Positions 1 through 64,000 of a DNA stretch of 64,000 nt are shown here, in pieces. Source of the DNA: the human T2T-CHM13v2.0 reference genome, Homo sapiens. The notes under the pieces are model-generated. The model did no database searches, was not told where the DNA came from, and saw nothing but the letters and a program-made list of their open reading frames with translations. Numbering within the stretch: the first letter of the stretch is position 1; every line of letters begins with the position of its first letter. The position numbers and the translations under genes were made by a program. The stretch lies in assembly GCF_009914755.1 (NCBI RefSeq), contig NC_060939.1; one strand, written 5' to 3'.

Positions 1-964
1 TGAAGATGATCAAAGCATACTCTGCTTACATTCATATAGATAAATGCAAATTATCCAATCTTAATATTAGGGAGAAAAAGTATGCAGAGATTCATTGAGC
101 TGTAGGACAATATTCAATAGTCTACAATATGGAAAGATGGAGTCTTAGGAGGAGAACAGAAAGAGAATGAGTCAGAAAAATGTTTTGAGAAAATAATGGC
201 CAATTATTTCCCAAATTTGTTTAAAATATAAGCTTCCATAAGCCTCCAAGAAGCTCAGAAAACTGCAGGCAGGATAAATAAAACAAAAATACAACTAGGC
301 CCAATAGAGTCAAACAGCTGAAAATCAAAGATGAGGAGAAAATCTTTAAAATAGCCAGATAAAACCAGACATGTTACATAGAGAGAAATTATATATAAAT
401 TCAGCTACTTCTCATCAAAACCCATCAACCTATAATTCTATATCGAGGAAGAAATATCTGTCAAAAATAAGGACAGTGTGAAATAAGGACAGTTTAAGAT
501 AAACAAAAGCTGAGAGAATTCACTACCAGCTGACCTGAGTTAGAGGAGAAGCTAAAAGTTCTTCAGGTGAAAAGAAGTGGAGAAGACTGGATATTGTAAA
601 TATAAACCAAAAAAGATACTGTATTATATTTAATTTCTGAATGTCTTTGAAAAGCAAGCAATTGTTTAAACAAAAAATTATACCAATCTATTGTGAGGTT
701 TCTAACTTATGCAAATTTAAAATATATGACACTGATAGCAAAAAAAGTGGAGGTTAAATGAAATCGCACTCTCACTGCAACACTACAACATATAGTTATT
801 AAAACAACAACAAGTCAACATAGTGGACTTCTAATACATTCAACAAATTAGATGTTATAGGATATTTCTTTGAAAAACAGTTTACCAAAACCAGTGCAAG
901 ATGAAGGTAAAATTTGAATAGCTCTATATCAGTTAAAGATATTAAATTCAAAATCTAAGTCCTA

Positions 965-1290
965 GGCCAGGTGCAGTAAGTAGCTCATGCCTGTAATCCC
1001 AGCACTCTGGGAGGCCTAGGCTGGAGGATCACTTGAGCCCAGGATTTCAAGATTAGCCTGGGAAACATAGTGAGATCTCATCTCTCTTAAAAATAAATTT
1101 AAAAAATTAGCCAGGCATGGTGGTGAACACTTTTAGTCCCAGCTTCCTGGGAGACTGAGGCAGGAGGACTGCTTGAGCCTGGGAGGTCGAGGTTGCAGTG
1201 AATCATGATTGTGTCACTGCACTCCAGCCTGGGCAACAGACCAAATGTCCATCTCAAATTTAAAATGAATAAAAATAGAAATAAAAACAA
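965..1290 (+). mobile_element. AluJ
   Basis: Dimeric Alu with ggatcacttgagcccagg and gaggtcgaggttgcagtg; A-rich tail. Confidence 0.9.
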
Positions 1291-1452
1291 AATCAAAGTC
1301 CTTCCCATAAAGGAAACTCCAGGCCCAGGTGGTACAATTACACACAGATTAGAATGGCTCAAGTGAAAAGGAATAATACCACCAAATATTGGCAAAGAAT
1401 GTGAAGCAGCTGGAACTCTCAGGCATTGCAGGTGGAAGTGTAAAGCAGGTAC

Positions 1453-1935
1453 TGAGGCGGGAGGTGGGACTTGACTCCAGAGGTGGGGCTCAGACTCCAG
1501 ACCAGATTGAAGACTAGCTGAAACAGGGAAGAGGCAAAAGCACCTCTCCATAAGACATGCCCACCAGTGCCATGTCAGTTTACCATTGCCATGGCAACAC
1601 CCAGAAGTTACCACCCCTTTCCATGACAATGACCTGACAACCCAGAAGTTACCATCTTTTTTCTAGAAATTTCTGTATAATCCACCCCTTGATTTGCCTG
1701 TGATTAAAAGTGGGTATGAAATGACTGCGGAACCCCCCTGAGCTGCTACTCTGGGCACACTGCCTGTGGTTAGCCCTGCTTCACAAGGAGCAGTACCCCC
1801 TGCTACTGCTGTGCACTGTGCTGCCATCAAAGTTGCTGTTTAACACCACCGGTTCACCCTTGAATTCTTTCCTGGGTGAAGCCAAGAGCCCTCCCAGGCT
1901 AAGCCCCAATTTGGGGGCTCGCCTGTCCAGCATCA
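1453..1935 (+). mobile_element. ERV1 solo LTR (MER41/LTR19-like group)
   Basis: TG...CA termini, 4-bp TSD gtac/gcac, splits the L1 sequence ggtac|aaccactatgg; contains ccatggcaac and repeated cccagaagttacca motifs. Confidence 0.75.
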
Positions 1936-3389
1936 GCACAACCACTATGGAACTATGTGTGGTAGTTTCTGTTTTAATGAAATATGTTTATCTGTGATCA
2001 GCAATTCTAGTCCTAGTCATGTAATCTAGATAAATGAAAATATATGTACATAAAATGGTTGTTCATTGCAGCTTTATTCAAAATAGCCAAAAACTAGAAA
2101 CCACTGCAATGTCTATCGACAAGTGAATGGATAAACAAAATGTGTTATTTCCATATGATGGACTGTTATTCAATAATATCAAGGATACATTCAAGAACAT
2201 AGATGAATCACAGTACATTATGCTGAGTGAAAGAAGCCAGAGATGAAAGACTCCCTAATGTTTGATTCTATGTAGATGAAGTCCATGGATAGGCAAAACT
2301 AATGTAGCTTGGAAAACAGTCTAAACAATGGTTGCCTCTGGCATTGAGGGGTGGAAGATGATTGGAAAGGGTCTTAAGGGAACTTTGTGAGGGTTTGTAA
2401 TATTCTATTAACTGAACAGAATGCCAGTTGCCTGGGTTTTTGCATTTCTTTTTACTTTTGTGGTTACCTTTAAGAAGGAAAGGTGTCAGTGGCTGGGGAA
2501 AGCATAAGGGATCTTCTGGAGTGTTGGCAATGCTCTACTTCTTGGCATGACTGTATTTACTTTGTGGTAATCCTTTAACTGTACATTATGATGTGTGCAC
2601 TTCCCGGAATGTGCAGTATGCTTTTATAATAAGTCAAAAATTAGAAGCCCTTTGGATGACTTACTGTCCATATATGCTATCCTCCCACAGTCTAGTTACG
2701 CGTGGCATCTGCATAGTTAGGCTCAGACATTCTTTAGCCACCCCTGAAGCTTGACTTCCATGCTTGAGCAAATACTTCCTAATCCTGAGAGCTGTCAGGG
2801 TTCACTTGAATTCTCTGGTGCGGTAGGAATCATTGTGCCTTTCCCAGAAGGAAACTGATCTAATTGGCTTAATGAAGCCAAGAACCTCTTATTCAACTCT
2901 CTTTTCCTTATAATAACATGGTATTATTTCTTTTAATTATGGACTATCACATGGAAATTGCTGACTTATTCTAGCTCCATTAAGTGGACACACTAAGATG
3001 AACCAAAATACTTACAAAAAGCACACAAACACCCGCTGCCTGCCTCTGCTCCCTGCACTCAGTCTCTGTGGTCCCTTGCACCTCACCTTCCCAGTTTGGC
3101 TCTGCTTCTTGGTTCAGCTTTAACAGCCTGCTTAGTGCATGCCTCTGTAGCTCCTAGGTCCTGATCTGAGAGAGGGTGCATCTGGCCAAGTGCTTTCAGA
3201 GGGAGCATGAGGAGCCTGCCCTGACCTCTCTTGGCCCCTTATTGGGAGATGCCCTTTGGCTGTGATGCATAACCTTACTTTAATGTGGTTGCTGTACACA
3301 GCATATTGGATTCCGCCTCATAATAATCTGCAGATCTGTGAGTCTGAGCAATCGATGCCTGTCTAACTGCCACTGTCACTGCATTAGGC

Positions 3390-4005
<616 letters not shown>

Positions 4006-4093
4006 ACAATTGGGAAAAGAGAATGAGAAGCTGATAAACATTTGTTGTGCACACACCATAATAACAATAACAATAATAATAATAGTAATAATA

Positions 4094-4764
4094 CAGATGC
4101 TCCTCGGCTTATGACGGGATTACGTCACAATGAACCAGTGGTCAATGGAAAATATCTTAAGTAGAAAGTGCATGTGATATACCTGACTTGCTGAATATCC
4201 TAGCTCAGCCTAACCCACCTCACCCATGCTCAGAGTGCCTGCAGTTGCCTGCAGTTGGGCAAAGTCATCTCACACAAAGCTTATTTTATAATAAAGTGTT
4301 GAATATCTCAGATAGTTTATTGAATACGGTTGAAAGTGAAAAACAGAACAGTTGTGTGGGTTCTCCAGCTACTATTTCTTTTCTTTTTTTTTCTTTTCTT
4401 TCTTTCTTTTTTTTTTTTTTTTTTGAGAAAGGTTCTTGCTCTGTGGCAGCCTTGACCTCCCAGACTCAAGCCGTCTTCCTACCTCAGCCTCCCCAGCAGC
4501 TGAGACCACAGGTGCCCGCCGCCACCATGCTTGGCTAATTTTTGTATTTTTGGTAGAAACGAGGTTTAACCACGTTGCCCAGGCTGGTCTCGAGCTCCTG
4601 GCCTGAAGGGATCCATCCATCTCAGCCTCCCAAACTTGTGGGATTACAGATGTGAGCCACTATGCCTGGCCTCAAAGTACTGTTTCTATTGAGTGTGTAT
4701 TGCTTTCACACCACAGTAAGTTTGAAAAGTCTAAGTCAAACCGTCGTAAGGCAGGAACCGTCAG
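4094..4764. mobile_element. MER47A-like TcMar-Tigger non-autonomous element, split by an Alu
   Basis: Starts TA|cagatgctcctcggcttatgacggg, has internal ttattttataataaagtgttgaatatctca, ends cgtaaggcaggaaccgtcag. Confidence 0.75.
4376..4670 (-). mobile_element. AluJ-type with internal deletion in the right arm
   Basis: gctctgtg joins directly to gcagccttgacc, omitting cccaggctggagtgcagtgg...ctcact. Confidence 0.85.
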
Positions 4765-5837
4765 TCTAAAAAAGGCATAGATTTTGAGAAAAAGGGAGGC
4801 AGAGGAGTTGGGAAGAGAGGTTATAGGACTGATGAAAGATAGTGAAACCAATGCGGATGTAACAAAACACTGAATCAAAGGCAACAAAGACAGGGGTAGG
4901 CAGAAGCCAGGAAGGGACTGGGCCAAGTAAGAGGGAAAGGAAAAGGGGGTTCCCTCTGTCCCTTCTCCCTCAATCAGGCTTGTGGGTGCAGGACAGGACG
5001 CTAGGCCGCCTGCCATATAGAATTATCTGTGTTGGTCTTCTCCTTTCCTCCTTCCCTGGACTCTGACGTCTTTGTCAAGTCTGGGATGAAGTGGGTGAGA
5101 GAAATGCCTTTTCATCATGAGCTTCCCTGAGGTCTCTCTTTCTCCACATGAAGTTTCAAAAGTCTATTTTGGGATGCAAAGGCTGAGAGCTCCAACACTG
5201 GGTCTCCTCTCCTCTCCCGGCCAACATTCGAGAGCTGGTAAGACAAGACCTCAAGTTGCTGCCAAAATGGAAGGAGGCCATGGGGAAAGACGGAATGATA
5301 AGCATGTCGGTTCAGATCAACATGTTATCTCACCACATGGGTGTTTGTTAGGAAATGAATGTGTTTGTTCTTTTGCATCAATCAGGAGCAGCAGGGAACA
5401 TGGAGGGGTGGAGGGATGGTGAATGGGTTTGTTTTAAAGAAAAAGACCAGTGAGAGGGGAAGTTCAAGGCCTCTAGTCAAGTCACCCGTGCTTTCTCCCA
5501 GGCCCTCATCTCTGTTCCCTTCCCACGCAGACTTGCCCAACCTCCCCATTCTGTGCCAGCAGATCTGGGTGCTTACGCCTGGCTTGGGGAAGTGTGTGTC
5601 TTGGAGGGGAAAGGGTGTGGGGACTTCACTTGTATGCACAGTGCACCAGATTCCACAGAGCCTCTGGAGCCCAGGGTTTTTATCATTATGTTTGTTGACT
5701 TATTATGTAAAAATTGTACTTTGTTGCTTTTTTATTTGCTTGTTTTAATTGTTACTTGCAGCCATTTTTCCAAACGGCTGTTGTTCTTGAATGTTAGCTG
5801 TGCTCACACTTTCCTCATTATTGGTTCCTTAGTGAGC

Positions 5838-6214
5838 TTTCCTTTCCTTTATTCCTTCCTTCCTTCCCTCCCTCCCCTCCCCTCCCCTCCCCTGCCTTCC
5901 CTTCCTTCCTTCCTTCCATCCCTCCTTTTTCAGACAAGGTCTTTCTCTGTTGCCCAGGCTGGAGTGCAGTAAGTCGTGTGATCTTGGCTCACTACCGCCT
6001 CAACCTCCTGGGCTCAAGAGATCTTCCTACCTCAGCCTCCTGAATGGCTGAGACCACAGACACTCACCACCACACCTGGCTTTTTTCTTTTTTTTTCTAG
6101 AGACAGGGTCTTGCTCTCTTGTCCAGGCTGGTCTCAAACTCCTGATCTCAAGCAATTCTCCTGCCTCAGCCTCCCAAAGTTCTGGGATTACAGACGTGAG
6201 CCACTGCATCTAGC
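5838..6214 (-). mobile_element. AluJ with tail converted to (CCTT/CCCT)n
   Basis: CT-rich tract 5838-5925 followed by a reverse Alu body. Confidence 0.88.
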
Positions 6215-6689
6215 CTGTCCTCTATATTTTTGTTTTTTAAATATTTATCCTTTCTTTCTTTTTTTTGGCCTCAATGTATAACTGTTATTTTCTAGATTTG
6301 ATCTGAGATGGAATCATGGATCTTCTTTGTATTTTGGAATGAAAAGAGGTGTGAGCCAGGGTAAGATTCTGCAGGAAGACCTTTACTGGGCTGAGGCAAG
6401 GATGTGAGACGCAGTCCAGTTGCTACTCTGAAACCTGTCCTTGAGGTTGCTGAGGAGTCTGATGCCATGACTCCATGGGGGGTGGTGTTTACACCTTGGG
6501 AGTCCATATGGCTAAACTACAAAAGAAACATGTGACCCTGGTCTTTGCTTATCGTATAACAGCAGAAGCACAATATAGAAAATCTTTCTTTGCAGGCTGT
6601 TTGGATCTTACCCTTTGTGGTAGCTCTGTTGCATTCTCTACCAAAGTGTTTTCAAAACCTTCTTGACCAGTGACATACTGATAAGTATT

Positions 6690-7030
6690 TCGATCATATA
6701 AGTGGTTTTCTATTGCAAACAATATGACTCAAAACATACATTACACGTATACCTTTGGCACTGACTGAATTGATATAGGCTAGATTCCTAGAAGTGGTAT
6801 CTCAGTCAAGGAAACATGCATTTGAATTTGAATAAGTGCAGTCCTTCCAAAGAGCCCTTCCAAAATGCTGTGCCACTGCATGGAGTTTGTATCTGCCACT
6901 GCATGGAGTGAGCTATTTCCCTACGTCCAAACCTATAAGATACTATCCATCTGTCTCTTTTGCTTATCTGATGGGGAAAATTGGTACTTCATGGTTCCTA
7001 AACAATTTTGAATACTAGGGGATTTTGACT
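6690..7030 (-). mobile_element. Ancient L1ME 3' fragment
   Basis: tagattcctagaagtggtatctcagtcaaggaaacatgcatttg...cttccaaaatgctgtgcc. Confidence 0.55.
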
Positions 7031-7251
7031 TTGAAGCTTCTTTCCTTTCCAGAGTTTTCATAATGGAAAGTAGACTAAAGGGAAGATATTGAGGGTGGGA
7101 TGTACATCAGAGAGGCCAAAGGAAGAAAATCATTATCCAGGTAGGAGGAAAAGAGGGCAGGATTTAGGGTATAAGGGAAGATGTAAGAAACTTGTAGGGA
7201 GCCACCTCCTTGCCAGTGCCTTCTCTCCATGCCCATCCTGACTTTTTGCAA

Positions 7252-7573
7252 GTTTTTTTTGTTGTTGTTTGTTTGTTTGTTTTTAGAGATAGGGTCTCTC
7301 TCTGACACCCAGGCTGGTGTGCAGAGGCCTGATCCTAGCTCACCACAGTCTTGAACTCCTGGGCTCAAGCAAACTCCCGCCTCAGTCTTCTGAGTAGCTG
7401 GGACTACACGCGCATGGATGCCACCATGGCTTGCTAATTTAAAACAATTTTTTTTTTTTAGAGACAGGTCGCACTGTGTGGCTTAGGCTGGTCTCAAACT
7501 CCTGGTCTCATGTGACCCCCAGCCTCAGTCTCCAGAGTAGCTGGGTCTATAGGTGCAAGCCATCACGCTCGGC
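7252..7573 (-). mobile_element. Old Alu dimer with FLAM_A-like left arm
   Basis: Both arms carry the gagtagctggg.ct(a)..gg pattern; TSD tgactttttgcaa/tgaccttttgcaa. Confidence 0.8.
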
Positions 7574-7773
7574 TGACCTTTTGCAAATGTGAGTACAGAT
7601 GCCCTCCTGAGACTTGGCGGCAGAGTCGCATGCAGGGGAAGGAAGATCTAAGGCTTGATCTCTTCTGAGGCGGCCAGCCTTTGAGAGATTCACGTCAACC
7701 GCTAAGGTCACCTGCTGCCCCCACATTCCTGTGGAACTAAGTGTAAAGAGCTTTTGATCTTGGGTGGAAATAA

Positions 7774-8094
<321 letters not shown>

Positions 8095-8489
8095 CGCTAG
8101 AATCTTTTTAAGGTCTCCAAGGCAGAGGAATGTGTGCGGATTCATAAGCTGCCAAGATTTAAGAAAAAAGAAAAGTTAGTTAGGTGGAAAATTCAGATAG
8201 GATCCTAAAATTGCTACCTTCAATTTACTGCTTTTGAGTTGGGAAAGGAAATAAAGGATTTGGAAGCATTATGGGGAAGGCATTTAGGCTAGAATGGAAA
8301 TACTTATTCATATCGTTCCTGCACTGGGTGGACCAAGCTATGAGCCACATCCGTCTTTGCAGGAATAAGAAATCATGAGAGGGTCAAATTATGTGGCTGG
8401 CATTTCTGCATAACATACCTCCCACTTAATGGGCACATAACAATTTCTCTAGCACGTTCTATTTATCAATAAAATCTCATTTTAAAAAA

Positions 8490-9140
8490 ATATTTTATCT
8501 TTTTACAGCAGTTTTAGGTTCACAGCAAGATGAGCAGAGGGTCCCAACATCTTCTCCGCCCCCACACAAGCATAGCCTCCCCTACCGTCCATATTTCCAG
8601 CAGAGTGGCACATTTCTTTATGATTGATGAAGCCACATTGATACATCATTATTACACAGAGACCACAGCTTACATTATGCTTCACTCTTGGTGTTGTGTA
8701 TTGTGTGGGTTTGGACCAATGTATAATGCCCTGTATCCGCCGTTGCAGTATTGTACAGAGTAGTTTCATTGCCCTAAAAATCCTCTGTGCTCCCCTATCC
8801 ATCCCTCTCTCTCCTCTAGCCCCCAGGAAATGCCGATCACTTTCCTGTCTCCATGGTTCTGCCTTTTCCAGAATGTCGTTCAGTTGGAACCATGCAGTGG
8901 GTAGCCTCTTCAGATTGGCTTCTTTGACTCTGTGACATACGTGTCACTTTCCTCCATGTGTTTCTATGGCTTGATAGCTCATTTCATTTTACTACTGAAT
9001 AATATTGCATTCTCTGAATGTACCACAGTTTATTTGGCCATCCACTTGCTGAAGGACATGGTGGTTGCTTCCTAGTTTTGGCAGTTATGAATAAAGCTGC
9101 TATAAACATCCCTGTGCACATGTTTGTCTGGACACAAAGC
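8490..9140 (-). mobile_element. L1MC-type 3' end
   Basis: gcagttttaggttcacagcaa...cactcttggtgttgt...ttatgaataaagctgctataaacatc. Confidence 0.8.
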
Positions 9141-10482
9141 TTTTACCCATTTCATATATTCATTTGCATGGTTGCTTTACAGTGCCAGGGGCGAGTGGGT
9201 GGGGATTTTGTGGAGGCTGTGTGTTTTGGCTGTGAAAGACATCTAGCAGTCCTAGTAATGCCCTAGCTCCCATGAGCAGTGCTTCCTAAGGGCTCAGAGA
9301 GAGAGACTTTGGGACTATGCAGTACTGAAAAGGCAAGAGGTAACGCAAGCTGTAGCAACGCATTTCACTGCAGTTGCATGCCGGCAGCCAGAGACAATGC
9401 CAACTGAAGTGGATGCAGCCAGGGGAAGTCTGAAGAGCAGCCAGGCTCATAAATTTGAAGAGTGGAAAAGAATTGCGATGGCAACTAAATATTGCTCTGT
9501 AAAGTAGCCAGGCATAAGTCTTATACAGCAGTGACTTTCAAACTTTAGAAACTCTATTAACACTCCTCAAGTAGAAGGCTGCTGTGAGCTCCTGAAGAGG
9601 CACAGGCCATCCTCAGATCTCTGTGTTCATGAAAGATGCCCCGACTTTCTATCAGGGCCCATCTCCCTTGGGGTAGGGGGCTGGGTGCAGAATTTAACAT
9701 TTTTTGATACTTTTTTTAAAAAAGAAATACAAAACTCAAGAGAATAATATAAGAACCCCAACATAACCCCTGCCCAGATTCCTCTTTCCTTTTTACAATT
9801 GCATTGCCCACGTCATGTATTCCATCAGTTTCCTGCTGTTTTGACATGTGGGCTGTCTCTGGCTGGCCTTTGGCTGCAGTGAGTAGACACCCTTTTGCCT
9901 ATATGTTTTCACATTTTTGCAAATGTAGCTTGAAGTTAGATTCCAGGAGGTGTGTTTGCAGGGTCATGAGTAAGCGTATATGCAGTTTTGCTCACCGTTG
10001 TGCAGTGCCGCCCCCAATATCTGGGGATGCCTGCTTCCCAGGGCCTCTCAGCATCATTTGTCATTAGTGTTTTGCATTTTTGTCAACCTGGTAGGTGAGA
10101 AATGGTATCTCAGTTTAGTTTTAATTTGTTTTTTTTTTCTATTTTGTTTGAGATTGATCATATTTTCATATGTTTAAGGTCTATTTACATTTTTCCCCCT
10201 GGGAGCTCACTCTCTATTTAGACGTCTTGCCCATCTTTCTATTATTGGTCTTTTATTGCTTCTAAAATTTGAATTTCTACTTTATTTCCAATTTTTTTTC
10301 TTACTTGTCACTGACTTGAAGCTCATACATTTTGAATTTTGAGTCATAATTAGGAAGTTCGAATTTTGAGCCATATTTAGGGAGATTTTCTTACTCCGGA
10401 TGATAAAGAAGTTTACTTATATTTTCTTCTAGAATTTAGATAGTCTCAATATTCCACATTTAGATTTTTAAAAATATATTAA

Positions 10483-10600
10483 ATTGAGACAGGGTCTCAC
10501 TTTTTTGCCCAGGCTGGCCTCAAACCCCTGCCCTCATGGGATCCTCCCTTTTCGGCCTCCCAAAGTGCTGGGATTACAGGCATGAGCCTCTGCACCTGGT
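10483..10600 (-). mobile_element. FLAM_C-like Alu monomer
   Basis: Single left monomer with TSD acatttagatttt on both sides. Confidence 0.85.
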
Positions 10601-10869
10601 CTACATTTAGATTTTTGTTACATTTGTCATATACTATTCTAGTGTGGAGAGTGAGGAATGGATTGAATGTTACTTCTAAATAGCTATCTATTTGTCCCAA
10701 AAATATTTATTTGAGGGTTCCATCTTTTACTTGCTGACTTAGGGTCTGTATCATTTGCTCTATCTCCATGTGTACCTGGCTGTATTTCAGGCCTTTACAT
10801 TCTTTCGCTGGTCTGCCGTCCTTTTATTTGCTAATACCACACTCCTTTAATTAAGGAAGCTTCATAGAG

Positions 10870-11771
10870 AGCTGGCCGGGAGTATAGAGGAGCAAACACA
10901 TTTTTCCATTCAGGCACTCCTGACTCACCTGAATTCCAGCAGAGCACAGGCTGTGCCAACTCTCTGCCTGTGCTTTTAGACCCTGTGGCTGCACAAAAAA
11001 AACTCAGGAATCAAAGTGGAGACAGTGAGAATTCAGGCGGAAATTACTAGAAAACCCCAGGAAGTAAAGAAGGAAAAAGAAACCAAGGAACCAGAAAAAC
11101 CAACAGATGCAGTCAGTTAAAACTTAGAGTGACCAGGAGATCCAGTGTTTCTTAAAAGAATGGAGATTTCTTGAGTGTGAAGATTTGAGGAAGAGGATCG
11201 TGAATGGTCCAAGACAATTGCCCAGCACCTCAAGCAGAGAGGCACCAGCAGGAGCTGGTAACAATGTCTACAGTCTACAGATGCTGGAGAGAGCAGGACT
11301 CACTCTGGGCCACTCATGAGACCAGCCATGGGCCAAGGAGCCAGCCCTGGCCCTGTCCTCATGGAGAGGCCCTGCCAGGATTCTGGGATACAGATGGAAG
11401 GACAAGGTCTTTTCAGGTCCTCTCTGTGCATATGTGGTTGTTCCTGCAACTCCTGTTATCAGTTCCGGGTCTGTCATCCCCATTGCTTTAAGGGGCTGCT
11501 GTCGGCCCCCATGCATGATTTCCGTGGAGCATCCTCAGGTACCCAGATGGGAGTCCTGGAACATGAGCCTGAGGGTCAGCCCCCTGCCTGTTTCCTGCTG
11601 TTGTCCCAGCTAGAAACTTGGAGACAATTAGAACCTGGATCTCAATTCTGCCTCAAAGCAAGGCAATAGCACAATCTATACACTGGTGCGTGACTCCTCC
11701 TCTCCCAGCCCAGTGTGATGAGGATAAAATGAGAAATAAATGAATGAGCATCACCTAAAAAAAAGAAAGAA
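10870..11771 (+). pseudogene. Processed pseudogene of an MSANTD5-like Myb/SANT-domain gene
   Basis: Frame-hopping translation from GTG 11016: VETVRIQAEITRKPQEVKKEKETKEPEKPT / MQSVKT*SDQEIQCFLKEWRFLECE / SKTIAQHLKQRGTSRSW*QCLQ / EQDSLWATHETSHGPRSQPWPCPHGEAL / RILGYRWKDKVFSGPLCAYVV...SVEHPQVPRWESWNMS, collinear with MSANTD5 as I recall it; no introns; AATAAA 11735-11740; A-tail 11757-11771. Confidence 0.8.
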
Positions 11772-12289
11772 TTCTATGTTTTAATATCTGGCAGGGCTAG
11801 TCCTTTGTTATTTCTTCCAGAGTTTTTCTGGTGATTTTTACTTGTTTATATTTCCATATGAACATTATGATCAACTTGTACATTCAGGTCTTCTATAATT
11901 ACTGGGTTGCTTTCTGAAGGCAGAGTGTGTGGAATCCCACAGGTGCAGAGAGCAGCCTCCTGGGTGTGAGTTAATTTGCATTTATACCTGACTTCCTTTA
12001 CCGTTGGTCAATAACCTAGGCATAAAGCTAAGTTGAAAAGTACTGCCCTAGGTAGCCTTAAAATTAATGAAGAATGAACACAAAGTATTACAACACAAGG
12101 AAGAAACCCTAAGTTACTAGAGGGCAGGGACTGTTTAATAGTATGTGCCTAAACATATGTGCTGGAGCTAGATACATTGCCAAGGTCCAGTAAAATGCTG
12201 AATTATATTAAAAGAATGAATGTGATCAATGCTAGATTGGAATCCTATTTCAAGGGGGAACAGAAGAAGAAGATGTTCACTTGGAATTC

Positions 12290-12640
12290 AAAGCTTTTGA
12301 CAAGGAGGTGGCATTTGCGATTGGCGTTGAAGAGTTATCGGATTCTAGTAGCTGTAAGAGGCTGTGTGGAGGAGAAAAAGCCAGACAGGGAATGCCATGT
12401 GTGAAGAGCAGAAGGCAAGGAGGCGTGTGATGGGTCTGTGGAACAGTGATGAGTCTTGGTGCTGGAACAAATGATGTTGGGGTAGAAAGGGGGTGCCATA
12501 GACACCACAGGAAATGAGACTGAAAACGAGGGCTGGACTCAGAAGATGGGAGAACATAAGACATTTGGGATTTTTACAGCTATGGGAATAATGAGTCTTT
12601 GAAATCTTGGGGCAGGAGGGAGATAAACATCGGTAACAGT
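12290..12640 (-). mobile_element. L2 fragment
   Basis: aaggaggtggcatttgcgattggcgttgaag...ggaacagtgatgagtcttggtgctggaac. Confidence 0.55.
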
Positions 12641-13539
12641 TAATGTATATAGAAACAGTTAGGATTAGTTTATTTCAGTTGTAATAAGTGATTCTTCATT
12701 ATTTCAGTTAAAAATATGTTAAAAACATCGCCAACTACTTGGGATCCTTAGAGCCTCATACTCCAAGTTAACCTGGTACATGTTCAAAGTAGAAAACCTC
12801 ACCCTGGTGTTCTTTAAAATAAAGTTAAATTAGTAAATTTATATCTAGCTTGGATTCTTCATGCAGCACTTCTAGAGAATTGGAGTGTAATACTATTAGA
12901 ATTTGTGAGCTGATCTAGGTGCAACTAACATAGTTTTGTTACTGTATTAATTCCAAATGCTATGTTTATGTTATCACGTGACAAAAAGTGGCAATCCTTT
13001 ATAGGAATGTCATCTTTTATGCTTTAAAATTCTCAAAGCCTGCCTTCCCTGCTGCCCTCCCCACCAACCCTCACTACAACAAAGGGAATCAATTTTTTAC
13101 TGTTGTGTAATTAGAGGAAAAAAAAGTTCTTAATTTCCTTCTCTCCCAAGAGGAAATATGGTGTTCCAAACCACAAGAGTTTATTGCATTTGACCCTCAC
13201 ATTTTCTGTTTATTAATCACAGAAGTATACATTTCACTAAAAACTATAAGCAAATTATTGCTTTACCTGTAATTGTTTCCCAGGGCAGCTGTGACTGGCT
13301 AAGCACAGCCTGGAGCTCTTGCAGAGTGATGTGTGCTCTCCATGAGGATGGGACAGGCAAGGAAGAGGGACCTGCTCGCTCACTGTGCTCCCGGGCCTTG
13401 GGCTTGGAATGGCAGACAGGGCAGGGTCAGAGAACAGCTGAAGAAAACAGAAAGATGAAACTTTACAACTAGAAAACAAAGAAAAGTTGCATGTTAATTT
13501 AAGCACTGGGAATTCAAATTGAAATGATCACAAAGAGTG

Positions 13540-14045
13540 TTATTATCTCAAATTCCACTTGTACATTTACCTTATATCCTGCAACCTTGCTATAATCACT
13601 CACTAGTCTCAGAAGTTTTTTCCTAATGTGTATACCTTTATTTTATTTTTTTGTCTAATTGCATTAGCTAGGACTTCCAGGATGATACGGAAAAGCAGTG
13701 GTGAGTGGGGACATCCTTGCCTTTTTCCTGAACTTAGTGGAAAAACTTCTTGTTTCTTGCCATTAACTATGATGTTAGTTGTAGGCTTTTTGTAGATATT
13801 ATTTACCAAGTTGAGGAAGTTCCTCTCTATTCCTAGTATACTGAGGGTTTTTTTAAAATCATGAATGAGTATTGGATTTTGTCAAATACTTTCTCTGCAT
13901 CTATAATACAATCATGAGATTTTTCTTCTTAGCCTGTTGATGTGATGGATTATATTAATTGACTTTTAAATGTTGACGTGGCCTTGCATACCTGGGATAA
14001 ATCCCACTTGGCTGTGGGATATAATTCTTTTTAAACATTGTTGGG
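13540..14045 (-). mobile_element. L1M ORF2 (reverse transcriptase) fragment
   Basis: ORF 13609-13809: IYKKPTTNIIVNGKKQEVFPLSSGKRQGCPHSPLLFRIILEVLANAIRQ. Confidence 0.9.
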
Positions 14046-15828
14046 GTCAGAGGAATATTATTATTATTATGTTTAATAAGCATCATACCAATAGCTCAAG
14101 TGAACTATGTAACAGGTGGGAGTACTATTGAGTCCAACACATGGTAGAGCTGAGAACAAAATAATTGCAAGGAAGCTTGATTCTAAATCAGCATCCAAAA
14201 GCACATTTGTAAGAATGATAGAAATATTGAGAAGTCGTTTCTTTTGGAAAAGACTTCTGAAAAACTTTCAGTATCTGAACTAAAGTTACTTCAACTCTCC
14301 TAACAGGGCAGCCTCTCCTGGTCTCACTGCCAGGTGGCAACCGCATTCCTGATCTCAATGCTGCTGGGGAGGAGTGTTTGGTAGCCAGGGTGCCCATGGT
14401 CTGCAATACTAGAGCCAACCCCAGGTGGCCATCGGGTATAACATAGGCGGCAAGCCATGCCAGCACCACTGGGCTCTGTGGTCCAAGGAGAGTTCCTTCT
14501 GTGTTCCTTGTAGACTTGCAATGTGAGGAAGCCCCTGCTGCGTCCAAGTCAGACTCACATGGGACCGGGGAGGGTGCATCATAAAATTTTTAAAAGAGAG
14601 ATAAACCACTCAATTTTCCCTGCAATGTCATTAAAATATGAACTGAGATAACAGCAAAGATGAATTGGAAACAAATTGTTCCATAGTAATCTAATTTTTA
14701 ATAATCTCATGTTTTTGCATTTGTGCCAGAAGGAAATAATCTCCTTGATTCTCAGAATCACTGTGCTTAGTGTTTCCTTTTCCTCCCTTCCTCCCTCCCT
14801 CCTTCTTTTTCTTTGATAAGATCATGTTTTCCAGAGTAGACATTATTTAAATTGACATCTATTTTGTTACAATGATGTTTTCATCTTTCAGTTCCACAGC
14901 AGGATAAAATAATAAAGGGGGTACTTTGAAGCAACCACCTTTCTCCTTTGAAGTGTTATGTACCAACAATTTAAATCAAGGTCATTTTTCCCTTTGATAT
15001 TTATCAAGATGAACTTTGACCCACCTACATTGATATTCCATATCAGCTTTCTTTTCCAACCATTGACACTCCTGTTAGATTAGAAAGGAAAATTTTCCAT
15101 TTTATCTCAATCACCTGATTTATCACCAGCTGATATCTTCACATCTTTTCAAAGTGGAGAAAACTCCTGTTGCTCATTTTGGCAGCAGCTAGAGCTCTGG
15201 TCTTGATCTCTGTTCTCTCCATGGGCCCAGTTCTGAATCCAGCAATCATGGGCTGTTTGGGAATCTTTGGAATTATTATCCAACTCTTCCTTGTGTTGAA
15301 GATGTCCTTACATCTCTAGTTGTATATCAGTGTTCCTAACACCATGACTTTTTATTTCTTTTTTCTCACAGCAAATGAAAGCTCTTGTTACCAAGGACAG
15401 ATATTTACAAAAAATATTTGGTCATTAAGTCCAGTCTCTCTCCCTCATTGCAAGCCTCCATTGCAGTGGAAAAAAAAAAAAAAGAAAAGAAAAAAAGAAA
15501 GAAAACAAAAAGAAACAGAACAATTGTTTATTTGGTTCTGGGTTGATGCAAGGTACTCTCTGGAGCACATCCTCCTGCAAAGTCACCCAGAAAAGAGAGT
15601 GCACTCAGGGATAAGAATGAGGGCTGAGTGGCCCCAACCACAACATTCACCTGATCCAATCATACAATACAATAAAGGACTCAGTAGCCACTCTGCCTTT
15701 TCTTCTAATTTGGGCAAAATTCTAATATATTTGGCATTTAGTCTTCCCAAGAATAATAGATGAGAAATAGAAAAATTATCCGAGAGAGTTAGAGGGAAGT
15801 ATTCTGCCTACTGCAGAAATTGACGACT

Positions 15829-15967
15829 TGGTTGGGTGCAGTGGCTCGCACCTGTCATACCAGCGTTTTGGGAGGCTGAGACAGGAGGGTACCTTGAGGA
15901 AAAACATTTGAGACCAGCCTGGGACAACATAGTAAGACCTCGCCTCTACAAAAATATAAAAATAAAA
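15829..15967 (+). mobile_element. FLAM/Alu left monomer
   Basis: gggtgcagtggctcgcacctg...gagaccagcctgggacaacatagtaagacc followed by an A tail. Confidence 0.82.
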
Positions 15968-16204
15968 GAGCACTAACTGCAGACAGGCTGCCATCCACGG
16001 AGGAGTCTGAAAGACCAGGAAGAGCCATCAGGAAGGGTCCATCGGCATTGAGCCAGAGGCCTTCATGAAGGAAGAGACTGTCCTTCACGCTCCACTGGCT
16101 CCTGAGGACACCCTAGAAGTGGCCTCCAACCTCAATACCTGGGGAAACCTGCCAAAACCAGCCCGAAGCATGGGAACCTTGGGGTGCACGCAATTGTGTA
16201 GGTG

Positions 16205-16425
16205 GTAATTTTAATAGCTAGCATCCACTTAGCACATTCCATGTGCTATGTTCTTTCTTGTGCTGCATTTTACCATTTAATCATCCAGTCAAACCCAGAA
16301 GGTAGGGACCACCCTACTTTCCTTTCTACAGCTTGGAGATTGAGCTAGATTCCCCCAAGGGCACACAGTAAGTAAGTAATGGAGGTGGATCAGACCTGGG
16401 CCTCTTTGCTACTGAACAGCCTTGT
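16205..16425 (-). mobile_element. MIR
   Basis: ttaatagctagcatccacttagcac...cccaagggcacacagtaagtaagtaatggag. Confidence 0.6.
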
Positions 16426-17334
16426 GTGACAGTGGTCAGAGTCCTGCCATTGCATCACCATGCACCCTGGCTGAAGTCCCAGGTCCATCTTAACCCTCTT
16501 GGATCAGCATCTCTGAAAGTGGGGCCTGGCCTCTGTGTTCACCATAGGTACTCTGAGTACTGAGAACCTCATGCAGGCCATGGTCTCTGCTTCCCCAGGG
16601 AAGGCATGGGGTTTCCATCCATTGAATGCAAGAGGGTGTCTAAGCCCTCAGTGAACACACAAGCCCCAGCTCTGAAGAGACAAGGTGGGTAGAGGCAGTG
16701 GGTGCAGAGACAATGATGGCCACAGTGGGCAGGACCCATGCAGCTCTGTCCTCTCCTCCAGGAGTCCCACTGAAATGACAGAAAAGAGACTTTCAAAAGA
16801 AAGAAAACACACAGATGCTGGAACACAGAAAAGGGGCATCCGTGGGCCATGAATTTTGAGGAAATCGTGAGAGGACCTTGAGAGTGGGGTTGAGTGTTTG
16901 AGCAGGAGGTAAACTGTAGTCTGAATGTAAGAAGGTCAGCAGGGTTTTTCCCTGGGAGACATGAGAAACAAGCTGAGGTCTCTCAAGGCAAAGAGCAGGA
17001 GTGGTGGGGGGATCTGGTGAATCACTGTGTGGGCTCACAGAAGGTGCTGGGTCCTTGCTTTCCACCCTTTGCCCTTGGTCCTGATGGGGCAGAGCTGACT
17101 GCGCTGGGGACAAGGCTCCCACAGCCCACCCTCCGCCAGCGCACCTTGCCTGACCTGACTGCCAGAGGGTTCCGCCCTCCTCACCACCTGTACCAAACTC
17201 TGCAGTCCTCAAAAGAAAACCTGAAGAGTGAGGAAAACTACAAACAAGGGAGGAAGATCAAGAAGGAATCCAGAGAACAGGGGAAACTTCACTGGACACA
17301 GATATTAATTGAGTGCATGTGTGTAATATAATTG

Positions 17335-17411
17335 TTTATATTAATATTACATGTATATATACATGCCCTATATATATATACACTCATATATATATATATA
17401 TATATACACTC

Positions 17412-17443
<32 letters not shown>
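17335..17443. repeat. (TA)n/(CA)n microsatellite
   Basis: Read directly; abuts the Tigger terminus. Confidence 0.9.
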
Positions 17444-17444
<1 letters not shown>

Positions 17445-17833
17445 GAGTCATGTCATATAATGACATTTTGTTCAGTGATGAACACAGCCGTGGTCCTATA
17501 AGTTTATAATGGCACTAAAAGATTTCTGTTTCCTAGTGACATTATACTCATCCTAATGTCTTAGTGCAGTGCAATTACTCATGTGTTTGTGGTGATGCTG
17601 GTGGAAGTAAACCTACTGCACTGCCAGTCTCGTAAAGGTATAGCAATACAATCACATACAGTACCAAGTACTTGATAGTAAAGACTAAGTACTTGAGAAA
17701 GACTATGTTACTGGCTTACGTATTTACTATACTTTTTATTTTAGAATGTACTCCTTCTACTTATAAAAAAAATAGTTAACTGTAAAATAGCCTCAGGCAG
17801 TCCCTTAGGAGGTATTCCAGAAGAAGGCCTTAT

Positions 17834-17913
17834 TTTTTATATATATATATTTTAATGTTTTGGGACAGGGTCTCACTCTGTTGCCCAGGTTGAAGTGCAT
17901 TGGGCGATCTCGG
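17834..17913 (-). mobile_element. Severely 5'-truncated Alu
   Basis: Only about 55 nt of the Alu 3' end after a TA/T tract, then Tigger resumes. Confidence 0.7.
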
Positions 17914-18039
17914 CCATGATTCATGCATGTCATGGCCCCTGAAGACCTTTCAGTAGACAAGATATGGAGGTGAAAGGTGGTGATATCGATGATCCTGAGT
18001 CTGTGTAGGCCTAAGCTAATGTGTCTGTTTGTGTCTTCA

Positions 18040-18340
18040 TTTTTTTTTTTTTTTTTTGAGACAGGCTCTTGCCCTGTTGCCCAGGCTGGAGTGCAGTGGT
18101 GCTAGCTCAGCTCACTGCAACCTCCACCTCCTGGGCTCAAGCAATCCTCCCATCTCAGCCTCCTGAATAGCTGGGACCACAGGTGCACACTGCCACACCT
18201 GGCTAATTTTTGTATTTTTTATAGAGATGTGGTTTCACCATGTTGCCCAAGCTGGTCTCATACTTCTGGACTCAAACTATCCTTCTGCCTTGGCCTCCCA
18301 AAGTGCTGGGATTATAGGTGTGAGCCAGCATACCTAGCTG
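18040..18340 (-). mobile_element. AluJb-type
   Basis: Full reverse Alu, TSD tgtgtctt. Confidence 0.9.
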
Positions 18341-20132
18341 TGTCTTAACTTTTAACGAGAGAGTTTAAAAAGGTTTTTAAAAAGTTTTTAAATAGAAAAA
18401 AAAGCTTAGAGTATTAGAATATAAAGAAACAACATATTTTGTGTTTGTGTTTTAAGGTGTTATTACAAGAGTCCAAAGTTTTTAAAAATTTAAAAGTTTG
18501 TAAAGTAAAAATGTTACAGAAAGCTAAGGTTAGTTTGTTACTGAAGAAAAAAATATTTTTTATAAATTTAATGCAGCCTAAGTGTACAGTGTTTCTAAAG
18601 TCTATAGTATTCTACAGTAATGTCCTGGTCTTCACATTCACTCACCACTCACTCACTGACTCATCCAGAGTAACTCCCTGTCCTGCAAGCCCCATTCATG
18701 GTAATTGTCTTATCCGGGTGTCCCATTCTTCATCTTTTACACTACATTTTTACTGTATCTTTTCTATGTTTAGATATGTTTGGATAGACAAATACTTACC
18801 ATTGTGTTATAACTGCCTACAGTATTCAGTACAGTAACATGCTGTATAGGTTTGTAGCCTAGGAGCAATAGGCCGTCCCATACAGCCTAGGGGTGTTGGA
18901 TGCTATGCCATCCAGGTTTATCTATGAAGTTTGCAGGATGACAGAATCACTTAATGAGCATTTCTCAGAGTGTATCCCTGTTGTTAAGTGACAAGTGACT
19001 GTGTATACACACACACACACGCACACACCACACGCACACACACACACTACAGGAAGATACAGCCTTAAAATGACAATGGACTGCTGTGTAAAAGGAGTTT
19101 TAGAGAAATATAATGTGTTCTTGGAATTTTGAAACATGATAAATGAAACATGAGCCAAAGGTTAGAGCAGGATAATAAATTGGAAATGGCTGAACACCAA
19201 GTTGCAAATCTGGAAGCTAAAGCTGGGGAAATCTCTCAGGACTTACTTGAAAAAGACATAAATGGAAACTCACAGAAGAACTGGAGCCAGAAGCTACGGA
19301 CAGTGGTTACCTCAGTGGAGTGAGAAGGCCTGTGATTTCACTGATGGCCCTTCTGAACCATGTGAATTTCTTCCTTCACCACATGCAGACATCAGTTAAT
19401 AGGACAGATTAAAGTTGCATGCTAGCTGATGGCTGCCGGGGAGGCAGGAATACTCAATTAAGCGCGGCACAGTTCTCGTGGGTTCTTGTTGAATAGTGCA
19501 AGTTGGGAGTCCGGTCTTGTTCACCGTTTCCCTCTGTTCTCTAGGAGTGGGCAACCACTCTCATGGATGGCTCATACCTATTACGTGAGCTGCCCTGTGA
19601 TAACTCACTGTCTCCCTTCTGTCTCAGAAGGCCTGCCTTTCCTTTGCCCTAGTTGTGAGGCATTTGGAATTCAGCCAATCTGCAATGCTGAATGTGGAGG
19701 AGGATCCATGTGACATGGTTGGAGCCAAGGTGTTGAGCAAAGCCTCATCTGTCTGGACAAACTTCAGTCCTCACAAGCAAGCAAGCTATGCCCAAGCTTA
19801 TGTGCAATGCTTTGAATGGGCAGAGGTCAGTCTGACAGTGACAGTGTGAGAACGATGTGGAGCTGGGCCTGGGTGGGGAGAAGGTGCCCGTCCTCCATGA
19901 GTCTAAGTGGAGTGTACCCTTTTGACTCACAGATCCACGTATTCCTGTCACCAGTTGGTGCATGAAGGCAATACAGTCTCCTGAGTTTCTACAATACCAG
20001 GTCTGTCATTTAGTTGTCCTTGTTTTTAAGTGAGAGTGAAGTTCACTATTCTGAGGTCCAGGGAGGGGTGAGGAATTCCAGCATTAGGTTTGGCCTCAGG
20101 AAGAGGGACTGGGAGAATTTGATAATGGGGAG

Positions 20133-20887
20133 TGCGGTAGGCTGAGTTGTAACATGGTTCCCAAAGTCCCCACCCTCATGTACATACTCTGAATAGCATC
20201 TCCCCTTGAGTGTGGGATACTCCTGTGAAGACAACAGGGTTTCAGTGTGAACAGGCAAAAAGGGACTTTGCAAATGTAGTGAAGGTCCCTGATCAGTTCA
20301 CTTTGAGTCAATAAAAAGGAGATTATCCTGAGTGGGCTTGACCTAATCGGGTGATCCCTTAAAGGAGACAAGAGGCAGCAATAGACATCCTCCTTCTGGC
20401 CTTGAGGAAGTCAGCTGCCATATTTTGCTCTTTTTTTTTTTTTTTTCCTTTTGTAGAGACAGTCTCCCTATGCCACCCAAGCAAGTCCGGAATTCCTGGC
20501 TCAAGCGATCCTCCTGCCTCTGCCTCTATGAGTACCGGGAGAACAGGTGTGAGCCGCTGCCCAGTCATATTTTGATTGACACTCTCCAAATGTGAGAGTG
20601 GCCTCTAGGAGCTTGGAGTGACCCCTGGCTGACAGCCAGCAAGAATATACAGACCTCAGTGTTACAGCCCAGCTGGATCCTGCCAAGCACCAGTGAGCTG
20701 GAAGAGGATCCCCAGCCTCAGATGAGCCTGCAGCCTGTGCTGATGCCTGGATTTCAGCCTGGGAGACTCTCAGCAGAGGACTCGGCTCAAGGCTGTCTAC
20801 AGTCCTGATCTACCAGAACCATGAGATAATAAACAGGCATTGTTTAGGTAGTGAAATGTGGTTACACATAAATAGGAACCCAGTGCA
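20133..20887 (+). mobile_element. MLT1E/F-type MaLR LTR
   Basis: tgcggtaggctgag...ctccccttgagtgtggg...ggagattatcctgagtgggcttgacctaatc...gagataataaac. Confidence 0.8.
20429..20563 (-). mobile_element. FLAM monomer inside the MLT1
   Basis: TSD gccatattttg/gtcatattttg. Confidence 0.8.
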
Positions 20888-21889
20888 GCGTAAGATGCCC
20901 TGGCATATCAAGGGCGGTTCATGAGTGGGTGCCTTCAGCTTGGGAGGAAGCAGGCATAGGGCTGATGCATCGCAGTGTCCACATATGCAGGGAGGCTGGT
21001 TTCCTAGGAAGCCTCCCAATGAGGAAATTGTTGGGAATGTGCTGCAAGGCGCTGCCTCGCTCTGGAGCCAGACGAGAGGCCGGAGCATCCGCCCCAACAT
21101 GGCTGGCTGTGTGAGCCTCAGGAACGCTGGCAGCTCTGCAAGACTCTCTGCCATCTGCAAAATGTGGGTGAGCATATCCCCCCAGCCACACAATTCTTGG
21201 GGATGGAGTGAGACAATTCTTAGAAAGCTCTAGTTGCAGTGCGGGTGCACAGGAAGGGCTCTGTGCACACTGATGCATGTTGCTCTAGCTCAAAGTGTCC
21301 CTTGAGCAGCTGGGGTGTGATCTCCAAGTGCACCCACCAGCCGGTCTCACCTGGCCTGGGCTCCGAGCAGGGGTCAACCTGAGGGCATTTCACTCCAGAT
21401 CCAGCATGGGTTTGAGGAAGGGGCCAATGAGGGGCCAGTGGCCACAAAATAGCACTTGATTCTGATCATAAGCCCAGTCACTAAGAGGCGGGTAAAAAGA
21501 AATGCATTACCCATTTGACAAATTTTCTATGGTGAATGAATACAAATACTGGGTTACAATGAGCACTTGGCTAGCTGGCTAAAGGTAGGGCCCCAAATAG
21601 GGGGGCTGAATGGAGGTGAGAAGCCTGTGACCATTGCTGAGGCATGGGCAGGGACTCGGGCACACACGTGTGGGCAGCTCCGTGGTGTTAACCTCCAGCC
21701 TGGGTCAGTTGCTGGCCTGGGCTGACTGTGGTGACCACAGGCCAGGGGATATTGGGAGGGACTGAAAACCATGAAACAAAGCAGAACAAACTTGCCACTC
21801 CAAAACCTCACACACGGCAGGAAGTGGGCCAGCCTGGAGTTACTGAGGGGGCTGTGGCCGGGCACACCCTGTCCTACCTGAACCCAGAG

Positions 21890-22400
21890 TGTCAAAGACA
21901 AACAAAGCCAGGCAGTAGTGAGAGGGTCAGGAGAGATTTTTCACAGTAATAACCGTTGCAGTGGGGAAGAGGTTACAGTGTGAACTGAAGTCAGCTTGGA
22001 TGTGTACAGAGGTGAGTGGATGTTTCCAAGGGAGGAGGGAGGGGTGAGGGAAGGCTTGCTGGAGTCAGGAAGTGAGAAATTGCAAAGCCCAGGAAGGAGG
22101 GGCCGGCCCCACTGGGCTGCTAACTGGCTCTGGTCGAAGTTAGCTCCTGATGTCCCACAGAGGCCGGGAGACAGGGGCCGTAGCTGCAGGGATTGGCTGG
22201 AACAGGGTATTTTTTGGCGGTCTTGAGTTTCCTGAGGTAGGGACTATAAGGGGGGCTGGTGTCATCCTAGGGATGTGGCCATGAGTTGCTAGATGCCATG
22301 TTAGTGTTAGCTGAAGTCTTTATAGGCCAGCGTGGAGGTATTGTTGAGAAGAGGACTCAGAGGAGCCTGGCTGGCAGTTGGTCGAGGAGAGATCTTAGTC
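21890..22400 (-). mobile_element. MER67/MER31-type ERV1 solo LTR
   Basis: Reverse strand begins gactaagatctctcctcgaccaactgccagccaggctcctctgagtcctcttctc, contains gccacatccctaggatgac, ends ctttgaca. Confidence 0.7.
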
Positions 22401-23074
22401 TAGGGCCCCACACAGCCCAGGTTCCAGGGATGTGGGTCCTGGCCAAGTATCCCATGGGCTCCTGCCTTTGGCTCACTCGAGTGGGCCTCAGGGACTCGCC
22501 ACCAAAAAATCTGAGACGCCAGCCTCAAGGATGTGAGGGTGTCACATCTGTCCTCCACAAAGAGCCCAAGCAAGATGAGAAACAGCTTCATGACCCCCAT
22601 AATGAACAAGCCTTTTAATGTCAGGACAGCTGCAAGCCCTTCTTCAAGCTCTCGGCCTCACCTGTCTTCCTTATAACCACAGAAAATGTCACTCCTCCTC
22701 TGATTTGCCTTCTATACCATGCCCTTCCATCTGAGGCAATCTTGTGAAGCATTCCACGTGGTCCTCCTGGGCCAGCTCACCCTCATGACCCCTGGGCTGC
22801 AGGCCACAGCTCTCCCTGGCGGACCAGGAGGCTGGCATGGCAGCATGGATAGAAAGTGTCTTTTACCTAAGTCATCATTCATTAACTCCAGTTACATTAG
22901 AGATGTTTCCTGCTGGAAAACTTTCAGAATCATCTCTTTTTGAGAAAAAGGTGTGTGTATTTTTTTAAACAACAGCAATAGTCCAAGTCTGACTACTAAG
23001 AGCACATTTTTATTTTTAAAATTAGACATTGTGCTGAAAACAAGTTTATTAAAATATGATCTATAACCTAATTT

Positions 23075-23203
23075 TATTCTTTCTTATAGACATGGGGGTC
23101 TCAGTATGTTGCCCAGGCTGGTCTTGAACTTCTGGCCTCAAGTGATCCTCCCACCTCAGCATCCCGGGTAGCTAGAACTAGAGGCACACACCACTGTACC
23201 CAG
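23075..23203 (-). mobile_element. FLAM_A-like monomer
   Basis: gttgcccaggctggtcttgaacttctggcctcaagtgatcctcccacctcagcatcccgggtagctag. Confidence 0.8.
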
Positions 23204-24107
23204 CTATGACTTGGTTTTAATTGTCAAGGGAACCAGATTTGTGAAAGAACAAAAACAGTGGCATTTGTTTGTCTGGAAATGGGGCCATCTGGGTTCTCCA
23301 TCTCTTGGGGGCTGTGTTTGGAAAGGAAGAGCTGTCAGTCTGGGTTCCAGGCCGATCCTCCCCGCAGTGGCTTTCTTCCTCTCTCGCCTGGAGGACATCT
23401 CATAGTTCTTGCCCTCAGGGTCCCCCCAGGCCGCCTTATCCTCCTGGCTTTTCATCCCCTGCAATGTGCCACTCAGCTGCTGAGCTTCCAGGCCAGGCCT
23501 GCAGTTTCCTGGGTACCCAGCATGAGTGGGGCTCTCAGCTGAAGGGTGGGTCAGGTGGTACAGGAGCCTCCATAACAGTTTGCTAAATATATGAATAAAT
23601 AAATTATAAAACGTTAGTCCCCCTGCCAAAAAAAAAGCACAAAACACAGTTTGAGGTGATGTGTTTTTGCCCTTGCCTGAGGGAGTTGGGATTTACACAA
23701 TGCCACCATTTGCAAACTGGGATCTACAAGCCCCAGCAAGACACAAAGTTTGCAAGGGCACAGGCAGTGTTAAGCAAGCTGTGTTCCAGAACCTAACACC
23801 ATCTTCATGGGCAGGCCCTGATGGAGATGCAGTTCTTCCCCGCCTTCCTCCACAGCACCCAGCTCCCTCCCCAAGCAGATCTTTCCACCCAGGGCAATGT
23901 TGCATCAGCCCAGAGGAGGAAGGCCTCCCTGGCCATGGCCACAGCCCACCCACCAGAGGATATTTGCAGTGTTGGGAAAGTGTGAGAAAGTGAGTGACTA
24001 ATGGCTGTGTTACTAATCTTCTGGCAAGTCAGATTGTTCTAGTTCTTTGCTTTCCATGAACTGAAAGAGGATCTAGTCAATTTATAAACTGATGGATTAG
24101 ATCATTA

Positions 24108-24405
<298 letters not shown>

Positions 24406-24991
24406 TTTTTTTATGATCAATCTTCATGTAATTTTCAGCACATAACTTAGAAGGAGTGGAATCTTTACAACAAAACACTTTCCATTCAGATGTATTTACT
24501 CATGTAAAAACGTTTTTCGCCATGCTTACATATATAAAAAATAGGAATCCAACTGATACCGAATCATGTGTCATGCCACCGATAAGTAATATTCATCCAT
24601 GGATACATAAAGTAATTTGAAAACAGTTTTAGTACCATTTATCTCGTTATAAGATGTGTTTCTGATAAGTGTATATTTTCACTATTAATAATTATCAAGT
24701 TATAATGTAGTCATTTTACCTTCATGAATTGAGTGTTAATAACCATGATAACTGGAATACATCATTTACAATAACTGGAAAAAGTTATTTAACATTTAGA
24801 GACATGTTGAAGAAAATTAAAATTGTAAGTTTTTATACATAGCTTTTGTAGCAAGAAACCTGATAGTGTGATGAACAGAAGAGTTTTAAGCATAAGAAAT
24901 TGTTATAATAAAATTCTGTGGAGGAAGAGGAATGAAAACAGGAGTTGCAGTAGAAAAAATGGATACTTAAGGAGGAGATTGTTCACACACA

Positions 24992-25288
24992 TTTTTTTTT
25001 TTTTGAGACAGGGTCTCACTCTATGACCCAGGCTGGAGTGCAGTGATGTGATCTCAGCTCACTGCTTCCTTGACCTCCTGGGCTCAAGTGATCCTCCTAC
25101 CGCAGCCTCCTGAGTAGCTAAGACTACAGGCACCTTCTGCCATGCTCAGCTAATTAAAAAACAAATTTTGTAGAGACAAGGTCTTGCTGTGTTGCTGAGG
25201 TTGTTCTGGAGCCCCTGGGCTCAAGCAATCCTCCTACCTCGGCCTCTCAGAGTGCTGGGATAACCAGCGTGCGCCACCACGCCCAGCC
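24992..25288 (-). mobile_element. AluJ
   Basis: Full reverse Alu, TSD tgttcacaca. Confidence 0.9.
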
Positions 25289-25795
25289 ATGTTCACACAT
25301 TTTTAAATTTGGGGGATGGTGGGTATATAATTTTCAGGCTGTTTAGATTCCACTGGACACATTTAAAAGAGCATGTAATTTTTGTAATGTCAACATATGC
25401 CATATGCTGAAACTATTTCAATGTATGATAAAAATGTTAAATATCAACTTAAAAATATGCTAGATGGTATACAGTCACAGGACACTCTCTTAAGGAGTGA
25501 GAGGACAAAGGCTTGCAGCCTGTGGTGGGAAGACATTGAGAAATGTCTCAGAAAGGTAAGTGCTGATGTTACTAGGAAACGGGATCAGTGAGAGACGTCA
25601 GAGATTGTTCTGTTAAAATACACTCCCAAGGAGCTACTAAAACCCCTAGAAGATAGAACTGAATGAGGAAGAACTAGCTAAGCATGAAGGCAGCAAAAGT
25701 AATGGCACAAAGAAACATGGGATTCAACCATAGAGAAGATGTACACCTCTGTATGTCAGAAAAACATGCCCATTCAAATTAAACACCATAGTTAC

Positions 25796-26830
25796 AGTAA
25801 TGCTCTCCAAACTTTTTCTCGCAAATTCCTAAAAGTACACTGAAAAACTGTATACCTTTTTGCACATTGCAAAGATGGCTGTTGACATGTTTCACCCCAA
25901 GTTTAAATATCTGAAAAGAATGTAATTTTGGTATATCGGAAACATTGACCTTTAACTATATATATATTTATATACACACAATATATATACATATAGAATA
26001 CGTTAATACAGTATATGTTTTATATATATATACACAGACACACAGATTATGTGTTACCACAATATGTGATATATGTATATAGCTATATATGTATATATAA
26101 CATATACTGTATGAATTGTGTGTGTATATATAACGTATATGTTATGACGATATTCAATACTTTAGGTGTGTTTGGAGTTATATGCCCCAAATTATGTAAT
26201 AATCCATCATTACAAATTATTTTCAATCTGACTACTTGATTCAATTTTGTTAAAAGTGAAAACTGGAAACAATATTACTGTCTGTGTGTGTATGTGTATG
26301 TGTGTGTATATATATATAAAACACATATATTAATATATGTTCTACATACATAGTAAATGTATATGCCCTAAATGTATACAATATAATATAAGTGCTCTAG
26401 TAATATGAAATACACTATCATCCTTAAAAAAAGTACACAAACAAAACCTTTGACAACTGTAAATTGTTTTTCCTTCTATGTTTATTTTTTCTACTTTTCC
26501 ACACAATTTTATTGTAATATTGATTTTTTCTTGATGTCTTTTATTGATTATTCTGTCATACCTCTCTGTCACATAATATATATATAAACTGATCAAAACA
26601 ACAAATGCATTAAAATCATTATTAAAATTATTAAAATTGTTTTGGGAATGCATCACTTAATGAAACAGATGAGAATTCTTTCCCAATTAATTCATGTATC
26701 CATGGATGAACATTGCTTGCTGTTAGAAGGCGGTACAGTTCTGCATCACATCCATCCCATGTTAGCTTTTATAGATGTTGCACTGAAAAGTCAAACCATC
26801 TGTCACATCTTAGTCAATTTCTGTTAAAAA
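25796..26830 (-). mobile_element. Second Charlie7-like remnant, opposite orientation, with TA-rich expansions
   Basis: Minus strand ~26680-26750 reads DAELYRLLTASNVHPWIHELIGK; 25796 cagtaatgctctccaaactttttctcgc looks like the terminus. Confidence 0.6.
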
Positions 26831-28189
26831 AAATAGACAATTTTTATACATAAATAAATGTTAACATGCAATTTGAGGAATATTACAAAAAACATTGAGA
26901 AATAAATTATCGAATCTGTCTTTTAAGAGTGCCAATAGCAAGATTAAAACAATAGCGATGAGATATAATTCCATTATGTATACTATTGAATTGTAAAAAC
27001 AAGATAACAATGCTGGTCAGCAACACTTAATTTCTAACAATAAAATGTTACACGTAACTAGACTGAGGTACATGGGTGGAAAGCATAGAAGAAGCCATGA
27101 TATCACTTCAGTAAATGTGTAGGCAAGCATGCACTGGATTCCAGGGTTTGGCTTGAAGGATAATTAGAGTTTTTTTTTTAATGTCAAAAAAAAAAATTCA
27201 TTTTAAAAAGATAATTGACCAAAATTGTCCTTGGTCTAACCCCTGGGGTATACTTTTTATTTTGTATTAACAAAAGGCAGAGCATAATGAACATTTTCTC
27301 TGATCAAATAAAAGTGAGGATTTATGCAATTGGAATATTTTACAACCTTATTTGACCACATGAGTTTGATTTCCTTATTGAATGATACATGAAATCTGAA
27401 GGAAAGCTCACCAAATATTAATGTGCAGGTCTTGTATATCTCGATGGTCCTGAGAAAACATTCCATTCACAACGAAAAGAATCTGCACCATTAACCTACA
27501 CTGCTCCTGCTTTTTGGAGAGATTTTTCCTTCTAGCTAATGATATCTCTACTAATGAAGTAGGAAAGAACAAAAGGTATTTTTAGAATTCCACACTTTTT
27601 TTGCTGTGCTCTGGTAAGACCTTCTCTCGGGATCTGTGAGTCCTTTGAGAGTAATTTGTGGGGAGTGGAGGTGGGTTGGAAGGGGTGAGGTCACTCTTGC
27701 AGCTGCACTGTAGCAATGCTGAATTCCGGCGGTTCCACGCCCGGGCTTATAGGGACAGCACAGTATTCAGGGCCAGAAGGCGGAGGCCTTGGCAGGAGCA
27801 AGGTGTTTCATCAGCTACCGTGGGGTTCTATTCAGAAGGGTCTCTTGGTACGGTTGTCTTTTACACTCTTTTCTGAGACTGGGGATGGGCCAGGCACAAG
27901 CCCTGCTTTTGTCACATGGAGAGGCATTGTGGAAGGTGATTTCGTGTGAACCAGCTGCGGGGGTCGGGCAGGGAGATGAAGAACTTAGAGAATTGACACC
28001 TCACAATGGCCTGCACCCACACCCTTCTCAGAAGGCACTGCCTCTTCGCTTGAGGGGTAGCTTGAAGGCCCCTGAAAGCAGGGAACGAGGCGCGGCTGTG
28101 CGCGCGCGGCAGGTGCACAGGACCCACCTCGCCGGGACCCACCTCGCCGCAGCCCCTGCGCGGCCTTTCCCTGCGCGCTGGTTAGGAGG

Positions 28190-28310
28190 CTCCTTCTCCT
28201 GGCCCACCCCAGACCTACTGAATCCCAGGCTCTGTGGGGAGGCCCAGCCATTTGTCTTAGGAAGCAGGCCAGGTGATTCTGATACACAGGAAAGTCTGAA
28301 AACCTCTGTC
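28190..28310. mobile_element. MER5A fragment
   Basis: ccccagacctactgaatc...ccaggtgattctgatacacaggaaagtctgaaaacctctg. Confidence 0.75.
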
Positions 28311-28314
28311 TCCT

Positions 28315-28478
28315 GTCAGAGCGCGGTGGCTCACGCCTGGACTCTAAGCACTTTAGGAGGCCAAAGCGGGAGGAGCGCTTGGGCCCAGGAGTTCGAGACC
28401 AGGCTGGGCAAAATGGTGAGACCAAGACCCCGTCTCTACAAAAAACTACAAAACAGAAGAAAAACAAAACAAAAAGCA
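28315..28478 (+). mobile_element. FLAM monomer retaining CpGs
   Basis: 18-bp TSD tgaaaacctctgtctcct/tgaaaacctccgtctcct. Confidence 0.85.
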
Positions 28479-28924
28479 TGAAAACCTCCGTCTCCTTTCC
28501 CAGCAGGGACCAGCCCTCCCACTCCGCTGATGATGGGGGTACTGGGGAGCGCAGCGGTGCGCAGGCACCTGGGGTTCCGTGCCTCTCCTCACCCGCCGAG
28601 CCCCGCAGCAGTCCCGCTGCCTCTGCTCTGCAGCACCCTGACTTGCGGTGCTCCCCACCCACCGCCGTGCTTGTCAGCTCCAACTCCGTGCTGGACCTTG
28701 GCTGGCTCTGAGCAGGTTTCTCCATTGGTGGAGAATTTGAATATGTTTCATTCAAGAAATCCCAGCAAAACACAAGGGTAATGCTGAATATTTTAAATAT
28801 CGGTGGATAAAAAGTGAATGAAACACACACACAAAAGTAATACAATCTCTTAATAAATATGAAGAGATTCTATCTTTCAAATATAGAAATGGAAATGAGA
28901 AAAATAGCATTTTGCCTACTGTCA

Positions 28925-29206
<282 letters not shown>

Positions 29207-30125
29207 TCACATTCTTGAGAGCAATTTGGCAAAACGGATCAAGAATCATTCAAATGCTTACCCTTTAAAGTCATATTTTACTTCTAAGCATTTTGCCTAC
29301 AAAAATAATGCACATTAAAATTTCTCTACAAGGATATTAAGTTTAGGATAATTTTTATGATAAAAATTGCCCGTAGCATAAGTATTAATGAAAGGAGAAT
29401 AGTTAAATTTATTAAGGTAAATTCATCGGGTGGACATTATACACCATTTCCAATCTGTTCAAGGAAAGTTTAATGACGCGGCAGAAATACGTTATATGCA
29501 CAGAGTGGGATCTAAAACCTGAATCACAACATGCATTTCACTTAGAGACGAAAGAGATTGAGATCTTGATTTTGTTCTGTTTGACTTGCACTCATTCTCC
29601 CAATCTGTCTTTCACATGCTGATTGAGCACTTTATACATCAACTGATCAGCATTTTGAGGAATCTTACCAGGAAACTGCTTGCTGGCCAAAGTTTTAATT
29701 TTGGCACCTGCATCATTGCTGTGCTTGGGCAATTGTCTGAATATTTCTATTACATCTTGTCATTATTTTATAAAAGGGAGAGGGGAATGGAACTATGAAA
29801 GTGCTGTGGCAAGATTTGTCATTCTCACAAAGGCAGTGACAATATGAAGTTGGACATCTGAAGTGGGCTGTCAGCTGCAGTCATACCTGTGAGCTCAATT
29901 GTTGAGAAAAGATTCAGAATTAGTGATGATGTCCATAATGCCAGAAGTAAACTGTGAAGGTTGCGTCTGAAAGGCAAGATTTGATTAGGGATTTGTATTA
30001 TTCTTTCTATTATATTCGAAAGTAGAAATCTGCCTGTGTGCATAGAAAAACTTAGAAGGCAATATACTAGAATATTAAAATATTAAAAATTGTTGTTTTG
30101 GGATGGTGAGACTGCTTCTAAATAT

Positions 30126-30364
30126 TTTTTCTTTCTTTTTTTTGAGACGGAGTCTCACTCTGTCACCAGGATTCTCCTGCCTCTGCCTCCTGAGTAGCTG
30201 GGATTACAGGCACCTACCACCACGCCAGGCTAATTTTTGTATTTTTAGTAGAGATGGGGTTTCGCTATGTTGGCCAGGATGGTCTCGATCTCCTGACATT
30301 GTGATCTGCCCACCTCGGCCTCCCCAAGTGCTGGGATTACAGGCCTGAGCCACCACGCCCAGCC
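30126..30364 (-). mobile_element. AluSc-type with ~60-nt internal deletion
   Basis: tgtcaccagg joins attctcctgcc; TSD agactgcttctaaatatt. Confidence 0.85.
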
Positions 30365-30629
30365 AAGACTGCTTCTAAATATTCTTAAAAGGATATGAAT
30401 ACTTTTATAATCAAGTAAAGCATTAAATGTTATTTTTAAGGAGGAAAGAAGAAAGTGCACCTTATCAACCTGCTAAAATGTAACTGAATATAATAATGCT
30501 GGTTATAAGATGATGCTCTTTTCTGGACCTGTTCCAGCTTGTGAATATTCCTTTTTAAACATAGTCTTCAAAGCCAACACAATTCTCCAGGTAAGGCTGA
30601 TTCCCTGGGGACTCTGGGGAGATTGGATG

Positions 30630-31050
30630 GAATCAGAGAATCTCAGAATCATCTAGGTTAATAGCTCTCTCAATCTGTGAATCCCAGCACCATCTAACCA
30701 TTAGTATTAATTTGCTTTTCTATGAAAGTCCTTCAGCTGTATGAAAGCAGCTGTCCTGTTCCCTCTTTTATTTTTTCCTAAAATTCACGAATATTTATAA
30801 GGCACCAGCAGTGTAATACACACTAGACCCTTTCCCATCATTTAACGACATTTTCTTTGTTTCAGACTGGATGTGCCTAGTTCTTTCAGTCATCTCCTCT
30901 ATGACATAGTGATGGGTATTCTCGCTGTCTTGAATGTTCTGATTTGCTGATGTCCTTTAACATGTGACAACCAAAATTAACACAGAAGAGGCTTTACCCA
31001 TGCAGAGTACAAAAGGTGAAGTGCCTCTGTTTCATTCCTGTAGCTGACAT
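30630..31050 (-). mobile_element. L3/CR1 fragment
   Basis: cctagttctttcagtcatctcctctatgacatag...aacatgtgacaaccaaaattaacacag...gcagagtacaaaagg. Confidence 0.55.
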
Positions 31051-31481
31051 GGCTGCAGTGATTCTGTTGTGAAATTACACCTGTGCAGACTGGTACATGA
31101 ACCAGGTTTGCTTAAGGACATGCTCAGCCCACAGATGTAGGCTGCGTCATGCATCTGTAGACAGATGAGCACCTTCATTGGTGCCTCCATCTCTTGTCTC
31201 TCCCTTCTTTCCCATCCCATGGTTGGCTATCAGAATTCTCTCTCTGCTTTTAAAAAGCCACTTTACAGAAGTATGACTGATAAACAAAGAGCTGTACAAA
31301 TTTACTGTACACAACTTGATGAATTTGGAGATAATTATGTACCTATGAAATCATCATGACAATTTATGCCATAAACATATTTACCAACTCCAAAAGTTTC
31401 CTCCTGCCCTGTTTATTAATTATTATTATTACTATTTGTGATAAGAGCACTTAACATAAGATCTACCCACTTAGTAAATTT

Positions 31482-31777
31482 TCTCTTTTTTTTTGGAGAC
31501 AGGGTCTTTCTCTGCTGCCTAGGCTGGAGTGCAGAGGCGTGAATATGGCTCACTGCAGCCTTAACCTCTCAGGCTCAAGCAATTCCTCCCACCTCAGTCT
31601 TCTGAGAAGCTGGAACCAAAGGTGTTTGCCACCATGCCTGGTTACTTTTTTATTTTTTGTAGAGACAGAGTTTTGCCATGTTGTCCAGGCTGGTCTCCAA
31701 CTCCTGGGCTCAAGCCATCCTCCCCACGTGGCCTCACAAAGTGCGGGGATTACAGGCATGGGCCACCACCCCCAGCC
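31482..31777 (-). mobile_element. AluJ
   Basis: TSD cccacttagtaaattt. Confidence 0.9.
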
Positions 31778-32285
31778 CCACTTAGTAAATTTTTAAGTAT
31801 ACAATATGTTATTGTTAACCATAGACACTATACTATGTATAATATATACTACTGAATAGTAGATCTGGAAGATTTATTCATCACGCACAACCAAAATTTT
31901 GTACCCTTTGACCCATATCTCCCCATTTTCTTCTCTCCCTAGCCCCTGGCAACTACCATGCTACTCTCTGCTTCTATGACTTCGGCTATTTTAGATTCCA
32001 TGTATAAGTGGTATCATGTAAATTTGTCCTTTGGTGTCTGGCTTACTTCACTTAGCTTAATGTCTTCCGGGTTGATCCATGTTGTCAATAAGGAAAAAAT
32101 TCTTTCTTTTTAAAGGCTAAGTAATATTTCACCATACACACACACACACACACACACATACACACACACTCTATATATATATATAAACATTAAACACCAT
32201 ATATATGGTGTATTATATGACGAAATATTAAACACCATATATATGGTATTCAATGTTTATATATACACTATATGTATACACACAC

Positions 32286-32325
<40 letters not shown>

Positions 32326-33499
32326 CTACACACACACACACACATTTTCTTCACCCTTTCATCTGTCTACAGACATTTAGCATTTAGGTTGCTTCCATGT
32401 TTTTAATATTATGGATAATGCTGCAATGAACAGGTTACTGTTCCTTCCTTCTTCTTCCAAATCCTGCTTTCAATTTATTTGGATATATACTTAGAATCAT
32501 AGTAGTTCTACTTTTAATTTTTTGAGGAACCTCCATACTGTTTTCCATAGTGGTTGCACCAATTTACACTCCCATCAACAATGTAAAAGCATTCTCTCTT
32601 CCCCACATTTTCACCAACACTTATCTTTTGTTTTTCTAATAGTAGCCATCCTCATAGGTGCGATCTCATTGTGGTTTTGATTTGCGTTTCCTTGATGATT
32701 ATTATGTTGAACACATCTTCATCAATATGTTAGTCATTTGTATGTCTTTGGAGAAATGTCTACTCAATTTCTTTGCCCATTTTCTAATTGGGTTATTTAT
32801 TTATCTATTTATTTTTGCTAATAAGTTGTAGGAGTTCCTTATGTATTTTGGACACTAACCCTTTATCAGATACATGGTTTGCAATACTTTCTCTCACTAT
32901 GTAGGTTGTCTTTCCATTTTGTTGTTTCCTTTGCTATGCAGAAGTTTTTTAGTTTGATGTAATCTCACTTGTCCATTTTTGATTTTGTTGCCTGTGCTTT
33001 GGTGGCCATATCCAAGACATCATTGCCAAGGCCAATGTCAAGAAGCTTTTTAAAACCCTATGTTTTCTTCCACTAGTTTTACTGTTTCAGATCTTACATT
33101 TAAATGTTTATTTTGAGTTGATTTTTGTGTATATTATGAGATAAGAATCCAGTTCCATTCTTTCTCATGTGAGTAACCAGTCTTTCCAACACCATTTGTT
33201 GAAAAGCCTACAACTTCCCCATTGTATATTCTTATATCCTTGTGGAAGATCAGTTGACTGTACATGCCTGGATTTATTCTGGCACTCTCTATTCTATTCC
33301 ATTAGTCTGTATCTCTTTTTATAACCTAGTACCATATTGTTTTCATTACTGCAGCTTTGTAATATATTTTGAAATTAAGTAATGTGATATTTCCAGTTTT
33401 GTTCTTCTTGCTCTAAATTGCTTTGCTTATGATTCATATGATTTTAGAATTACCTTTCCTATTTCTGTAAAACATACATTGGGATTTTAATAAAGATTT

Positions 33500-33894
<395 letters not shown>

Positions 33895-34053
33895 TCAGTC
33901 TATGAACATGAAGTGTATTTCCATTTATTTGCGTCTGCTTTAATTTCTTTAATCAGTGTTTTATAGTTTTTAGCGTACATGTTTTTCAGCCCTTTGATTA
34001 AATTTATTCTTATTGTTTAATGCTATTGCAAATAGGATCATTTCTTTAATTTC

Positions 34054-34419
34054 CAATCTGGTTTGGCTTTGTGTCCCCACCCAAATCTCATCTTGAATTG
34101 TAATTCCATAATCCCCACATGTTTTGGGAGGGGCCTGGTGGGAGGTAATTGAATCATGGGGGCAGATTCCCCCCATGCTGTTCTCATGTTAGTGAGTGAG
34201 TTCTCACAAGACTTGATGGTTTTATAAGGGGCTTTCTCCTGTGTTCGGCACTCATTCTCTCTTCCTGCTGTCCTGGGAAGAGGTGGCTTCCACCATAATT
34301 GTAAGTTTCCTGAGGTCTCCTCAGCCATGTGGAACTGTAAGTCAGTTAAACCTCTTTCGTTGATAAAATACCAAGTCTTGGGTATGTCTTTATTAACAGT
34401 GTGAGAACAAACTAATACA
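34054..34419 (+). mobile_element. THE1D/MSTA-type MaLR solo LTR
   Basis: ggtttggctttgtgtccccacccaaatctcatcttgaattgta...aactaataca; 5-bp TSD atttc/atttt. Confidence 0.88.
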
Positions 34420-34489
34420 ATTTTCCTTCTGAATAGTTTGTTGTTAGTGTATAGAAATGCAACTATTTTTTTTTCTGCATCTCTATTGC

Positions 34490-34785
<296 letters not shown>

Positions 34786-34854
34786 TTAATTTTTATATGT
34801 TGATTTTATATTCTCAAGTATACTGAATTTCTTTATTGGTTGCAACAGTTTTTC

Positions 34855-34856
34855 TG

Positions 34857-34887
<31 letters not shown>
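34855..34887. repeat. (TG)n microsatellite
   Basis: Read directly. Confidence 0.9.
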
Positions 34888-36422
34888 AATCATTAGGGTT
34901 TTCCACATATAAGGTCATGCCATCTGCAAACAGAGATAATTTTACTTCTGCCTTTCAAATTTGGATGCCGTTTATTTATTTATTTGCCTAAATGCTCTGG
35001 CTAGGAATTCTCTGTACTATGTTTAAGAGGAGTGGCAAGAGTGGGCATCCTTGCCTGGTCCAGATTTTACTGGAAAAATTTTCAGTATTTCACCATTGAG
35101 TATAATGTTAGCTATAGACTTTTCATAACTAACTTTTATTGTGTTGAGATAAGTTCCTTCCATACCTAATTTGTTGAGGGTTTATATCATGAAAAATGTT
35201 GAATTTTTTAAAGTGTTTTTTCTGCATCTATTTAGACAATCATGTGATTTTTATCATTCATTTTGTCAATAATCAACATTACATTGATTGATGTGAATAT
35301 GTTGAGCCATCCTTTTCTCCCAGGGATAAATCTCACTTGGTTATGGTGTATGATCCTTTTAATATGTAGTTAAATTCAGTTTGGCAACATTTTGTTGAAG
35401 ACTTTTTGCATCAATGTTCACATGCTATTGACCTGTAGTTTTGTTTTCTTGTGTTGTCTTTGTCTGCACTGGAATCATGGTGATGCTTGCCTCATAAAAT
35501 GCATTTGAGTGTGTTCCCTTTTCTTACATTTTTTTAAAAGGAGTTTAATAAGAATTGAGGTTAGTTCTTCTTTGACTGTTCGGTAAAATTTATTTGTGAA
35601 GCCGTCTTGTCCTGGGCTTTTCTTTGTTGGAAGGTTTTCCAAATTATTATTATTACTGATTCAATCTCCTTGTTTGCTATGGGTCTGTTCAGGCTTTCCA
35701 TTTCTTCTTGATATCAGTCTTCTTAGGTTTTATGTCCCTAGGAATTTATCCTTTTCTTCTAGGTTATCAAATTGGTTGGCATATAACAGTTCATAGTAGT
35801 CTCTTATGATCCCTTTTTATTTCTGTGGTATCAGTTTTTATGTCTCCTCTTTCTGATATTATTCAGTCTTCTCTATTTTTTTCTTAGTCTAGCCAAGGAT
35901 TTGTTGATTCTGTTTATCTTTTTAAAAAAACAAATCATAGTCTTTTAAATTTTTGTCTGGTATTTTTCTATTCTCTATTTTATTTGTTTCTGTTTTCATC
36001 TTTATTGTTTGCTTCCTTTTGCTAACTTTGGGCTTAGTTTGCTCTTCTTTTTCAAATTCCTTGAATGTAAAGCTGGGTTGTTTATTTGAGATATTTCTTC
36101 TTTTTTATTGCTTTATAGACATTTATTGCCATAAACTTCCCTCTTCATATTGCTTTTGGTTTATTCCATAAGTTTTAATATGTTGTGTTTTTGTTTTCAT
36201 TTGTCTTGAGATATTTTCTAAATTTTTCTTGTTTTTCATTTATACATAATAATTATACATAATTAAGGGTTATATGTGATATTTTGATACATACATGCAA
36301 TGTATAATGATCAAATGAGGGTAATAGGATATCTATCACCTCAAACATTTATTCTTTCTCTGTGTTGAGAATACTCCAGATCTTCTCTTCTAGCTGTTTC
36401 AAAATGTACAATAAATTATTGT

Positions 36423-36714
36423 GGGCTGGGCTTGGTGGCTCATGCCTGTAATCCCAGGACTTTGGGAGGCCTAGGCGGGAGGATCACGAGGTCAAGAGAT
36501 CGAGACCATCCTGGCCAACATGGTGAAACCCCGTCTCTACTAAAAAATACAAAAATTAGCTGGGTATGGTGGTGTGTGCCTGTAATCACAGATACTCAGA
36601 AGGGTGAGGCAAGAAAATCGCTTGAACCCAGGAGGAAGAGGTTGCAGTGAGCCGAGATCGTGCCACTGCACTCCAGGCTGGCAACAGAGTGAGACTCCGT
36701 CTTAAAAAAAAAAA
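36423..36714 (+). mobile_element. AluSc
   Basis: ggatcacgaggtcaagagatcgagaccatcctggcc; ctggcaacagag. Confidence 0.9.
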
Positions 36715-36821
36715 TTGTGAACTCTAGTCAGCCTCCTGTGCTATGGATCACTAGAACTTTTTCCTTCTATGTAATTGAATTTCTATTTTTACTTTTTAAA
36801 ATTTCTACCTCCCTCCACTGA

Positions 36822-37134
36822 TTTTTTCTTTTTTTTAGAGACAGGGTCTCACTCTGTTGCCCAGGCTGTGAGTGCAGTATTATGATCATTGCTCACTGCA
36901 GCCTTAAGCTCCTGGGCTCAAACAATCCTCCTTCCTGCCTCCTGCCTCAGCCTTCCAAGTAGCTAGGATTACAGGCATGTAACACCATGCCTGGCTAGCT
37001 TTTTAGTTTTATTTTTTGCAGAGACGAGGTCTTGCTATATTGCCTATGCTGGTCTCAAACTCCTGGGCTCAGAAATTCTCCCACTTCAGCCTCCCAGAGT
37101 GCTGGGATTACAGGCAATATACACTGCGCCTGGT
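36822..37134 (-). mobile_element. AluJ
   Basis: Reverse Alu; flanking repeat tgtaattgaattt. Confidence 0.88.
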
Positions 37135-38009
37135 TGTAATTGAATTTTGTACCCATTAACCAGACTTTTAAAAATTGCTTCCTTCCCCTTCTCCTTCTCA
37201 CCCTCTGGTAATCATCATTCTACTCTCTACCTTCATGAGCTCAATGTTTTTAGCTCCTATATGTGACTGAGAACATGTGATGTTTGTCTTTCTGTGCCTT
37301 GCTTATATCAGTTAACATAATGTCCTCCAGTTCTATCTATGTTACTGCAAATGACAGAATTTCCTTGTTTTTAAAGGTGAATAGAATTCCACTTGTGTAT
37401 AAGCCACATTTTATTTATTCATTCATCCATTGATTGACACGTAGGTTGATTTCATAACTTGGCTATTGTGAATGCTGCTGCAATAAACACAAGAGTGCAG
37501 ATATCTCTTTGATATATGAATTTCCTTTCTTGTAGAGGTATACCCAGCAGTGAGATTGCTGGATTCACTTTTTGAGGAACCGTCACATGGTTTTCCTAGT
37601 GTCTGTACTAATTTACATTCTCACCAACAGCGTGCTAGCATTTCCCTTCCTCTGCCCCTTTGCTAACATTTGCTATTTTTTTTCTTTTTGATAATAGCCA
37701 TTTAAACTAGGGTGGGATGGTGTCTCATTTTGGCTTTGAGTTGTATTTCCCTGATGATTAGTGATGTTGAACATTTTTTCCATATACACATTGATTATTT
37801 GTCTTCTTTTGTGAAATATGTATTCAGATCATTTGCCCATTTTTAAATCAGATTATTTTAATTTCACTATTAAGTTGAGTTCCTTAATATTCTGGTTATT
37901 AATCCTTTGGCAGATGGATAGTTTACACATATTTTCTCCCATTCTGTAGGTTATCTTTTCTCTCTGTTGGTTGTTTTCTTTGCTGTGCAGAAATTTTAGC
38001 TTGATATAA

Positions 38010-38328
<319 letters not shown>

Positions 38329-38850
38329 CTATTTTCACTTGTGTTGCTTGCTCTTGTGAGGTCTTACCAAAAAAATCTTTGCCCAGACAAATGTTCCGAA
38401 TCCTTTTTCCATGCTTTGTTTCAGTAGATCTATAGTTTCATGTCTTAGATTTAAGTTTTTAATCCATTTTGATTTGATTTGATTTTTGTATGTGGTAAGA
38501 GATAGGGTTCTAGTTCCATTACTCTGCATGTGGCTATCCAGTTTTCCCCGCACTGTTTACTGAAGACACTATCCTTTTCCCAATGCATGCTCTTGGTGTC
38601 TTTGTTGAAAATGAGTTTGTTGTAAATGTGTGAATTTATTTCTGGATTCTCTCTGCAATGCCATTGTCTATGTGTCTGTTTTTTGTGCCAGTACCATGCT
38701 ATTTTGGTTACTATAGCTTTGTAGTATATTTTGAAGTCAGATAGTGATTCCAGATTTGTTGTTTCTGGTCAGGATTGCTTTGGTTATTCAAGGTGTTTTG
38801 TGGGTCTACACAAATTGTAGGATTGTTTTTTCTATTTCTTAAAGAATGCT

Positions 38851-39152
38851 GGCTGGGGGCAGTGGCTCACACCTGTGATCACTGCAGTTTGAGAGGCTCG
38901 GGCAGGAGGATTGCTTGAGGCCAGGAGTTGGAGACCAGCCTCGGCAACACAGTGAAATCCCTGTTTCTACAAAAAATTTTCAAAAATAGCTGGGTGTGGT
39001 GACACCTGCCTGCAGTCCTAGCTACTTGGGAGGCTGAGTGGGAAGATTGCTTGAGTCTGGGAGGTTGAGGCTATAGTGAGCTGTGATCGTGGCACTGCAT
39101 TCCGGCCTGGGTGACAGAGCAAGACCCTGTGTCAGAAAAAAATAATATAAAA
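38851..39152 (+). mobile_element. AluJ
   Basis: ggaggattgcttgaggccaggag; full dimer. Confidence 0.9.
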
Positions 39153-39708
39153 TGCCATTTGTATTTTCATAGATATTGCATTGAATCTGTAGATCACTTT
39201 GGGTAGTATGAACATTTTAACAATATTAATTCTTCCAATCTGTGAGCATGGGATATCTTTTCACATATGTGTTTATATCCTCTTTAATTTTTTTCATCAG
39301 TGTTTTATAGTTTTTGTTGTAGAGATTTTCACTCCTTTGGTTAAATGTATTTCTAGGTATTTTTTGTAGCTATTGTAAATGGAATTGTTTTCCTGATTTC
39401 TTTTTCATTTTGTTCACTCTTCTTGTATAAATCTGTTACTGATTTTTGTGTGTTGATTTTGTATACTGCCACTTTTACTGAATTCATTTATCATTTCCAG
39501 TTGTTTTTTGGGGGAGTTTTTAGGTTTTTCTAAATACAGGATCATGTCACCTGTGAACAAGGACAGTTTGACTTCTTCCTTTCCAATTTGGATGCCCTTT
39601 ATTTCCTTTTTTTTTTTAACTTTTATTTTAAGTTCAGGGATGCAAGTGCAGGTTTGTTACATAGGTAAACATGTCATGGGGGTTTGTTGTACAGATTATT
39701 TCATTACC

Positions 39709-40237
39709 TGCCGAGACCAGAGACCAGCTTGGTCGTGGAGACCCTAACCCAGTGGTGCTAGAGGTATTAAAGACACACACACAGAAATATAGCATGTGGA
39801 GTGGGAAATCAGGGGTCTCACAGCCTTCAGAGCTGAGAACCTTGAACAGAGATTTACCCACATATTTATTGACAGCAAGCCAGTGATAAGCATCGTTTCT
39901 ATAGATTATAGATTTACTAAAAGTATTCCTTATGGGAAACCAAGGGATGGGCTGAAACAAAGGGATGGGCTCTGGCTAGTTATCTGAAGTAGGAGCATGT
40001 CCTTAAGGCACAGATCGCTCATGCTATTGTTTGTGGCTTAGGAACACCTTTAAGTGGTTTTCTGCCCTGGGTGGACCAGGTGTTCCTTGCCCTCATTCTG
40101 GTAAACCCACAACCTTCACCGTGGCCATCATGGCCATCATGCTGAACATGCGAACATGTCACAGTGCTGGAGAGATTTTGTTTATGGCCAGTTTTGGGGC
40201 CAGTTTATGGCCAGATTTGGGGGCCTGTTCCCCAACA
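39709..40237 (-). mobile_element. MER9 solo LTR (HERV-K9/HML3)
   Basis: Reverse strand tgttggggaacaggcccccaaatctggccataaactggccccaaaactggcc...gtctcggca; 6-bp TSD attacc/atcacc. Confidence 0.9.
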
Positions 40238-42337
40238 ATCACCCAAATATTAAACTTAGTACACATTAGTTGTTTTTCTTGATCTTCCCCCTCCTCCCAC
40301 CCACCCTCCAAAAGGCCCCACTGTGTGTTGTTTCCCACTATGTGTCCATGTGTTCTCATCATTTAGCTCCCACTTATAAGTGAGAAAATGCAGTATTTGG
40401 TTTTCTGTTCCTGTGTTAGTTTGCTAAGAATAATGGCCTCCAGCTCCAATCTATGTCCCTGCCAAGGACATGATCTCATTCTTTTTTTTTTATGGCTGCA
40501 CAATATTCCATGGGGTATAGTTACCACATTTTCTTTACCCAGAATATCATTCTTGGGCATTTAGGTTGATTCCATGTCTACATTATCGTGAATAGTACTA
40601 CAGTGAACATACATATGCATGTGTTTTTATAATAAAATGACTTATATCCCTTTGGGTATATACCCAGTAATGGGATTGTTGGGTCGAATGGCATTTCTGT
40701 ATTTAGGTCTTTGAGGAATCACCACACTGTCCTCCACAATAGCCAAACTAATTTACACTCCCACTAAGAGTGTATAAGCATTCCTTTTTCTCCACAACCT
40801 CACCAGCATCTGTTATTTTTTTAACTTTTTAATTGTAGATGGTATCTCATTGTGGTTTTGATTTGTATTTCTCTAATGACCAGTGATTTTCAGTATTTTT
40901 TTAATATGATTGTTGGCTGCATGTATGCTTTATTTTGAAAAATGTCTGTTTATGTCCTTTGCCCACTTTTTTTTATGGGGTTGTTTGTTTTTTTCTTGTA
41001 AATTTGTTTAAGTTCCTTATAGACATTGGATATTAGGCCTTTGTCAGTGCATAGTGGGCAAAAATTGTCTCCCATTCTGTAGGTTGTTTGCTTACTCAGA
41101 TGATAGTTTCTTTTGCTGTGGAGAAGCTTTTTAGTTTAATTAGATCCCATTTGTCAATTTTTGCTTTTGTTGCAATTGCTTTTGGTGTCTTTGTCATGAA
41201 ATTTTTGCCCATGCCTGTGTTCTGAATGGTATTGCCTAAGTTATCTTCCAGGATTTTCACAGTTTGGGGTTTTACATTTAAGTCTTTAATCCATCTTGAG
41301 TTAATTTTTGTATATGATATAATGAAGGGGTCCAATTTCAATCTTCTGCAAATGGCTAGCTAGTTATCCCAGCACCATTTATTGAATAAGCAATCCTTTC
41401 CCCATTGCTTGTTTTTGTCAGGTTTGTAAAAAATCAGATGGTTGTAAGTGTGTGGTCTTATTTCTGGTTGTGTATTCTGTTCCATTGGTCTATGTGTCTG
41501 TTTTTGTACCAGTACCATGCTGTTTTGGTTACTGTAGCCCTGTAGTATAGTTTGAAGTCTGGTAATGTGATGCCACGAGCTTTGTTTTTTGTGCTTAGAA
41601 TTGCCTTGGCTATACAGGCTCTTTTTTGGGTCCATATGAATTTTACCATAGTTTTTTCTAGGTCTGTGAAGAATGTCAGTGGTAGTTTAGTGGGAATAGC
41701 ATGGAATCTATAAATTGCTTTGGGCAGTATGTCCGTTTTCATGATACTAATTCTTTCTATCCATGAGCAAGGAATGTTTTCCCATTTGTGTCATCTCTGG
41801 TTTCTTTGAGCAGTGTTTTCTAATTCTCATTGTAGAGATCTTTCACCTCCCTAGTAGCTGTATTCCTAGATATTTTATTGTTTTGGTGGCAGTGGTGAAT
41901 GGGAGTTCATTCCTGATCTAGCTTTTGGCTTGACTGTTGTCAGGGTAAAGAAATGCTAGTGATTTTCACACATTCATTTTGTTCCTTGAGACTTTGCTTA
42001 AGTTGTTTATCACCTTAAGAAGCTTTTGGGCTGAGGCTGAGGTTTTCTAGATATAGGATCATGTCATTTTTGAACAGGGATAGCTTGACTTCCTCTCATT
42101 TTTATTTGAATGTCCTTTATTTCTTTCTCTTGCCTGATTGCCCTAGCCAGAACTTCCAATACTATGTTGAATAGGAGTAGTGAAGGAGGGTATCCTTGTC
42201 TTCTGCTGGTTTTCAAGGGGAATGCTTCTAGCTTTTGCCAATTTTGCAGGATGTTGGCTGTGGGTTTGCATCGATTGCTCTTACTATTTTGAAGTATGTT
42301 CCTTAAGTACCTAGTTTATTGAGACTTCTTAACATAA

Positions 42338-42640
<303 letters not shown>

Positions 42641-43904
42641 ATTTTGAATTTTATTTAATGCCTTTTCTGCATCTATTGAGAAAATCATGTGGTTTTTATC
42701 CTTAGTTCTGTTTATGTGATGAATCACATTTATTAATTTGCATATGTGGAACCAACTTGCAACCTGGGGATGAGGCCTACTGGATCATGGTGCATAGGCT
42801 TTTTGATTTGCTGCTGGATTTCGTTTGCCAGGATTTTGTTGAGAATTTTTGTACTGATGCTTGTTAAGGATATTGGATGTCCTTTATGTCCTTCTCTTGC
42901 CTAATTACTCTAGCTAGGACTTCCAGCACTATATTGAATAAAAATAGTGAAAGTGGGCATTCTTGTCTTGTTATAGATTTCAGAGGAAAGGCTTTCAACT
43001 TTTTCACCATTCAGTATGATTTTAGCTGTAGACTTTTCATATGTGGCTTTTATTGTGTTGAGATATGTTTCTTCTATATACAGCTTGTTGAGAGTTTTAA
43101 TCATGAAGCAATGTAAATTTTATAAAATGTTTTCAGCATTTATTTAAACAATCATTATGTCTTTTGTTCTTCATTTTGTTAATGTGATATATCATGTTCG
43201 TTGATTTGTGTATGTTGAACCGTCTTTGAATTCCTGGAATGAATCTCACTTGATCATGACAAATGTTCTTTTTAATGTGTTGTTGAATTTGGTGTGCCAG
43301 TATTTTGCGGAGAATTTTTTGTATCTATATTTATCAGGAATATTGGCCTGTAGTTTTGTTTTTTGTTGTATCCTTATCCTTATCTTTTTGCTGTGTCGTT
43401 ATCTTTTTTGTTGTATCCTTATTTGGTATTGCAGTAATGCTGGCATTGTAGAAGGACTTTGGAAGTATTCCCTTCTCTTCAATTTTTTGGAATTGTTTGA
43501 GTAGTATTGGTACTAGTTCTTTAAATGTTTAGTAGAATTCAGCACTGAAGTTGTCAGTTCCTGGACTTTTTTTCTTTTAATGGGAGACCTTTTATTAGTA
43601 CTTCAATGTCATTACTTGTTATTGGTCTGTTCAGGTTTTCTGTTTCTTCATGGTTCAGTCTTGGTAAGTTATATGTGTGCAGAAATGTATTCATTTCTTT
43701 CAGGTTTTCCAATTTGTTGGCATATAGTTGTTCATAATAGTCTTTAATGATCTTTTGTGTTTCTGTGGTATCAGTAGTAATGTCTCCTTTTTATTTTTGT
43801 TTTAATTTATTTGGTTCTTCTCTCTCTCTTTTTTTTTTTTTTTTTACTTAGCTAAAGCTTTGGTGATTTTGTTTATCTTTTCAAAAAAAAAAAAACAAAT
43901 TTTT

Positions 43905-46546
43905 GAGTTTCTGGAGAACTGAACACATAGAGGTTCCCAGAGAGTGGCATGCCCATGGAGGGCATGGAAGCTCTGAATCCCTTCCGTCAGACCTAGCTTA
44001 TGCACCCTTTCATCTGTGTCTTTTTAATATCCTTTATAATAAATCAGTAAACATAAATTGACATTTGGGTGACCAAGATGGGACCTGAAGCAGGCTTCCT
44101 TTGACTTCTGCTGCTTCTCTGACAGCTGGCACCCTGGTACAGGCATGGGCTGTTTTTGTCCAGCTGAACCTGTTGAAGGTTGCAGTAGCCTTTGTAAACT
44201 TTCAGGAGGCAAAGGGGACACTTTCCCTTGGACCATGTAGTTTTGGCACTGTGAGTAGGACACCAAAGCCATTCTGCTTGAAGCTGCAGTGAAGGGAACT
44301 CAGAACCTGACAAGTCAGCAAAAGGAAATTCATAGAAAGAATATTGACAAGTACTTGTGAACACAGATTTCTCATAACTTTCAAGATAATACCATTGGAA
44401 TAGGTAAAAACTTTCAGGACTTCAGTTAAAAAGCTGATGTGGGCCTGGTGTGTGGCTCATGCCAGTAATCCTAGCACTTTGGGAGACTAAGGCTGGTGGA
44501 TCACTTGAGCCCAGGAGTTCAAGACAGCTTGGGCAACATGGCAAAACCCTGTCTCTACTAAAAGTAGAAAAATTAGACAAGCATGGTGTCCCATGCCTGT
44601 AGTCCCAGCTACTTGGGAGGCTGAGGTGGGAGAATTACATGAGCCCAGGAGGTGGAGATTGAGCTGAGGTGAGCTGAGATTCCGCCATTGTACTCCAACC
44701 TGGACCACAGAGCGAGACTCTGTCTCAAAATCATAATAATAATAATAATAATAATAATAGTAATAAGAAAAAGTTGATGTGCTTATGAGGATTGCTAACC
44801 CAACATCAAGCAGAACAAAAGTTAATTACATGGGACTGAACTGATAGAAGACTGAAATGCTTTTTATGACTTTTTTGGTTGAAACATTACTGATTCTTTT
44901 TATATTTTGTTTTCAGAGCCAAATACTTTTTTTTCTTTTTGAGGTATTTATAGCTTATAGCAATTGGGTAAAGTAGAGTTTTGTGAGCAAAATTAAAACA
45001 TTTGCCTTTCTCTTGACCTGATTTCTCCAAAATTTGGGAATTATTTGAGTGTTCTTATTTTATGGCAATATAGATATTTTCATAAGTTCAATAAGAATCT
45101 GTTTTCCCTGACATAATGACTGGAATGACACATTTTTGGATATGACCAAACTGCTTTGAGGGAATGAAATTGACTTTATAAGACCAATAGACTTGGAGAA
45201 AGACTGGCCTGGTACATTATCTACATGGTTCTCTTACAAGATTCCTGACCTTACAGTAAGAAAAGAATATCACATTCTGACAGGCCCAGGAACCTCAAGA
45301 TAATTAGGGACCTTGAGAAGACAGGAATTCACTCAATTTGTATAAGTATTACAGGCAAAGTCTAATGGTGAATTCATGGCTTGTCTTCCCAGCCTCAAGA
45401 GGCTTTGAAAGTCTAATCTGAAATTTGTTATGAAAAAGCTCCAGCAAAGCCAACTTACAAAGCTGTCTTTAGGGCTAATCACTATTCTTGTTGCATTTTG
45501 TACAAATTAGCAGGTCAAATGTCATATGGAAACTTATTTTACAAGTAAATTGGTCCTACTAAGATTTCCCTTTGGTAAAAAAATGGGGAACTAGAGAAAG
45601 AAAAACTGTTTCACAGGAAATTATATACATTTCTTATTAGATTCTAGCCCTGACCACTGTTTCTGAGTTTTTATTATTTTCCTACAATTTGGACTAAACT
45701 CTGAATTATTTCTTGGTTACAACAAATCTCTAAAGAAGAACCTGGATTTAATTTTCTTCATGATGTTTTCAGTTGGCTTCCTAATGAAACTCGTCTTTTT
45801 GTTTTTTTCATTCTTTCATACAAATTCTCTTTTTTGCTTATAATCCTTATATATTACTTCTTCCAAGAAAACTAAAATGATGGCATTTCCAAATACTACA
45901 GATGATTCAACAGGTGATAAATCAATGATCTGACTGAGGTCTCATTCTTTGCCACTCTGTGATGCCATCCTAATTTTACTTTTGAATGCTCTTAAAATAA
46001 AAATTCCTCACTGAGACTTCTCCTCCTTCCCTCCTCAGTGTGAGACAGGACTATCAGAAGTGAGCTTTCTGACACTCAGATTTTGATCAGTTATTTCAAA
46101 AATAAAGATTTTGCTCAAAAGGGGGAAATGAGAAATAAATCTTTAAATTATTAGGCTCAGAAAAGCATTTAAATTGTAATAGCAGTCAAGTCTCACTCCC
46201 CCTTGAGTGAAATAATTACCTCTTGAAGTCGCCTGCTATGTAGGCTTTAGACTAACTGACAGCAAGTAGCCATACAATGCCATACACACTATCGTTGAAC
46301 AATGGATAGACAATTGGTTAATACCAATGTCATTTTGTAAACCAATGAGAATTGCTGATGAATAACTTTGGTAATCACCAACTCTCCTGATTCATCCTTT
46401 GTTTTCTTTAAAAACTTGAGTCTCTCGTTTGTTCTCTGGAGCACTCCCCAAGACAACTTGGAAGCACGTCCTGGGTTACAGTGCTAAATCTTTGTGCTTG
46501 AATAAACTCTCTTTAAACTAAAACACAAAGCAAAACGAAACAACAA
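43905..46546 (+). mobile_element. Retroposed spliced ERV transcript: MER21A-type 5' exon + MER4-group leader and internal sequence + 3' LTR cut at its poly(A) site
   Basis: MER21A piece 43905-44056; LTR end attgaca 44057-44063; PBS tgggtgaccaagatgggac 44066-44084; PPT aaaagggggaaa 46117-46128; LTR from TG 46129; AATAAA 46501; A-rich tail 46520-46546. Confidence 0.7.
44442..44767 (+). mobile_element. AluJ-type with (AAT)n tail
   Basis: TSD aaaaagctgatgtg/aaaaagttgatgtg. Confidence 0.9.
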
Positions 46547-46701
46547 TGATCTTTTATATGGTTTTCTTTGGTTTCAATTTAATTTTTTTCTGCTCTAATG
46601 TTTATTATTTTTTCCTTCTAATTATTTTGCATTGGCTTTGTTCTTGCTTTTCTAGTTCCTTGAGGTGTGTCATTGGGTTATTTGAAGTCTTTCTACCTTT
46701 T

Positions 46702-47198
46702 TTTTTTACCTGTAAAATAAGTTTATCGGTGGTAACATGATATAATTTACTCCTGATATCTGATGTTACAAACTTTAGGGTCCTTGAGATATGCAGCATC
46801 CTTGGATGTAACTGGCAGAAACCCCATTATTTGAGCTCTCTTAATTGCTTTTGTGATTTCTTTCTGTTTCTTCCCACAAAGACCTGTTTTGTGCCTTCCA
46901 CAAATGCATCCAACAAATGGAGAAATAAACTGGGACGCTGTACATTCTTAAAATCTACCTGCTTTCCACACAAGATACATTTCTTAAGGGCTTCTTTATA
47001 AGAATTTTCCATTGGAATGGGCAGGTCCTCATTGCTGGATATCTGTTTATATTGTGAACAACCTCTTCTCCATAGCACCATATGAGTCCTGGGATGTGTA
47101 AGGCTAACAGCAGCCATTACAAGGTGTGTCAACTTCTTCCTCCCCAGACCACTGCAAAGAGCAACTATAGTGGCCATGGTTCCACATTCCTCCACTGG
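46702..47198 (-). pseudogene. MRPS18C: MRPS18C (mitochondrial ribosomal protein S18C) processed pseudogene; former CDS 47177-46747
   Basis: [42 protein letters not shown]...EDLPIPMEN...[16 protein letters not shown], frameshift, then ...[38 protein letters not shown]; intronless; poly(A) remnant; TSD ttctacctttt at 46691 and 47199. Confidence 0.95.
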
Positions 47199-47312
47199 TT
47201 CTACCTTTTATGTAGGCATTTATTGCCGAGCTTCCCTCTTTGAGATGCTTTTGCTGTATCACATAGGTTTAGGTGAAATGAGTTTCTTGTAGATAGCATA
47301 TAGTTGGGTCTT

Positions 47313-47615
<303 letters not shown>

Positions 47616-50257
47616 ATGGGTCTTGTTTTTTATCCATTCAGTCATTCTTTGTCTTTTAACTGGATAATTTAATCCATTTATATTCAAGGTTATTATTGAT
47701 AGGTAAGGGTTTATTACCACCACTTTATTTGTTTTCTGGGTTTTTTTTAGACCTTTTCTTCTTTTTCCCTCTATTACTGTCTTCCTTCATGGTTAAGTGA
47801 TTTTTTCTAGTAGTATGTTTTGATTCTGTGCCACTTATTTTTAGTATATCTATTACAGGTTTTTGCTTTGTGTTTACCATGTGTACAAAAAACATCTTAT
47901 AGTTATAACAGGTTATTTTAAATTGATAATGACTTAATTTGACTGCAAAGAATAAAAGTAACAAAAATAAACTCTCCACTAATATGCCCCATCTTGACTT
48001 TTTCATGTTTCAATTTACATCTTTTTATATTGCCTATCTTTTAACCAATTGTTGTAGTTACCATCATGTTTAATAGTTTTGTCTTCTGTCTTCATACTTA
48101 AGAAATAAGTGATTTACTTGCCCCAATTGCAGTATTAGGATATTCTGAATTTGTCTTTTTTTCTTTTATTAGTGAGTTTAATACCCTTAGATATTTTCTT
48201 GTTACATGTTAGCAACCATTTCTTTCAAATTGAAGAACTCCCTTGGGCATTTCTTGTAACACAGATTTGGTGATGATGAATTCCTTCTGCTTTTGTTTGT
48301 GTGGGAAAGTCTATCTTTCCTTAGTATCTGAAGAATAGCTATGCTAGGCACAGTATGCTCGGTTGGTAGTTTTTTCCTTTAGCACATCAAATACAGCATT
48401 CCACTCTGTCCTTGCCTGCAAGGTTTCTGCTGAGAAATCCACTGAAAGCTGTATTGGGTATCTCTTGCATTTGGTTTGTTTCTTTTATCTTGCTGCTTTA
48501 AACATTCTTTCTTTGTCTTTGATTTTTTTAAATTTGATTATAATGTGCCTTTGGGATTTCCTCTTTGGGCTGAATTTTATTGGTAACTTCTGAGCTTCTT
48601 GTACCTGGATGGTGTCATTTTTTTTTCAGATTTGGGAAAATTTTATCCATTATTTATTTAAGTATGCTTTCTAGGCCTTTTCTCTTTTGTCTCCTTTGGG
48701 AATGTCTATTATGTGGAAATTAGTTCACTTGATGGTGCCCCACAATTCTTGTAGGCCCTGTTCACTCTTTTTTTAAATTCTTTTTTCTCTTTACTCTTCT
48801 AATTGGGTAATTGGGGTTATCTGGGCTTCATAAAACTGGATGTCTATTTCCCTTCCCAGATGTGGGAAGTTTTCAACCATTATTTCCTTAAATAAGTTTT
48901 CTACCACTTTCTCTTCCTCTTCTCTTTGTAGAAATCCCATAAAGCATATATTGGTATGTTTGATGATGTTCATAAGTTCCCTAAGTTCTCTTTACTTTTA
49001 AAAAATTATTTCTGTTTTTTTTTTGTTCCTCTGACTGGATAATTTCAAACGATCTCTCTTTGTGCACACAGATGCCTCTTCTTCTACCTGATCAAGTCTG
49101 CTGTTGAAGTTTCCTCTGAAATTTTTCAGTTCGGTCATTGTGTCCTTCAGCTCCAAAATTTATTTTCTTTTATCATCTCTATGTCTTTGTTGAAGTTCTC
49201 ATTTTGTTCATGTATTGTTTTCACGATATCATGTGGCTTTCTTTCTGTGTTCTTTAATAGTTCACTGAGATTATTTAAGACACTTATTTTGAATTCTTTT
49301 CCAGGCAGTTCTTAGGTCTCCATCTTTTAAAAGATCAGTTATCGGTTTTGTTGTGTTCTTTTGGCATCGTTGTATTTTCCTGATTCTTTGTGATCCTTAT
49401 GGCTTTGCACTGGTGCCTGTACTTTTGAAGAAGGAGTCATCTCTTTTAATCTTTACAGGCTGGCTTCAGCAGGGAAACCCCTTCCCCGTCAGGCTGGCCA
49501 GAGATTCTGAGTGGGCTGGCTGGTGGGATCCATAGGCTGGAAAACTGCTGGGGTCAGTGGGTAAGCAGGCTTGCTGCTGTGGTCCATGGGCAGGTGGCCT
49601 GCTGCTGTGCGCCACCAGCATGCCGTTGAGGTCTGCATGTTGGTTGTTGAGAGCCCTCATCTATTTCTGTTGTTCTTAGCAGCCCCCAGGCAATCTAGCC
49701 TTTCTGATTCACTCAGTGTTCTGGGTGAGGCATAACAGAAGTGAGCCTCTCAGGCAGTAAATCAAAAGGCTACAGAAGAGTCAGATGCTCACTGCATGCT
49801 CTCTTTCCCCCATGGGAGAACTTATGGGCCAAGGAGATCTGTCTTGGTGCTGCATTCTACTGGCCTAGAGGAGGCTTGGTGCTGGTAAAGTAAAAATATT
49901 CTTACCCTTTTCAATGTGTCTTTTCTCATTTCTGTGCCCCATCAAGGTGTTGAATACTCTTGCTTGGAGTCCAGAGCTCTCAGAAAAGTAATTTTATCTA
50001 TGGATGGTTATTAAATCAGTATTTCTGAGGGGAACAAGGGCTGGCACTTCCTATTCTGCCATCTTGCAGATGTCACTTCCAGAATTCTTTCTTAAGCAGA
50101 ATTTGCCCCCTTAATTTCCCTGGAGGGTTTCCCAACATAAACTATTGTGTTCAGAGACATTAGGAACATTTCTCCCAGTTCATAGCTTAGGTCCAAATAA
50201 CTTTTCCAGGCCTGCTTTTCTGCCAACCATTTCATGTTTCATGGAGCAGCCATAGGG

Positions 50258-50459
50258 CAGTGGTTTCTCACCTGGGGGTGACGGTATAGTGGTTTTAACT
50301 CCCGGGGGTCATTTGGCAATGTATGGAGACAGTTTTGGTTTCATGACTTGGGAGGGGATCTTACTAGCATTTAGTGGAAAGAGGCCAGGAAAGAGTGCTG
50401 CTAAACACACTACAATACACAGCCCAAAGTGTCAAACTTATTGAAGTTGAGAAGCCCTA
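50258..50459. mobile_element. MER20 (hAT-Charlie), followed by a MIR tail to ~50555
   Basis: cagtggtttctcacctggggg...catttggcaatgtatggagacagttttgg...gttgagaagccct. Confidence 0.8.
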
Positions 50460-52754
50460 CCCTATGAGTACAATTAGTAAATAATTAATACATATAAAGT
50501 ACTTAGAAAGTCTCTGGGGCAATAGTGAGTGCTCAATAAATGCCAGCTATTTATAGGGATGGTCTGAATGATATCCCATTGTTGTACCAAACTGCTTGTT
50601 GACATTCAGTTTCATATTTAACTGTGAACTGCATAGAAGCATGTGACCCTCATGTGAGCATCAGCCTCCCTTCACTAACATAGTCCTTTGTGCGTATGAA
50701 TCACTCCTACATGAGAATGGAGCAGTAGAAAGAAAGGGCCAATCCCCTGATTGAAGATGAACATCCTTATCTCTGAAATTCTAAGGCAGAGTTAGAAGAA
50801 AAGAGGTTGGAGTGCATTTCTGATTAACTTTGTAAATTTTAAAATTCCTACAGTTAAGTGAATTTGAATTTGGTAACAGAAAAAGTATAAAATTACTCTA
50901 TTTCATAAAAGAAACAGAAATGATCTTTTGTCTTTTTCATGTATAAATTTGGCTGTGACCCACAGAAGTATGAAGATATGGTTTCCACACCAATGTTAGG
51001 CCTTCTCAAGGAGCTTAGAGTGTGTCGGTGGAGAGGGAGAAGCCCAACGGGAGATCTTATTCCACCTCTGCACGTCTTCAGGACCCCTGTGGAAACATGT
51101 GATCTCTAACAGTCTCTCTGGGGCTCTGCCCACCCCCAGCAGTGTCACCTCACATCACCGCACAATAAGAACTTTCTCATCATGAACATAGCTTTCTCTG
51201 GAGAAGCTGGGAAGTGCTTAACTATGCCAGAAGCTGGACAATTCAGGTAGAAGTGTAAATGTTGGCCTAACCTTCAAAGGACAGAAATAGCTTTCTTTGA
51301 AAGTTCTCAAAGGTGTTTCAGAACTCTGGAAAATTTTAAATCTTAAAATAACACTACAATTGTCCATTTGTCTTGGGGATGCCTGTGCGGAGTGAGAGTG
51401 AATCCCTAAATTTGACTTTCCGTCTCTCCTCCACTGCAGGATGTGGTTGGGCTTTTTCGTCCTTGGGCTGCCAAAACTGAAAAGCACCTTGCTCCACTCC
51501 AGAGGAATGTGTTCAGTGTCCTTTATAGAACCCACTTGTTTCCTGGCCTGGAAGGGGGATTGTCCCGGTGCACAGCCGGGCTGTCACATGTGTGACGTGT
51601 TAGCTGTCCCCCTCCCAAACATTAGCAAAGCATAGTACTGCGAAAGCAAATGTGGCTCCCAGGGCACCGCTCACAGGCTGTCACCAAAGCTTATGATCCC
51701 CGAGCTGACTGGGAATGGGGAATGTCAGGGAATACACAGTCTCCGCCCCCTTCTCCTTCAACTCTCACCCTTGGGCACATCACTCACGTCTCCTAAATCA
51801 TCCCATGGTTTAGGAGTCAGGCAGTGATACACATGCTCTGAGCAGATTCTCAGGTGCTCTTAAAAGCTGCCAATGCTAATATTGCCCTGGAAAACAATGA
51901 TGAGTATTTTAGAGCGACCCACTCACTGGGTGAATGCATTGAGTCAGCCCATCCCCCTGCCTTCACTGACTGCACTGCGGTGGGGTGGGTGGTGGTGTCT
52001 GTCCCTCTCTCTCTGCCTTCACTCCTAACTGACAGCTCCTGCCACCCTGATGCTCAGGTTTCATCATCCCATATACTCTGGGTCTTGTTCCGACTCTACA
52101 AAGAAAAGGTGCCACGAGGACTGTGACAGAGTATGACTATAATTCGGTAGAGGTCTCATCTCAACTCCTTGTTTTACATACCATGTGTTAACTGAGGCCA
52201 CATGGAGAGGGTAATGTGAAGTGTTACCTGAAGGACGGTGGCAGAGCTCTGTGCACTGGCTGCCCCGAGGGGGCAGAAAGGAAGGGAGGGAGGGAGGAAA
52301 ACAGTAGGGAAGAAGGAAGCCACTCTCTGCCCGCCCCCTGCCCCATCTCAGGCCCTAGCCCTCTGCCAGGAGCGTCTCCTGAGGCTGAAAGTGCCCCCTC
52401 CCGCTCTCAGACTCTGCGCTGCCATCTGCCTTGCTTCTCTCGGTACCACTTCCCCTGCTCTCTTTTGAATCGGATTCTCTCCTTCAAACTCCAGCTGATC
52501 CAGCCCGCACATGCCAGGCCCGTATGTAGATTCGTCTGTTGCCACCGTCCTCCAAGCCCTAGGGAGGGGTTGAGCTCCGTGGAAGGCCTCTGATGGGAGG
52601 GACACGACTCGGAGGCTGAGCAGCACAGGACACCGTGGTAAACTGGGATTCTTCTTTGCCTTTCTCAGGGAGGCAAAAGGTGCAGAGGCCTGCAGTGTGC
52701 TGTGAGCGACAGTGCCAGCTAGTGGCGCACGACTTACATCGCTAGCTACAGGGT

Positions 52755-53072
52755 TTCTTTTCTTTTTCTTTCTTTCTTTTTTTTTTTTTTTTTTTTTTTT
52801 TTTGAGGCAGTCTCACTTTGTCGCCCAGTGGCACAATCTCAGCTCACTGCAACCTCTGCTGCCCAGGTTCAAGCAATTCTCATCGGTCAGGCTCCCGAGT
52901 AGCTGGAATTACAGGCATGCTCCACCACACCCAGCTAATTTTTGTGTTTTTAGTAGAGAAGGGGTTTCACCATATTGGCCAGGTTGGTCTTGAACTCCTG
53001 ACCTCAAGTGATCCGCCTGCCTCGGCCTCCGAAAGTGTTGGGATTACAGGCGTGAGCCACTGTACCCGGCCC
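52755..53072 (-). mobile_element. AluSx-type with short deletion
   Basis: tgtcgcccag joins tggcacaatc; TSD cagggtttctt/cagcgtttctt. Confidence 0.9.
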
Positions 53073-53178
53073 AGCGTTTCTTGACAACAGGGAATTGGGA
53101 GGATGCAGTCAGGCCTGGCCTTTAGTGGGTTGTAGAACTCCCTCTAGGGGTAAATGCTCAATAAAAATGGCTTAGCCT

Positions 53179-53496
<318 letters not shown>

Positions 53497-53876
53497 GCCT
53501 TAGCCTGAAGAACACTGCCTTGCTTTCCATTTGGATTCTTTTCCTGTAGTTTGAATAAAGACGTAAGTTTTATAAAAATGTCTAGCCTTATTTTATGCAT
53601 GTGCCCTGAGAAAGGTCTTAGACTCATTTACTGAAAGATGAAAGCAGCTATGTTTCTGAAATGAAGTCACTCTTCAATCACTTACTGCCTAGCAGGCAGC
53701 CACTGCCAAGTCCATTTTCCTGTTTTTATTGGAAAAAATATCATATCCCTTCCTTTAAATTTGTTTTTGATTCAAAAAAAATGGTTCTGAGATGTTAGAA
53801 CATGCATGCTATGTGTCAAAATCTAATATTCACCAAAATCTAATAGTCATCAAACACTAGAAGCATTTAAGAAGAG

Positions 53877-54178
53877 GGCCGGGCATGGTGGCTCATGCCT
53901 GTAATCCTGGCACTTTGGGAGGCTGAGGCGGGTGGATTTCCTGACCTCAGGAGTTCGAGACCACCCAGGGCAACAGGGTGAAACCCTGTCTCTACTAAAA
54001 ATACAAAAAAATTAACCAGGTGTGATGCCGTGTGCCTGTAGTCCCAACTACTTGAGAGGCTGAGGCAGGAGAATCGCTTGAGCCCCAGTGGCAAAGGTTG
54101 GAGTGAGCCAAGATCATGCCACTGCACTCCAGCTTGGGCCACAGAGTGAGACTCTGTCTCAAAAAAAAAAAAAGAAAA

Positions 54179-54229
<51 letters not shown>

Positions 54230-54296
54230 GAAGGAAGGAAGGAAGGAAGGAAGGAAGGAAGGAAGGAAGGAAGGAAGAAAGAAAGAAAGAAAGAAA
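53877..54296 (+). mobile_element. AluS with compound (GAAA)n(GGAA)n(GAAA)n tail
   Basis: Alu 53877-54170 then a tetranucleotide array to 54296. Confidence 0.9.
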
Positions 54297-55056
54297 GGCT
54301 AAGTGCTGATTGGCTGCATGGAGGTGAATGGGCTTCCTTGCGATTAATGAGGCACAGCAGAAATGGAAGACGGGGAGGGCTTGAGGATGCTGTCCCAGGA
54401 CAGTCCAAGGGACACAGCAGGGGAAAGAGATGTCCGGGCAGCAAGAGACGGAGAGCAAAGCTTGGGCCCTGACAGCATGGACCTACTTCTTTGAATCCCA
54501 GAAGGCAAAGTGCATACCCAGCCTACTGTGAGCTCATCCTCATCCCTGCCACTCAATTCACAGTTCTAAGAGTTGATACAGAAAATTAATTATATTTCAT
54601 ATATTCAATAGGTTAGACACAAACATTTCCTAATTAACTTTATTTCTAATAACATTACACCCCCTGCCAAAGCAATATTCTTATCTGAGGCCAGAGTTTG
54701 CAGTGGGAAGATGTAGAAAAGGAGAATGGGATCTATCCTGGTCTGGGAATTCTGTAAGAGTCTAGGAAGGCAGATGGAGCATGTGATAGCCTGATGACAC
54801 GACAATTTGTCACAGACTCCTGAAGAAACCGCTAGCATTCTAAATGCGCAACTCATGGGCGTCATGATTTCATTTCTCTTAAAACCTGTGACTTTCCTGC
54901 GAACAATTTCTTTTCATAAGAATAAACTTGACATCCTCCACGTACGAATAATAGAAAGTTCTGTGCTGGTGTGAGAAGCACTCATGGAGGCCTCTGTCCC
55001 ACACTGTGGTCTGAGAGAGCTTTCAAGTAAGACACATTTTAAGCCAGCAGCTTAGA

Positions 55057-55082
55057 TTGATAGGTAGATAGATAAGTAGATG

Positions 55083-55125
<43 letters not shown>

Positions 55126-55146
55126 TATAGATAGATAGATAGATAT
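55057..55146. repeat. (GATA)n tetranucleotide STR
   Basis: Read directly. Confidence 0.92.
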
Positions 55147-55354
55147 AGTAACTGATTTCAGTAGGGAAGAATTATCATTTGGCCAGTTAAGGATAAAATG
55201 TCTTACTACATAAGGTTGGACTTTTATCCTTCTTATCCCCAAAAAACATATCCTGATTTTCCCCAGTTCTGCCTGTATTTGATATATAACAGGATTACAG
55301 TACCAAGATGTATATATTTAATCAAGTGAACTTTTGCTTGGCTGTGAGGCCCTC

Positions 55355-55753
55355 TGCTACAGTTTGAATGTGTCCCCTGCAAAATTCAGGTGTGGAAACT
55401 TAATGGCCAATGTGATAGTATTAAGAGGAGGGACTTTTGCAGGTGATTAGACCACGAGGGCTCTTTCTTCTTGAGTGGGATCAGACCCTCATAAAAGGGG
55501 CCTCACAGAGCATTCAGCTGGCTTGCCCTTTTGCCTCCCACCATGTGGTGACACAACCTTCCTTTCCTTTGGAGGACGCAGCAACAGGCACCATCTTGGA
55601 AGCGGAGACCTGGGCCCTCGCCAGGCACCGAACCTGCTGGTGCTTGGATCTTGGACTTCCCAGCCTGCAGAACTGTGAAAGAATAAATTTCTGTTCTTTA
55701 TGAATTACCCAGTCTGCAGTATTTTGTTACAGCTGCACACACAGACTATGACA
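55355..55753 (+). mobile_element. MST-type (MSTB-D) MaLR solo LTR
   Basis: tgctacagtttgaatgtgtcccc...cttggacttcccagcctgcagaactgtgaaagaataaatttctg...gactatgaca; TSD ccctc/ccccc. Confidence 0.85.
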
Positions 55754-56129
55754 CCCCCAACATGGAAGGTGCAGGACCAGCTCCATAGGGCATCAGATGC
55801 TGTGACCCACTTGGAAGGAAGTTAGAGGACTGCACTGAAGTGTCTGAAGAGCAAGCTCCCCTTTGCACAACCTCACTTTCATGTTGGTTTGGGGTAGCAT
55901 GTGGGGGGCATTCCTTGGATGGAGATTTCACAGTTCTGTGTATGTCCTGCTTCACGCCACCTCTGATGAGCCCCTGGTGGAAACAAGAAACACTCCCCAG
56001 AAGGGAAGAGAGATCTTGATTCTAGGCCCATCATATCCTAAGGGAGGACTCCTTGAAGAATTCTTTTAAAAAAATATTTTTTTTAAATTTTAGTAAAATA
56101 TACATAACATAAAGTTTACCATTTTAGCC

Positions 56130-56518
56130 TTTTTTGGTTTCTTTTGAGACAAGATTTTGCTTCCTCCCAGGCTGCCGCGGTGTGGTGTGATCACAGCTCA
56201 CTGCAGCCTAAGAACTCCCAGGTTCAAGCTATCCTCCCACCTCAGCCTCCCCAGTAGCTGGAACTGTAGGCACACGCCACCATGCCCAGTTAATTTTTAA
56301 ATTTTTGTAGAGATGATAGCAATCCACTTGGAAGGAAGTTAGAGGACTGTGCTGAGGTGTCTGAAGAGCAAGCGCACCTTCACACAACCTCACTTTCATG
56401 TTGGTTTGGGGTAGGTTGTGGAGGGTATTCCTTGGATGGAGATTTCATGGTTTCTGTTGCTGGGTTGCTTTCAAACTCCTAGCCTCAAGTGATCCTCCCA
56501 CCTCAGCCTTCCAAAGCA
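56130..56518 (-). mobile_element. AluJ carrying a 124-bp non-Alu insert
   Basis: Alu breaks after gtagagatga (~56316) and resumes ~56455. Confidence 0.85.
56324..56447 (+). repeat. Direct copy of 55807-55930 (about 11 mismatches in 124 nt)
   Basis: ccacttggaaggaagttagaggactg...ccttggatggagatttca present at both positions. Confidence 0.95.
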
Positions 56519-57020
56519 CTGATTTTAGCCATCTTTTAAGTGTAGAGTACAGTGGGATTAAACACATTCCATACTGTTGTGTAACCAGTCTCAATAACTC
56601 TTTAATATTGCAAAACTGAAAATCTGTCCCCATTAAATACCATTTTTCTCCCCCCCAAAGACTCTGTCTTTATGAGCTTGATGCCTCTAGGTGCCTCATG
56701 TGAGTGGACTCACACAGGAATTTTACTTTGTGATTGGCTTATTTCAGTAGCATCATGTCCTCAGTGTTCATCCTTAGTGTAGCATGTGTCAGAACTCCCT
56801 TCTGTTTCCAGGTTGAATGACGCTCCACTGTGTGCATAGACATTGTGCATATCCGCTCATCCCTCCATAGACATGTGGGTTGCCTCCACCTGCTGGGCAT
56901 CGTGCCCCTGTGCACATGGGCACCCGGGTCTTGCTCTGGCGCTCCCCTCCTGCCTTCTGGGGTGAGAGCATTCGGGATGTGCTATAGGGAAATGGTATGA
57001 TTTTAAAATGGAAGTGTTTC

Positions 57021-57372
<352 letters not shown>

Positions 57373-58027
57373 AATGGAAGAGTTTCACTCTCCCAGAAGC
57401 ATGGCCCACCAAGTTTTGGAGGGGGGAGGGGGCAGGGTGAAGGATGAAACTGGGCAGGAAAACATTTTGGTTAGCGAGTGTGGCAGAGCTAGGGGTGGGT
57501 ATTTGTGATGCTTTCTGAAATGTGGTTGGTTTTTGGAAAAAATGCCAGTAAGGACCCAGGTGCAAGAGCCGTAGGGCATCCCAAAGTAGGGGGTCCCTCA
57601 GCTTCCATGGCAAAGCTGCCTCTGCTCCAGCCTTAGCCCTGCCCCCCACCCGCCCCCCCCCCGACCCCAGTTTGGATACCTGAAGCCTACCCCAGGCGAT
57701 TGAACACAAAGCATTTCACTAACTTTCACAGCCTGTAAGCTTCACCAGCTGAGCAGAAGCTGCGGTTGGGCTGGGTGCATGACCTGCAGCCCTGGAAGTG
57801 AGGGCTCAGAGAGTCCCCTCAGTCACAGCTGCATGAAGCCCAGATGCTTCTCATTATGTTTCTGTCCAAGCTGCCTGGCCAGGAGGTTTGACCCAGCCCT
57901 TGGTTTGTACTTCCTGCACGGTGGCATCCAAGCGTGTTTTTTAAAAAAACACATATGTAAAAATGGTTAACCATACTCAACCTCTTCTGTCTCTGAGGAA
58001 CAAGCAGTTTCTGTTGCATGTTCTAGA

Positions 58028-58180
58028 TACTTGCTACCCAAAACAAGGCCCACAGGCCAGTGTCCTTAGCATCACCTGGGAGCTGGTTAAGAAAGTGCAA
58101 TCTCAGGCCTCACCCCAGGCGCTGAAACAGAACCTGCATTTTCACAAGGGCCTTGGGTGTTTCGTGTTCAAATAATAAAG
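58028..58180. mobile_element. MER5A
   Basis: agcatcacctgggagctggttaagaaagtgcaatctcaggcctcacccc...ctgcattttcacaag. Confidence 0.7.
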
Positions 58181-58751
58181 ACTGACACCCCGGGACAGAA
58201 ACAGTGGGGTGGGGCGGAAGGAGGGACAGGGGCAGTGGGGGTTAGATGGGGTGGGGGTGGGGCTGTGCACCATTCTAAGTGCTTCCCAGGACTAATATAT
58301 TTACTTCTCACTGCAGCTTGAAGCAATGTTATCTTGCCCTCAGTACAAAGTGAGCCCCAGGAAGTAGAGGCTCACCGCGGGTTTGGGCTAGGATAGGGTG
58401 CACCCACCATGTGGCCCAGGCCCTCACACCCACCTGGCTCCAGAGCATGGGGCCCGCTCCCCATTCTCCAGGCCTGGACCCTCTGTGCACCAACACCCGA
58501 CTCATGAAAGAGCCAATAGGCTTCAACATACTATCTGTGGGACGTGTTTACTAAGCTGTGAAATTCCAGACACATATTCTCATGACTATTCTAATCCCTC
58601 CCATTACATGCAGTATGTGATGCGGAGGATGACGATGATATTTACTCCAAGATCATGGTTTTCTAGCATTCCTGGAAGCAGGACTGTGTCATTTTGCCAA
58701 TACTCTACTCTTAGAAATACTGTAAGTTTTCACGTGATTTGGGTACAATTT

Positions 58752-59015
58752 GTCACTCTGTCACCCAGGCTGGAGTGCCGAGGCACAATCACAGCTCACT
58801 GCAGCCTTGACTTCCTGGCAATCCTCCCACCTCAGCCCCCTGAGTAGCTGGGATCACAGGCACACACTACCAAGCCTGGCTAACTAAAAAAAAAAATTGT
58901 AGAGACAGGTTTTTACTATGTTGCCCAGGCTGATAAACTCCTGAGCTCAAGCAATCCTCCCACCTCAGCCTCCCAGAGTTTTAGTATTACAAGCATGAGC
59001 CACCACACCCCGCTT
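58752..59015 (-). mobile_element. AluJ lacking its 3' tail
   Basis: Begins at tcactctgtcacccagg with no T-tract. Confidence 0.85.
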
Positions 59016-59456
59016 GGCATAATTTCTTGCCTTTCTGGTAGAGAAGAGATTTCTCCCAGCCCCAGAGGTACCCACTCTTCTTTCCCAAAATTTTCAGAAT
59101 GGACAGCACAAGCCTAGTGGCTCGATCCTGGCTGACTCCTGGCTTTCTTCTCTGCAGCGTGACATGGAAATACCAAGACCTTTCTTGATCATTGCTTCAG
59201 AAAGAGCTGGAAAAATTGCTTTACTCTCCTTAAACTCGAGTTCATTTACTTTTTCAAAGAGCGTTGGAAGGTATCATTCATTATGTTTGTGTCAGGGATG
59301 ATTGGAGAAATTCATTTCCTCTGTTAAAGCCATTATATTTAGACTCCCTCCCTCAAGGTGATTCTCTGTTTTGGATATATATACGTATATAGACTTTTTC
59401 ATTTCTGAAGCTATTAGTAACACGTGTTCAATTACTGGTGTAGAAAATGGATCTTA

Positions 59457-60113
59457 GACTGCTCTCAGTTCTTCAACCTGCATGTGTGGTCTATTTGTGA
59501 TCCTAGAATCGATTTTGTTTCAAACAGCATTAAAGAAGAAACAAAAGGAATAGAGTAGAAACTATTGGAATGCACCATGCATTAGGTTTGCTAGGGCTGC
59601 TGTAACAAAGTCCCATAGACTGGAGGGCTTACACAACAGAAATGGATTGTCTCACTGTTCTGAAGCCTGTAGATTCAACATCAAGGTGCCTGCAGGGTTG
59701 GTTCCTTCCGAGGCCTTCTCCCTGGCTTGTAGACAGCAAGATGCCTTCCCCCTGTGTCCTCTGATGGTCATTCCCCTGCATCTGTCTGTCCTCATCTCCA
59801 CTTCTTATAAAGACACCAGTCCTACCGGATTAAGGCCCACCCATATGAGTTCATTTCAACTTACCTCTATGAAGACCCCCCTCTCCAAATGAGGGAACAT
59901 GCTGAGGTCCTGGGGGTCGGGGCTTCAACATATGAATTTTGCAGGAGGGACATAATTCGGCCTATAGCACATCATATCAGGTATTTTTTGTGAAACTTTA
60001 GCTTCAAGTGCGTGGTCTGTGTGTGTGTGTATGCATGCGCACATGTATTGGGTTACAATTTTAAGTATATTTCCTATGATGTAGGTGTTGGTCAAAAATA
60101 TCTGAAAAACACA
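59457..60113. mobile_element. Charlie4z-like hAT element split by an MLT1 LTR
   Basis: aatagagtagaaactattggaatgca | ggtattttttgtgaaactt...ggtcaaaaatatctgaaaaacac. Confidence 0.55.
59578..59969 (-). mobile_element. MLT1A/B-type MaLR solo LTR
   Basis: gctagggctgctgtaacaaag...cttcaacatatgaatttt...ctatagca; TSD cacca/catca. Confidence 0.85.
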
Positions 60114-60279
60114 AGCTTGATTTGATGGTAGGGTGTCCTGTCAAGTGTGTTTCTCTTTGGGATGATGCAGAGATCGTGGGATCTGGAAGCCAGCTGGGAA
60201 GGCTAGGAATGAACTGTGAGATGAGCTCTTCTTGCACGTCTTGCCCCGCTTTATTTAATTATTGTTTGTTTTCTCTAGT

Positions 60280-60717
60280 TTTGGGTAATATCCAGGTTGT
60301 TGGCAGGTTTTGTGGAATTGTAGAATCAAGGTCCCATTTCCTTCCCAGTCACCAGCCTGGTTCTCAGCTCCCTCAGGTTGCTCTCAGGTTCTTGTTACAT
60401 GGCCCCTCTATCCCAACAACCTAGAACCTCCAACTCATGCATACCCCCGCACCCACCTCCACCTACTGACTTTTGTTTTTGCCACCAGCTGGAGAAAACT
60501 CTTGGCCTTTAAGGCAAGAGTGATTAAATGAGGCCCACCCAGACAATCCCCCTTTTGATGACTTCAAAGTCAAGAAATTTGGTAACCTTAATTACATCTG
60601 CAAAATACCCTTTGCCAGGTAAGAGAGCGTAACTGTGAGCAAGGTGCTTCATCATGTTTCCTGTCCCAGGGATTAAGGTGAAAAGCCCTGGGGTCATTTT
60701 AGATTCTGCACCATTCA
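60280..60717 (-). mobile_element. MLT1D/E-type LTR fragment
   Basis: ggcccacccagacaatc...ccttaattacatctgcaaaataccc. Confidence 0.7.
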
Positions 60718-62170
60718 AGCCTAAAGCCTGTGAGGTGACTGGTGAACTTGCTCTTGGTCAGTAGAGATGCAAACTATGGGTGTCCAGTGGAGAAGATCAT
60801 ATCAAAGCCTTCAGCATTTTGTTCAGTCTTATTTTTTTTTTTTCCTTTTGCCACTTCAGGACATTAGCCAGGTTTGCCACCACTTGGCAAACTTATTTCA
60901 GTGACATTTTTCCTCTTTCCTTTCCGATTGATGCTCTAGACCTTGTTCCATGAACTCCGTTTGAACCAACTTTGCCTTCCTGGTGAACTCTTCACTGATG
61001 AGTTAAATAAAGCAGCAACACACGTCCATTCTATATTTGTAAGGAGTCATCTGTTTGCTTTTTGACAAGGGCGATTCAATTTTCCCTGAGGCCTGTCGTT
61101 GCAGCTTCTGAGACTTTGTTTTCTCTTTTCCTTACCAGAAACCCCCTACCGTCCGAGCTCACGTGTGGCTCTGCTTTAAAGTGAAATGGTGTGAAAATTC
61201 ACCGTGTGCATGGCTGTGCCTCATTAAAACCTTGCACGGTGACCAGCTACTCAAAAGGGAGCTCAGTGGAAAGCACTCTGCCATATGTAGGAGTTTCTGG
61301 AACAGGGGTGATAGAAAAGTTGAACAAAGACAAAAAAAAAATCACGCAGATCACAGTTGTGACTTTAGCTTTTTTTTTCCTGGGCATGGCAGCTGGGCAG
61401 AAAGGAAAAGCCTGGGCACTGCCTGGACATACCAACCCTGGAAAACGACAACCGCGGACAGTTCCCCAGACCTGAGACAGAGCTTTCCTCAGCTGGAAAG
61501 CCAGAGGAATACTACCTGCCGCTCCGCCTTCACCTGCGGCCCCATCTCCGTTCTAAGGCAAACTCTGACGGGCACTAAATTGGTCCTGTTCTCAGGCTAG
61601 GATAGGACAGATGACCCAGTTGCAGGCCCCAGCCTGTCCCTGGCCAGGCCTTTGTTACCACCCAGGCAACATCTTTTGAGACGAATCTTCCCTGACACTG
61701 CCGTGAGGGCCCATTCTGCAGTGCTCCTGGAACCCCACCTTTACCTGAAACTGAAAAAGAATCCTGTCCACATCTTGCAGTAATGCTGCCTGCTCCATGT
61801 ACACCCCACCCCACACGTGAGGGTCCTGTCTGCTTTTGGGGGTCTGGCAGAAACCTTCATGGGCTTCTGGGAGAGGAACGGAACCTCCACTGTGGCTGGA
61901 GGCGCTGGAAAGCCTCCCTTAAAAGAGACTGCAGTGTGTTATGTGCTCACGTGCCCTCCTGAGTCATAAGGTTGTCCGAGCAAGTGGTGCTGCTTGTTCC
62001 CACTTTGCTCAGATGCACACCCTCTTTTCCTTCAATTCCTGAAGCTGAAAGATGGAAACCCAGCTCTCCCTCCATGTCCAGTATCCCACCTCCACACAAG
62101 AGACCACATTGAAATATTTAAACGCGACATTTCCAAGGTTTTGCACAGAGCCCAAGGGGAAGGATCTTAG

Positions 62171-63318
62171 CGTGTCTAGAAGTAGTGTGGTACTTGCTCT
62201 CACTGACTTTTAAGAATGAAGCCATGGCCCCTCACGGTGAGTGTTACAGTTTTTAAAGTTTCATGTCCCCAGTTCATTCTTTCAGATGCTCAGGTGTGTC
62301 CAGAGTTTTCTCCTTCTGGTGAGTTCCTGCTGTTGCTGACTTCAAGAGTGAAGCTGCAGACCTTGGCAGTGAGTGTTATAGCTCTTAAAGGTGTTATAGC
62401 TCTTAAAGGTGGCAGATCTGGTGTTCCTCCTTCCACTGGGTCAGTGACCTTGCTGACCTCAAAAATAAAATCGCAGACCTTTGTGAAGTTACAGCTCATA
62501 AAAGAGCCGTGGAACCACACAGCAACCAGCAGAAAAGCGAAAGAATAACACCTCTACAGCGGTGAATAAAACGGGAATGGTGGCTGCTATCGGTACGGGC
62601 GGCCTGCTTTTATTCCTTTATTTGGCCCCACCCACATCCTGCTGATTGGTCATTTTACAGAGAGCTGATTGGTCCATTTTACAGAGAGTTGATTGGTCCT
62701 TTTTACAGAGAGCTGATTGGTCCGTTTTGACAGAGTGTTGATTGGCATGTTTACAAACCTTTAGCTAGATTCACAGTGCTGATTGGTGCATTTACAATCT
62801 TTTAGCTAGCCAGAAAAGTTTTCCAAGTCCCCACCCATCCCAGAAGCCAGGCTTCATCTCTCACTGGTACTCGCTGCCCAACGTTGCCGTACCTAGCCTG
62901 GGCACTCCAGCAGCCCAGAGGAAGCAGAGGAAAAGAGAGGAAGCAACAAAGAGAGGGAAACCCGCTATCGTAGCCAATGACCCCTCCAAGAGGGAAAGGC
63001 AGTCCACACAGAGGACCCTGCCTCTGATGAAGCCCAGCAGCAGCCAGTGGCACGGAGTGCGGGGCCCAGTGAGCCGGGACCCACCACGCCGGGACCCACC
63101 CTGAACCTGCGCTGGCCAGCCAGCGCTGCCCGGATCTCCTGCCCTTCCCTCGCCCTCCACACCTCCCCGCCAGCAGAGGGAGCCCACTCGGGCCTCCGCC
63201 AGCCCCAGAGAGGGGCCCCCAAAGCGCAGCTGTGGGCTGAAGGGCTCCTCCAGCGTGGCCAGGAGGCCGAGCAGACGCCCAGAGCAAGCGAGGACTGTTA
63301 GCAGGTTGTCATCTCTCA
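62171..63318 (-). mobile_element. LTR12 (HERV9) solo LTR, LTR12C/D/E-like
   Basis: Reverse start tgagagatgacaacctgctaacagtcctcgc; tandem ctgattggt units; U5 repeats gtgagtgttacag...ttaaag. Confidence 0.9.
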
Positions 63319-63670
63319 AGAGCTAAGAACAAAAATGAGATACCTGTGTGGGCTGGCCTCTCTTGTGGGAGCTTTCCCAAGCCAGGCTAGAGTCTCTGGG
63401 ATGTGGATCCATGTGGAGGGAGAAGAACTTTTACCCCTTCTCATCTGAGAGGACCTTCCTTCTGAGTTTTTTTTTTTTTCCTGAGGGTGTTTATTTCTCA
63501 AGACCATGGACCCCATTCAGTCCTCATTGCGCTGTGGTGGTCTGTGTCCCACGCCTTCCGAGCGGCCTCAGATGCCAGAATGTGAAGTCAACACAACCAG
63601 AGCAGTTGTCCTGGGAGAGTTAAGGGTCTGCTCTCAATCACGGTGGGGCAGGATGTAAACTTTCAGGCGG

Positions 63671-63874
63671 TTTTTTTTTTTTTTTTTGAGACGGAGTCTT
63701 GCTCTGTCGCCCAGGCTGGAGTGCGGTGGAGCCATCTTGGCTCACTGCAAGCTCCGCCTCCTGGGTTCAGGACTTTCAGACGGTTTTTTTTTTTTTTTTT
63801 TTTTTTTGAGACGGAGTCTCGCTCTGTCGCTCAGCCTGGAGTGCAGTGGTGCGATCTCGGCTCACTGCAAGCTC
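63671..63874 (-). mobile_element. Two tandem 5'-truncated AluY fragments (63671-63769, 63784-63874)
   Basis: Each has poly(T)+gagacggagtct...ctcactgcaagctc; target tttcag(g/a)cggtttt present three times. Confidence 0.88.
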
Positions 63875-64000
63875 GGTTTCAGGCGGTTTTTATAGGCAAA
63901 CTCCTGTGTTTGCTTTTTCTTCCCTTTCTTTGCTGTTCCTAAGCGGGTTCCTCAACTTGGGAGAGGATGTGAAGGTTGGGGAGGGGGTGTAGTTTGCTGT

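What the first reader, a model, noticed from the sequence alone, without database searches (positions are those of the whole stretch)
10870..11771. Hidden MSANTD5-like (Myb/SANT-domain) processed pseudogene
A ~900-bp non-repeat insert cleanly splits an old L1 and ends in AATAAA plus an A-tail. No single ORF reveals it, but switching frames gives a collinear, nearly full-length match to MSANTD5 as I recall it: QSVK.WSDQEI..FL.EW.FLE, SK.IAQ.LKQRG...SW..CLQM, PR.QP.PCP.GEAL.RILGYRWK..VFSGP.CA.VV, VE.PQVP.WE.WNM. Lesions include ATG>GTG (11016), TAG at the first SANT Trp (11125), TAA (11259), a 7-nt tandem duplication tctacag (11267-11280) and several frameshifts. About 145 nt of 5' UTR appears to be preserved. 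MSANTD5 is poorly characterised. A heavily diverged retrocopy implies ancient germline or embryonic expression and may come from a lost paralogue. It may be unannotated.
Basis: partly seen in the sequence, partly recalled or inferred. Interest (0 to 1): 0.75.

Follow-up and report, generated by a model that had tools for sequence, protein, structure and literature searches.

The report
Dead retrocopy of lost MSANTD5 paralogue
This is a broken, intron-less copy of an MSANTD5-type messenger RNA sitting inside an old L1 element; it is an ordinary dead gene copy, but with ten or more sister copies it likely records a second MSANTD5 gene, probably active in germ cells or early embryos, that our ancestors have since lost.

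Summary
Confirmed. Window 10866-11756 (+) is a full-length processed pseudogene of an MSANTD5-family mRNA. All three introns of the chr5 gene are missing at the exact junctions, and an A-tail starts where homology ends. A decayed target-site duplication flanks it, and the L1 halves on either side are contiguous in other L1 copies. It has a GTG start, two stops and 5-7 frameshifts, and its dN/dS (0.68) matches neutral simulation (0.71): likely dead on arrival. RefSeq lists nothing here. The genome holds at least 15 independent MSANTD5-type retrocopies; one was later amplified to about 38 places, mostly acrocentric short arms. The window copy and nine others share non-CpG codons (K47, E65, T100, W112) and a shorter loop that the human gene lacks; K47, E65 and T100 occur in no named intact MSANTD5 sampled. 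The eight put in protein trees form their own clade (100/99), so the source was likely a lost paralogue. Copy 5' ends map the start site just downstream of a TATA-like box and a DUX-like motif in an LTR-like repeat; published myoblast DUX4 ChIP shows no peak on that motif. Ordinary class, useful fossil.

The parts
10635..10865 (-). Left half of an old L1 fragment (family and orientation are recalled resemblance, no repeat library)
   Evidence: aligns to dispersed paralogues found with the right flank; in 5 of 8 the left-flank end and right-flank start lie within -5..+5 nt
10853..10865 (+). Left copy of the decayed target-site duplication, preceded by TT (TT|AAGG, like the L1 endonuclease site)
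   Evidence: 11 identities over 13 nt with 2 gaps against 11763-11777; 0.06% of 21,329 sampled window 15-mers score as well (boundaries chosen by eye)
10866..11021 (+). Exon-1-derived part: about 150 nt of 5' UTR plus the first two codons
   Evidence: 115 of 159 aligned bases identical to parent exon 1; sister copies start at the same point
11016..11018 (+). Start codon changed to GTG
11022..11107 (+). Exon-2-derived part, joined without the 1404-nt GC-AG intron
   Evidence: 56 of 85 identical; junction score spliced 44 versus 6 and -14 unspliced
11108..11416 (+). Exon-3-derived part, joined without the 498-nt intron
   Evidence: 232 of 302 identical; junction score 62 versus 12 and 22
11122..11379 (+). 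Relic of the Myb/SANT-like domain (parent residues 36-122, PF13837), broken by TAG 11125, TAA 11259, a 7-nt duplication 11267-11280 and frameshifts near 11190, 11289 and 11375
11417..11756 (+). Exon-4-derived part (C-terminus and 3' UTR), joined without the 339-nt intron; AATAAA at 11735-11740
   Evidence: 247 of 329 identical; junction score 68 versus 28 and 13
11757..11764 (+). Non-templated A-tail remnant, starting where parent homology stops
11763..11777 (+). Right copy of the decayed target-site duplication
11778..11879 (-). Right half of the interrupted L1 fragment
   Evidence: 8 dispersed paralogues at 73-84% identity

Best explanation
The stretch is a broken, intron-less copy of a full-length MSANTD5-family mRNA inserted into an old L1, likely written there by L1 reverse transcriptase in a germ-line or early-embryo cell of an early primate-lineage ancestor, and likely copied not from today's MSANTD5 but from a since-lost paralogue. 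Shown: intron loss at all three junctions, A-tail, split host element, absence of the parent promoter, disabling lesions, neutral-like substitution pattern, and shared derived states with nine sister copies. Inferred: L1 target-primed reverse transcription (established mechanism for such hallmarks); death on arrival; an age older than the simian split, roughly 60-90 million years (19.6% divergence from the sister-copy majority, with a neutral rate recalled from general knowledge). Also inferred: a source gene that was a genomic duplicate sharing the same start site and polyadenylation site. More tentatively, an LTR-derived TATA and DUX-type promoter drove a burst of cleavage-stage expression that made the family so retrocopy-prone. 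The copy itself most likely does nothing today.
For:: spliced chr5 CDS equals P0002; the window matches all four exons with junctions at 11022, 11108 and 11417; contiguous L1 halves in 5 of 8 paralogues; decayed duplication; the 60 nt upstream of the window copy do not resemble the parent promoter (score 12, background 10-16); omega 0.68 versus neutral simulation median 0.71 (95% range 0.44-1.28); none of the 10 old copies falls outside that range; of the 10 old copies, 8 carry AAA at parent codon 47 (one AAG, one AGG), 9 GAA at 65, 9 Thr at 100 and 7 TGG at 112; the parent and both young copies carry none of these; the window has the old state at 60 of 73 diagnostic sites; old copies lack 3 residues after the first helix that human (2 of 3 kept), aye-aye, lemur, colugo, tree shrew, squirrel and dugong carry, so descent of the human gene through them would need a re-insertion of ancestral letters; the 8 old copies tested form one clade, 100/99; trees making them a ladder toward simians are rejected (p-AU 0.004 and 0.017); 10 of 15 independent copies start within -3..+2 nt of one parent position, with different upstream flanks; that start lies about 31 nt below a TATA-like stretch and 51 nt below a DUX-like motif, within a dispersed repeat (8 other loci). 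Literature: mouse Msantd5 genes Gm11487, Gm11756 and Gm428 are multicopy 2-cell genes; Gm428 is described as a direct Dux target.
Against: No intron-bearing relic of the inferred source gene was found (only 40-150 candidates scored per search, so sensitivity is limited). The clade groups were named after seeing the tree, and dead copies are long branches. The source's place among mammals is unresolved: with simians p-AU 0.34-0.36, with primates 0.29, with Laurasiatheria 0.11; no tarsier sequence was found. The published DUX4 ChIP table from myoblasts has no peak on the proximal motif (nearest peaks 2.8 and 7.7 kb upstream and 13.4 kb downstream). Supplementary file 17 of that paper (recalled as the DUX4-activated promoter list; caption not seen) gave no hit. 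The target-site duplication is degenerate. The dN/dS test is weak (188 codons) and cannot exclude a short functional period. No expression data were available.
Confidence: 0.8

Rival explanations
1. Processed pseudogene of the direct ancestor of human MSANTD5; no lost paralogue, only fast evolution of the parent with reversals.
For: In the DNA tree the parent lineage is long (0.165 between the old and young copy groups); old copies share Q110 with simians and K126 with primates; old plus simians as one clade is not rejected (p-AU 0.34-0.36).
Against: It needs about six amino-acid reversals and regain of the ancestral loop letters; ladder topologies are rejected; two other old copies (chr9:133.86, chr6:33.06) keep the canonical codon 100, and chr9:133.86 also codon 112 and the long loop.
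Confidence: 0.11
2. The old copies were copied from an intron-less, once functional MSANTD5 retrogene rather than from a genomic duplicate.
For: No intron-bearing relic found; a retrogene would explain a private, fast-evolving branch.
Against: Copies start at the same base as the canonical transcript and share no extra 5' or post-tail sequence, which a new promoter would be expected to add; none of the 10 old copies shows omega below the neutral range.
Confidence: 0.05
3. The window copy was itself a working retrogene for a time, or still acts as a non-coding RNA or regulatory element in the ATP10A to LINC02346 interval.
For: Full-length insertion with 5' UTR and polyadenylation signal; lies 9 kb upstream of LINC02346 on the same strand (annotation table).
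Against: omega equals neutral expectation; it is the most diverged of the 10 old copies (19.6%); CpG observed/expected 0.13; no annotated exon or enhancer overlaps it (annotation table).
Confidence: 0.04

Closest known systems
Human MSANTD5 (chr5, P0002; Myb/SANT-like domain PF13837)
   Same: Same four-exon mRNA layout, start site, polyadenylation site; about 75% DNA identity and 96 of 190 residues
   Different: No introns, no promoter, broken frame; carries codons and a shorter loop that the human gene and its two young retrocopies lack
L1-mediated processed pseudogenes
   Same: Intron loss, A-tail, target-site duplication, TT|purine-rich site, neutral decay
   Different: Nothing in kind; notable only because the likely parent is extinct
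DUXA with DUXAP1-10 and similar early-embryo genes rich in processed pseudogenes (PMC3004920, passages read)
   Same: A poorly studied placental gene with ten or more retrocopies, read as a sign of germ-line expression
   Different: Myb/SANT-like rather than homeobox; most copies trace to a side lineage; human embryo expression not shown here
Mouse Msantd5 family, Gm11487, Gm11756, Gm428 (10.1101/2025.08.21.671216, section 5 read; 10.1101/431890, one passage read)
   Same: Same gene family; multicopy; 2-cell expression and Dux control reported in mouse
   Different: Mouse copies are predicted protein-coding paralogues; mouse proteins did not appear in my searches and were not compared

Membership tests
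Processed pseudogene | Introns of the parent removed at exact junctions | tested here: met
   3 of 3 junctions; spliced scores 44, 62, 68 versus at most 6, 22, 28 unspliced
Processed pseudogene | Non-templated A-tail after the polyadenylation signal | tested here: met
   AATAAA 11735, 8 A from 11757 where homology stops
Processed pseudogene | Target-site duplication at an L1-endonuclease-like site | tested here: inconclusive
   11 of 13 with 2 gaps, boundaries chosen by eye; one search shows the host element is split at this point
Processed pseudogene | Parent promoter absent | tested here: met
Processed pseudogene | Coding frame disabled and evolving neutrally | tested here: met
Processed pseudogene | Not transcribed or translated | not testable with these tools
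   no expression data; no RefSeq feature at the site
MSANTD5 family | Full-length similarity to named MSANTD5 proteins | tested here: met
   scores 267-399 against 12 of 12 mammalian proteins tried, controls at most 45
MSANTD5 family | Detectable Myb_DNA-bind_4 domain in the copy itself | tested here: not met
   0 families in 3 read-through frames (domain split by frameshifts); the parent passes the cut-off, 29.2 versus 27 bits
Direct retrocopy of the lineage of human MSANTD5 | Branches from the line leading to the human gene without private inherited states | tested here: not met
DUX-driven genome-activation gene (applies to the parent) | DUX-type motif in the promoter | tested here: met
   motif at -51; pattern recalled, and it matches the three neighbouring published peaks with 0-1 mismatch
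DUX-driven genome-activation gene (applies to the parent) | DUX4 bound at that promoter | tested here: not met
   no peak at the converted position in the myoblast ChIP table of PMC3836709
DUX-driven genome-activation gene (applies to the parent) | Transient expression in cleavage-stage human embryos | not testable with these tools
   only mouse reports seen
ACRO composite repeat (for the acrocentric sister copies) | Tandem 6-kb unit | tested here: not met
   neighbouring copies on acrocentric arms lie about 100 kb or more apart; ACRO described as a 6-kb tandem unit

The most novel reading that the evidence does not exclude
MSANTD5 is an overlooked genome-activation gene family of placental mammals with an LTR-derived, DUX-responsive promoter. 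Early primates carried a second, fast-evolving copy that is now extinct and is known only from at least 11 retrocopies, this one among the oldest, and one of them was later multiplied to about 38 places on the acrocentric short arms, pericentromeres and Y.
Probability: 0.4. Interest if true: 0.55.

Novelty: new member of a known kind. Interest (0 to 1): 0.33.

Why it matters
The copy itself is an ordinary dead pseudogene missing from RefSeq. Its value is as a fossil. The family fixes the start and end of a barely annotated transcript, points to germ-line or embryo expression of a gene that only 2 of 8.4 million searched papers name, and suggests a lost primate paralogue. It also identifies a gene-derived piece of the acrocentric segmental duplications. 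The 50 or more related loci matter for read mapping if MSANTD5 is studied in human embryos.

Tried and rejected
Pfam on read-through single frames: nothing. Left L1 flank as a genome query: only itself; the split was shown through right-flank paralogues instead. Exact-repeat search found no clean target-site duplication. ACRO composite as host of the acrocentric copies: rejected on spacing. Former retrogene: not supported. A first dN/dS run covered only 63 codons for the old copies because the majority sequence broke frame; it was replaced, whose script stopped with an error after printing the values used. Candidate source-gene relics: chrX:51.77 Mb and chr9:88.45 Mb keep the canonical residue 47 and long loop and belong to another, partial family; chr3:45.98 Mb gave no real alignment; no second copy in the 50 kb around the parent. 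chr7:56.72, chr7:57.65, chr16:32.25 and the two other chrX hits were not examined. CpG decay as cause of the old-copy clade: the parent codons at 47, 65, 100 and 112 hold no CpG. DUX4 binding at the proximal motif: not seen in myoblasts. Literature searches with recalled, unverified gene identifiers gave nothing relevant.

Full report
Observation. Three single frames read through their stops gave no Pfam family. A DNA search of the genome gave 68 matches, among them a copy on chr3:144.27 Mb with a 197-residue open frame. That frame hits PF13837 (E 1.3e-5, just under the curated cut-off) and retrieves 29 proteins, led among named ones by human MSANTD5 (P0002). A frameshift-tolerant alignment of P0002 to the window scores 348 with 96 of 190 residues identical; 12 shuffles score 25-43. 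Identity is higher to aye-aye (56%) and dolphin (55%) than to human (50.5%).

Parent and processing. The parent lies on chr5 (minus strand, about 179,246,590-179,249,792). Splicing its four exons gives exactly P0002. The window matches all four exons in order at 66-77% identity, and the introns of 1404, 498 and 339 nt are absent at 11022, 11108 and 11417. Homology ends at 11756, 16 nt after AATAAA, and an A-run follows. The right flank has 8 dispersed paralogues. In 5 of these 8 the left flank joins the right flank within -5..+5 nt; the other three show gaps of 12, 46 and 322 nt. The L1 label is a recalled resemblance, as no repeat library was available. A decayed duplication 10853-10865 / 11763-11777 flanks the insert.

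Decay. The start codon is GTG, there are stops at 11125 and 11259, a 7-nt duplication, and 5-7 frameshifts depending on the guide protein. Against the majority of the other nine old copies, the window differs at 173 of 882 sites, the most of the copies printed. omega is 0.68 over 188 codons, against a neutral simulation median of 0.71 (400 runs, range 0.44-1.28). This fits death on arrival but has little power against a short functional period.

The family. Twelve insertions with different flanks were examined first: ten old ones at 73-77% identity to the parent (window, chr16:11.49, chr2:24.2, chr9:98.36, chr2:20.1, chr5:173.7, chr22:22.95, chr5:123.9, chr14:67.3 and a pericentromeric group) and two young ones at 89% (chr3:144.27, chr4:80.77). 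Three more processed copies were confirmed (chr2:3.57, chr9:133.86, chr6:33.06), making 15; chr12:11.44 is a weak partial match and is not counted. The pericentromeric group shows at 38 places by my count (30 on acrocentric short arms; 8 on chr1, 3, 4, 9 and Y). Six of the 38 were tested and share their 5' flank, so this is one insertion spread by segmental duplication. It is not the 6-kb ACRO tandem unit (passages of PMC12767296 and 10.1101/2021.07.12.451456; the latter's supplementary tables were not seen).

Source gene. In protein trees 8 of the 10 old copies were included (chr9:98.36 and chr14:67.3 left out). They form one clade at 100/99, and trees that place either subgroup with simians are rejected (p-AU 0.004, 0.017; groups named after the tree was seen). 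The signal is visible at codon level in all ten, and the window carries the old state at 60 of 73 diagnostic sites. Six majority residues are absent from all 22 intact proteins in the comparison; the window has three of those six (K, E, T at parent 47, 65, 100). The old copies also lack three residues after the first helix, a gap shared with the laurasiatherian proteins but not with primates, colugo, tree shrew, squirrel or dugong. The human gene keeps the ancestral letters there, so it is unlikely to descend from the source of these copies. Against this: no relic of the source was found, its place among mammals is unresolved (p-AU 0.11-0.36), and tarsier is unsampled. A tamarin predicted protein is 84% identical to the chr16 copy, so that insertion predates the simian split. 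The window copy keeps the ancestral codon 54 and has the longest branch (0.197); 60-90 million years is an estimate from a recalled neutral rate.

Why so many copies. Ten of 15 copies begin within -3..+2 nt of one parent base, 170 nt above the ATG; the window copy is in register with it at 10866. In the parent a TATA-like stretch lies about 31 nt and a DUX-like motif 51 nt upstream, inside a sequence with 8 dispersed matches; one of 7 fetched matches aligns across both motif and TATA. That this is an ERVL or MaLR LTR is recalled, not tested. PMC3836709 (passages) reports that DUX4 turns such LTRs into promoters. Its peak table (49,232 of 63,795 rows held; chr5 rows on both sides present) has no peak on this motif after conversion with an offset checked on three neighbouring peaks; files 1-12 and 17 gave no hit for the terms tried, and files 13, 15, 16, 18, 19 were not searched. 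Mouse family members are 2-cell genes (section 5 of 10.1101/2025.08.21.671216; supplements not seen) and Gm428 is called a direct Dux target (one passage of 10.1101/431890). The promoter model is therefore plausible but unproven for human.

Prior knowledge. The RefSeq table lists no feature at this site although it lists another pseudogene in the window. A full-text search for MSANTD5 found 2 papers, and neither's passages concern human copies. Searches combining Myb SANT or MSANTD with retrocopy terms listed none that name the family (15 of 286 shown, listing only); one search listed general orphan-retrogene papers (listing only). PMC3004920 (passages) gives the DUXA precedent. GENCODE and Dfam were not available.

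Verdict. A real, ordinary processed pseudogene (probability about 0.98), likely from a lost MSANTD5 paralogue (about 0.8), with a tentative embryo-promoter story (about 0.4). Interest 0.33.

Noticed in passing
window 10456-10616: Alu-type monomer (about 10475-10600, minus strand) inserted in the same L1, with a clear duplication ACATTTAGATTTTT on both sides; subfamily not determined.
   Followed up: partly
L009, L011, L012, L018, L049, L054 (chr3:75.8, chrY:11.4, chr21, chr4:49.1, chr1:127.7 Mb): One old MSANTD5-type retrocopy was carried by segmental duplication to about 38 places, 30 of them on acrocentric short arms.
   Followed up: partly
L007:1427-2020 (chr3:144.27 Mb): Young retrocopy with a 197-codon open frame covering the whole Myb/SANT-like domain, cut off from its ATG by a frameshift after about 34 codons; omega about 1.1. 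An unnamed database protein (P0001, 89% identical) starts with Met at this point.
   Followed up: partly
L031:7780-8000 (chr5:179,249,780-179,250,000): MSANTD5 promoter lies in an LTR-like dispersed repeat with a DUX-like motif and TATA-like stretch; the first intron is GC-AG.
   Followed up: partly
L086:1-110 (chr6:33.06 Mb): This old copy extends about 55 nt upstream of the common start and keeps the DUX-like motif, suggesting an upstream start site and an old motif.
   Followed up: no
L083 (chrX:51.77 Mb) and L088 (chr9:88.45 Mb): A separate family in which only the first half of the Myb/SANT exon is joined to unrelated shared flanks; two more weak hits at chrX:51.76 and 51.81 Mb were not fetched.
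   Followed up: partly
L002 (chr16:11.49 Mb): Tamarin predicted proteins P0042 and P0048 fuse part of this retrocopy's orthologue to a PF21013 region; may be gene-prediction artefacts.
   Followed up: no
L045 (chr4:80.77 Mb) and L008 (chr22:22.95 Mb): These copies carry later insertions (476 nt; an Alu-like piece of about 280 nt).
   Followed up: no

What the first reader, a model, noticed from the sequence alone, without database searches (positions are those of the whole stretch)
43905..46546. Fossil cDNA of a doubly spliced MER21A-promoted chimeric ERV transcript
This block has mRNA rather than proviral architecture. Seen in sequence: it opens abruptly inside a MER21A-type LTR at gagtttctggagaactgaacac, jumps at 44056 to only the last 7 nt (attgaca) of another LTR, then has a PBS. 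A ~260-nt leader jumps at ...gacaagtcagcaaaagg (44325) to 3' internal sequence, then a PPT and a different 3' LTR that stops ~14 nt after AATAAA (46501) and runs into a degenerate A-tail. From memory: the MER21A-driven placental CYP19A1 exon I.1 transcript begins at the same motif (GAGTTTCTGGAGGGCTGAACAC). MER21A continues ...aaacgtaa|GTAAGT at the first jump, MER4-group LTRs end ...AG|gttgaca, and MER4-group leaders read ...gcaaaagg|GTAAG at the second jump. Inference: a MER21A LTR at some source locus drove a transcript that spliced into a downstream provirus, used the viral donor, was polyadenylated in the 3' LTR and was retroposed by L1. That requires germline or early-embryo expression. 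Processed ERV copies are well known for HERV-W; I do not know this chimeric type as described.
Basis: partly seen in the sequence, partly recalled or inferred. Interest (0 to 1): 0.85.

Follow-up and report, generated by a model that had tools for sequence, protein, structure and literature searches.

The report
Retrocopy of a spliced chimeric ERV transcript
This 2.6-kb block in human chr15 is an old DNA copy of a spliced RNA that began in one retroviral promoter and ran into a different endogenous retrovirus, so it preserves an ancient germline transcript but shows no sign of a present function.

Summary

- **5' exon:** 43905-44056 is 152 nt from the middle of an abundant LTR about 800-900 nt long. 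The LTR at the expected CYP19A1 distal-promoter position belongs to the same family. The block starts 28-30 nt after a TATA-like box. It ends where family copies read GT.
- **First junction:** the next 7 nt match the end of the 3' LTR's own family, which reads ...ttttAG|gttgaca in 9 of 10 copies.
- **Second junction:** 44325/44326 lies exactly at the conserved viral donor (AGG|GTAAGA in 10 of 15 leaders). The acceptor has a pyrimidine tract, but its AG is one base off in 8 of 10 copies.
- **3' end:** the LTR stops 14 nt after AATAAA, about 33 nt short of its natural end, and runs into a 26-nt A-rich tail.
- **Insertion site:** a degraded duplication of about 13 nt at a TTTTC|AAAA site in an old L1.

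No sibling copy or source locus was found.

Corrections: the "PPT" lies inside the LTR, and the leader is composite with an unresolved seam.

L1-made copies of spliced ERV mRNAs are already known (HERV-K rec). The foreign LTR first exon is the new feature. Interest is moderate.

The parts
43883..43904 (+). A-run, then the left copy of a degraded target-site duplication (acaaattttt, 43895-43904). The presumed L1 endonuclease site TTTTC|AAAA lies at 43882/43883.
   Evidence: Both flanks belong to one old L1 segment. On two independent L1 copies the left flank maps up to the A-run and the right flank resumes 14-16 nt later. The unaligned ends of both flanks match that same gap segment.
43905..44056 (+). 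Exon 1: 152 nt from the middle of a MER21A-type LTR, running from the predicted transcription start to a GT donor. It contains AATAAA at 44038-44043.
   Evidence: 729 candidate matches, the 40 scored at 75-81% identity for this segment. The start motif was found in 30 of 31 copies, and a TATA-like (C/T)ATAAAA begins 28-30 nt upstream in 15 of those 30. GT follows the end in 8 of 14 copies that keep the terminal TAA/CAA. The LTR runs on about 200-300 nt past this point.
44057..44063 (+). attgaca: the last 7 nt of an ERV1-type LTR, which is the start of exon 2.
   Evidence: The family of the window's own 3' LTR ends ttttAG|gttgaca in 9 of 10 assessable copies. A second LTR family, seen upstream of the same PBS-like stretch in relatives, ends cttttgttaaca with no AG (7 solo copies). 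The window's 7 nt fit the first family at 6/7 and the second at 5/7.
44064..44095 (+). ttt, then a PBS-like stretch and the first bases of a leader.
   Evidence: Homologous to the sequence directly after an LTR end in L014 (z 11) and L023 (z 6.4), and in L088, L089 and L090. 31 of 36 loci scored match no further than the last base or so of that LTR.
44096..44150 (+). Seam: a stretch with no detectable homolog.
   Evidence: Only the window itself matches 44057-44200 in the genome. Alignments to relatives are no better than shuffles.
44151..44243 (+). Stretch weakly homologous to the end (U5-like part) of the 5' LTR in related proviruses.
   Evidence: BLAST and gapped alignments reach back to 44154 in L012 and L021. 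Scores exceed shuffles (z 2-4) in 7 of 19 loci.
44244..44261 (+). Second PBS-like 18-mer (tggcactgtgagtaggac).
   Evidence: The same 18-mer, with 2 differences, directly follows the LTR end + tttc in L032. It lies in the region conserved among the 19 leader loci.
44262..44325 (+). Leader ending at the viral splice donor. The exon ends ...gcaaaagg.
   Evidence: 34 genomic loci match the leader. Similarity stops within 1 nt of 44325 in 14 of 15 loci, and 10 of 15 read GTAAG/GTAAA immediately after.
44326..46095 (+). 3' internal proviral sequence downstream of a splice acceptor, about 1.43 kb of its own sequence, interrupted by a later Alu insertion. No open frame is preserved.
   Evidence: 1738 candidate matches, main hits at 69-77% identity. 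Intact copies read tttgctttttcttcAAGG|aaattcATGg at the junction: of 10 informative copies, 6 read AAGG, 2 AAGA, 1 AAAG and 1 CAAA. The longest stop-free stretch is 58 aa.
44442..44767 (+). Later Alu insertion with an A-rich tail, flanked by a 14-nt duplication (44428-44441 and 44768-44781, 13 of 14 identical).
   Evidence: Read directly from the sequence. Alu-like matches in many loci.
46096..46520 (+). 3' LTR (U3-R only) of a different ERV1-type family, cut at its poly(A) site. AATAAA is at 46501-46506.
   Evidence: 214 candidate matches at 72-82% identity. All 10 assessable copies continue about 29-35 nt beyond the 46520 equivalent, to ...gttgaca or a decayed form of it. The start near 46096 was placed by eye from 9 of 11 copies that begin TGAGAAAG... 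next to unrelated flanks.
46521..46546 (+). Degenerate poly(A) tail, 26 nt and mostly A.
   Evidence: Sequence. It replaces the LTR's U5.
46543..46555 (+). Right copy of the degraded target-site duplication (acaatgatctttt). Its first bases overlap the tail.
   Evidence: It maps to the same L1 segment as 43895-43904.

Best explanation
The block is a processed retrocopy: an L1-made DNA copy of a capped, spliced, polyadenylated RNA.

**Inferred history**
1. At an unknown source locus, transcription began at the TATA-directed start of a MER21A-type LTR.
2. The RNA ran 152 nt, past that LTR's own AATAAA, to a GT donor 13 nt further on.
3. It was spliced to an AG acceptor 7 nt before the end of the 5' LTR of a downstream ERV1-type provirus.
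4. It continued through the PBS region and leader to the viral donor (AGG|GTAAGA).
5. It was spliced to an acceptor about 1.4 kb before the 3' LTR.
6. It was cleaved and polyadenylated 14 nt after the 3' LTR's AATAAA.
7. L1 endonuclease and reverse transcriptase then inserted a full-length copy at a TTTTC|AAAA site inside an old L1 in the germline. An Alu inserted into it later.

**Shown:** the homologies, the position of every boundary relative to family copies, the truncated LTRs, the A-tail and the uniqueness of the arrangement.

**Inferred:** splicing as the cause of both junctions, the geometry of the source locus, L1 as the agent, and germline expression of the source RNA.

The copy looks inert today. 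It has no ORF and no annotated gene, and it lies in an intron of LINC02346.
For: - **5' end:** the block starts 28-30 nt after (C/T)ATAAAA in 15 of 30 family copies. The family continues about 350-450 nt upstream.
- **Junction 1, donor side:** GT follows in 8 of 14 copies that keep the terminal TAA/CAA. These include GTAAGT- and GTAAAT-type sites.
- **Junction 1, acceptor side:** a pyrimidine tract plus AG|gttgaca in 9 of 10 copies.
- **Junction 2, donor side:** GT directly follows in 10 of 15 leaders, in the context AGG|GTAAGA.
- **Junction 2, acceptor side:** a 14-nt pyrimidine tract plus AAG, within 1 nt of the junction, in 9 of 10 copies.
- **3' end:** 14 nt after AATAAA, where 10 of 10 copies continue about 29-35 nt. 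A 26-nt A-rich tail follows.
- **Insertion site:** the two flanks are adjoining parts of one L1, with a duplicated segment of about 13 nt next to a T-run/A-run boundary.
- **LTR structure:** there is no complete LTR at either end and no short retroviral-type duplication.
- **Precedent:** L1-made copies of spliced HERV-K rec mRNA, with boundaries at the viral SD/SA, a poly-A tail and a TSD (PMC4351823, passages read).
Against: - The acceptor AG at junction 2 is one base off in 8 of 10 sampled copies and exact in only 1. The two sides also share 4 nt (aagg), which a microhomology-mediated deletion would produce too.
- Junction 1 lies 13 nt after the first LTR's AATAAA, which is where that LTR's own poly(A) cleavage would fall. 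The GT could therefore be part of a GU-rich downstream element rather than a donor.
- No source locus and no sibling copy was found.
- The duplication at the insertion site is degraded. One copy lacks about 3 nt and the sequence is low-complexity.
- The leader contains a seam (44096-44150). Compared with two relatives it lacks 1.0-1.35 kb, with no clear splice signals at the seam.
- Only 7 nt identify the 5' LTR. The LTR family found upstream of the same PBS-like stretch in relatives has no AG at that place.
Confidence: 0.85

Rival explanations
1. Same retrocopy, but junction 1 was not made by splicing. The 152-nt piece is a complete short transcript of the first LTR, running from its start to its own poly(A) site. 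It was joined to the 5' end of an ERV RNA by template switching of the L1 reverse transcriptase, as in known chimeric retrogenes.
For: The junction is 13 nt after AATAAA at 44038-44043. In family copies it is followed by a GT-rich stretch (gtgtttccc...) that would also serve as a downstream poly(A) element.
Against: No A-tract separates the two parts. The ERV part begins directly after a pyrimidine tract plus AG in 9 of 10 copies of the LTR family, which is not a natural RNA 5' end. Several copies carry a strong GTAAGT-type donor at the exact spot.
Confidence: 0.07
2. An ordinary nested mosaic: a provirus and an unrelated LTR were trimmed by DNA-level deletions, and the A-rich tract is incidental.
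For: There is 4-nt microhomology (aagg) at junction 2. An unexplained seam lies at 44096-44150. The flanking duplication is degraded.
Against: Four independent boundaries would have to fall by chance on a transcription start, two donor sites, one or two acceptor sites and a poly(A) site. The A-tail starts exactly where the LTR copies continue. The flanks are contiguous L1 with a duplication longer than a retroviral one.
Confidence: 0.04
3. A retrocopy of an RNA with three introns. The missing 1.0-1.35 kb in the leader would be a further intron, running from a donor about 130-150 nt after the LTR end to an acceptor about 60 nt before the second PBS-like 18-mer. This refines the main reading; its 0.3 is the chance that this extra intron existed, given the main reading, and is not a share taken from it.
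For: 4 of 5 relatives carry CAG|GTAAG at that place. 7 of 8 leaders read by eye have gtgAG/gtcAG|ttg at the other place. In L014 and L023 both parts occur in the same order but 1.0-1.35 kb apart.
Against: Homology of 44096-44178 to the stretch before that donor is not significant (z at most 1.8). Homology to the other type reaches back to 44154, past the proposed acceptor.
Confidence: 0.3

Closest known systems
ERVK-30 (2q32.1) and ERVK-31 (5q15): HERV-K(HML-2) rec mRNA copies made by L1 (PMC4351823, passages read)
   Same: A multiply spliced ERV mRNA was copied into the genome by L1. Missing parts are bounded by the viral donor and acceptor. Both have a poly-A tail after a poly(A) signal and a target-site duplication at an L1-type site.
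   Different: Those begin in the provirus's own 5' LTR (one is 5'-truncated), belong to a young betaretrovirus-like group, and exist as two copies with identical junctions. This one begins in a foreign LTR, belongs to an old ERV1-type group, and is a single copy with no ORF left.
HERV-W processed pseudogenes (PMC5537654, abstract and passages; PMC5016936, listing and start of abstract only)
   Same: An R-to-R architecture: the 5' end lies at a transcription start inside an LTR, the 3' LTR is cut at the poly(A) site, and L1 hallmarks are present.
   Different: HERV-W copies are mostly unspliced genomic RNAs of a single family and number in the hundreds. Here the RNA is spliced and chimeric between two LTR families. 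The review calls W the sole HERV group specifically mobilised by L1.
LTR-promoted chimeric transcripts, such as MER21A driving placental CYP19A1 (PMC4419796, passages read)
   Same: An LTR of the same family supplies the transcription start and first exon, spliced to downstream sequence. The start motif is shared with the LTR at C15:49146345-366.
   Different: The downstream partner here is another provirus, not a host gene. From the sequence, and from my recollection of the exon end (not tested), the CYP19A1 LTR uses a donor about 45 nt upstream of the one used here.
Chimeric retrogenes formed by L1 RT template switching (recalled from the literature; no paper read here)
   Same: Two unrelated RNAs are joined in one L1-type insertion.
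   Different: Such junctions carry no splice signals, and the 5' partner ends at its RNA 3' end. Here an AG-flanked acceptor and a GT donor fit splicing better.

Membership tests
L1-mediated processed retrocopy | Segments missing relative to genomic copies are bounded by GT...AG. | tested here: met
   Junction 1: GT in 8 of 14 copies and AG in 9 of 10. Junction 2: GT in 10 of 15. For the junction 2 acceptor, AG is exact in 1 of 10 copies and one base off in 8 of 10.
L1-mediated processed retrocopy | The 3' end lies 10-30 nt after a poly(A) signal and is followed by an A-tail. | tested here: met
   AATAAA at 46501-46506, last LTR base at 46520, and a 26-nt A-rich tail. 10 of 10 LTR copies continue instead.
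L1-mediated processed retrocopy | Target-site duplication of about 7-20 nt at a TT|AAAA-type site. | tested here: inconclusive
   The duplication is about 13 nt, with one copy shortened by about 3 nt, and sits next to TTTTC|AAAA. It was supported by mapping both flanks onto two other L1 copies. The sequence is low-complexity and no empty site was available.
L1-mediated processed retrocopy | An identifiable parental locus. | tested here: not met
   44057-44200 matches only itself. No locus spans either junction or joins the parts. None of the 100 listed start-motif sites, out of 1361, lies within about 50 kb upstream of the 7 related PBS-type loci. At this age a source could be lost or unrecognisable.
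HERV-W-type processed pseudogene (unspliced, own LTR) | The 5' end lies in R of the provirus's own 5' LTR, and the internal region is colinear with the provirus. | tested here: not met
   The first 152 nt belong to a different LTR family from the 3' LTR. The internal region lacks everything between the donor and the acceptor, which are about 4.2 kb apart in one provirus on C4.
MER21A LTR (identity of exon 1) | Homology to the LTR that the literature calls MER21A at the CYP19A1 placental promoter. | tested here: inconclusive
   The LTR at C15:49146345-366(-) shares the start motif and is homologous to the same copies from about -400 to +350. That this locus is the CYP19A1 promoter rests on my estimate of its position, not on an annotation. 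No Dfam or Repbase match was possible.
Intact or deleted provirus, or solo-LTR mosaic | Complete TG...CA LTRs with a 4-6 nt duplication. | tested here: not met
   Neither terminal LTR is complete. The first lacks its upstream half and its last 200-300 nt. The last lacks about 33 nt of U5.

The most novel reading that the evidence does not exclude
This may be the first recognised fossil of an LTR-to-provirus read-in transcript, that is, a chimeric RNA joining two transposable elements. A MER21A-type LTR known as a placental promoter would have been active in the germline or early embryo of an ancestral primate. Its R region would work as a promoter-exon in which a 5' splice site sits on top of the LTR's own poly(A) site, so donor recognition decides between a 150-nt dead-end RNA and read-through into neighbours. 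An ERV1-group RNA outside HERV-W and HML-2 would then have been mobilised by L1. If so, mining for similar R-to-R chimeras could recover ancient LTR-driven transcripts and the otherwise unknowable splice sites of extinct retroviruses.
Probability: 0.45. Interest if true: 0.55.

Novelty: new variant of a known kind. Interest (0 to 1): 0.4.

Why it matters
- A retrocopy freezes an RNA that existed in the germline or early embryo tens of millions of years ago.
- This one records three things about that RNA:
  - It records the transcription start of a MER21A-type LTR.
  - It records a splice donor inside that LTR.
  - It records the donor and one acceptor of an extinct ERV1-type virus.
- It also shows that L1 copied ERV RNAs beyond the two groups usually cited.
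- It has no visible present-day function.
- Its value is as evidence on ancient LTR promoter use and as a template for finding more such fossils.

Tried and rejected
- **Sibling copies:** searches spanning junction 1, junction 2 and the leader found none.
- **Source locus:** none was found. Only 100 of 1361 motif sites were listed, so this test is incomplete.
- **Coding content of the 3' internal part:**
  - My own ORF listing gave nothing longer than 58 aa in the window and no shared frame in 11 relatives.
  - Whether the acceptor is the env acceptor therefore stays open.
- **Discarded run:** a global alignment was misconfigured (negative scores) and was replaced.
- **Seam at 44096-44150:** attempts to place it on relatives gave scores no better than shuffles. 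The third-intron idea is kept only as a possibility.
- **Tools and papers not available:**
  - The 2002 Genome Research paper on HERV processed pseudogenes was not held, so I could not check whether it lists other families.
- **Literature:** five full-text searches turned up no description of a retrocopy whose first exon comes from a foreign LTR. Supplements were not consulted.
- **Not attempted:** dating by orthologous sites (no other primate genome held) and naming of the two ERV1 LTR families (no repeat library held).
Full report
**Setting.** The window is human chr15 (T2T-CHM13). The block at 43905-46546 lies on the + strand, in intron 1 of LINC02346, inside an old L1 fragment. I read 43600-46900. 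I then compared each part with copies elsewhere in the same genome, because no repeat library was available.

**5' segment (43905-44056).**
- A search with 43905-44330 gave 729 candidates. The 40 scored were nearly all matches of 75-81% identity to the first ~150 nt only.
- In 9 of 9 fetched copies the similarity begins at 43904/5 and ends at 44051-44060. The copies themselves continue on both sides.
- Coverage profiles show a family of about 800-900 nt. The window's start point lies in its middle, and about 200-300 nt of LTR lie beyond the window's end point.
- In 30 of 31 distinct copies I could place the 22-nt start motif. A (C/T)ATAAAA box begins 28-30 nt upstream in 15 of those 30. The block therefore starts where a TATA-directed transcript would start.
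- A degenerate 18-nt form of the motif, at up to 2 mismatches, occurs 1361 times in the genome, against 285 for the reversed control.
This is close to where I expect the CYP19A1 distal promoter from the offset between assemblies. That placement is my estimate and is not annotated here.
- The LTR at that site is homologous to the same copies from about -400 to +350.
- PMC4419796 (passages read) lists MER21A as a primate-specific family of 1,921 copies and as the LTR tied to placental CYP19A1 expression. The family name thus rests on the literature plus this homology.

**Junction 1 (44056/44057).**
- I could place the last 27 nt of the segment in 23 copies. Of these, 14 keep the terminal TAA/CAA, and 8 of those 14 read GT next. 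The GT sites include GTAAGT- and GTAAAT-type donors. Three more show a decayed NTAAGT.
- On the other side, the window continues with attgaca, then ttt, then a PBS-like stretch.
- The family of the window's own 3' LTR (214 candidates) ends with a pyrimidine tract and ttttAG|gttgaca in 9 of 10 assessable copies.
- 44057-44095 is significantly similar to an LTR end + ttt + PBS-like stretch in L014 (z 11) and L023 (z 6.4). It is also similar to L088-L090. In 31 of the 36 loci scored the match stops at or within a few bases of that LTR end.
- That second LTR family ends cttttgttaaca without an AG (7 solo copies). The acceptor argument therefore depends on the source's 5' LTR having been of the same family as its 3' LTR, as is expected for a provirus. 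The 7 nt fit that family better (6/7 against 5/7).
- One caveat: the junction lies 13 nt after an AATAAA (44038-44043). That is the likely poly(A) site of the first LTR, and a non-splicing join at an RNA 3' end cannot be excluded.

**Leader (44064-44325).**
- It is not a simple leader. A search with 44057-44200 found only the window itself.
- 34 loci match 44154/44191-44325.
- A second PBS-like 18-mer sits at 44244-44261. Nearly the same 18-mer directly follows the LTR end in L032.
- The stretch upstream of the 18-mer resembles the end of the 5' LTR of those relatives weakly (z 2-4 in 7 of 19).
- 44096-44150 has no detectable homolog.
- In L014 and L023 the two pieces lie 1.0-1.35 kb apart. 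A third intron is possible, because relatives carry CAG|GTAAG about 130-150 nt after the LTR end in 4 of 5 cases. The homology needed to place it is not significant, so the seam stays unexplained.

**Junction 2 (44325/44326).**
- In 14 of 15 leader loci the similarity stops within 1 nt of 44325, and 10 of 15 read GTAAG/GTAAA right after it, in the context AGG|GTAAGA. Another copy, L023, has the GT shifted by one base.
- 44326 onward matches the 3' internal part of a large proviral family (1738 candidates).
- In intact copies the junction point is preceded by tttgctttttcttcAAGG and followed by aaattcATGg. Of 10 informative copies, 6 read AAGG, 2 AAGA, 1 AAAG and 1 CAAA.
- AG is thus exact in 1 copy and one base upstream in 8. 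A single-base difference in the source, or a later change in the copy, would make the site canonical.
- The shared aagg also permits a microhomology reading for this junction taken alone.
- In one provirus on C4 the donor and acceptor lie about 4.2 kb apart.
- No frame survives downstream. The longest is 58 aa, so I cannot say whether this was the env acceptor.

**3' end.**
- The 3' LTR matches its family from 46141 to 46520 by BLAST.
- By eye, 9 of 11 copies begin about 40 nt further upstream, with TGAGAAAG... next to unrelated flanks.
- All 10 assessable copies run on about 29-35 nt past the equivalent of 46520, to ...gttgaca or a decayed form of it.
- The window instead turns into a 26-nt A-rich tail, 14 nt after AATAAA.

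**Insertion site.**
- The left and right flanks are adjoining parts of one L1 segment.
- On two independent L1 copies the left flank aligns up to the A-run and the right flank resumes 14-16 nt later. The unaligned flank ends, 43895-43904 and 46543-46555, both match that gap segment.
- This fits a duplication of about 13 nt, now degraded, beginning in an A-run next to a T-run, as L1 endonuclease sites do.
- An Alu with a 14-nt duplication (13 of 14 identical) inserted later at 44442-44767.

**Uniqueness.** No other locus spans either junction or joins the parts. The arrangement is therefore not a repeat family. No source locus was found either. Since family copies differ from the window by about 20-25%, a source would be hard to recognise.

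**Comparison with what is known.**
- L1-made copies of spliced ERV mRNAs are in print. Two HERV-K(HML-2) rec mRNA copies have boundaries at the viral donor and acceptor sites, a poly-A tail and target-site duplications (PMC4351823, passages read).
- HERV-W processed pseudogenes share the R-to-R architecture (PMC5537654, abstract and passages).
- What I did not find in five full-text searches is a retrocopy whose first exon comes from a foreign LTR.

**Verdict.** The corrections are:
- the PPT call is wrong;
- the leader is composite;
- the acceptor at junction 2 is one base off in most copies;
- a non-splicing origin for junction 1 is possible;
- the claim of novelty is smaller than stated.

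The block is a well-preserved single fossil with no sign of present function.

Noticed in passing
window 46647-47196 (-): The annotated processed pseudogene MRPS18CP5 lies about 100 nt downstream on the opposite strand, in the same old L1. A T-run at about 46699-46708 may be its tail. If so, two independent L1-type insertions sit within about 150 nt of each other in an A/T-rich L1 stretch.
   Followed up: no
window 44428-44781: An Alu lies inside the retrocopy, with an (AAT)n-rich tail and a 14-nt target duplication that is 13 of 14 identical. That duplication is far better preserved than the retrocopy's own, so the retrocopy is clearly the older insertion.
   Followed up: partly
L084 (G000:C15:49144845-49147866), minus strand: This LTR carries the start motif recalled for CYP19A1 exon I.1. 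About 30-100 nt after the motif it diverges strongly from other family copies. It has a GT (cgc|gtatgt) about 107 nt after the motif, roughly 45 nt upstream of the donor position used in the window's retrocopy. That this GT is the exon I.1 donor is my recollection and was not tested.
   Followed up: partly
L082/L083 (G000:C14:79651775-79651849): The 22-nt start motif of the MER21A-type LTR occurs twice, 53 nt apart, in one copy. This suggests a local tandem duplication around the transcription start.
   Followed up: no
L014, L023, L088, L089, L090: These belong to a small group of related proviruses; one search found 7 loci with this internal sequence. They share the PBS-like stretch seen at window 44064-44095. 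A canonical donor CAG|GTAAG lies about 130-150 nt after the LTR end in 4 of 5. In L014 and L023 a second PBS-like 18-mer, leader and donor follow about 1.1 kb later, which suggests a recombinant or nested proviral lineage.
   Followed up: partly
window 35660-35934: A second fragment of the same L1 region lies on the same strand about 8 kb upstream, at 73% identity to the flank of the retrocopy. I used it as an independent reference for the insertion site.
   Followed up: partly
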